A DNA stretch of 64,000 bases from Adineta vaga. Lineage: Eukaryota > Animalia > Rotifera. The notes beneath the pieces were generated by a model. The model saw only the letters and a list, made by a program, of their open reading frames with translations, had not been told where the DNA came from and did not search any database. The position numbers and the translations under genes were made by a program. Numbering within the stretch: the stretch's first letter is position 1; every line of letters starts with the position of its first letter. This document shows positions 1 through 64,000 of the stretch, one piece after another. The stretch is taken from assembly GCA_021613535.1 (NCBI GenBank), contig CP075494.1:7564001-7628000 (forward strand). Direction: 5' to 3'.

Positions 1-3000
1 AGGAAATAATTAGTGATCGAGAAAAACCAAAGAGAAATCTATCTAATCATCTGTCCTCTGGTAGGGCATCATTTGTTTTACTGCCCAATGTTGTTCTACT
101 CTAGCATTACACACCTTCATCTATGAAAATGATCTGTTTATCCATAAATGTCGTTGGTGGTAGGATACATTTGTATAAATCGGCAGATTTTTTATCATAT
201 AGTTAAAAAAAACCCGCACCATTTCATACATATAATCAATGATATCCAAAATATATGGTAAAATCTTTTTAATTTTCGTCAAGATTTTGTTCGTATATAG
301 AACAACAGAAAAAAAAACACATTAACAGCAACAAATTAACCTATCAGCTGCGAGTTGTTCGACCTACGCGTGTGTGTGTGGTAAGAAGATTTTGATCGCA
401 AATCGTCAATCTTTTATACTTAGTATACATCAAAAACCAATTAATGAATTACATATGAATTGTTATTTTATAAAAAAAAACAGATTTTCTTTTCTGGCAT
501 TTATCTGTGTTAAACCAGGTAGAATTTTTGTTATACCAAACAATTGTTTATTTACATAGAAAAGAAAAGAAAAACGTAATATGTTTGTTTAAATTCGAAC
601 AAGTGAAGAAGTGATCTATGGCATAGCCGTGAGCCTATTTGTTTATCCTCAAGTCCAATTTGTGACATTGTAGGTTGTTTTCGAGAAAAGAAATGAAGAT
701 TTTATCGTGTTTCAAATCAACTTTCGTCGGTTATTAATTCGTCTGATATAAATACATACATATATTATAGAGAAGCAAAAATATCTTTCGATTAGAATAA
801 ATTTTGGCTGGTTCGTCGTTTTCAGGGTAGCGTTCGTGCGCGCATAACGTGCAAGAAGTGGGCAGCCAAAACGCCTGGATGAGTCGTAGTTAGACTCTCC
901 AAGTGCAGCAATATATGTTCGATGTGACAAATGTAACATCAAAAAGGTGGATTGTGATAGCACAAGAAAGCTAAATACTAAATTGTTCAAGAGGAAAAAA
1001 AAGAAAAAAGAATTAATCCGTAAGCAAAATTTACGCTAATTAAATGCGTTCATTTTCAAGGGCAGCCAGACAGCAGAAGATCAAGAAAACGATTCTTGTC
1101 CATACTATATACTAAGAAGCTCCACATTTTTACTTGTACAACAACGATGAGTATTGAAAAGATTCGTTCAATAAGAAGTGAGATTATCTTACATTATATT
1201 CAACCTATGGCTTAAATTTCAGAAATCTTACGTTTTCATTATGTAAAAATTCTCGTTTAATATTGCATTAATGTGTAAGTCTTTACCTCCAGTACTTTAC
1301 TCTGGTTTACATGTTAAATACCTTTAGTTCTCAAAAAAAAAATCTATATATAAAATGAGAAACATGTTCTCATTACTTCGAGAACAGGAAAACAATCGTC
1401 TCTGCAACTTGACAGCCATACTAAGAAAGAAAGTATTTACCATTTTCCAACTATGTTTTTTGTGTAAGTTAATGTCAATATTTATTCATCCATCTATGTA
1501 TGATATTCATACTCATTTGAAGACAATGGTTTTATTATTATTATTTAAAAGATATGTCATTATATGCGATGAATCATCTACTATAAGAAAAAAGAAAAAT
1601 TCCATTGATATTCTGTGTATTTCAAGTGATGCTGTATAATTAGTATGTTTCTCTTCTTGCGCAAGGTCTTTGTCTTGATATATTATTTCAATTATCAATG
1701 ATGAAGAAATTTGATCAAACTATGATGTTTAGAAGAAAAATCCTTGATTTTCATTAGCAAAATTCGGTTTTGTCCAAATCAAATCATCTTTGCAGAAAGA
1801 AACGCAGGGTGAGAAACAGCATTGTTTAGTATTTTAGTTACTTTTCCAATGTATCTACCCGTTCGTCAGTCGTATATTTTGAAGCGCAATTTCCAAGAAT
1901 TATTTTTACTCAATCTTATGAATGAATTACACATCTACATATCGAAGAGAAATAATTCTTCTGCTCTTAATTTATTAATTAACAATGCTATTAAGAAAAA
2001 TAAAAGAATAATCGAAACAAGAATCCGAATGAGAACTATGGTACAGCTAGATCAGTTAATATGTAAGTGAATAAGATCTTCTAGCAATACAAAATATATT
2101 GCAATACATTTTCGTTCTTCTAGCTTAACAAGTTGATCAGTTGTTTTTGATTGTTTTGTTGAATTCAACTTAATGATGAGAACATTTCCTTTTCGTGTGG
2201 TTCATGAAGCTTTTTTGTAATTGTTTGTTTCAATGTACAAAAGTGATCCAAAACATCTGATCATATCCATTTCTTACTTATGATAAATTTGATATACCTT
2301 TTTTCAAAATGAATTATAACATGAATATGTTCATCGGAGAAGAATTCTTCTTCCATTTTTGCGTCTGAATATGCTCCAGTCAAATTTAGTAAATGTAGTT
2401 TTTCATCAGATCCAATTTAAGTCAGAGAAGTTGTTTTACCGAATGAAGAACAAGATTTTATGGTTTATGTATGTTATGAAAATTCGTTTCGTTGGTAAAT
2501 GAAGAGTCTTGAATTTCGTCCGGTTCTGTTTGTTTGCGTGTGTTTTTACGTCGCGTAAAAAGAAAGGGTAAAGTATAGTAAGTTTTTAGGTATTTTCGTT
2601 CGCGTTCCCGTTTTTCGTGCAGTACAATGTCAAGTTTATTGTTGAAGAGAATTTGATTATGTCAAAGCTGTATGAGACAAGAGAAGATATCTGCAGCAGC
2701 ACATTATAATGGAAGCTTTTTTTTGGATCTTGAGTGAAGAATGTCGGTTTTAAGGGTTTATTTTATTGACGGAATTTGGTGCGTGTGTGTGTGTATGATC
2801 AGAACGAGACAGAAGACGGTTCGATACGGTGATAGTACGTTACAACGTCGTTCGTCCGTACAGAAAGAAGTTAGCAAACATTATACAAGTTATTTTGTTC
2901 AAGAATTTTCTGTTTAATCATCTGTATATCAGGGAAATATCTTCTGTTGATTAGTCAAGATTAGTTCTCAGTTGAATCAATCCATTTTTCGTATTAATAT

Positions 3001-6000
3001 GTTCATTTCGACAAGAAAACTATTCTACTTGATCAATTCCTCTATATGAAGATTCACTTTGAAGCTGTTTTAAGTTAGCATCAGTGATCCAAAGAAATTT
3101 ATTCAATATATATTTTCATGTGAAGAACAGTATATCAGATTATTCATTAACCCATCAGATATATTTCCAATGCCATTCATTAGCTAGGAAATCTTAGTTT
3201 TTCTTCAATTTAATTCGTTATTTCAAACAATGAATCATCCGTTATTATTTCATCTATTGAAAATCTCCTCGGTAGCAATAATATATGAGTCAAAAACACA
3301 AACACAGTGATCCCATTTGTAGTTGTTCAATCTTCTGATCTGAATATCATGTTTCTTGGTTTTAAAAATAATTAAGTTTACACTAGTGATACAAATTATA
3401 CTCGAATATCTTCTGTTCATACATCAATTGAAAATGTTCTGCACTATACCAAAAGTATCTTTAGTCATCTGTTTTTTGGTTATGAAAAATTCCTTAAGAT
3501 CATATTTGTTATACAAATTATCTTATTCCAAATGTTGCATATATATATATATTTATTAATCAAATACTTCTGAAATCTCTCCTTTTTATCCATCAATTTT
3601 TATTTTATCAGAATATCCATTATAGCAATAGTATTATGAGTTCAAAAGATAATACAATATACTTCCTCTACTTACCTTCGTATTTCAATCAATTATTTTT
3701 ATTGAAGAAATCATAAGTCCATCTCAGCTATTCAAACTACATTACATTCCCAATGAATTTATCTTAACGCCCATACATTGACCAAATTCAGTTTGAATCC
3801 TTTCTGTCCATTGATTAATATCAGACTTGCCATCAACTAGAATTTTCACTTAGAGCAATACTGAAAGTCAACATATCATACAACAATCCTTTTATCTTTA
3901 ATTTGGCATCTATTTTTCATCTCCATCCATATCCCTTTTCAAAATGATTAGTCATATATCTTTGGTTTACTTGCGATTTAAATTCCAGCAATACTATCAT
4001 GTGCAATATGCATACTAATGTTGAATAATTCCTTTAAACAAATAATCAACAAAAGAAAAATGAATCTATTCTGAAAACTTCCAGTCATATTATAGTTTAA
4101 GTGAAATGAAGAAGTTATGTTTATGCGTTAGTTAATTTTAAGTTTGTACTTCAAACAAGCGATCATGTTTTTCTTGTTCCATTAAAACAATAAGTGCTTT
4201 TATCGTTAAGAAACAAGAAAAAGAAGACTTTACTTGTTAATGTTATTATTTACTCATCAATCCCGCATCTTGATTAGATCGTTGTCTTTTTTTTTAAGGG
4301 TAAGATTTAGTAAGTTTTGTTTTTAGGTATTAGTCATCGTAAATGATTCGTTAAACTCGTATTTTTCAAAATTCGCACTTCGCTTTTCGTACTCCTGTTT
4401 GTTATTGAAAAAAATCACCAAGTTATTTTCGTGTTCTTATAGTTGGCTACTTTTAATTTTCTGTATTATTTATTATGCTTTTACATTGGCTATAGAAGAT
4501 AATGATTAATATGTTGATCGAAAATTTAGTGTTTGCTTAATATCTCCGATAATAACTTAGATTATTTATTTTGAGCAAATCCAAAGCTTTTCTTTCTTTA
4601 CTCTTCGAAGCTTTAACAAAAACCAAGTTCTGGAATGTTCTTATACATATTTTGCTTGTGTGAATTGTTTCATAATCTCACATTTAGTCAGATAAAAAAG
4701 CACTAGAATTACTTCTTAATCTGAAATTATTCAAATGATCCTATTTGTTGATCGTGCTTGGCTCTTAAAATTCTCGTTTAAGTGTATAAGAAATACCAAA
4801 TGCTTTGTGTGTTGTCCTGTTTGGCTTTATCTGGTTTTGAAGGACTTTTTTTCCCGTGAGGTGATGGTGAAATGCACAAATTCTATGACAGATTGCAGTT
4901 TTGCTTGTGAAAGAAAACTTCGATTATTAAGTTTAACAAATAATCCAACCGATCTCTTCTGAAATTCTTAATCACTTTTACTGATCAAACTAATTATTAG
5001 TTGGCTCATTTATTCTCAAAATTTCAATTCTCTCTTTTTCTTTTCGGCAAGTTTCATTGAAATTCTTTCTTTCTAGTTTATCTAAAGATCGCTTTTTCTA
5101 GGTTATTTCAATGCTTGACAATTATAATAACCCTTAAGCTATGATTTTCATCCTGAAACAGTTAATGCTTAGTGCACATAATATTTAATGGATAAGGAAG
5201 ATAAACAAATCATCACAAGAAAACCTATAAAATCTAATGATTTCGCTTCTGTTATGAAAAAAATATCTTATATAGTTTTTATTGTTTTGTATCCCTTCTA
5301 TTTAACTGTTTATATATAAAATAGATGTTTTAATATTCCCTTTCAATTATCACATTGATTATTACACATTAGACATGCACATAAAGACTGTTAACATATT
5401 GTTCCTTTATTGATATAAATATCTGCATGCTATGACGATGAATTATCTTATATTAAATTCTCTGTTCTTTTTATGCTTCCTAATCGTACTTCTTCATTGG
5501 GATTCGTGTACAATCTTTGACAACACCTACTGTCATGTTTTCTTGTTCTTTTTTTGTGGGATAGTAATTTGATTTTATTCGATGACACTAAACATCTGCA
5601 TATTTTGATTGTCTATATAAACTTTCTCCCGCTTATCTGTATAAAAACAAGCTCCAAAGCTTTAATCGGTGAAAATTCCTCTTCGTTACGTTAAGAAACT
5701 TTGATAATCGCTTTGAATGTTTAAAATCACATATTTTAGTTTCTTTTATTAATCACTCAAAAATTTTGTTACTTTTCTATTTGCTAAATTTCACATCTAT
5801 TTACTGCATGACAGTGTCAATTCATTTACTGTTCGCTTCGTTTTAATCCCTCTTAGACTACTGTCTGACATCAGCAATAAATGCATTTATTCTTTTTCAA
5901 AAACAAAACAAAACAAAATCATTTCTTTCATACCCAAAATATTGATAAATGCTTGATGAATGATGACGTTTACCTATTCCAGTAGTCATGGGAATTTAAT

Positions 6001-8741
6001 GGACGGATGGTGGTGGTGGTGGATCACTGTAACATTATATGAAAATGTATTCTTGCTAGTTTGATGTAGTTAAAGCATGTATTTGTCTTTTGTTGAGTTT
6101 ACCTTGTATTATCGTAGGTGTAAGATGGAAAAGAGGATATTCAACAGGGTAAAGTTAAAATATGTGATTACATCATGATATGAATAGGAGGAGACGTATT
6201 GTATTCAACTATTTACCTTTGTTTGCGAGTGATACGAGATTAGATAGAATGAAATTTAGGTTGAACATTGACAAATGTGTGTTCGATGTTGATTTTAGTC
6301 GTTAGATTAAGTACATACTAGGTTTATTTCAAAATGGTACAAGCTCAAATGGAATATCAAGCAACAGCAATGATGGAAATTAACTTTTTATATGTTTGTG
6401 ATGAACTGGTGTTTTTTTCTATTTCTAAAAAATAAATTGATTTATAAATGAAAAATATTCTTTTTCTTTTCGAAATGATGGTATTTATTTGTATCAGAAG
6501 AAAATCTATTGAGCATCAAGCACTTCTTTAGGATCAATGATCTAATTGACATATGTTGTGAGATTTATGAGAAAAATATCGATCCAATCCAGGTGAGTAT
6601 AAGAATATGTTGATTAACTATAACACGCACAGTCTCTCTGGTATGAGAGTATAGAGTACATTTAAATCTTTCAAATCGAAATCTCCTCATGGATTTATCA
6701 CATGCTGACTATAAACAGAATAAATGAGAACCAAAAAGATTGTTTGTTGTCAACCGAAACTCCGATGGAAATGAAACGAAATTATTTTCTCAAGATTATC
6801 TAAATCATGTTCAATATTTCTTATTTATCGTCCTTGATCAGGATACTAAATAATATCGAATTATTCAACATTGACCTTTTCTCACTGAAAATTATCTTGA
6901 CAACATCAACAAATTCACTTCACAGTCTATTATTTCAACATCACCTTAAGAATACAGAAGCCCTTTTCAAATCAAACATCATGTTGTTCATGGTGAAGTG
7001 TCGTCTAAGAGATAACTGTCTATTCCCAAGGTAACACACAATTGTGTACAAAAAAAAATTTCGACACATATATTTATATATATACAGAAATGCAAATTGT
7101 TGAAAACTATCTCAATGAATAATACCATTATGAAAAAGAATTTTAAGTATCAATCTCATCTGATACTTAACAATGTTCACTTATTCTGTATTAAACCTTG
7201 AAACAATCGTTACGTAATATTTCTACACGACGCTCATTGACGGTCGTCATTACAAATGTTTCTATCAACGAAACATTTCATTGTTCGTTCTTCTAGAAGA
7301 AAGTCGCTTATTCGAAAAATAGAAAGATATGTAAAGTAGGTAACGTAAGATGACATATATCATATTCTAAGAGATTCAAACGAAGTATGATCGCTTTCAC
7401 TTCTTTATTTAGTGACTTTGTTTGTCTCTCGGGATTGAATATAATAGCGGGAAGAAGAAAAAAAGATTTCATTGACTATTCTTAGATAAATCTTTTTCTT
7501 TTTTCTTTTTGCACACACGATTGTCAGATAATTAAATCGATAAGAATGAGAAGTTCATGTTTCAGAGACGAAGCTTAGAAATTTCTCTATGAAAAATATC
7601 TTATTCTTTTCACTGTCGATCAGTAATTTATCTGAGTGCACTTAAATAATCTATCTATTCGTTCTTCTAGTAAGTAATCAAATCCCTGAAGGCGTCAGAC
7701 AATAACATAGATTGTATTTCATAGTTGAAAAATGCATTATGTTCTATGTAAAAGACTCGTAAAGAGAATAAATATTAGTTATTTCATTGGTGCAACATCG
7801 ATCAGACGAAAAAGAAGAAAGGTTATAAAGAAGTATTATCGTTCCTTTTTTATGATATAATATAAAAGAAAGAAGCACGAGAATCGTCTGTTTGACATTA
7901 TTCTATCTGCGATTGTTTCGTACGAAGACAAAAGATATTTATTCATCATCATCGTCAAAAATAATTTTCTATTTATTTACTTTTTATTAACTCGTTCGCC
8001 AAAAGGTATTTGGCACAATATTTATGTGACTATTCATTTCCTGTCAAGAGTTCCATATTGTGCGCTTTTGTATCCGAATAATTGCGAACAATGAATGATT
8101 CTAGTAGGATCGACATTTTTCTTTTCTTCTTTTCTCTAATATAAAGACCTGTTCATTTTCATCAGCAGTCGATGAGAAATATACTTTGCATGTTAAACAA
8201 TGAATGAAGTTTGTTCATGTAACAAACTGACAAGACATCAGAGAATAGTCTCTAGTGGCCTCGATCGAATGTATACGTATATACTTGTATATGTTTACTT
8301 CCGTTGAGTCGTAATTTGAGTATGCATGATTAAGAGAAGCGACATCGCGACAACGAATAATGAGTGAGGCCAGCCGTTAGTAACGTAACATGAGCAAACG
8401 AGAAGTAACGCAAATTGTTCTTTTACGCTCATATATGTATTCGTTCTCCTCATTTCAAGTGATGACAGTCGCCAGACGTCAATTATAAGCGTTACATGTA
8501 AGTATGAATAAGCAACGAAATATTCGATTAGTTCGCTTGTCCAAAGACAAATTATACAACTTATGTACATGTATACATAGAAAAAAATTTCAAAAAAAAT
8601 TCAATGCATATATAAATAAAGACAGACAACTTATTTTATGTTAAAGAATAGGAAGCTCAACAATATTTCTTCTTTTGAAGTTGTATGTCGTTGAATCTTA
8701 TAAACGTTGATATTAGTTCAAATTTTAGATCAAATTAAGCT

Positions 8742-11380
8742 ATGTTATCAAAACGATGTCAACGTCATCATTCATTTTTACAACCACCGAAATTTACCGA
8801 TGGATTAAAACAATCGACTTCGGGTACATTCTCTTCGGATACAACAATAACAACATCAACATCCAGTGGATATTCGACAGGTGGTTCATCATTATCAACA
8901 ACTATTCCTGTACCATCAAAAAAAGTACTATCGCATCAACATAAAACAAAACAGAAGGGTATGTCGAACAGAAATAAAAAGTGTATGGAAAAGAACTTCT
9001 AGTTTTCTTCTTCGACATTGACTAGTATTGTCTTATATTTTCTGTTCTCATCTGAGAACTATATATATTTATCCATGATTCCGTACAAAGACGAAGCAAA
9101 AAAACAGACGTTAACAACGCGTCTAATGCATTAATTTACTTATTCTCATTTCTACTGCAACATTGACAACAATGTTCTTATAAACAAAGATACATCTTTG
9201 TCTATACTCTTTTTTTCTCCGTAGGTTTTCATAATTTTATAACAAAATTAAAAACATTTATTATTACACCCAAAACAAAACTAAACAATTCAACTCTAAC
9301 AAAAGATATGTCGTCAACAAATATCATTCTTCAATCCTCTTCATCTAACAATCCAATTTCACTTCCTTTTACATACTATAAAAATTCAACTAAGCAACCG
9401 GAATCTAACAAGGAATGTTATGTAACTACAGCAACTAATTTTGAAAAAATTTCTGCATGGCTTGATCGTACCGACATTATTACAAACAATGAGGATGACT
9501 TATTATTTATTGACGATGTTCTACCAGAATCAATTTCACCATCGCCAATTGAAAAGGATCATTCAAGTAAGATTATCTGTCAATATTGTGTCTCTATACT
9601 TTTTACTTTCGATCCCCAATCTTTCGCTTTTCGTATGTCGTTCGAATATTCGCGACTTGTTTTAACACCGAATATTGACTCATATATCTTTGAGTGTTGT
9701 TAGCAGTACACAGTAAGATACAAATGTTTGTTGCTTGACTGCCGTGTGTATGTGTATGTTAGGAGAAAGAGAGAGAGAGAGAGAAAGAGTGAGAAGGAAG
9801 AAAGGACGGAGAAAAGTGAGTATGTAAAAATGAAGATGGATAAAGAACGCGCGACAGAAGAGAATAAGAAACAAGGTAAAAAACGAAAAGCACAGTTCAC
9901 TTATAAAATCAAAATTGTGTTGGAGGTCGTGGTGCTTGTTGAAAACGTCAATCAAGACAGGACTATAATCATCTTAACAATCGTAAGTTAAAATAACACA
10001 CACTCTCTTGCCTTCGTTTTCAAATAAGGAAAAAGGAGATTCAATTTATTAATAGAAACATTCTTTTTTTTCTCGAATCTATCACTTTAAATAGTTTCAT
10101 ATTTCGACATGTACTTAAATTTCACTTTTACAATCCAATTCTTTCATAGAATTCCTTAGAAACTTTGAAGGATAATTAATTTTTCTCTTTCACGTTGTAT
10201 CGTTTATATCTTGCTATGGCAACGAGTAAAAGTGTTTACTTTGACACAGTAGAATAACTTAGTCATTTATGAATCATATCATGTCTCAACATTTACTCTT
10301 CGCTTTTCTTACTCATTCTTTTTTGTGTTGTCATTCAATATTACATCGAGAGAAGATTTGTATACGAATTATTCGTTCGTGTTTGCTCTTTTACTTTCCT
10401 ATGTATATATATTCTGATTAACTATTAGACTACCTTATCAACCATCGTCTTATTGCGTTCGTTTCTTTTTCTTCTTCTGTTGTTTTCAATATTACAAACA
10501 TCAACAACTTGTAAGTATAGAGAGAGAGAGAGAGAAAGAAAAAAAGAAGAAATGCGTAGGGGTTGTAATGGCATTACTTATTTCAAAGTAAATATTCATA
10601 CCTACAGAGTATGTTTTGTATATTTCAGTAATCATGAAGAAACTTTCATCGAACAGTAAAGCACCTAAACGAAGTACATCATTAGTCGCAACATTAACTC
10701 GACCATTTATTGAACGAAAACAATATGAAAAATCGATTTCTCCGACATTATCATTTTCATCGTCGATTTTAACACGAGGAATGACAGAACAAATGACACC
10801 ACAAATAAATAACTATCAATCACGTACAAATCCACTTGAAGAACAATCAAAAACCTTAGTACCAAAATCCAATCGTCGTCGTGCAATTGATTTTTCTCGA
10901 CGACGAACTGTCGGTGGTCCAACTGATCAATTAGCAACTAATAAAGAAAATCTTCCAAATCAGCAAATCTACCGGTTTTCTCCAACAGCATCTACAAATA
11001 TAGTCACAAAGAAATATTATTTTCATCCGACGACACCAGCAAAAAATGAGGACATACTTATGAATTCATATGGATTAACTATTCTTCAACCGCAACGACA
11101 ATCATCTGCTCCTACGACGAAAAAACCACAAATTTCTCAGACGACATCATTACGTACGCCACCAAAATCTTTCACATATCGATCATCTATTCGTATACCA
11201 CAACAAGATTTCATATCTGAGTCTCTCGAAGATATACTTTGTGATCGAGAAGTTGAAAGTTACTTCTATCCTAATCGATATCAACCATCGATTTCTATAC
11301 CACAACATATATATATAAATTTAGGAAATTCAACTAATCATTATCAACCACCAGCCTATATTCATAGTACTTTATGTTGA
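8742..11380 (+). CDS. Orphan three-exon gene, S/T/P-rich and probably disordered protein (exons 8742-8958, 9225-9566, 10629-11380)
   Basis: Phase-1 GT-AG introns join ORFs 8742, 9308 and 10616 in frame (G|gtatgt..ccgtag|GT; A|gtaag..tttcag|TA). No recognisable domain. Confidence 0.65.
10210..10223 (+). promoter_or_regulatory. RFX X-box-like motif cttgctatggcaac
   Basis: Near match to the GTTGCYATGGCAAC consensus, upstream of a putative internal first exon (donor gtaagt at 10511). Confidence 0.45.
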
Positions 11381-12528
11381 ATGTTCCTTTTCATCTGTAT
11401 TTGTTTGTTTTTTTCTATTTGTCATTTGTATTATATACATATATCGATAGAAAAGAAAGCAGAGAGAAGTCATCATGTTCAACACAGTCATTATCGTTTA
11501 GTGCACGTGAAAGATTTAATATGATAAAAAGATCGATGTTTAATATAGAATTATAGACAGTCGAATGAGCAAATAATGCATTTATAATAGTCCAAGGTCT
11601 ATAATCAAATGTTGATTATTCAAAAAAAGAAAAGACAAATAAATAAGTCGAAATCAATGAATTTTTCAAATTTGCTTTTTTACTTCAATGAAAATTGACA
11701 AAAGCTTTGACAATCTAATTCGAAATGTCATGTCAATAGGCAGATAATTTACTTTTATGGTCAATTATATCAATTGAATTGCATCAGTTGCTTATTCAAT
11801 CGAAGAAAATTTACTAAAAATAGCTCAATCTAGTCTTGTCAATGAAGCCATAACGAATTATCTTATAACGGATAGGGTCAATCAGGTTAATTGTACAAAA
11901 GAGAAAATCTTGTTGAAGTGGAAAATTATCGAAACGCCCTTTCATAAGTTCCCAATAATCGGACATGTATTTTATTTGATAATATCAGTAGAAGAAAAAA
12001 AGGAAAAGGAGATTATGCGAAGGTCATATGACACATATGTATCCTATACAAAATCGTCAGTAGATATGAAATCATAAAATGCGAAATTATTTCTCGGATT
12101 TACAACACGATATGAAATAATATCATAAAGTCAAGCAATTAAACGAAATAGATCATTACAAATAAATAGACACTCTTAAATATTTCGTAGGATGTTCCTC
12201 ATTAGACTAGTCAAATAGTCTACTAGATCAGACGATTGTTTAAACAGACTATGGCCTTGACTCAATATGCTCCTAATTGAAAACACTTACGAGAAAAATA
12301 ATCTAATTTGCCTTGATAAAATTCTCTAATGACCATATGTTACATTATGAATATTATCTTTTGCAATTATTATTTATATTTGAAATCATTATAAAACTTT
12401 AATATACAAAAAAAAAGAATGAGAAAAGTCAATACTGTATGTAAATATATATCTACTAGTGAGTAAAATGTACGTATACATTAATAAATAATACTGCATA
12501 ACCTGAGTTTATGATTGAAAAATTGAGT

Positions 12529-15479
12529 TTATTTTCCCGATGAAACGAAATGTAATTTTTGTATCTGACTTTCTAATTGTTTTCGTGCACGTTTTTCTTC
12601 ATCGAGTTCTTGTTGAAGAGATTTATATGCTAAACGAAGTTCATTTAACATATCATACATGGCTTGACGTTCGCTAGAATGAAAGATTGGTGTTTTTTTC
12701 TTCTTCTAAAGAAATAAAAAATGAAAAATTCATTTACTTATCACTGCTTTTCTGTGGTGAATTAGGAAGATTTGCATATTCAACAATTCCTTGAACTGAA
12801 TGTCTTGTCTTTGGTAGAAGAACATTTAAATTAGCGACTGTTGTTTTATTATTCGTATTCGATGTGACACAATAAGCTTCAATAACAGAAAGTAATAATG
12901 CATCATCTCCACTTGTTTCGACTATTTAATCAAAGAAAATGAATAGTTCATATATGATAAGGTAGTAGTAATTACCGCGTTTGAGAAATTCATTAGCTTT
13001 TGTCTTTTTCATAGTCATAAATCGTTTCAATGTTCGATTTGATCCACTTTCATTTGGATTCATTGATGTATTATCATTTGCATTTGCATTAGACGATAGC
13101 ATTGGTGAGTTGGTTCCCGTGGTTGTTGAAGTATGAGGTCGTAAGGGTGAATGTGGACGAAGACATCCCTTTGACCAAATAGGCATTTTAGCTGGAAATT
13201 TTGAAGGCGGATTTACGATATTTATCGGTGCTGATTTTGTTCCTATTAATGGTGAAGGTGCCTAAATGAAACGAAAGATTTCATTCCGACGCAAATCAAT
13301 CCATGATAATTTACTTTCAACATTTGTTGAGATGTATTTGATTTCAATGTTAAGAGTGCATAGAATTTCTCACACCAATCATGATATTCAACATTACTTG
13401 GAAATGAAATAATCAATGATTGATTCGATGGAACTAAAAGAAAAATCGAAGTTTTTTTTCTTTCTCAATATAGTTGTGAATTGGATCTTATTTATATTCA
13501 TTTTTTTCCGTACCATTGATTTTCAAAGCACGTTTACTAATATCGACGATTTTACTAATCGTTATTTGATTGATTTGAAAACGATTCTATAAAAAAAAGA
13601 CAGAATGAAAAAAAAAGGAACTATACGAATCATTTACTTCAAGTTGATATTCTTGTTGATTCGGTAAGGTTGACAGAAGAATTAAACTAGTTGGATACAA
13701 AATTGCGATACGTTCAAATGTTATTTGATTAACATTATTATCAATAAGAACATTAACTGGACTAAGACATAAAGCATCACCCATCGATGATAAATTCTAA
13801 AAAGAAAACATTTGCATTTTAATTTCATTGATATGATATATTCTTGTTTACATCAGAATCAAGACCATGAATTGTACTATGAATAATATCCAATTCCCAT
13901 TCTTTACGTTTTCGCCATTCCCCTCCCAATGACTAAAGAATAAAAAATAAGAAATAACAATTAAATCGATAGAAAATTTTCTTACAGCTAATTCAGCATA
14001 ATATTCAGCTGCTCGTTGTGCATCACCACGATCAATATGAAATTCCTAGAATAATAACAATTATATTCATGTTAAATGTTCAATCAATCTTCAAACTTTA
14101 CAGTAAGATTATATAAATATTCTTTTAAAAAAGCAGCATATTTCTCCAAACGATGAACTGGTAATGATAGATTTTTGATCAATTGTGAATAACTATCATT
14201 ACATGTACCATAATATGGATCAGTTTTTGCTAGATTATTCAAAATTTGTTCTCTAATCAAATAATTAAGATAATGTAGAGATTAGAATCGATTTACATTT
14301 GACATACTTATTATGATTGAGTAAGAAAAGTATTTTAGCATGTTGATAACAGTAACCTTCGAAAATCGACTTTAACATAGGAGCTAATTGAAGAAAGATT
14401 CCACCAATACGATGTTGAGTTCTTTCAATGATAGAATCGAAAAGTGAGTTTTATGAGAATAATGTAATTATCTTTTACTTCATTGAATCACGTAAAAGAT
14501 GAGAAAAACTGTGATGAAATTTTAATAATTCATCAAAATAATGACCATCAACTTGAAGAACAACTTTATTCGATCTATACATAAACAACAAATTAGATTA
14601 GTAAATTATGAAAGAATAATGCTCTAAGCTTACGTTGAAAATGAAGAAATTAATGGTTGAGCTATTTTTGTCATAAATTCTTCTAATTCATAGATGTAAT
14701 GTTGTTCACTTTCAAGTAAGGATTCTAAAATCTTTGAGAAATGCAAACATACGTTAGATAATTTTCCTCTTTAAAAAGTACAATTTACTGTTTCACGATG
14801 ATGTTGCATTTCAACACATTGTTGCGACGATGTACTCTGAGTTGATGGTGTTGAATCTGAATAAATGGGAAAAGAATACAGAATGATATTCCTATATAAT
14901 TAATCGAAACAAATGTTTCTCAAAATAATCAAATCTTACATACATGTTTTACAAGTAAATATTCCACATGATAGACAATCTGCCGATCTCATTATAGTTA
15001 TAATAATAACTCAAGAAAGAAATAATTATGCGAGATACACTCCTACAGAATATATATTAAAGAAAACAAAACTTCTTCTTCTCTTCGTCTCTCTCTCTCT
15101 CTCTCTTGCCAATTTGATGATAGATGTCAACAAAGTATTACTCATGTTTATTTACAATAGTAACATAATCAATTATTTATATAGAGAACTACACTTAGCA
15201 TGAATATTATTACCTGTTTTTTTCGTAGTATGTTCAACATAATTTGATGGAAACCAACCAGTTTTGCCATCTAATGTGCCTTCCCACCATCCACCTTCGA
15301 TTGGAGCTTGTGTCAAAACAATAACGTCATTTTTAGCAAAAGATAACTAAATAGAAATATTATATTCATTTTCAATTAACAAAAAACACAAACGATCATT
15401 TTACTTCATCTGTATTTTGTGCTTTAAAAGCAAATAGAGCAGTTACAAATACTTTACCGTTATTATTTTCTAAATCCAT
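12529..15479 (-). CDS. ARHGEF7: Beta-PIX-like Rho GEF (SH3-DH-PH, GIT-binding motif, coiled coil), multi-exon
   Basis: Spliced translation gives [54 protein letters not shown] (SH3), [27 protein letters not shown] and the coiled coil [15 protein letters not shown], ending in TAA at 12529-12531. Confidence 0.9.
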
Positions 15480-15707
15480 TATCTGAAATAGATTAGAATT
15501 TTATATTTTGACAAAATATTTTTATTATTTGTTGTTGTTATTGTAGTAGTATTATCATCAAGGCAAAACAATATACAATAAACATGCATTAAAAGTTAGT
15601 ATAGATTAAAGAAAATGCTCAGATAAAGATGAGAAACAACAACAAAAAAAATAAATTAAGAAGAAAAAGAAGAACAATAAAGCATTTTGATTAAAGTTCA
15701 CTCATAT

Positions 15708-17886
15708 TCATAAAATTGATGAGATATTCCACATCTAAAATAAAGAATAAGGTGAAATATGAAATATTGTTTTCAGCTATGCCATATGATCTACACTTTC
15801 GTACTTTTTATTGGAAAATTCATAATGATTAAAAGATCGATTCTTATGACAAGAATTATTCATCGAAATAAGAATAATCTAGCATACTCATCCAACTATC
15901 TTACTACTATGTCGATTACTTTGTTTGTTACTTACAGAGATCTAATAGTTATCTCTTCTATGAGTCTGTTATATTTATAATGTGTGCGATTCTGTGGTTT
16001 AAATAAATAAATATCTCATTATGAAGTATCTGACACTTTATAAAGAGGCATCTGTTTATTTGGACTAACAACTCTCTAGAAGATTCATAGAATAGATTGA
16101 TATGAAAACTATTTGATACTGATTAATGATAAACGAAAGAATTGGATAGATAGAATTTACAAAACGACCCCATGACATGAGAAAATATTGAGTTCGATGC
16201 TTCGGAATTTCCATTCCTAGATTATCTTAAAAATTTGTCACTCATTCTCGGATAATTAACATTGTGAAATATGATCTCTGGTGCTTTGATCGTCGAAATA
16301 TCAATGAATTTGAGTGCACACATGAAACCTACTTTGATTGTCCGATCAGTTCCAACGGTCATCATAATTTGTTTTGTTGAATTATAATCTGTTTTTATTG
16401 TTCCTTGACGTATATCATAAAAGGAAGCAAGTGGTGTCGTTCTATGTAAAATCAATAGATCATGATTAGAAAGTGTAGTATAAACGACAAATAAAAATAC
16501 TTACTCATGATTTTTCAGTGTTTTTACACAATCATTACAAATACGTTGAACAGTTTCATAACCCATGACTGGAATGGCTTTTCGTGTTTGTGAACATTTA
16601 TCACAAATAGCTCGGCCACATTTCCGACAATGATGCTAAAATAATCAACTCCGTATCTGTGTTGTTTTCAACATCATGATCATCTTACTTGTCTCAAGCC
16701 AAGTTGCTTTTGTGACCACATTGCACGAACATTCCAAAAAAATGGTAATTGACATATCTGACAATTATCACTTTCAAGCCATTTGGGTGTTTCGGAACGT
16801 TTAACATTCATTGGCCATATACCAATATGACCATCAGCTGAACATGTTATTAAAAGTTTACGTATTTTATCAAATGAGATTCCAACAAGACGATCCGTAT
16901 GACCGTTTAATTCAAGAGCAACACCTTGATGTGCACCTATATCCCAACAAACTACTGATGCATCATAACTACCGGAAAATAACCATTCAGCTTCTGGATC
17001 CCATAAAAGTGTTTGAACACTTCCTAAATAATATGTTCAAACCTTTTTTTTTATTAATAAAATTCAAAACTATTTCTTTCAGACCTGTATGACCAGATAA
17101 TGTTGTAATTAATTGACATTTATTATCTGGATTGATTTTCAGAAAGTGTATATTTCCATTTGCATCACCAACAAAACAATGTCGAGATAATTCATCCATT
17201 GCTAAAGATAATGCCCATGATGGTAAAAGATAATTTCCACGTGGACGTTGATGATTTTCATCATTCGGATTTGTTGAATACCAATTTAATTTCTTCTCTC
17301 GACAAACACTGATTAAAAGTTCTTTTTCAGGTGAAAAATGTAATGCATATATACGACTTTGATGATCCAAATAAGTACATTGAAGAGTTATTTTATTCAA
17401 ATCTTCTGATACAAGAAATTCCTAAAACAGAAAATTCATCCAAGTTTTTTATGTAATCTTAGAATGAGTTGAATATTACATGAAGAAGGCCAGTATCACA
17501 ACCACAAAAAAGACGACGTGATGTTTCATGATAGAAAAGTGTTGTTGGTGCACCTAAAAGTAAAAAAAACAAATTCGATACTATCTGTAAAAGATAATTA
17601 GTTCTGTCAAATTACTTTCTAATGTATAACAAACTGATGGCCAATATTTACCAGTTTGTCTTCGTATCCAAATACGTAATGTTCTAAACATACATGATAT
17701 ATATATTCTTTGGAAAAAAAGAGATAAACTACTATTGGGAAGTCTATACCTGTCATCAAGGGCACTTATTAGACCATCTTCTGTTGCTAATAGAATAGCA
17801 TCATTGATATTAACTTCAATATCGATTTTATTTAGAAGTTCAGGACGACGAATATTGCTAGTAGTTTCACTGACTGATGAAGCCAT
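15708..17886 (-). CDS. WDFY2: WD-repeat and FYVE domain protein (WDFY1/2), multi-exon; last exon MWNISSIL* follows a ~600 nt intron
   Basis: DRTLRIWIRRQTGKYWPSV; FYVE domain WLESDNCQIC..PFFWN..RQHHCRKCGRAICDKCS; MTVGTDRTIK|MWNIS. Confidence 0.9.
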
Positions 17887-18109
17887 CGACTTTTTTTCAT
17901 CAAATCTGATACCGTTTGATCAATGAACTCATACCGTACGTACGTCGTACGCGTTACGTGTTTACGACTCTCTCCGATTGGTTTGATTCGAAAATCAATC
18001 AGAACAGAACATAATGATTTTGTAGATGTCTACACTTGTTCTAAATGAACGATTGATGAACACATCTTTTTTGAGAAAAACTTTCGCAAAAGTTTCTCAT
18101 TCAATTCGT

Positions 18110-20002
18110 TTATTTCAAAAATAGTATGATGATCAATAGATTCAAGATAATTATTATATTAAACGAACTATTCATAATCGAAGAGTTTTCATTCAATAGA
18201 CTATCATCCTGTATAATATTTTCTAATGCTTGTTCAATATTAAAATAATCCATAGTTCGTACTCTTCGATCAATTGATTGTTTGACAAATTCTCTTGGAT
18301 GAATACTACTAACAGCATTGATATATATTTCATATACATTCAAATTCAAATATGCACTTGTTGGTAAATAATTAATTGATGAATTATCAATATTAAATTG
18401 ATTATGAAATGTAACAATAATATTCCATGGAAATGCTCCACCACCAGCATAACTTGAACTTTCAAATAGATCATTATCATAACCTCCACCAATACCATAG
18501 ATCATTCGAAAATTTGAAGCTAATTTTAATTTCGTTAAGAATAGACTACAAGCGCTTCCGCACGCTCCATCTGTTAAGACATAAATCGATTGAAAATAGT
18601 TTCTTCCCGTTTCATTTCGAATCCAAAATTGTCCTTGACCAAAGACCTCTCCATCACAATTAATCGACCATTTTCTTGAATATGTATCTGTTGAATTTCC
18701 TCTCGTATAATTTACATACGGTTGAATCCATTCAGTATCTGAATAAGATGAACCAGTTTGAAGATTGTATATTGAATTCGAATAAGCATTAAATACTTTT
18801 GAAAATGTTAATAATCGTTTTGTTGTTCTTGCATCTATCGGTTCATATAGACGATGAAGTGAAGAATATTCAGGTACTAAATAATTCAATATACCATAAG
18901 CTAAACAACTATGACCACCGTGATTTCCAATTAAATCAATTATTAATGTTTTTCTATTTGCTGTTAATAAAATTTGTTTTAAAATCGGATAAACATCTTC
19001 TTGAAATGATTCAATTCGGATGATTGTTGTATTGCTTGATTTATGATGATAACAATATGTATGATTATCACCCATGACAAAATCGAATTTCTCACTATTT
19101 TTCTGTTGTTCATACCAATTTAATTTTTCCAAGTTAAGTATATAATTAAAAACAATTCGTAATGGAAACGAAACTGATGAAGAAAATCGATTATCAATTT
19201 CTAAACTCATCTGATTGTCGAATTGCTTTTTAATGATAATTAAATAGGGAAATGTAACTTCACTTTCATCAGAAAAGGAAAATGTAATATTATTTTTCAA
19301 TGGCATTGGATATTCCGCTAAATTTCGTAGCCAGAATTCTTCTCGAAAGATGGAATTCAATTGAACAGTTTGATCTTTACTTATCAATGAATAATCCTTA
19401 GCAAATTGTTTGAGATATTCGAATGCATTGATACCATCGATTTTTGTTACAATTCGATCGGTATAATTCATAGGAAGATTATGGCCAAGAAGAGAAGAAT
19501 AGAGAGAAATAGTTCGTTGAATTTTAATTTGTTTTGTTGATGGTAAATATTCGAAAATAAATGGTAGTAAGAGATGAAATTGTGCATAACCATGTGGTGC
19601 GAAATATTTTGTATGATAATCTTTTAATTTTTTAAAACAAATTACAATTGATAGATGACAATCATAATCAGTTTTGTACATATTCATGTTGAATTGATGA
19701 AAAAGAGTTAATAAATCTTTCTGAAGATCAACAGACATATAATAGGGTGCATTACTTTCACGAACAATACTTAAAAAACTATAAAAATCAAGTGAATTGA
19801 ATAATTGTTTCATAGTTTCATTCATGATGGAAGTATTCGTCGGTATATTCTCAAAACATCGTCTTACTTGATCTATTGATGAATAAGACCATGATGAGGG
19901 AAGTGCAGGATTCGTTGAATTAAATGTGCATGGATCAAATTGATTAGCAGTCGATGTTTGATAGGATAGGAATAATATTAGAAAGACTAATCGTGTTCTC
20001 AT
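18110..20002 (-). CDS. Secreted, possibly GPI-anchored peptidase S41 family protein, intronless, 630 aa
   Basis: LIIDLIGNHGG and catalytic-Ser motif LTDGACGSACSLF, typical of fungal/protist S41 proteins. Also KLKDYHT, an N-terminal signal peptide and a hydrophobic C-terminal tail. Confidence 0.8.
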   Translation of the reverse strand: MRTRLVFLILFLSYQTSTANQFDPCTFNSTNPALPSSWSYSSIDQVRRCFENIPTNTSIMNETMKQLFNSLDFYSFLSIVRESNAPYYMSVDLQKDLLTLFHQFNMNMYKTDYDCHLSIVICFKKLKDYHTKYFAPHGYAQFHLLLPFIFEYLPSTKQIKIQRTISLYSSLLGHNLPMNYTDRIVTKIDGINAFEYLKQFAKDYSLISKDQTVQLNSIFREEFWLRNLAEYPMPLKNNITFSFSDESEVTFPYLIIIKKQFDNQMSLEIDNRFSSSVSFPLRIVFNYILNLEKLNWYEQQKNSEKFDFVMGDNHTYCYHHKSSNTTIIRIESFQEDVYPILKQILLTANRKTLIIDLIGNHGGHSCLAYGILNYLVPEYSSLHRLYEPIDARTTKRLLTFSKVFNAYSNSIYNLQTGSSYSDTEWIQPYVNYTRGNSTDTYSRKWSINCDGEVFGQGQFWIRNETGRNYFQSIYVLTDGACGSACSLFLTKLKLASNFRMIYGIGGGYDNDLFESSSYAGGGAFPWNIIVTFHNQFNIDNSSINYLPTSAYLNLNVYEIYINAVSSIHPREFVKQSIDRRVRTMDYFNIEQALENIIQDDSLLNENSSIMNSSFNIIIILNLLIIILFLK

Positions 20003-20439
20003 TATTTAACGAAGATTTTCGTATGGTTGTATTGAATTCAGTATTGCAAGTACATGTACTTATATTTCTTTACCGTTATTGATTGAAGTAATACTTAAGA
20101 TCATAGATTCTCCGACAAAAATGTAAAATAAAAGGTTACATTTACAAAAAAGCTCTATTTCACTTCATCATTGTTGATAAAAGAATAATCTTTCAGAGTT
20201 TTAGAAATGATTCACTCACTTCGTCACTAATCAAATACATATTAGTCAATGCACATCAAATTTTTATTTTCTTTCAGGTAAAAATCTTATTTGATAGCTG
20301 TCAAATGTTGATCCTAGTTTATTCATACACTCTCTATCATCTGTAGTATCGTTTAAACATAGTTAGTGAAATTTTTGATTGAGAAAATTATTTGAGTTAG
20401 TTTAATCTAAAAACAAAAAAAAACGAATACACTCATTTC

Positions 20440-22237
20440 CTATGTGCTACTTTCAATTTGTTGTTGAACAATTTTCCACAAAGCTCGTATATTTCCAGCA
20501 CCAAAACCAATTGCACCTCGTCGTTCAATCAATTCCAAAAAGAATGTATCATTATTAAAAATGGATTTAGTAAAAATTTGTAAAAGAATCCTATGAAAAT
20601 TATAATACAAAGATGTTTCTATATTCTATATTTTACCGTTGTTTTGCTGATGATTCGTCATCAGCACCATTTTCGTTATCTAATAATATTCCTAATACAG
20701 CAAGTTCATTTACATTTTCACCAGCTGCTTCAATCACGTGACCATTATTTTCCTTTATTATAACAGATTAACCATAGATTGATATTTTTGTATCGTTTAC
20801 ATACTTTTAGATAATAATCTTCACACGCTTGTAAAAATTGAGCACCATTGGCTTTCGTAATACGTACGGTATCTTTGATATTATTTATACAAGTAAATGC
20901 AATATGTTGAATACCAGCTTGATTTTGATGTTGAGCAATAAAAGTAGTTATTTGATCTCTTGATTCTAAAAAGGATATACAAAAAAAGATTTAAATAGTC
21001 CGAAATTGTCTGTCTCTATCACTGACTAGAATTACTATCAATCAAGGATTCACTAAAAACAAATTTCAAGTTCGAGAACGTATCGTTAATGCATGCAGTT
21101 TCCGCACATTTCCAATATTCACTAGCGAATAATCGCATACCCATTGTACCAACACGTACCGGAAATCCATGAAATGGATCGTCTTCTCTAAAACATTATC
21201 TTCTGTATCAATCTAATGTTAAATCAAATCTCACCGATTAACAGTACACCGTTTCATACCAAGTACTTTTTCATACCAATGTATACTTGATAATGCTGAT
21301 TGTTTTGGCATAGCAAATGCCACATGATCAATACCATTTATCAATAATTGATTTGAATCTTGTTCACGCGAAAGTGATAGAAGTTCAAAACCGGGTAAAA
21401 CATCTCCTAAATATTTTGACGTATCAATCAGTGTATGGATGACGTTTCCAATACATGATTTAATACAAGCATATTCTATTATTCCATATTTATCAATGGC
21501 TTGTCGGCGCGGTACAAGAACCTAAATGAAGCCAATCAAAAAGATTTATTTTTTTTTATCGCAAGTGTAAACCTTGCCTTACCCGAACTTCGCCAATAAA
21601 ACTTTCGCCAATGGCGAACGTCCTATTGGCGAAATTCGGGAATCGCTAAATTTTGATGCGTGCAACACTCAAACTCTTCTGGAGAATCAATTGCTAGCAT
21701 TGGGTGATGTAAATTTATATGACTCTTTCTGAATATAAGACTGCATATTTAGGTATTTGTCAATGAATTTTCTGTACAAGAGATCATAACGAGTTACTGG
21801 TACCAAAGCTCGGCATGAGAAGGTGATATTTAGTGTGATTTTCTCTCCAGAATCATCAGTCGATTATAACGACATTTTCTTACTTGTACATTCGCATTAT
21901 TATCCAAAATAGATTGAACGGATTTGACATGAAGAGCAACATTAAAAACAGTCTCACGATTCGCAATAAATTTACGAGTGACATCATTGTGCAGTATCGT
22001 AGTTAAAATATCATAATCTTCACCATTATGAATTATGATATCATCCAGATAATAATTCGACACTGATGAAATTAATAATTGACAATCATAAGATTTAAGA
22101 AACCATTGAGAATAATTCGACGTAGTACGTTTTGCAATTAGTTGAAAATTATATGTACGTGTAAAGAGATCGAGTAAACGATCTGGATGTTCAGTATGCA
22201 ATTCAATATGATGAAATCCATTAATTCTACTTGACAT
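20440..22237 (-). CDS. HPDL: 4-hydroxyphenylpyruvate dioxygenase-like protein, multi-exon
   Basis: GFHHIEL; iron-ligand motifs DHVAF, GIQHIAF and [23 protein letters not shown]. The C-terminus is HPDL-like. Stop TAG at 20440-20442. Confidence 0.82.
21582..21640. repeat. Nested inverted repeat inside the HPDL intron
   Basis: Outer arms cccgaacttcgccaata / tattggcgaaattcggg (17 bp, 1 mismatch) enclose the inner palindrome ttcgcca-a-tggcgaa. Confidence 0.85.
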
Positions 22238-24008
22238 TCCTTGTCGATATTATTTGTACTTTGCACTCTCTGTGATTACGAGTGCTTATATTTTCGTTGC
22301 AAAAAAAAACAGATGATGATTGTAATATAGAGAAAGGATATGTGATGACCTTGGTTACGTATTTGACCGTATTGCTTCGTATCACGCTTTTAATGTTTAG
22401 TGTGAAAATTTTTTCCATTCTTTCATTTTCTTTTCATTCTTAACAAATGAATCGAAGTTTTCTACTTGATATTTAAAAACCTTGAAAACTATTTTTAATT
22501 TAAGTGTATAAAAATGCAAGTGTACTGTCAAGTACAGTTGGAATATTTAACATGGTATGAAATGGTTATTGAAAATGTTTTTACATCACTCAATACACAT
22601 TTTGTTCTTCTACCAAATTTTGATGCATTTCTTTCGAGTCAGTATATCCTTTCTGCACTTCGCTCGTGATTCTAAAACTGTTATGTCAATGGACTCAAAA
22701 CTTCAATATAAATATTCGACTATTGGCAATATTTTACTATGTTCTTGTTTAATGATGAATTAAAAATACTCCAACAGTCAAAATGTATTGCACGTTTCAT
22801 AAAAGTAAAAACTTCAAATGTTTCTTCAGCGAAAAATTCTTCGATTCCGCATTGTTTACCTATTACCGAAAGAACAATAATACTATACGTGAATTTCTGA
22901 TTGATTTCTTCAAAATGAAAAGATAAACTGTTATTTTAAAACAATATTCACTTCTATTTATAATGACATTGTTTTTACTATATTTTCTTAATAAAACTAA
23001 TCAAATTCTATATGCTAAAAGCTTTTCATTAGAGAGAGTGTATAAAATCTATCTCTACGGAGACGAAAAAATTTCGACAAACATTTGTGTGACAAACTCC
23101 CAGTCGATGATGCCGAGTACAATGAAATGACGAGAAGAATGTTTTCATAAAAGCAAAGAAAAGAAAATATTCTGGATATTTTTTGAGATTATGATGAAAT
23201 TAGTTTTTCCTAGAAACAAACTTATTTTTTTGTCGTCATTTTGGTCACTAATCAATAAACAATGCATGATCAATAATTAGAGAATAGCATTCAAGCATCC
23301 GCAACTTCGCCATATTATTGTCTATTTCCTGTAAATACTAATTTTTTGCTTTTTGTTCGTTAGATTATTAATAACAAATAGTTCCATTTGCTTACACGAC
23401 AGTGTCAATGATGTATAAAACAACAATCTCCGATAACTATACAATAGCAATAATTTCTGCTTCTTCTCTTTGGCCATTCAAGCGAACTAATTATAAGATA
23501 ATCTATTACTTTTATACAATAGAATGCTTGACAATGTTTATATCTATTTTGAGAGATTTCATTTTCAATTATCATACTATCATTTCCTATTGAAAAAGAT
23601 CAACATCTGAATTTCTCGGAAATGAAAACATACGTGAGAACAAGCTATATGTTGCAATAAGAGAAGTAATACTGGGAGTTTATATCAGACGTGATGACGT
23701 ATAACTAAAGAAGAAGAAGAAGAAGAAAAAAATGCGAAAAACATAAGAAACAGCCGGGTATGTTTCTTCTTATTCTTTTTTCTCGTTCTGAAGCCTTGTG
23801 TATATATGTGGTGCGTGTGTGTACCTCATGATGACTGTTGCTACGATGATATTTCTTGTTTGAAACAGCAAAAACCAGTGGAAGAAAGAGCAAAAAAAAA
23901 GGTCAGTTAAGAAGAAATGTTTCTCATGTTGTTATTCTCATCAAATCATAGATTTTAAAGATCATAGTCTTTCGAAAAACGACTTAAAATGATATTATTT
24001 CGTTAAAC

Positions 24009-25143
24009 ATGCGTTTAACTACATTTCTTCGTTCTATTATTAATACGGCGACGGCGACAACTTCGCCTCTTTCACGAACAATTCCGGTTATAAGCAAATC
24101 TTCAAATACCGCAGGTAAATAAAAGAAATTTTTTTTTTCATCGTTCTATTAAGAAACCATGTGTTTTTAAGAACCAACATTAAGTTATTCGGATAGTGTA
24201 CTTGTTTTATCATTGGTTTTACCATCACGTCAAGAAACATGTCGATTTCATTTGAATTTACAAAGTGCAACTATTGGACAATTAATTGATGAAATTAAAC
24301 AAGAAGATGGTGGCGTTGAACACGTGCATATCTTCGATGAAAATGAACATGTCTTATCGAAATCGAATATGATCAATTCTTTAATGAATTCATCATTTAC
24401 TATTCAATTAAATAAACAAAAGACTTATCTTTTTGATGCCGTTAATAAATTACAAATCAAACAGAGTTCCATTGCTGCTCATACGAAGACGGAAGGACCA
24501 TCAATAGAAGATACTGTTGCAGCTCTTTATCATGCCCTAAATATAATGAAAGTTTATCATTCAAAATATCTTCAATTAAAAAATGAAGCGAATGAATTAA
24601 CAACTCAACTAGAACCTTTAGAAAAAGTAAATCAAATAAATAATTCTTTCCATCGATCTTTTATTTTCAATTTATATTTCATAGATAAAAGATCAATTAG
24701 CAAGTATCTCTCAACGTCATACCTCTCGATGTATATGGTATGGTTTAGCTGCCATGTCATTTCAAGTTGGTATTCTAGTCGAATTAACATGGTATGTGTA
24801 TTCATGGGATATTGTTGAACCAATATCTTATTTCATTGCTTATGGTACTGCTATGGCTTTCTATTCATTTCATTTAATGACACGTGCTGATTTTGAATAT
24901 ATGACAATGACTGATCGATTATTTTTACGTCGATTCTATCGTGAAGCTCGTCGACATGCATTTGATATCTCTCTATATAATCGTTTAAAGAATCGTCTTT
25001 TCATTGTGCATACCGATTTAGCACGTTTAAGAGCGCCATTAGCTTTATCGTTACCTGCACCACCTAATCCAATTAAATGTAAAATTAGTGGTGAAGAAAT
25101 CAGTCCATTAGATCTCTATCGTGCAAGTAGACGTGCTGTATAA
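24009..25143 (+). CDS. MCU: Mitochondrial calcium uniporter, 3 exons
   Basis: R/S/T-rich presequence MRLTTFLRS, then LPSRQETCRF and TM-WDIVEPISYF-TM selectivity filter. Confidence 0.92.
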
Positions 25144-25297
25144 TGATAGACAAACTGTGATTAAATTTTTTACAACAACAACCAGAAATGACTTTATTTT
25201 TCTTTTTCTTTGTCAATGTATACACTTTGTTTTCAGTTTTGACAAGTTGATAAAAAAAAAGAATAGAAGATAAAACTGTTGAATAAATCTCTCGATC

Positions 25298-26919
25298 TTA
25301 ATAGATTCCAGGCCAAACTTTCCATCGTACAAGTTGACAATATTTATCCCATGCAGTTCCATATTTAAGTCGACATTTTTGATCATCACGATGAGCACGA
25401 TGCATGAGTAAAATTAAAAGAAATGTAAAATAAATATATGGCAAAATATGATGAAAACCACATGGACATGACCAAAGAAAAGCTAAAGTTAATTCTGGAA
25501 TGTAATGAAAATGTCTTGATAAACTCCAATAGCCAGATGCAAGAAGAATACTTTCAGAATGTTTACCATTTAATAAGACATATTTTGCACGAATAATATG
25601 AACTGGTTTACCCCAAACTTTACATTGACCATTACTGGATCGAACATCAATTTTTTGTCGATCACAATCATAATTGATATAGATTGAAAGAAGACCAAAT
25701 GTAAGAATCAAAATTGTTAAGATTGGACCAAGTTTTATTGGATGAGTGACAAGATAATATGATGGTAATGTATATAGACCAGATACCCAAACAAGACAAC
25801 CCCAACAAAGATAAAAACCAGCTCGATCAACAATAATATCCATTGTTTTCATATAACCTAAAGACAAATTATTATCTTAAGTTTTCTATTCTTGTGGGTA
25901 AATCCTATTGTTGACTATTCATCTGTCAATACGATCTAACCTTCATCATAAAGATTTCTATCAGTCAACAAACAACATACATCTATTTTTCTTTTCGATA
26001 CGTCTGCTATTATCTTGATAACTATCTCCATTATCAAAAGCTTATAGACTGATGAGTAGAAATATATACCTGATTCCCACCAAAAGAATTTTGTTAAATA
26101 AATTAATGTTAATACACATGTTACTAATGCACTATCTGTATAACCATGAAGTTCAAATGTTTTCATACAAAAAATTGTTGATAAAAGTGCCCATGATAAC
26201 ATTCCATACCGACAATTCGTAATCAGTTTAATATCAACATTGAATACTCTTGGATAAAGTTCGACACCACGATAAAAATCTGTTAACCAATTCGATGATG
26301 ATCGATGATCATCTGTTGATGGCATATATTTTCCTTTGAACATAACAAGAAAACATAGAATAAATGCAAATGTACTAACAGTGGAAAGAAATTCTTCCCA
26401 ATGATCATAAATATATGTTGGAGAAAGATGATTCATTTTTAATACGATTGTTAATAATGTAAATAAACATAATGAAACTAGATAATATAAAAAACCATTA
26501 TTTCGATAGATTGGCACATGACCTGTATCTGTAATTGGTCCAGCATATTCTTCACCAGGTAAAATAATTGTCATTACAATAGCATAGATTAAAAATGAGA
26601 TGATAATCAATGCTGATGGCCAATGCCATTGAAAATAAAAGAATTGTTCTAAAACTTGTTTTAAGCTCATCGTTTGATCAAAAAATATTCGTGTGAAAAA
26701 TTCCATGATTGATCCATGGCAATGATCACAGATGAATACAATTGATCGAATAAAGAATGGACATGCAAAACATAAAGTTAATGGGAAAATTAATTCAGAC
26801 CAAAATTTATTATGACCTTGCCGAGCATGAAGTGATAATTTATGGATGGAATCAGTATAATTTGATGGTAGATCAGCTGCTTTTTTATATTGATATTTTT
26901 CTTCTTTACGTTTCGACAT
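25298..26919 (-). CDS. DHCR7: Sterol delta-7 reductase (7-dehydrocholesterol reductase), plant DWF5-type, 2 coding exons
   Basis: FYRGVELYPR, TNCRYGM, TKFFWWES|GYMKTMDIIVDRAGFYLCWGCLVW, SRHFHYIPE and HRAHRDDQKCRLKYG (ERG4/ERG24 family). Confidence 0.9.
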
Positions 26920-27922
26920 ATCTATGGAATTGTAACTGAAAATACAAGAGTTAAAAACGACCGAATGATTTGTTCTACTGGTTGACAGTCTATTTATACT
27001 CCAAATTCTCACTTGACTTTTGCCCGAAGATAAAAGAAGTGTAAAGAACAATAAAAGTACGGAAAGATTGAAAATGTCTATATCTTCTACAGAAAATCTA
27101 ATTAGAAAAAGAAAGAAAAAGGTGATCCATCAGAATTTTCTTCATTGGTGGAAAGAAAAACGGATGCGTTTTTTCTTCTTGGAATATAATTCTGCGTCAT
27201 GCCGAGAAAAAAAGATGATGATGATAATGATGAGAACGACTTATCATTATTATATTATGCTAAAGGAAAAAAGACTCGTAGTTTAAAAGATAAAAAATTG
27301 TCGCTTGAGAGGAGCTATAAATGAATGAATGAATAATAGAAGAGGAAATATTTCAATAACACTAAGAATCAATTCGATTGTCTTATTTAATAAAACTAAT
27401 ATGAATATACTTACATGTTCTATGAAAGATTATTTGATCGTCTTTGGAAATGACGCGTGAAGAAAAAAAGACAAGATCTTTTGAATTATGTTTTCTTGTT
27501 TTCCTCTATGTCGATTCTCTTTTCTTTTGCATTCGTCATTTATATTCTATTCTATCTATATACATTGGAACTGACGAAGCTATTTACGTTTTGTTTCCTT
27601 TGTTTTCATCGTCGATATATTAAGATCAGTTTTCATTCGGATGCTTCTTTTAAACTAACACGACATGCAAACAAGACAGAAAAACAAGATGAAGCATATT
27701 AACCCTCAATAAACGAAAATTAAATACATAAAAAGTAGCGTTTCTTTAGTTCACAATATGTGGAATGAAAGTATTATCGGTAGAAAAAAGACAAACAAGA
27801 AAAGAGATTCGACCAAGCGAATAAAAAATATTATATATATATATTGAGGGTACACTGTAGAGAAAGAAGACAAACGAAGAAAAGAAAATGCCATGTAAAA
27901 ATATATACAAATCGGAATTGGC

Positions 27923-30900
27923 TTAACGACTGTGATTAGATGACACACTTAAACCACTCGGTGTTCGATTATGGCCTGTCGTTGGATGAGAACGAGTTTT
28001 GTTTTGATCACGTTCTTGTCGTGTTTTTTCACGAACAATTAAATCAACATGTTCATCTGGAGATTTACGAACAAGTGCATAGAATACATTACAATGATCC
28101 GTTAAGGTTATTTCTAATGAAATATCATAAATGAAATTTATATATAATATAAAGAGAATTCTTACTTCGATCAGCTAATTGTTGATCGATACAATAATGA
28201 TCGTACGTGGTAGGATCAAGATTAAATTTTTCAAGAATTATTTTTAATACATTTGATACTCTTTCATTATCACCAATCTAGAAAACAAAAGATAATTAGT
28301 ATCAATGAGTTGAGAATGTCAATTATTTCAACATACTCGCACTTTTTTATATAGAAGATCATCTCTACCAATGAGTTGAACTTTAGCAATCAAAGTATTG
28401 TTTTCGACTGGATTAACAATACAATTAATCACACTATTTGTCGGTGAACCTTGAGCAGACATGTAACCTTGACTTGAACTAGCATTGGTTAGAAAACTCG
28501 AAGCAGATGATGAACGCGAGTGATGTGAATAGGTTTTCTAAAGATGAATCGAAAATAGATAGGATAAGAAATCTTTGTTTTTCTTTACTTTTTCACTCGT
28601 ATTAGTTGACTCTTGACGTTGTGTAAATGAATGACTCGATGCATAACTCATTTTATCAAGTGAACTTAATGATGTTGTTGAACCAGCTAATGGCAGAGTT
28701 ATGTCCGGTATTGGTTGAGTGTTCGTGAGTAATGATTCAAGTGAAACTTGTGATGGAAATCTGAATGAAGAAGAAAAAGAAAAGGAGAGAAGGATTTTCG
28801 TTCGATAATCCTCTTTTAAATATCATACGCTCTAAGTGGTTGTGATCGTTGGGATGATAGACAATTATCTTGTGATTTTTTTTGTTGTTGACTGTCAACA
28901 ATGTCAGGGGATTCTTGGGGTTCAATATCATAAGAACGTTGCCAACTAGAATAACCAAAAACAAGTAGGAAACAAAAGAAAAATATTCCGTCATACTTTT
29001 CACTATCAGTATGAGTTTGAATATTATCGAACCAACGTTGAAATGATGGAATACGTTGAATTGATGTATAAGCATTGGCAGCTGATTGAAATAATTTGAT
29101 TTGAGCTAAGATTTCAAATTCTCTTCTATGTTTTTCAAAATTAATTAATTTCTGTGACGTTTCATCTTTTTCATTGATATTTATGTAATTAGGAAAAGCA
29201 GAATCGATGTAGGTCAGATCACTGAAATATAAACCAAGATATGGCACAGTTCCAATCATTGTCTAGAAGGAAACAATCCTATAAATTAATCGAGTACAAA
29301 ATCAATTCAATATCTTACATTCTGTTGATCTCGTGATTTTTTCGAACGAAATTTTCTTCCAAGTGTAGCACTAGCTGCTGTTGTCACATCAGTATATTTC
29401 GCTGTTCCTTCCTAAATTGAAAAAGAACAACATTTTTATACATAAAGAAACGTGTAATTCGAAATTAAAGCTATAGTGCAATTTATAAACATGCAAAGAG
29501 AACACACACACACATACACAATAGGATTCAAAACCTACAATGCATTCCGGTAAAGTCAGGCGAATTTCATCTAATTGCTAGAAATAGATAGATACATTCA
29601 ATACTCTATCAATTACTACTACAGATAGATTCAATTGAATTTACTTTTTCAAGAATAGCACGTGCTTGCTTTTTATCACCGTTACAACTACCAAAAACTG
29701 TTTTTAATTCCGAAAGCTTTAAACGATGATTGAAATCGACATTGGACCACGCGGTCAGTAAACGGTATATGCAACCGGATTCAAGACCATTTAAAATAGC
29801 TGTTAACGAAGAAAAGTTTTTCAATTGTCGACATTCATAAGCAATATCAATCCATTTTTCTATAACACGTGCACGTATAGATTCATTCTGTTCTTTTAAA
29901 ATCGTCGCTACAACTCGATAAGTCAAAGCATTGAAATGTTCAATGGTTTTATCAGCAGTAGATAATGAACGATTGGAAGGTAAACCACTACGAGAAATAA
30001 TATTTTTTCCCAAAGTTAAACACTCATATGGCAGAACACGTTTCAATAATTCCTAATGAAATCAAAAAAATTATAATCATTGATAACAAAAAGAAAACAT
30101 ACGGCATCAACAATTGTTAATTGTTCAGCTATTCTGATATTTGACATATCGAGAAAATTCTTTCGTGCATCTGAATCGACGCTTCTTGGATTGTATAACG
30201 ATTCATCTGTATATGAAAATTTTGATTTATTATTATTATTATTATTGTTGTTGTTGTTGTCCACATCGTTTGTTCGTAAAAGAATATCTAAAAAAAAAGG
30301 AAAGACTTTTTCCAAGACATGAATTATATAAAACAATCAAATACCTGAATCGGATTGAAGAGCATCTTTGCCTTCTCGTAAAAATCGGCGAAATAGATTT
30401 TGACATTGATTTTCTAGATCGTTATTATCAACAGGAATATTCTCACGAAGATAACTTAGGGTAGTGAAACTTGGAGGTTCGTAAAAGTCTTCTTTATACG
30501 TGGTTAATAAGCAAATTAATGACATAGAAAGACTCCTAGAAAAATATTGATTTCATGAAGAAAACTTAAAAGCAAATAACTAATTACATACTTGAGTGTT
30601 TTCTGTCGAACATCTTCAATCATATCTAATGAAGCAGGAACAACTGCTTGATAACGAGCTAATATCGTTTCTATAAGCACTCTTGTATTTGTATATGTTC
30701 GATAGGTTGCAAATACAGTATGCATATGTATTGTATCAAGATCGCCATGTTTGTTTGTTAAACATTCCACGATTTTTTCCAGTGTACCAGCTTTTAATTG
30801 ATAGATTTTAACAGTTGAATAGAGAAGTTCACCACGATTATTACTTTTGAAGTCCTTCTATCATCAATCAAATCGGAAAAGAAAGAGAGAATGAAATATT

Positions 30901-32098
30901 TTTATCCTATCAAATAAATTCATCTTACCTGTTCTTTTTGATCATACGATGATTGATCAAGAGTAGTCGTTGATCCTGTCGGTGATAAAGTTTTCTTACG
31001 TGTTCGTTTTAAATATATTCTGAAGATTGCATCTTGTTGTTTTTCTTCACTAACAAATTGAGGTTGCTGAAAATTCTATATAAAATAAAAGATATTGAAT
31101 CATATTCAATTATTGGGAAATACTAAAAGTTAAGAAGTATTTATAATCTACCTCATCTTCATTGCTGTCATTGACATAAAGTCCTTTCAATTGTTTAACT
31201 AATTTGTTCCCATGAACTGTTATACGTATATTCGAAAATACAGAATCAAATAGACTAAAATCATGAATTGTTGATCGACTAGTTTGTCTGTCTATCGAAT
31301 GAAGTCTCGCAGGTGAATCTGCTAGATCATGTCGTTTAGCATTTGGAATTGATAATGAAGGACGTAGAATTGGACGTGGAGATGGTGTTTCTGATGAATT
31401 AGATTCATTTTCGGTGTCTATTACATCGACCGACATAGAGATAAGATTCTAATCGAGTGATGTGCTCGTACAATTGACTGCAGGTGGCGACAGACAAAGA
31501 GAATATACACCGACAAAAAAAATGAAGAAATAGATAAGCTTCTAACTAGTTTGTCAATGAAGAGCAACAACACTTTCTTTCTCTTGGTTTTTTTACATGT
31601 TCGTCTTATCAGTAGAATCAAACAAACGAGATACTCTCAAAGTATGCAAACAATGTATATCATAAAGTCTTGAAGAAAAACCTTCATCGAATATTTTAAA
31701 TCTCTATGTTTTCTTCTCACCAAATGATGAAGAAAATTGTTGTACTCATGCAGAGAGAGAAAAGATGCGAAAAATTCTTTTCCCAATGTAAATTCATCTT
31801 ACTTGTCGTCTTGTACTATTCATTGGACTGAACTCATTTTCTAAATATAATGATGATCAACTATCAAACGTCAATGACAGTTGAAAAACGAGAATATCGA
31901 AAGAATTTAAGTATGTTGACATATTTTTCGTTCAAGGTTATAAACAATTGAAAATGATATTAATCAAGATGAGATTTAACTTACAATTGGACATTGTTCG
32001 ATTTGTGAATAGATATTTTGTTGACTAAGACTTTTAACTGACGAACAAGGTCTTGCTGATAAGATAATTCGACGAATTGATCGACGACTAAGGGACAT
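27923..32098 (-). CDS. RALGDS: RalGDS/RGL-family Ral GEF (RasGEF_N, CDC25, RA domain) with alternative first exons
   Basis: LKAGTLEKIVECL, IAEQLTIVDA, KWIDIAYECRQLKNFSSLTAI, GTVPYLGLYFSDLTYIDSA, INFEKHRREFEILAQI and RA-domain CNVFYAL; stop at 27923-27925. Confidence 0.88.
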
Positions 32099-32772
32099 TC
32101 GACTTTTTTTACGATTTGAAATTAGGATAACATCTGTTCACTCTAACGTATTATTCCTCCAATCTCCACAAACAATTGAGCAGAAGTAAAGTAATGTTGA
32201 CAAGTGAGCAACGCAACAGAAAGAAGAGGAGAGAAGGAGAAGAAGAAATAATAATAATAACAAGATCGATGACTCATCTCTACTCAATGTATATATAAAA
32301 TATATGTAATATATTTTGTATGAATTGCAAAGATTGATTTTATTCTATTGATAAAAGATAATTTCATATGCATAATTGAAAAAAAGATGCATTAAGTTAT
32401 TTTTTTTTCTTATCAATCAATTAATCACTGCACATTAACGACATCTAATTCTGAGTAATCAATCAATTGATCGATAGTCAATAATTTTTTTTTTTCAAAT
32501 AGATTGATATCAGTAGTAACGAAATTGAATTCGTAAAGTTCTTGAAGAATAACCTTTGTACGAACGACAATGTCAATATTGATCTTTTGATATCAAACAG
32601 AATGTGTGTTATGTTATCAAATTTCCAAATGATGAGAATGAGAAGAAGTTAGCTCATCTTTACAACTATTTTTCAATTCTTTTATCAACAGAAATTTAAA
32701 ATAGAATTTGTCGGGTTTTTTTTTCGATTTTTATTTATATCTTAGAAAACAAAATATGAAAAACAATGAAAT

Positions 32773-35700
32773 CTATTTCTGTGTTTGATTGAAACGTGGT
32801 GGTTGTATATGAACAGAATTTTTATTTCCTGCTGATAATGATGAAGCCGATGAGTCGATAGAAACCATTTTGAATAGACGTGGTGATGAACCACGATTTG
32901 TTGTTTCTTCACGTGATCGTAAAGCTTGTAAGCGATACCAATGTGGTTTATCATCAATCACATTTGGATCTAGATGAAAGCAAATATAGAAATTCTATTG
33001 TTTGATACTTAAGTTTTTCAATCATTACTTTTTAAATCAATTGTTACTTGACCGATGAAATCATTTGCTTTGAAACGATCATAATCCCAGACTGTAAATT
33101 CAAGTTTTTTATATTGAATTTCTTCTCGATGAATATGTCCGTAGATAACTGTATGATTCCAAATTGGATTCAATGTTTTCGATACATGTTTAATTCGTCG
33201 TTTATTTTCTTGACTTAAAAAGAAATGAAACAAATATTCTATGGATTATATTATCTAGAGAAATTCACGATGATTAAACGAATATGAAAGAAATTAGGGA
33301 ATTGATCTCGCCTAGAATATTGTCGATAGTCTATCTTCTAGTTCTATATTGTATAATGATCTGAATGTAGTAATAAAAATTGACTGAATCTCGATGGAAA
33401 TCAGTTAGTTCTCTTTTAGAAACACTCTTCCCCCCTATATACTTTTATCCATAGTAATCATATAATAGTAGGACAGTAAAATGCATACTAATCGAACGAA
33501 AAACTCTGAAAGATTTGTAAATAGAAATAAGATGACTAATTCAATCATATCACTCACATGCCTAAATGAATATAGAACAACTTTGACTTGTCTTACAGTA
33601 ATCACAGTTATTTCTAAGCCTGTAATTCTATAATCTCTCTCTCTCTCTCTCTCTCTCTATATACATATACGAAAACGGATGTCAACTGTCACATAAATTT
33701 CTGTTTTCATTCTTTGAGGAAAATGTCATATACAAAACTTACTCTCTTCCAGGTAATAAATAAATTTTCACAAATGGATCTGAAAATCCATTTGTATCTT
33801 TTGGTATTAAATTTTTCGCTTGAATTATTCGTACAACTAATTGTTCACGTTCATTATCATGGCCAATTTGAATTTCAATATCTCCAACATAATCATTTTC
33901 ACGCAATTGATTAATAATTGTATTTCGTTGATTAGAAAAATCAACTGATTTCGTTTTTTTCTTGAGAAAATTTAATGAACCTAAGGCTAATGATGATTTT
34001 CTATCCATACTAGTCGAACCACGTGATATTCGTTTGTTATCAGATTTAAACAAATTATGTAAATTACGTGATGTACTCATTGTTCCACTGGCAAGTGGTA
34101 TAACACTTTGACTACGTCCATGAGAAATTGATGTTGTATTTAAACTACTTGTTCGACTTTGAGATGTATCAAAATATTGTGATAAACTATCACTTTCATC
34201 AGATTCATTGGAATTTTGTCGTTCAATACTTGGATGACTACCGGCACCATTTAAACCAGGATCATTTGGTAATAAACTTGAACGCGGACGATGAGAAAAC
34301 ACATGTGTTGAGTCTTCACTTGGTAATAACATTTTCTAAATGAATGAATAAATCACAAACAAAATGATTATATAATCAGGATATTACTGTTGGTGAAGGT
34401 TTGGATTCTTCTTCTGAATTTTCCGGAATAGTTGCAGTTGCTGCTTTTTTCTGTAGAGAATAAATCGATGTCGATTTCGATTTGGTAACTGAATGATTCG
34501 TTGATGCAAGTTTCAAGACTTCCATGGAATGTCTTCGTTGAATATTCATATCTGTAGTTTGAGAAGAGTACGAATTCACATGCGTAGATTGACTACGAAC
34601 AATGATTTCAAATTCATTTTGTATTGTATTCATTAAGTTTTCAACAAATAATGCACTTTTACCACGTAATGAAACACCGCCAAGTTCAAGTACTTCATCA
34701 CCTTTTAAACACAGAGAGAGAGAGAGACAGAACAAGGGTGAGAAAGATTCGTATTGAATTGATTAAACAAACCTTCTTGAACAATATTTTTCAATATTTG
34801 ATAATTTCGATGATGAATATCGATATTTTCAATACAAGCAGTGACTTCCATACAATGAGGAATAGATTGACCACCTGCTATACGAAAACCTAAATCAGTA
34901 TTGATACCATGTCGCGATGGATTCAATATTAATTTTGTTGTTGAAAATGGATAGGTTATTTCAGTACTTGTACTCTAGAGAAAAAGAACAATATATTTAC
35001 GAAATAATGATGAAATAACAAACTTTTTGTAATTTTTTTGTAGGTAGAATGGTTGGAGTTGGTACTGATTCATTAACATGATTTGATAGAGTAGATTCTT
35101 TCTTTTTTAACTTCTTTTTCGTTTTTATTGATGAATTGATAGTTTTCATTGGAGGTGTATTCGTTGTTTGATCTCGTAATTGTTTACCTTTAGATATAAA
35201 ATTATCATTGGAAGTTGTCGTTATTTTAAAATCATTTTCCAATTTCGAAGGTATTGTTCGATCAAGAGAACCTATTGGATTACTAAGATCGATTTCTAAT
35301 AAATCACATTCGTCGTCAAGATTTTGTGGAGAAATTATCGTTGATTGAGGAGGAACTGCTGGAAGGGTAAAACGAGATTCGGAATTAGCTCGACGAAGTT
35401 GTAATTGAGTTCGAGGGATAAAATCTGGTGGAAGTGGTAAATTACGTTTGTGTCTATTTGTCGATAGCATACGCTAAAATAGAATAAGAGAGAGGAGATA
35501 TTGTCTATTTATTAATCTATCAATGAACTGTAACAATACAGAATGATTTGAATTGATTATTGTCTTGTCGAGTATTCTGATTTACACTCTAACTCAATTA
35601 AATCAATCTCGTATGAATCGCAGTTTCTCTTTTTCTCACAGACAAGAAAAATAAGTTCATTTAAATTGTATATATTGCGTGAGAATATTTTCTTCCCCGG

Positions 35701-37670
35701 GAGTTCTTCATTATTCTATCGTATATTAGAAACTTTGCCTTTCAATAATACACATTCTTTCGTACGAAAACAAAATAGAACTGACCTGGATAAAATCTAG
35801 TCTAGTAGACTTACTATTGTTTTCTTTTTATCGAAACATATGTTTCTTTTTTTTTTGTATATCGATATTACATTTCTTTTCCTTCATGCATTTTAATTAA
35901 TGAAATTAACAACGACGAAAAACTATTCCTTAGTGTAAATACAATTGTATTTCATTCGGTCAAATCATCGGTTAATTTTATTATAAGAATAGACTGATTC
36001 GACAGATATTTATGTTGACTTATTCTTTGATGGATTAATCAAATTAAATATAGAAAGAAAACTTTCGAATGAAACTCTCTTACCTTACGATATATTAATG
36101 GAAGATTTTCTCTTGTTTGATGAAGTTCAGGTATGACTGGAATAAGAAGATCAGTAAGATTTTGTCGAATACCTGACGAACGACTAAGACTACCTCGACG
36201 ATTAGTAATTGGAATCGGACCAGAAATAGAAAGACTAAGCGGATGTGTCATAAGACGAGAAGAATTTCCATCATCGTCATCATCTTCTTCTTCATCTATT
36301 GGTGATTCAATTTCCATTTCAAGAATTGAATTTTTATCAATTTTATTGATAGGTGATGTTGATGATGATCGATCAATTGGCTTTGGCAAATGTCGTGAAA
36401 GATTTTCGATTGTTTTTTCTAATTCTTTGACATGATCAAATTCGTCTTCATGATCATCTTCGTCAATACATTCATCAATTTGATAGGATTGAATGATTGA
36501 TTGTTCTTCAGATTTATTTGATACTATTACTGACACATAAGGACTTGGTTCTTCATAAAAAAATTCATTCTCATCAATTTCAGTTAGACTATATTTTGCA
36601 GATGATTCTAATTTAATTGATTGTTTTTCTTCATCAATGTTGGCATTTTCAATTTCTTCATCAATTCTTATAATATCATTTTCATATGGTTCATTTAAAA
36701 TTGTTATAGGTGACAGTGATTTTTCTCTCAATGTCGACTAATATAAAAGAAAAAGAAAAAGGTTTATATTGAATTATTTATTAACGAGTAGAACAAATAT
36801 ACTTGTTCATCTATGAATCTAGTATGATTTTTTTCTTTAGAATCAATCAATTCATTCTCTTGACATTGAGAACAAATCGGTGATGTTTCTTGATGTATTT
36901 TACCACATATTTGACATTGAGGATAAGTTGTTAAAATTAATGAATTTTCGGCGTCACTTTTCCTAATAATAGACGACAAAGGAAAATCAACTGCTGACAG
37001 TAAATGAATGAGGAATGTCTTTTAGAACTATTTTTAGATTAATCTAAGATGATTCAATGAGCTTTTCTTTATTTGACAGCAGACAACGTCATTGTAAAAT
37101 TCGAAAAAAAGAAGTAAGACTAATGAAGAAAAGAATGTAATCTACTTACATTTCATTATCATATCTCTCTAGGTTGTCAGGAATAAAACTATTCGTTGAG
37201 GTTGATGATGATGACAATGATGGTGATACAGATGCTGCTGGCGACATTGCTGATGGAATAGTCATTACTGGTAATAATGGAGATTGTTGTTCTTCAACAG
37301 CTCGTGCTCGTCGTAATACATTAGCAATATGTTCTTGTTCTTCACGATTTAAATGACTTAAATCTATATCAGCCGGTGATACCAATGGTGGTGGAATGAA
37401 AAGTGCACTGTTTCTTGCGCTTTGCATACTATCCAATGAAACAGGTTTCGATATATATACAACGGATGACGTGGAATATCTTGAAGCATGTTGTTCATTA
37501 AAAGGCGATGTTGAATAAAAATAATGGTGTGTAGCTTCCGGAATTGAGGATGATGATATAAATGAAGTAGTGGATGGTGATGGTCGTGGTGGGTGCGATG
37601 ATGGAGGAGGAGGAGGAGGAGCTAGATCAACTGTCACATCCTGTACCCACTTCTTTAATGAACTTAACAT
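32773..37670 (-). CDS. Piccolo/RIM-family presynaptic active-zone protein (Rab-binding helix, reduced Zn finger, PDZ, C2A)
   Basis: [20 protein letters not shown]; [28 protein letters not shown]; C2[46 protein letters not shown] is Piccolo-like. Some 5' exon phases could not be resolved by eye. Confidence 0.82.
33635..33658. repeat. (CT)n microsatellite in an intron
   Basis: Run of ~12 tc units read directly from the sequence. Confidence 0.9.
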
Positions 37671-38575
37671 TTAACTAGTGAGATATTCGGTGTCGTAGTA
37701 AATCAATAATTATAGACATGAAGATGCGTGATGTGATAATATTCCGACATCGTATTAATTGAATATTCTCTTTCATGCATAGTACTACTCATCTAGTACT
37801 CACAGATTCAACTTTGAGAATACTCACTAAGTTGTAAGTCTATGCCTGTATCTATGTCGTCTCTCGTTCTTCTTAGAATTGTTACGACGTGCTTTCCTCA
37901 CTTTTTCCGTCCAGTATGCTTCTCGGTTCGCGTTCTCTTGTCGTCCTTCTCTGTTTTTCCGTTTATATGTGTATGTTGCTTATCCTACGCGAAACTACAT
38001 CACATTCATTCCTTTTTTCTCCTTCTTGTCTTCTTCTATCAACAATGCCTCGTAACAATTTTTGGAAAAGAGAGAAGAGAAAAGCTAATATTAGAGAAAA
38101 GAAAAGAGAAAAACGATAAAGAATGTTCGTCAAAAAGAAAAGATCCGGAGAGAATTCTCTTGTTTGATGTTCAATAACAATTTCCTGTGTATTAGCAATT
38201 ACAATGAGTGATAGAATGATCAACTACTCAATTTAATATTTAACTCATCACTTCATAAAAAGCTCGTGTAACTGTTAATAATCCAACTGATTTATTCTTT
38301 GCTTGAATAGATTAGTTTTTTTAAATTACACAAGTAAGCATATACAGAGGAGAAGAAAAAAGATACTTGTTCTTTGTTAGAGAGACAGAGAGAAAGAAAG
38401 AAAACGGAGAACAATATGAAATTTGAACTGTAAACTACCGAAAAGAAAAAACAAACAAATTAATTTTCATTCGAAAAAAAGAAAAACAGAACACGAAAAC
38501 AATGAAAAAAAAACGAATAATTTAGCTCGAAATGATTGCATGGAAAACGTGAAGTTGAAGGGTTTTTCTCTTTGA

Positions 38576-41500
38576 TTAATATTTCGAATAAGACTAGAAA
38601 GAAAAAGAAATTTTAAAAATAAGTATAAAAGAAATAGAGTAATTATCTACCGATTTTGATCGTGTATAATATGAATGTGTCGGTAATGCTGTAAGGTTAT
38701 TACCCATTGTTGATTTACCACGATGAACAGCTTTGAATAAAACTCCTGCAACTTGTTCACGATTATCACTATCCGATATAGTCAACGTTGTTCCTGTATT
38801 ATTTGCTGTTGTAGTTAAATAACGACCAGTTGGATAAATTGGACTAAATTTCCGGGTAAAGGAAAAAAATCACAACGAGTTAATTCATGCGAAGAAAAAA
38901 TTTTTTAGTAGTTTTTTTTTATAATAGAAAAGAACTTGTGCTTGATTAACTCAGTTATTCTCTTTAGAAAATTCAATACGTACGTTTTCATCATCGACGC
39001 TGCTGATGAAATGTAAGAACGAGGCTTGCGAGTTGCTGAAGTAAAAAGAACATTAGAAGGTGTTGTTGAAATTGGTGCATAAAAACGACGTATACCAGCC
39101 GACGAGAAGTCCTGCATTGGAAGATTCATTCCTGATGGTGGTAACATTGGTTGTATATGTTGAAATGATGCTGATGAATCATACCTAATTAAATGAAATG
39201 ATAAATTTAGAAAAAAATATTCTTCTGAAATTGTTTTGAGCAACTATTCATGCAAATAGAGCAGTAAATAAATATTCAATATATATAATGATAATATTCA
39301 ATTATTGAAAATCAATAGGGAAATCACCAAAGATAAGTTGAATTGAAAGACTTTTCTCAATAGAGAAAAACATTTCAGAGCATAAACAAATGTCTATATC
39401 GGTACTAGATTGAGATATTTTCTAGATGTTAATAAAATTTGTACCTATTCCACATGATTACTGATCTTTTTTCTATCTCTAGAGAATCAGACTGTGTCAT
39501 TTCTAGATTTTGTTTCACACATATACGCATATTCAACAAGCAGCAAAAAAAGTCATTTCTTCCTGTTACTTCTAATAGTTGATCCATGCATATGCAATCT
39601 TTTCTCAAGTACCTATTGTTAATAGTAAAACTACTATTATTGTTATGTGTTCGAATTTGATGTAATTGTAATGCTTTTTTGGTTATAAATTTTTTATTAA
39701 TACATTTATTACATATCATTAATGATTGATTACCATTCCCATTTTGCTGATTATTTGTACGTGACTGATGACTTTTCAGATGTTTGTTTAGTGCCGATAA
39801 TGAATTATAAGTTTTAATACAATATTTACATCTAAAGTATGCTCTTTCGATTTTCTTTTTTTTTAAAGAAGAAGGGAAAAATCAAACTTGCTTTTATCTT
39901 TCTCTCTTATCAAGCTGATAGACAAAAAAAGAAAGTATATAAATCATTCAAACTTACATAAGATTAGGATGTTGATGTTGTTGCATACGTCTTGCTTTGA
40001 TTTCATTTAATCGATCGCCCTGAGTTATTTCACCTTCATTTTCTTCCTATATTAAACATATAAGAGGATAAATTCAATTTGAAAATCAAATACGTACTTC
40101 AATATTATTATTATCTCCAACTAAATATCGATATGAATTTGAATTGCCTATATCCATTGTTGCAGGAACACCATAACTTGTTATATAACGAGTTCGTTCT
40201 TTCGTTCGATAAATATCACCTAATGACCAAAGCCATGCTTGTTTTCTATAAATCATTAGGCCTTTTTTTTCAATGTCTAATTGATTTTTTTTCTTACTCT
40301 TCAAGATAATTTTGTTGTGGACCAATTACTGAGCCGGGCCGACATATTCTTAACCATGCAATAACTTCAGCGGCTGTAAATTTATGATGCTTCATTAAAT
40401 ATGCTCCAATTAATGTGCCTGTTCGACCAAGACCCGCTGTGGAAATACAAAAAAAAAGTTATTCGAATTTTTTTTTCTGTTTTATAATGGTTTATTGAAT
40501 TCACATTCATACCTTTACAATGTACAGCAACTGCACCTTTTGCTTGTTCAACAATAGTCAAAAATTTTAATGTTATTGCATCACTCGGTGTACTTCCATC
40601 AGAAAAAAATAAATCATAATGTTCAAAACCTGCATCAATAAATCGTTTTGCATCATAGAGTTTCTTGTTTAATCGCACAATCGTCGTAACATAACGTTTA
40701 CGAAAATAAGTAAAATAAGCTTCCGGTGCATGTAATGGATAACCCTTAAAAGAATTCATCAATGAATATCAACGGAAAGAATGAATGAAACTTACATTTT
40801 CAATTTTACTTTTCGAATGTGGACCTGAAAAAGCAAGTAATTTACGAGGTACAATCCAATTTAAATCACCATTTTCAACTTTCTATTGAAATCAAAGAAG
40901 AAATAAATTGTTTCTTTTTACATTAAGAAAAGAAAAAGAACGGGAGATAAGAGTCTCACTTCATAATGTTCATATTCATCAAGGTCAAAGTTTTCAAAAT
41001 CAAAAAATCCATGAAGTATTGCCTATATGTTAAAAGAAGCAAACAAGGTAAATAAAACGATTGTATAAAATAAGCAATTAACCTTATGAAGGCCTTGTAA
41101 AGTATCGAGTAATGTTAGATTATATGAAGATGAACCAAGTGATGCATCTCGAAATGGAAGAAATGGATGTGCTGAATTTATACCACTGATTAACGGTTTA
41201 TATGCTTCTTCCGGTGTTCGTTTAAGTTGAATAATCTATCAAAGAAAAGTAAAAGAGAATAATCAACTATTGTACGAATGAATTCATCACGACATATTTT
41301 GACATGTCAAGAATATTTAATCATGAGAGTTTTTCTTCTTACTACCATAGACAATTGAAATCTATTGTTTCGCGTTGACATATACAAATTTGTTTGTTGG
41401 CAACGAAAGAAACAAATTTCAATTTGAAGAAAGATTTTCAACTAGATCAAAACTAAATATCAAATTCATTCGTTACTCAACTAGAAAGAAAATATCTTCA

Positions 41501-42036
41501 TGCATGTCTTTAGTTTTTCCCTTCTAACATTACGAACAAATTGATTCTGTTCAAGAAATATTATCTGCATATATGATGAGATAACAAAATGACTTACGGA
41601 ATAAGCAGCAATTAAAAATGCAGCATTTGCTCGTTTTTTTGGTTCGACTTTTGCATAATGAATAATTCTTTTATGTGCTAAACTTGGACTCTAAATAAGA
41701 AACGATTATTAAGAATAGTTTCACTTTCTTTCTTTAACATACATTTAATTTTTTCTTCAATTTCGTACAATATTGATGAACAACTGCTAAATTTAGAGGA
41801 CCAAAATCGGAATAAAAACTAAAAGATGAAGAAGAATATGAAGAGAAATATTTTTTCTTTTAGTTTTCTTACTTTTCATAAGTAAATTCATCATCGATGG
41901 AAAAATAATGAGTACGTGCTGTTGATTTTGGTCTTAAACGTAATGTTGCAAAATAAAGACGATCTGGAATGATTTCTGATGCGCTACCGATAATGTCGGT
42001 TTCGCTAGTACCTCCTTTTGCATTGCCATCGGTCAT
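38576..42036 (-). CDS. CDC14: Dual-specificity phosphatase CDC14, multi-exon
   Basis: [47 protein letters not shown], catalytic AVHCK|[18 protein letters not shown] and TQGDRL. Confidence 0.95.
39613..39831 (-). CDS. 219-nt phase 2-2 exon encoding two C2H2 zinc fingers, within CDC14
   Basis: ctttag|A TGT AAA TAT TGT..AAT AG|gtac encodes [21 protein letters not shown] and [23 protein letters not shown], in frame with the flanking CDC14 exons. Confidence 0.75.
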
Positions 42037-43891
42037 TGGTTTTCGATAAAATATATTCAAATAATTTGTTCTTTGTCTTCGACGAGCACACGATTAATAA
42101 ATTAAGTTTGGAGAGAGAGAATGAGAGGAAAAAAACGAGTAATTACAATACCTAGACCGAGGAAGACTAGAATAAAATAGAATAATTAATGAAACGACAA
42201 GAAAGTATGTATCTACCTAGACGAAGAAAAAGAAGAGAAAAAAAACCTATCGATTTTAATTGTTCTGTCTTAAGGAAAGAAAGGCAAGAAGAAGAAGAAA
42301 AAAAAGAACGAATCAGTATCCGTTGTTAAGCGCCATTAACTACACAAATTGCCTCAGTAGATACCAACTCATCGGATCACATGTTTCGTATACTATATAG
42401 ATATTTTTTTTCGATCTGAATAAAGAAAACAAGACAAAAGAGAAAAATATTCTACTTCTATTTACTTTTGTACATTCTAAAATAATGATGAAGGTTAGAT
42501 GTCACTAAATGTCTCCTCTCGAGAAAGAATAGAGATGTGTATACAATTGAATCGAATTGACAGTTCAGGTGTGAAATGAAACATTTGCGGTAGTGTATGG
42601 TATTGCCTAATGATAGCATCTATTCATGCTTTTCGATGACAACCACACAACAGTTTGCTACAGAAAAAAAATTAAACTATAGAAATGAACATCAAGATCA
42701 GAGTTCGAACGTAAAAAAAATATTCTACACTGAATTGTGAAAGAAAATATCATTGAATACAGTCATTTTATAAGCAAATCATGCGTGATATTTTCCTTCT
42801 AGTTTCATTAGTAGAATTTCTAAGAAAAATAACTATACTAGTTTTAAATATACATTTGTAGACATTGCATGTTCTTCTTGAAATTATACTTTTGACAGGT
42901 CTCTCTATATAGTTCAAGATCTTAATTGCATTCTACCCAGAGGAGTATGATATCAAAACAATATTGTTTATTTTTTTCATAAACGTCTATTATTACTTCA
43001 ATAGATGACAACATACTCAAGGAGAAGAAACGCTTGAATGATAATAATGCGTGCAAACCATTTTCGTTTTTTTGGTCTGATTTCGAATGAATATTAGTCA
43101 ATTAGGGATGTAACGGTAACGGTGCACTATGGTTCACCAGTAGAAGAAGTCAGTTACCTTTACATTCTTAAATGTCTAACATAAACGATGGAAAATTTGT
43201 AAGCATGAGTTTTTCCTTCGATAAATTGATATTTATTTAGCGAGTACATATTCCTGAAGTGAAAACTACCATCGTCGACAACTTCTTCAAGTAAATTTCA
43301 GCATGTAATTGATTTCTCATCCTTCTTCTATGAATACTGCTTGATCGAAAAACTGTTAAACAAATAACCAAAAAGTTCCACTGAAAACAAGAACGATAGT
43401 TGTTTACAACAGTTTGAATAATTAGTGTGGATGAAAATATCTGTAATTTAGAAGATTGTTTATCAAGATCGCTCTAAATTTCACTCTCATCTTCTTACTA
43501 AAGTTTTTCATTTTCCTTTTTTTTTCGAGGAGTAAGAACGATTTTTAAGGAGAGAGACCAAATTTCTGGAACGAATCAACGTGCACTTTCAAGGAAAAAC
43601 GTCTCACAAACATTCAGGGGAGGAAGAGAAAGACTCCTCCCCCCTGTCGATAGAACACTAACTCATCAATCTCAAAGTCAAAAGTCTAATTGAATATCAA
43701 CACAATAATATTTTCGATATAACTCTTTCTAAATCACAATCTAAATTTTGTTTGCTACTCGAATCGAATGATCATAAATACGAATGAAAAACCTAAGATG
43801 TCGCTTCAAAATTAAATCAATTGAATGTCGTTGCTACGCAAATGTAAATACGGATGGCAAGAAGAAAATCGACTGTTACTTTCATCATCTA

Positions 43892-43904
43892 GTTACAAGG
43901 CAAC
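43892..43904 (+). promoter_or_regulatory. RFX X-box-like motif gttacaaggcaac upstream of DNAJB13
   Basis: Matches the X-box pattern ~80 bp before the ATG of a motile-cilia gene. A second candidate, gttgctacgcaaat, lies at 43830. Confidence 0.5.
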
Positions 43905-43982
43905 GCATAAGTGAGTTTTGATTTAGATTAGAAACGAAGACTAATGATAATTTCAATCAATTGATTTTAGAATAGTTCCAAT

Positions 43983-45606
43983 ATGGGAAAAGATTATTAT
44001 CAAACTCTTCAATTAACTCGAAATGCGAAAGATAGTGACATAAAAGCCGCGTATGTAACAAATAAAATTGATTAATCGGTTGGTCTTTTCTACTGATTTT
44101 TGTATATAGTTATCGTCGATTAGCACTTAAACATCATCCAGTAAAAAACACCGATGATCCAAATAATCCCAATAAATTCAATGAACTTTCCGAAGCCTAT
44201 GATGTTCTCAGTATCGTATGTATTGATAAACATATGTATGATCTTTTAGTTAATGCATTTCGTCTGTTGTGTATTATTAAGATAAAAGAAGAGCGGTTTA
44301 TGATCAATATGGTGATGAAGGATTAAAAAGTGGTGTACCGATGGGTCCAAAAAGTGAATGGAATGAAGGCTATGTGTATCATGGCAATTCTGATAAAGTT
44401 TTTCGAGATTTTTTTGGTGGTGATAATCCATATTCAGGTAAGCATAGATCCGAAGAAAATGACTGGCACATATAATGAGTTTCCTGCTCTTGTAGAGTTC
44501 TATGCAACTGCTGATCAAGATAGAAATCTTGGTTTTGGTGGATTAGATGGTCGTGGTCGAAAAAAACAAGATGCACCCATCGTTCGTGATCTTTTACTTT
44601 CATTAGAAGATTGTTATCATGGTGCTGTTAAAAAAATTAAAATTAGTCGACGAGTAAGCAAAACTATCTTTAAATTGTACTAAAGAACATATCTTCTTTA
44701 TATTACTGATGTATCTACATACCATCTCAATTCAATAACATATGTAAGGATGTAGAATGTCAGTATATACACGAATGAATATAAATGATCGTCACAATAT
44801 TGATTATTTCACGAAGATTAGTATCAACCGAGTATCATCAATTTGTACTGCTTATATATTTGTTGTGCAATGGTTAGAAAAGAACGAAATTTGATCATTC
44901 TTTTTTTCATTATATTCTCTCGATTCACTCACTCATACATATCTGCATGTGACCTCAATCAGAATCTTATGAATAGCAATATTCTTTTTTTGAGTACATT
45001 ATTTTAATTTAGGTCTTGAATGATGATGGTATAACATCAAGTATTCGTGAAAAAATTCTTTCAATTACTGTCAAACGTGGCTGGTTACCAGGCACAAAAG
45101 TAACCTTTGAAGGTGAAGGTGATCAAGGTCCAAATACTATTCCATCCGATCTTGTATTTACTGTCAAAGATAAACCACATCCACATTTACGTCGTGAACA
45201 TACTGATCTTATTTATACAGCTAAAATCAATTTAGGACAAGCATTAACTGGTACAACATTACATATTGATCATCTCGATGGAAGAAAACTTGATATTCCC
45301 ATTAATGAAATTGTTAAGTAAGTAAAATCATACGAAAAAAAAAAGATATATCTTTGTTATGATTGTAGGCCAGGATATAAAAGACGTATACCAGGTCAAG
45401 GTATGCCGTTGATGTCAAATCCAGAGAAATATGGTGATTTAATAATTGAATTCGATGTTGAATATCCTAATAGTTTAAATTCTGATCAGAAATTATATAT
45501 CAAAGAAGCCTTAATCAATAATCAGACAACGAAAAAAGCACATCATCAACAAAATCAACATCGAAAAAAACCTGTTACAAATAATGATGATGATGATGAT
45601 GAATAG
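43983..45606 (+). CDS. DNAJB13: DnaJ subfamily B member 13 (radial spoke HSP40), multi-exon
   Basis: [16 protein letters not shown] (non-HPD, typical of DNAJB13), [36 protein letters not shown] and [12 protein letters not shown]. Confidence 0.92.
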
Positions 45607-45736
45607 AAAGATTATTATTTTATATAAACAATCATGCCTGTTTTATTTTGCCTTTCTTCTTTTTTCCGTAATGATTTACATTTGAAAAAAAAGGACAAAC
45701 ATAAAATTTGTAAAATTTTGTTTTCTTCTATTATGA

Positions 45737-46222
45737 TTAATATTCAATGCCCAAAGCACGAAAAGCACTTGCTAAAGTCCAAAGTGGTCCAATTGCTAAA
45801 AATTGTAAATCCTTAAAAAATGACGGTTTCTTTCCTTCAATATCATGTCCAATAAATTGACCAATCCAAGCCAAAACAAAGATAAGTAATGATACACGAA
45901 ATATGCGTACGTGTTTTTGTTCCATAATACCCAAAATAATAAAAGCCATTGAAAGCAAAATTGACATTGCAATAGCCATTTTTGTTGATAAACGAAAATA
46001 GAATGTTAAAACTGGCCCAATAACTAACATCGGTATTAGATGACTAAATAAATGACCAAAATTTTGACGAATCGTTTTTGGTAATGGTATAGACCAAAGA
46101 AAGCCAAGTACGGTAAAAGTAATTGTTGGCACACAAATTTTATGAATTATAATATTTGTTGCATTTTGATGTGATAAAGCATATTCATCGAGCCAAGCAT
46201 GTAATTCACTGCTATTCTCCAT
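45737..46222 (-). CDS. DUF962 / Mpo1-like membrane protein, bacterial-type, intronless
   Basis: YALSHQNATNIIIHKICVP and WIGQFIGHDIEGKKPSFFKDLQFLAIGPLW. Confidence 0.85.
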   Translation of the reverse strand: MENSSELHAWLDEYALSHQNATNIIIHKICVPTITFTVLGFLWSIPLPKTIRQNFGHLFSHLIPMLVIGPVLTFYFRLSTKMAIAMSILLSMAFIILGIMEQKHVRIFRVSLLIFVLAWIGQFIGHDIEGKKPSFFKDLQFLAIGPLWTLASAFRALGIEY

Positions 46223-46420
46223 ATTTCTAAATGTAATGAATAAAAACAAGAAACGAAATCAAAGATATTGTTATTTATTTTAGATAAATGCATAAGTATC
46301 TGACGAAACAAAAACATATGTGTTTATCTTGTTCTTTTTTTTTATTATTCGGTTATTTGACAAAGAAAGAAGAAGATTCCTATCTCTATAATAGAATAGA
46401 TAAAAAAAAAGATTAATTTG

Positions 46421-47491
46421 CTAAAGATCAGTTTTGAATGAACGATCACATCGAAATAAAAAGGCATTAATAACAGCTTTACCAAGATATTTGAAAGCAA
46501 GAACTTTAGATTTTGCCATTGATTCTAATGTATACTGAGCGTAGACTCTTGCTTCATAATTACATGTTAATTTTGACCAGATTGCTTCAATTTGAGGTAA
46601 CCAATCGAATCGAAATGAGAAGAGAACTTTTAGGGAACTTTTTACTGAATCTGATAAATCGTTGGGTTGAGTTAAATGATCACTGTCTAATAACATACGA
46701 TGAGGAAGAAATTTACGTTGATTTTTCAATGTTTCATATAAGTTTGTATTTTTTCTTGCCATTGCAATTAAATTTAGTAAACGTGCCCAATTTTGACCAA
46801 ATAATTTTTCGTTATTTGATGGTAAATAAACTAATTTCGATTCAATTAATGGTAAAGCATTGTCAAATGAACTTTTGTATGCAAGCCATAATGGTGCTAA
46901 ATAATGAGTATCAAGAATTCTATCATTAAAATCTTTCGTTGATTGTTGAAGAAAAGTAAAAAATTCATGCCATCGTTTCATAGCTTCGGGTACTTGATGA
47001 TAGCATTCTTTTGCATTGGAACAAAAATTTTTAGATTGAACAATTTGAAAGGGTTCATAAGGAATAAGACCAGCATCCATAGCAGCAAGAAATGGAATAA
47101 CTGAAAGATAATAATTTGCTGATGCCCACCAACTATTTGAAGAAATGTTCAATGTTCCATTGGTAAATAATCGATTTGAATGGAATTGCCAACCAAATTG
47201 TGATGGAAGTGCAAAGAGAATATTTGAAGCATTTGATGATGAACAAAATGGCATTAATGGTGTCGTCAGATTAATTAAGATTTTATATAAACCTAATCGA
47301 TGTGGATAGTACCATGGATCAATTAATCGATATGACGATGAAGAATCATTGATTAACGGATAATCTGTTAATTTTGATGGAACTGTATGCCATAGTGGAG
47401 GATAGTAAATTTCATTGTCAGAAATCATTTCTGCATTTGTATGAAAAGAAATCAATAGGAAGAATTTGTATAAAATGATAAACGCGAACAT
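46421..47491 (-). CDS. LEG1: LEG1 (liver-enriched gene 1 / C6orf58) family secreted protein, intronless
   Basis: Signal peptide, then YPPLW, IDPWYYPHRLGLYKILIN, NILFALPSQFGWQFHSNRL and SWWASANYYLSVIPFLAA, matching the LEG1 family pattern. Confidence 0.85.
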   Translation of the reverse strand: MFAFIILYKFFLLISFHTNAEMISDNEIYYPPLWHTVPSKLTDYPLINDSSSSYRLIDPWYYPHRLGLYKILINLTTPLMPFCSSSNASNILFALPSQFGWQFHSNRLFTNGTLNISSNSWWASANYYLSVIPFLAAMDAGLIPYEPFQIVQSKNFCSNAKECYHQVPEAMKRWHEFFTFLQQSTKDFNDRILDTHYLAPLWLAYKSSFDNALPLIESKLVYLPSNNEKLFGQNWARLLNLIAMARKNTNLYETLKNQRKFLPHRMLLDSDHLTQPNDLSDSVKSSLKVLFSFRFDWLPQIEAIWSKLTCNYEARVYAQYTLESMAKSKVLAFKYLGKAVINAFLFRCDRSFKTDL

Positions 47492-47924
47492 ATTGAAATT
47501 GACAACTACAAGAGAAAAAGAATGGAATAAGAATAATAATTTCTATTCTTTACCGTCGATTATAGCTTATAATATCTGTCAATGGCGTAAATTTGCTCGC
47601 TTATTGGTAGACGCTAAGAACGCATAATGACTTAACCTAGAAAGGTCAAAGAGTCTATATAGTAAGGAAGTAGTGAGGTCAATAAGTATATACTGTCAGA
47701 TAACAAACACATTCTTTTTCAAGTACAACGATGATACCTAGGTAAAGATGAATACGAATACAAAATTACAAATCTGAGAAATGACTAGAAAATTCTTTGA
47801 GAAAAAAAGAAAACAAAGATAAAATCTATTGTTCGTTCTATCTACGAATGATGAATAATTCGACTAAAATAGATCATACTAAAACGAAAGAGAAAAGCTT
47901 AAAATACATATTCTATAGTTCTTC

Positions 47925-49644
47925 GTGTCGTCATGGAGAAAAAAATTCAATGAAAAAATGACATTAAAAATGATCAAAAATAAACATTCATCCTTCTCGA
48001 ATCATTATTTAAGTGAATTAAATGATGATCTAACATCAATCACGGATCTTAATCTATTAAAATTTCAATTAATACGTCAACGTAAGAGATTATTTTCAAA
48101 TATTGATTTATTAATTAAAATTGAAGTATCCTATGAAAATATTGTCTTCAGAATTGATTATGATAATTTAGTAAAGAATCATAATCAATTAAATGAGGAA
48201 TATAATCGATTGAAAGATGAATATCAACATTTAGGACATACTTGTTTATATTTAATCAATAAAACTCATGATTTAATTGAAGAACGTAATCAATATTATA
48301 ATGAATGGCAAATGAATAAGAATTTGTTAACACCAAGACCTGATTGGGATAAAGTTTCGAATATAATCGATGGAGGATTTCAACGATGGAAAATCTTATC
48401 GACTGGAAAATCAAGTGAATACTTACTTGATGTATTAATCAAAGAAATTATCAATGGAAATGATTTGAATTCAATTGAGGAAAACGATTATTTTGAAAGT
48501 TATGGTGATCATTCATCAGTTTTAACATTTCTACGTACACCAAAACAGAATCGACTCTTTAACAGACGAATGCGACGACGAATGACAGGACTATTGATAA
48601 AAGAGATTTGGTAAGACCTTACATCTGAAATCACTCGAGAGAATGAGAAGGAAAGATCGGATGACAAAGTTTCAAATTGAATGTTATTTATTTAGGGCTG
48701 ATAAAAATAACAAACAAAACAATCGTCTTAATGATAGAAATGAATTATCTTCATCGAAAACATTAGCTGATCATGTTGCTGATTATTTTGAAAAACGATT
48801 TGATTCAAAATCAATTGCAATTGAAATGGGATATAATCTTCGTGATGCATGTTTACGTTATCATAATTCCGATGAAATTAATTTATTTTGGGGTATTATA
48901 ACAGGACAAATAGAAGAAATGGTTTATCATCATCGTATGAAATCTATCAGTGATTTATTACAACATTTAATGAGAATGAAAACATTCTTTTCATCTCAAC
49001 AAGATTCATCTTTATCAAACGCTCGAAAAGCAATTGTTAGCGAACCAAATTCACCTTTTTCAATTCTAGCTAATCGACGATTATCAGCATTATCATTATT
49101 TTCAACGAAAGATTATTCCGAATCACCAGGTAAGCATAAATCATTCGAGTTTCTTTCATAATTATGCTTATATCTTTTAGTTACACATGATAATCTTATT
49201 ATGACAGACGAACAATTTATACAATCATTAAAAATTTTCTATCCTGAGAAAAGCAATTCACAACTAGATGAATTATTTCTCTCTGCAAAACATGACCTTT
49301 CATATTTGAATCAATCAATAGAATTTCCTTTATTATTTATCGAAGATAATGACAATCGTTTTGGTCATTTTCTATCAATATTAATCAAACAAATGAATGA
49401 AGAAAAATTCTCCTATGTTGAACAAATAAAACAAATTCTTCTTGGTTATCCATTAATTACCGTTTCTCAATTTAATCGAGCTGTTTCCATGATTGATCCA
49501 AAGATTACTCAAGATGAATTACATCGATATATTCAATGGGTTTTTTCTGTTAAGAAGTATCATTCATCACAACAATCAATAAAACCTTTAGATTTAGAAG
49601 ATTTATTAAGACGATTAGAAAATTGTGCCTGTTTTAAACATTAA
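47925..49644 (+). CDS. TSNAXIP1: Translin-associated factor X-interacting protein 1-like (start uncertain), multi-exon
   Basis: Coiled coil followed by LTPRPDW, IEMGYNLRDAC, LFWGIITGQIEEMVY and LKIFYPEKS. Confidence 0.72.
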
Positions 49645-49746
49645 ACACTATCATTACACAAATATAATTATAAATCTATGACAAAAAGAGAGAGAGAGAG
49701 AGAGAGGAGATTTTTAAGAGATAAAAAAAAAACGTTTTGTTTTTTC

Positions 49747-51642
<1,896 letters not shown>

Positions 51643-51710
51643 TGATACAATTAAATCCTTCGAATGTAGTAGTGAACTCTAATCGATCATCGCGATTCAT
51701 TGAGGGAGAG

Positions 51711-51724
51711 ATTGTCATGGAAAC
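51711..51724. promoter_or_regulatory. RFX X-box-like motif attgtcatggaaac upstream of CCDC77
   Basis: Near-consensus X-box ~70 bp upstream of a centriolar gene. A CCAAT box (ctgattggtt) lies at ~51856 in the divergent CCDC77/VPS37 spacer. Confidence 0.45.
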
Positions 51725-51990
51725 AAATGATGAATTCTTAACTTTTTGAAAAGAAAAGCTATCTGTAAATAAAACTAACGTTTAATCAATAGAATTTTTT
51801 TGAATTTTCGAAAAGAAATTTAATTTCTTTTGTCTGAAAATGATCTCTTTAAATCTGATTGGTTGACTATCTAAACTCGATGACTCATGACCTACAATGT
51901 CCAGAGAAGAAAGAAAGAACGAACGAACTTTCACATATTCACTTCACTCACTCACTCACTCACTCACGCGACGAACTATTTACCAAGAAA

Positions 51991-52745
51991 ATGATGAGCG
52001 GTTATTATCCGACTAACGAAAGTGGACTAAATGAATCACGAGTACTTATTAATCAAATGAGTGTTGATGATTTAAAAAGACTTATGAACAATGATGATGA
52101 AGTAACAAAATTCGTACAAAATTTACCAGAGGTATATTATTATTGATGCACTGTTTTTTTTTGCTTGATAAATGAAACTTTTCTTCATTAGGTTCAACAA
52201 ATGGAAAGTATTAGAGAAAGTTTGAAAGAAAAGATCAAACATTTAGCAGCTATAAATCTTCAGAAAGAACCCGAATTGAATCATCAGAAACAAAAACTCG
52301 CAGAAGTACATGAACAATTGAGAAAGATGAGAGAAGAATATAATAGTATTCGAGGACAATATGGTAAATATTTGAAGATTCTTGTGGAAAGTATTTTTTG
52401 ATTAATTTATAGATGATCAAAATGGTGATACTACTCCAGATATGATTTATGTTCTTTTACAAACAGCAGGATCGGATTTAGAACGAAAAACAGAAGTATG
52501 TCAACGTTTTATTTGTTTGTTGTTGATTGTATTTGTTTGTCTTTTAGGATACAGCAGAAGATTTTTTCTACGGTGGAAAAACTGAAGATGAAGTAACCGA
52601 ATTTGAACGTCGTTTTATTGAAGATCGAAAACGCGCACATGAATTAAAAATAAAAGCTGAAAAATTTCAAGAATTATTACATATTTCTCAATCAACGAGT
52701 AGTTTAAATTATAATCAGCCTTCACGTACAAGTAGTTATCGTTAA
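51991..52745 (+). CDS. VPS37: ESCRT-I subunit VPS37 (Mod(r) domain), 4 exons
   Basis: MSVDDLKRLMNNDD..LAAINLQKEPEL..EDTAEDFF..FIEDRKRAHELKIKAEKF. Confidence 0.8.
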
Positions 52746-52965
52746 ATAACAAGACAAAAAAAAAGAATCTTTATATCTATTTATTTCATTCATTAATATT
52801 TTAATAAAAACAACAACAACAACGAATGCTTTTTTTAAATGTGTAAATGTATAACCTTATTGTCTTTTAAGAAGATGTGGTGTATGTTTTTGATTTTTGT
52901 CTTTATTTATTTTGAACAATATGATCGCATCTCGAAAAAAAAATGATTATGTTTCAGATAAATTC

Positions 52966-53493
52966 ATGTTGGAAATTCGTCGAGAAGAAGATTCTGATCG
53001 ACATGAAATCTTTCGAATACATCAAAATGCTTTTCAACAAGATGATGAAGCACAATTAGTGGACAAACTTCGACAAAATGAACAATACAATTTCAATTTA
53101 TCGTTTGTTGCTTTAGTTGATAAGAAAATTGTTGGACATCTATTATTTACTCCGTTACAGATCAATTATTCATCGAATAAGAAATCAATAGTTAGTCTTG
53201 CACTTGCACCGATTTCCATCTTAAGCGATCATTAAAAACAAGGCATTGGAAGCAAATTAATTGAGTATGCATTGAGTGAATTGATAGCACAAGGATATTC
53301 ATCAGTTATTGTTCTTGGTCATGAACATTTTTATCCAAAATTTGGTTTCGTACCTGCGAAAAAGTATCATATTCATGCGTCATTTCCGCTTGAGAATGAG
53401 AATTGTTTTATGGCACTTGAATTGAAACCTCAAGCATTCCCTTTGAATGATGGAGAAGGAATTGTGCAATATTTACCAGAATTTGGAATATAA
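52966..53493 (+). pseudogene. Bacterial YhbS-like GNAT N-acetyltransferase with an in-frame TAA at 53233-53235
   Basis: ORFs 52897 and 53272 share a frame: IRRE..AF..EAQLVDKLR..LALAPISILSDH*KQGIGSKLI..VLGHEHFYPKFGF..FMALEL..YLPEF. Confidence 0.8.
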
Positions 53494-53543
53494 ACAGTCT
53501 AAATATTTCTTTTAGATTACTCATTTTTCTTACTATTCTTATC

Positions 53544-54579
53544 ATGTCAGTGACAAAACGGTAGGCTGATACACTTCGATTTATCTTTATATTCTCTTGA
53601 ATTTTATTTAGTAGTACTAAAAAGGTCGTGTCTTATAATGAACTTGATGATGATGATGATGGTAAGTATTCATGATCGGTGTTGATAATTAATTGATTGA
53701 TTTACGTTACTTAGACTTCGTTCCGATTGGTGGCGATAATTCAAAAAAGAATCGTTGTTCTAAAACAAAACAGATTACTAAACAATCCACAAAAAAATGT
53801 GAAGAGAAGTGAGTTTACTTTGATTCATCTTTATCATATATTAATCTAAAATTTCTTAGGATATTTCCTGTTGAACCAGAAGAACCTGTATTAATTCTAA
53901 AGCCAGTCAAACAACCAACAATTGTCACAGAAGAAAAAGAAAAAGAAAACACTACTAGTCAATCATCAGTATCTAGCGATGGTATAACTAAATAATGAAA
54001 TGATAGAAACACTGACAAGAATTGAAGTTTTTAGATGGTAAACCATCGTCGGAAATTGTACTGGATGTAAAAGAAGAAGATGGTGACGAATTATTACCAA
54101 AAAGTAAACGAATAAAACATGACGAAGGTAAATACATCTATATGTATCGAATAGTTTTTTATTTGTATATAATTGTAGAAGATGATACCAATGAAAATAA
54201 GGAAGAATCATTACCACAACAACTGTCATTTAATGAAAGAGAAGAATCAACTTCAAAAGATGGTAATTAAAACTATTGTCATTTAGACATCAATGTACTG
54301 TTTTCATTTATTAGAAATTTTATCAGTTGATCATCATACATCTCGAACTTCGTCATGTAATTATATTATATTGCATTTATTCTTTGTTCTATGTTCAGTA
54401 TTGTCTTTTTAGCTCGAACAGCAGAATTACCAGGAAGACGATCTTCTACTCCATTAGGTTTTCCAACTAGTAAGATTAATATTTCCTCACCGCATGTGTC
54501 TCGTGTTGGTTTATCACGTAAATCTGTTACTGTAAAACCACTTCATCCTAATCTCACTACTCGTGTTGTTCATGAATAA
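53544..54579 (+). CDS. RAD51AP1: RAD51-associated protein 1-like, multi-exon
   Basis: The spliced N-terminus MSVTKR(S)TKKVVSYNELDDDDDDFVP and the C-terminus SRVGLSRKSVTVKPLHPN resemble the RAD51AP1 termini (KPVNYSQF..DDDFV; LRLGLSR..VKPLHPN). Confidence 0.68.
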
Positions 54580-54718
54580 TTTCGTTCATATCTATTTTTG
54601 TATGTGTGTCTTAAATATGTTTATATTGTACAGATAAAAATTGTTTTCATAGAATTTCAACGAAAAATAAGAAACTATTGAATGTATTTCTAGATCGATG
54701 TTTTAAGAACTTCATGCC

Positions 54719-56912
<2,194 letters not shown>

Positions 56913-57406
56913 TATGTTAATGTACAATCTATTTGCAATGATCTTTTTCTTTTCATTCTCATCTATTTACCGTTTTCTTTTTGTACATTCCATATGAATC
57001 ATTTCATTGTATTGTTTTTCTTTCTCGGGAACATTTACATATCCATAATGAACTATGTAGTCAACTGTTTTTCTTTTCTTCTATTCTGTATTTAATACAT
57101 GTTGTTTTTTGTTTCCAATAACAATCGATTAATATAATCAAATAAATAATTATTAGTGTTGATCAGATATTATTCAATGCTTTTACCTGACAAGAATATA
57201 ATAGTTTTGTGATCATTGAATTTACAAATGATGTATCTGAGCGTTATCAATCATCACGTTTTCTTTCTGTACGATTGATAGTCACGTATATCAAATAATA
57301 TTAAGTTTACTTTTCTTACATTCCTAAAATAGTAAGGAGTAAGAAAAGACTGACAAGTTTTAATATGAAATAATTTACAAAAATTAGCTTATTCGAAATA
57401 GAAATA

Positions 57407-59350
57407 ATGGCTTTAAAATCAAGATTATATTCACACTTTCGTACTCCACATATTGGTCATATTGGAAATGTTATCGAGATAATTAATATTGTTATTTTGG
57501 ATATTGACAATCACTCATTTATACCAAATGATCGACGATTTCAAGTTAAAATATTCACCAAAGATGAGATTAATGATTTTTTGGACTATATCTCTAAAAT
57601 CAAAGATGTATATTTGTTTATCTCAGATATCAATTGTAATGTATTTATTTCAATATTTCATGACTGGCCAGAAATAAAATTAATTTATTTGTTATTTAAT
57701 AATGAATTTAATCAAAATCATTTATATGAAAACAAAAAAGTACGTGGAATTTTTAGGCATGTCGATGTTATGAAACAGCAGTTTTACCAAGATATTACAA
57801 CGTTAAATCATTTCTTTTACTCTGAAGAAAGAAATTTTCAATATATAGACGAACAAAATGTTCTATCTCTTTGGTGGAATTTTTTTCATAAATTCATCCA
57901 ATATATTCAATACACGAATATTGACAAAAATGAATTCATTGAAACAGCACGAAAAAATTCAATTGATGAACGTGAACTAAAAAGTATTGAAGATTTTGAA
58001 AAAAACTATACACTAAATAATGCAGTTTATTGGTACACAGTTGATGATGTTTTTCTTCGTTTAGTCGAACGGATACGTCGAAATTCAACAGATTTAAATA
58101 CTATATTTAAACTTCGAATAGTTTTTAATGGTTTTGCTGCGCAATTAAAAACTGCAATGTTATATCCTGATTTCTGGCCTAATAATTATATTACTGTGTA
58201 TCGTGGTGAAGTGCTATGCGAAAAGGAGGCAAAACAAATAAAGTCGATTGCTGGGAAAATAATGCATTTTAAGGAACTAATTTCGACGACAACAAGCTTA
58301 TCTGTTGCAGAAGTCTTTGCTACAGTTCCATCTGGGAATATGTCATCATGTGGAGTAGTATTTGAAATAAAAATAAGTATATCTGGTATCAATAATCATT
58401 CAAGTCCGTTGGTATATATCTCCGAGAAGTGTTTCAATCAAGAATATCTAGAAGCCTCTATTTCTGCTTACTCAAAATTTTTAATTGAAGGTGTGCAATT
58501 GTATGGCGATGTTTGGTTAATCAAATTAAAACTCATCAACAATATGTGCGATGTAGATTTCGGCGAAAGAAGTATTTTTAGTCAGCATTCAGAGCAAATA
58601 TTTATTCGACATTTATCAAAAGAAAACAATCAATTTATTGCTTTTCAATTGTTAATAGATCTTTTACTTCGACTGGATCAAACATCATATGCTAAAGAAG
58701 ATTTTTTACAATTCTCCAGATCAAAATGTAAGAGTAAGCCAGCAGATCTGAGCAAAATCGAAGATTTTGAAAAAGATTATAAAGCAGAAGATGCTATTAT
58801 GTGGTATACAAAAGATTCATTTTTATATCGTTTACTAAATAAATCACTTCGTATTGAAACAATTGATCATATTGTTAAAATGAGATATTATATTCATGAT
58901 TTACATAACCAATTAGCAAAATTACAAGATAGTTTTATTCAATCATTGAATGGTTTAAAAAGTTTAGTATTATATCGAGGTTCAATTATGAAAATAAATC
59001 AATTAGAAGAACTACGAAAACATTTTGGTGGTTTCATGTCCATCAATAGTTTTATGTCAGCTACACAAGATAAACAAGTAGCTGTTATGTTTTCTGGTGA
59101 TGGTATTACAAGTGAACTCGATGAAATATCAGTGATATATGAGATACTTATTGATACAAATATTCGATCAGTACCATATGCTAAAATACAAGGCGTGATG
59201 CAAGATGAACAAGAAATATTATTTTCAATCGGAGCTATATTTAGTATTGGAATAGTTGAAGAACAGCGTGATCGTGTTTATTGTGTGAAGTTAACATTAA
59301 TCCATATGGAAGATCAATTATGGAATCGATTAACAGCACATTTAAATTAA
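57407..59350 (+). CDS. Intronless protein with two tandem ART (ADP-ribosyltransferase, R-S-E class) domains
   Basis: Repeat 1: AVYWYT..VYRG..ISTTTSLSVAEVFA..VVFEI. Repeat 2: AIMWYTKDSFLYRLLNKSLR..LYRG..FMSAT..VIYEI..DEQEILFSIGAIF. Confidence 0.78.
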   Translation: MALKSRLYSHFRTPHIGHIGNVIEIINIVILDIDNHSFIPNDRRFQVKIFTKDEINDFLDYISKIKDVYLFISDINCNVFISIFHDWPEIKLIYLLFNNEFNQNHLYENKKVRGIFRHVDVMKQQFYQDITTLNHFFYSEERNFQYIDEQNVLSLWWNFFHKFIQYIQYTNIDKNEFIETARKNSIDERELKSIEDFEKNYTLNNAVYWYTVDDVFLRLVERIRRNSTDLNTIFKLRIVFNGFAAQLKTAMLYPDFWPNNYITVYRGEVLCEKEAKQIKSIAGKIMHFKELISTTTSLSVAEVFATVPSGNMSSCGVVFEIKISISGINNHSSPLVYISEKCFNQEYLEASISAYSKFLIEGVQLYGDVWLIKLKLINNMCDVDFGERSIFSQHSEQIFIRHLSKENNQFIAFQLLIDLLLRLDQTSYAKEDFLQFSRSKCKSKPADLSKIEDFEKDYKAEDAIMWYTKDSFLYRLLNKSLRIETIDHIVKMRYYIHDLHNQLAKLQDSFIQSLNGLKSLVLYRGSIMKINQLEELRKHFGGFMSINSFMSATQDKQVAVMFSGDGITSELDEISVIYEILIDTNIRSVPYAKIQGVMQDEQEILFSIGAIFSIGIVEEQRDRVYCVKLTLIHMEDQLWNRLTAHLN

Positions 59351-59484
59351 ACTATATTCAAGCAAAATCAATCTGAGAACATTCATTTCATTTTTTTGTA
59401 GTTTTGTATCCTATTGAAAATGAAAAGTTAAAGTTAAGAAACGATATTTTCTGATCAAATTCTGATTGAGTATTTATTTACAAA

Positions 59485-60854
59485 TCAACGAAGTACATTA
59501 AGATTCACATCTCTTTGTGCATCGATTAAAACTGATGTTGTTCGTTTTTGTTTTTTCATTTCTTCGGCATAAATTCGTCGAAGAATTTGAAATGCTTCTA
59601 ATGATGCATAAGGCATTTGTGTTAATGGATCAAAATATTGTGCAGGCATTCCAGTTATTGGACATAAATGACGACGATGACGATTTGAAGTATTCAATTT
59701 AGTAAATGTGTCATTATATGTTTGTAAATGTGTAAATGAAACGAATGTTCTTGAACATCGTGCTGAATTTATTTCTAATTGGTAATTTTCATCAAGAATA
59801 TCATTCCATTGATCAATCACAGGTTCATTTAAAATTGCCATTGAACTTGTACAAATTCGTGGACATTCTTGACTTAATTTCATACGTTTAGTTTCTTTCT
59901 TCTTTAATTCAATTTGTTGATATGCCTCTATAAGAAAAATTTCCTTTCTTGTTTTTTAATATTATGACAACAAAACCTGTTTACCTAATGATTCCATATT
60001 GATTTCCTCTGGAAGAAAAAAAAATGACAACGATAAAAGTTTATAGAATTAGTTTTGTTTTATTTACCAGTTATTTTTGCTTCTTCAAGTAATTCTTCTT
60101 GAGTTAGTTTTCGTACTTCACCCGCATTTCGTAGAGATGCACCACCTTTCACATAACTACGACGTTCTTGTCGTTCTTTTTGTCGTTTTTCAAGTTCAAC
60201 ACGTTTAACACTAGTAGAATTACGTAATGTTTTTGCTTCTAAATCAGATAAAACAAAAAATCTGATTGATAAAATCATTCATTGAGTTTACCTATTCTTG
60301 GTGCATTAGCTTTTTTCTGTTGCTGTCGAGTTAATTTCGATTCACCATTTTGTTCTTGTTCTTCTTTCTTCTGAGCTTTCAACTACATAAATGAATAATC
60401 AAATAATTAAATAATTATAAAGAATAGAGAATTGATTTACTTCTTGTTGAAGACTTTGTGCTTGATAAATAACTTTCTTTCTTTTATGTTTTGTTGTTTC
60501 ATCATCATCACTACCCTCATCATCTTTACGTTTCTTCTTCGTACTTGTTTGTACTTGGCCATCTTCATCTTGTTGTTGCTGCTGCTGTTGTTGTTGTTCG
60601 TCGTCTTGATCAAAATCTGAATCGACAACATCTTCTTCGGAATCTTCTGAACGATAATCATTATCTTCTTCTTCCTAAAAATACACAACCAAAAAACCAA
60701 TGATGTTGATGACAAAACAATGTACTCTTACATCAACAAAACCACCATATGCTGAACCGTAAAATTCATCATCTGGATCTTCTTGTTGTTCAAGCAAACG
60801 TTTTAGACGATTACCAGCTGTTTGACGACGGTCTCGATCAGCAGCGAAAGTCAT
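59485..60854 (-). CDS. VPS72: VPS72/YL1, SWR1/SRCAP H2A.Z chaperone, multi-exon including a 24-nt microexon (59985-60008)
   Basis: RRQTAGNRL, DEFYGSAYGGF, DVVDSDFD, LTQEELLEEAKITEEINMESL and YL1-C domain CPITGMPAQYFDPLTQMPYA. Confidence 0.92.
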
Positions 60855-60908
60855 TTTTTTAAATATTGAATTGAATTCAATGCTTATTGTACAGTGTAAT
60901 TCCGATAA

Positions 60909-61423
60909 GCCAATGAATGAATAAAAGCTTTGAAGGTGATGATTCATTTTTTTATATTAATTGGATGAATATGTATTATACATTGAATAAATTTTTCTCT
61001 CAGATTTTTCTACAATTTGTTCAGTATTATCTTATACTTTCGTCATAGTTTTCTTGTGCTTTAATTTTATGAATTGAATAGATGTCGCAAGGAGTTCGAT
61101 AACTATTATCAAAACCGTGCGATCAATATTTCATATTCTACCATACAAAATATAGAATACAATTCGAAATTCTTATGAATAATACCTATACTTCGTTTCT
61201 TTTCAAACCATTTTACAACGAAGATTCAATTGATGAAATTGAATGTTGAAATATACGACTAGAGCCATATGCATTATCTGCTATGTTCTAAGATACAAAC
61301 ATAAAAGTTTGAGCTATATATGTTTAAGATATATTTTATTCATTTTCGAAATACGATTGTTTCATCGCATAGTTTTGCTTGCCAATGACATCTATCACTC
61401 ATTAATTTCGTCTCTCATTGGTT
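60909..61423. promoter_or_regulatory. Divergent VPS72/RAD51 promoter region with CCAAT boxes
   Basis: agccaatga at ~60909, gccaatga at 61381 and ctcattggtt at ~61414, within or bordering the ~650 bp head-to-head spacer. Confidence 0.45.
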
Positions 61424-61506
61424 TCGATACTACTTCAAGAACGAACTAAACAGTGAAGTGAATACAAAGCTCTTCACTAGTTCTAGTTCGTTTTTCTTCA
61501 ACAATC

Positions 61507-62868
61507 ATGCCACCAAAAACAAAAATTCGTGAATCTATAACTGAAAAAGAAACAGTTTCAACAACTGAAGCACCAGCTGCTGTCACTGCTGCACTTCAAG
61601 TCAACGATAGTGTATCAACGGATTGTGAAACCAGTGGACCTACACCTATAACTAAACTAGATAAAGCATGTGGTATTGGTAATGCTGATATAAAAAAATT
61701 ACAAGAAGCTGGATTTTGCACAGTAGAATCGATTGCTTTTGCACCACGAAAAAGTCTTCTAGCTGTGAAAGGTATTAGTGATGCAAAAGCTGATAAATTA
61801 GCTGTAAGTTTTTGTCATTACGAATCACTCGATTATATAATCGAGTATTTAATGTAGGCTGAAGCAGCAAAACTTGTTCCAATGGGTTTTACAACTGCAA
61901 CAGAATATCATCAAAAACGTTCGGAAATTATTCAATTAACAACTGGTTCAAAAGAACTTGATAAACAATTACAAGGTGGTTTTGAAACAGGTTCTATTAC
62001 AGAATTATATGGTGAATATCGTTGCGGCAAATCACAATTATGTCATCAAGTTGCTGTCACTTGTCAAGTACACTCATTTGCTGAAAATTGAATTTCAATT
62101 TTACTGTTCATTTTAGTTACCAATAGATATGGGTGGTGGAGAAGGAAAAGCAATCTATATAGATACAGAAGGTTCATTTCGTCCGGAACGTTTATTAGCT
62201 ATTGCTGAACGTTATGGTCTATCTGGTCAGGATGTCTTAGATAATATTGCCTATGCACGTGCTTATAATACCGATCATCAAATTCAATTGTTATATATGG
62301 CATCTGCAATGATGTGTGAATCGAGGTATCAGAAAGATCTCTATTGCTATAGATGCATATAAAGTTGTCTTCAATCTAGATATGCAGTATTGATTGTTGA
62401 TAGTGCTACGTCACTTTTTCGAACGGATTATTCTGGTCGTGGAGAATTAGCAGCAAGACAAATGCAATTAGCAAAATTTATGCGTATGTTATTACGTATT
62501 ACAGATGAGGTTCGAATGATCTGTTTGCATTCGTTCTTTCAATAAGATTGAATTGATTTTAGTTCGGTGTTGCAGTATTACTTACAAATCAAGTCGTTGC
62601 TCAAGTTGATGGTCAAGCTATGTATGGTGATCAAAAGAAGCCCATTGGTGGAAATGTAATGGCACATGCATCAACAACACGGTAGTGAAAATTTTCATTT
62701 AATTTTCATTCTAATTTTTGATGATTTTCTAGGCTTTATTTGAAAAAAGGCAAAGGTGATTCACGTATTTGCCATGTAGCCGATAGCCCATGTTTACCTG
62801 AAACTGACGCAATATTTGCTATTGGCCCAGAAGGAATTGTTGACGCAGCACCCAAAGATCTTTGTTAA
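61507..62868 (+). CDS. RAD51: DNA recombinase RAD51, multi-exon
   Basis: [16 protein letters not shown], Walker [46 protein letters not shown] and [15 protein letters not shown]; stop at 62866-62868. Confidence 0.97.
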
Positions 62869-63917
62869 TTGTATATAGATATATCTTTCGATTCTTATCC
62901 AATGACAAAATAAGTCAAAAAGTTGTGCAGATATTTCGTTTATTCGATAGTAAATTTATGTTTGTGTTTAAAAAAGATTAGTGAAAACATTTTTTGAAAA
63001 TAAAATTTTTTATATTGATGAAGAATAATTAAAAATAAGCATGTAATTGTAAGAAGATTCTGCTATTGTATTATTTATATAAGTGGAAATGTTTAATTTC
63101 TATACTTCGAAGCAAGCTTCTATGACATACTTGTTTTAATGATCTTTTCTAGTTAAAGTAATATTTATACAACAGTAATTAGTTTTTTTTTCAATATTAC
63201 TTACAGAAGGTTGCGGAGCGCTCTACTTCCTTACTTTGATGACTTATTCTTTTCGATAAAAGATCATTCACTTCTTTCACCATCATATTGTTTTTAAATG
63301 ACACCTCTGAAGAAACACGTTACATTGCGTTTCTAATCTACATTGTTTTTCAAAAAATATAAAATGTGGAATATCACGCATCTATTCAATATTTTTATCG
63401 GATAGAATTTTTTCTTAAGAAAAAAAGTCAACTTTACCTGGATTCATTGAATCTACCATCCATAAAAGTAGAAACAAGAAGAATTTCTGATATTGACATT
63501 AGTTAGGATGTTAACTCTGTCACTTTAGTGAACCGAGTAAACATGCTTTCATAGGAAGTGCAAAGATCATGATTTGGTCATTATTACATTTTTCAGAACT
63601 TTGGATTAAAATACTGAAGCAAACATAATTGATATTTTAAAATTGTAAACTATACTATAGTCGAGTTTTCCAGCTCGGAAATTCTTTTCCATTTGTCGAA
63701 GCAACTACGCTTAGGTGTGAATAAGTTGATCATTGAAGAAAACAAAAAGTAATCGAATACTTCTGTTTTAATACTAAAATAACTTCAATTCAGGTTAGTT
63801 ATTCTATTTCATTTACTAAGAAGTAAAACTATAAATGATATCTGCCTTGAGAAAGAATTTTGTTTTTCTTCTCTAGTTGAAATATCATTAATATTCAAGT
63901 AGAAAACAAAGAAGATT

Positions 63918-64000
63918 ATGTCGACGAACGGTACAGCAATGAATGCGCTATCAACAGAAACTTGGATTGTTGCTTATTATTCATTAATATTAATGATTGT
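63918..64000 (+). CDS. 5' end of a probable 7TM receptor (truncated by the window edge)
   Basis: MSTNGTAMNALSTETWIVAYYSLILMI: N-glycosylation sequon NGT followed by a hydrophobic TM1-like segment. Confidence 0.4.
   Translation, partial: MSTNGTAMNALSTETWIVAYYSLILMI

Follow-up and report, generated by a model that had tools for sequence, protein, structure and literature searches.

Does a CDC14 phosphatase gene in the bdelloid rotifer Adineta vaga carry an optional exon that adds two C2H2 zinc fingers to the enzyme, and would such an exon be a functional part of that gene? At mitotic exit CDC14 undoes phosphorylation by CDK, and in yeast and human cells it has a further role in DNA-damage responses; its site of action is governed by its non-catalytic parts. 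We analysed a window of 64,000 nt (contig CP075494.1, positions 7,564,001–7,628,000), for which an earlier note, made from the letters alone, had proposed a 219-nt, phase-2, stop-free cassette exon between exons E10 and E11 of CDC14. With a probability of about 0.8, our analysis supports a genuine alternatively spliced CDC14 coding exon: real, optional and ancient within bdelloids.

The host gene (Table 1) has 551 codons without the cassette exon and 624 with it, and every one of its introns is visible as a CT..AC joint in RNA contigs. DSPn (PF14671) matches fall in E1 (E = 1.5e-8), E3 (1.3e-6) and E4 (2.4e-11), and a DSPc (PF00782) match falls in E8 (E = 5e-7, an exon-sized score that lies below the whole-domain cut-off). 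E7 matches residues 202–278 of human CDC14A at E = 6.8e-35 and a CDC14B structure at E = 9e-32. The catalytic loop HCKAGLGRTG straddles E7 and E8, with E7 ending in ...AVAVHCK, the split codon giving A and E8 opening with GLGRTG, and it has the HCxxGxxR(S/T) form by which a CDC14 catalytic loop is recognized. The predicted protein is, on these matches, CDC14 with an ordinary core. Two further features of the gene are recorded here. An intron of 362 nt (41236–41597) lies in the DSPn part amid introns of 51–77 nt; its RNA depth is zero, so it is fully removed, unlike the intron after the zinc-finger exon. Inside E11, a 60-nt in-frame intron (39036–39095, minus strand; donor GCTG/gtatac, acceptor ttcag/C, the slash marking the splice boundary) is removed in three RNA runs out of four, at depths of 12–36, with the loss of 20 residues, among them a conserved 13-residue stretch.

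Table 1. Features of the CDC14 gene around its alternative exon, in window coordinates.
Feature	Position	Strand	Description
CDC14 phosphatase gene	38576..42036	-	ATG at 42036, TAA stop at 38576-38578; 13 constitutive exons
Exon E10	39958..40046	-	closes the conserved core; phase-2 end, CTT AT/gtaagt at 39958
Upstream intron, E10 to zinc-finger exon	39832..39957	-	126 nt; joint 39831/39958 in 4/4 runs
Zinc-finger exon, alternative	39613..39831	-	219 nt, phase 2 in and out, 73 residues, two C2H2 fingers
Finger 1	39768..39830	-	C-x2-C-x12-H-x3/4-H; exon-peptide residues 1-21; best Pfam stretch 1-21
Finger 2	39645..39713	-	C-x2-C-x13-H-x4-H; exon-peptide residues 40-62
Downstream intron	39185..39612	-	428 nt; retained in part of the RNA
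TGCATATGCATG element	39585..39596	-	with GCATG at +24..+28 of the downstream intron; position conserved
Exon E11	38984..39184	-	first tail exon, start aattag/G TAT GAT; skip joint 39184/39958 in 4/4 runs

The alternative exon opens at 39831 (ctttag/A TGT AAA TAT TGT) and closes at 39613 (AAC AAT AG/gtactt), so that the exon proposed in the earlier note is exact to the base when read on the minus strand. Its coding frame holds no stop and the other two frames hold 15 and 5; given the base composition of the exon itself, 72 codons without a stop have a chance probability of about 8e-4. The start of E11 takes either E10 or the zinc-finger exon in frame, and both inclusion and skipping are frame-preserving as had been claimed (219 nt, phase 2 at the end of E10 and at the start of E11). 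The exon peptide reads C-x2-C-x12-H-x3-H, then C-x2-C-x13-H-x4-H. A Pfam scan places it above the cut-offs of zf-C2H2_4 (29.8 bits, cut-off 27) and zf-C2H2_6 (26.8 bits, cut-off 25), which bears out the proposal that two C2H2 fingers are encoded, and PF00096 scores 21.8 bits, under its cut-off of 25.2. A chance open reading frame was also considered, and is ruled out by the open-frame probability together with an open frame in all 20 versions of the exon (described below).

Finger 1 has the classical spacing C-x2-C-x3-Y-x5-L-x2-H-x3/4-H; finger 2 is one residue longer ahead of its Phe and spaces its His as H-x4-H. The linker between them is variable at 6–20 residues, Asn/Gln-rich and not TGEKP-like, and the exon peptide is very basic (9–13 Lys plus Arg, 0–3 acidic residues, pI 9.5–10.1). 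An alignment profile gave weak matches to DNA-binding fingers, namely those of BCL11A, ZFP57 and the SALL4 two-finger cluster. In the AlphaFold2 model, which is of moderate confidence (mean pLDDT 63.5), helices lie in the expected places (residues 11–22 and 51–62), the second preceded by a short hairpin. Foldseek of this exon-peptide model against the PDB returned no match at E<=0.001; the best row, non-significant, is a Tramtrack two-finger peptide. Nucleic-acid binding by the fingers is a sensible guess, to which the basic peptide and the weak profile matches point.

Searching the 100.8-Mb, six-piece assembly with the exon gave a sole other good match, on C2 at 55% identity, the remaining matches having E of about 0.03. 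This match belongs to another CDC14 copy, where it too lies between E10 and E11; it is 198 nt long (L002:1500-1697) with phase 2 in and out, and shares with the window's exon the acceptor tttag/ATGTAAATATTGT and the donor AG/gtacttgaga. In A. vaga, chromosome 2 is the homoeologue of chromosome 5 (PMC8494291), and a search of the homoeologous CDC14 copy, suggested as a check on the exon, has found it in the corresponding place with its phase unchanged. The homoeolog also holds an extra open 150-nt phase-2 segment between its zinc-finger exon and E11 (L002:1917-2066, LFTRPLSPAAITDDEH...), flanked by ag/ and /gt and missing from the window's CDC14 copy. Relatives of this segment occur at L010:2518-2667 (82% identical) and, weakly, in both L006 and L011. 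Possibly the segment is a second symmetric exon.

Protein and metagenome searches supplied more than 20 genomic contigs of related bdelloid-like rotifers. Every fetched CDC14-bearing contig that spans this part of the gene has the zinc-finger exon between E10 and E11. There are 20 distinct intact versions, 195–228 nt long, all of them divisible by three, stop-free and with the same acceptor; all 20 also preserve the donor AG/gta and the phase match to E11. The flanking introns vary across loci, from 95 to 126 nt upstream and from 325 to 612 nt downstream. Alignment A1, of eight sequences, shows C1, C4, H17, C43, H57 and H62 to be invariant and C40 to be present in seven of the eight, L011 having Tyr in its place; the second His of finger 1 lies at position 21 or 22, and this zinc-ligand pattern is repeated in 12 further versions. 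The Tyr at the first Cys of finger 2 (MAYNKC) is found in L011, L012 and L013, contigs of different runs (exon L011:635-862), and exons of this type are still open, with splice sites and GCATG intact.

Pairwise dN/dS against the window is 0.21–0.71 for the zinc-finger exon, resembling that of the constitutive tail exons (0.24–0.61); the values for the core are 0.04–0.13, and for E10 0.03–0.16 across loci. A tree built without the zinc-finger exon resolves a B clade with the C2 copy (SH-aLRT 99) and an A clade with the window's copy (92), with several species in each. Since the exon is present in both clades, it is older than the bdelloid genome duplication. The earlier note had looked to conservation and selection in related genomes for a decision, and the 20 intact versions, the tail-like dN/dS and the invariant zinc ligands fall in its favour; they point to an exon kept by purifying selection in both homoeologs.

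One GC-rich lineage (~44% GC) departs from this pattern. Its A-type exon has decayed at L009:2129-2335 and L032:4990-5210, the rest of CDC14 being intact. L009 has CG for the acceptor AG and lacks both finger-1 Cys; in L032 the first Cys codon has become TGA and the donor is lost; GCATG is gone from both. The B-type copy L010, from a GC-rich genome, is intact. The decay has the look of relaxed selection and lends weight to the conservation seen at the other loci. The module can be dispensed with, since the A-type exon is gone from one lineage and a finger-2 Cys from another.

We examined splicing in contigs of four runs from four studies (X1, X5, X19 and X22) over window positions 38300–42200; all four data sets are spliced, and are thereby identified as RNA. 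Every run contains the skip joint 39184/39958, at depths of 21, 24, 49 and 55, and the inclusion acceptor joint 39831/39958, at depths of 13.9, 3.0, 35 and 20.6, so that two of the three junctions singled out for an RNA check were recovered. Inclusion is the minor form, at roughly 11–32% with both skip forms pooled, as judged by contig depth, which is a crude measure of isoform share. The proposal of cassette splicing is upheld for skipping and for the acceptor; the donor joint 39613/39184, however, is not among the best 15 of 17 joints listed from the contigs of the four runs.

On the donor side the contigs are of two kinds. X19 record 9 and X22 record 14 comprise exactly 39613–39831 plus 30 nt of E10, and depth drops at 39613 from 40 to 12 in X19 and from 25 to 0 in X22; a branch at the predicted donor would yield such ends. 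X1 record 2 (39158–39831), X5 record 19 and X19 record 8 continue across 39613 into the downstream intron, whose depth is 11.5–12.2 in X1 and X19 versus 0 in the long constitutive intron 41236–41597, so that the downstream intron stays in some of the RNA. When it is retained, the frame is open to a TAA at 39429–39431. The uninterrupted contigs, the intron depth and the absence of the donor-to-E11 joint from the best 15 could together be read as 39831 being an alternative acceptor with the downstream 428 nt retained, which would give degraded, unproductive RNA or else a shortened CDC14, made up of core, fingers and, in place of the normal tail, 61 read-through residues up to the TAA at 39429. 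We regard this as distinctly unlikely. The read-through frame is not conserved, since L006 to L008 have only 4 codons before a stop and the other loci have unrelated sequence, whereas the donor AG/gta, a length that is a multiple of three and the phase match to E11 are preserved in 20 of 20 versions, a pattern that makes sense only with splicing of the exon to E11. The X19 and X22 contigs, moreover, break exactly at 39613, where most of the depth is lost.

Two other observations come from the same contigs. A third joint, 39187/39958 (depths of 15, 0, 25 and 37), looks non-canonical on the reference. The RNA contigs that carry it also carry 39188 A>C (T>G on the gene strand), which changes aattag to aagtag and makes a tandem NAGNAG acceptor, aag/tag/G; the joint is therefore attributed to the other allele, using the upstream AG. 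That allele adds one codon, giving L-I-R-Y-D in place of L-M-Y-D. An X19 contig that starts from the E10 acceptor (40046) extends into 255 letters absent from the window, the first 30 of which map to C1:8195811-8195840 and, with one mismatch, to C4; we took it to be a chimeric assembly contig.

Inclusion as a minor isoform in all four runs would also be compatible with splicing noise, in which a pseudo-exon is spliced in at a low level and its product has no function, and so would the decay of the exon in the GC-rich lineage (L009, L032) and the replaced finger-2 Cys of L011. Against this, the frame is open in every one of the 20 versions at ~23% GC, indels come only in multiples of three, the zinc ligands are invariant and dN/dS is no higher than in the constitutive tail exons, all across a duplication that is older than the sampled species. 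Such persistence would be impossible without selection on the protein, and we consider noise highly unlikely.

The RNA joint bears equally on whether the segment belongs to CDC14 at all. The gap between E10 and E11, at 773 nt, is large for this genome, and prokaryote-style gene callers give the segment as a stand-alone ORF, both of which would suit a separate nested gene or a transposon within a CDC14 intron. We rejected this exceedingly improbable alternative because RNA contigs join the exon directly to E10 at a canonical acceptor (39831/39958), because the segment opens mid-codon at that acceptor with no 5' start codon, and because only two genomic copies exist, in the same place in both CDC14 homoeologs; no repeats or transposon features were seen. 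The possibility raised in the earlier note, that the exon might prove to be part of a transposon or of a separate transcript, is contradicted by the joint and by the count of two copies.

Several features suggest that use of the exon is controlled. Its donor is weak, AG/gtactt in the window, and across versions reads gtact-, with gtagt- in two. All 20 versions have a GCATG that begins at position +24 or +25 of the downstream intron; the 13-nt spacer ahead of it varies freely, and the background frequency of GCATG is 0.0005–0.0012 per nt. In 13 versions there is also a GCATG 32–50 nt before the acceptor, where the window reads GCAAG. The introns flanking the exon are unusually long, the 773-nt gap comparing with a typical ~50–77 nt here. 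By sequence, the weak donor, the long flanking introns and the fixed GCAUG mark a putatively regulated exon. Placed shortly after an alternative exon, (U)GCAUG forms the arrangement of RBFOX enhancers, which promote inclusion of the exon upstream of them. By analogy, GCAUG may here be read by an RBFOX-like factor, or it could serve another factor or an RNA structure instead. The genome yielded no hit to Fox-1_C (PF12414); the test is weak, because this domain is poorly conserved and the search was made exon by exon.

As an optional CDC14 coding exon, it most probably works as follows. The majority of transcripts join E10 straight to E11, and a minority use the acceptor at 39831, placing 73 residues after the phosphatase core and before the variable C-terminal tail, with the exon's donor at 39613 presumably joined to 39184. 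The exon originated before the bdelloid whole-genome duplication and has since been maintained by purifying selection in both homoeologs, and a GCAUG-reading RBFOX-like factor would promote its inclusion. The fingers may form a targeting module that brings the phosphatase to nucleic acid, to chromatin or to a partner protein. A more specific proposal, tentative and on balance rather unlikely, is that of a regulated, pre-duplication bdelloid isoform whose basic fingers would take CDC14 to DNA or chromatin (breaks, or replicating or segregating chromosomes), a GCAUG-reading factor setting its share.

We know of no described CDC14 with C2H2 fingers. A phmmer search with the exon against 1.84 billion representative proteins (clustered at 50% identity) gave 33 matches, none of them with any CDC14 core sequence, which is a weak blank; the matches are bdelloid-like read-through ORFs and ordinary multi-finger proteins, and a search among proteins of 40–126 aa returned three genomic read-through ORFs. 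We found no paper linking CDC14 and C2H2 fingers in one protein, again a weak blank, and nothing relevant to CDC14 in the literature on bdelloids and alternative splicing. As far as these protein matches and this literature reach, the fingers are foreign to known CDC14s, in agreement with the earlier note. A CDC14 core with an optional, lineage-specific two-finger module would be a known enzyme in a combination of which we found no record.

If true, a built-in optional zinc-finger module is a new way of directing CDC14. Bdelloids are known for surviving massive DNA breakage and for exceptional DNA repair, and a chromatin-targeted isoform, if true, ties a mitotic-exit and DNA-damage phosphatase to that repair. 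The locus also offers a compact case of what appears to be regulated alternative splicing in a very-short-intron genome, with a weak donor, a fixed GCAUG, both homoeologs and one lineage loss.

The module and its setting can each be placed beside known systems. Classical C2H2 fingers of the Kruppel/TFIIIA type share the spacing of finger 1, and zf-C2H2_4 and zf-C2H2_6 score above their cut-offs; unlike them, the CDC14 module is without a TGEKP-type linker, has x13 and H-x4-H in finger 2 and leaves PF00096 under its cut-off. RBFOX-regulated cassette exons of animals are matched by the GCAUG fixed at +24/+25 beside a conserved weak donor in all 20 versions, and by a second, upstream UGCAUG at many rotifer loci; they differ in that PF12414 is without a match in the rotifer genome (a weak test), the likeness here being one of sequence motif. 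Human CDC14A and CDC14B and yeast Cdc14 have the same DSPn and DSPc core and the same HCKAGLGRTG catalytic loop, and the human CDC14 genes have a variable C-terminal tail that is diversified by alternative splicing, as here. Unlike any of these known CDC14s, the rotifer gene optionally adds what reads as a two-finger module straight after the core.
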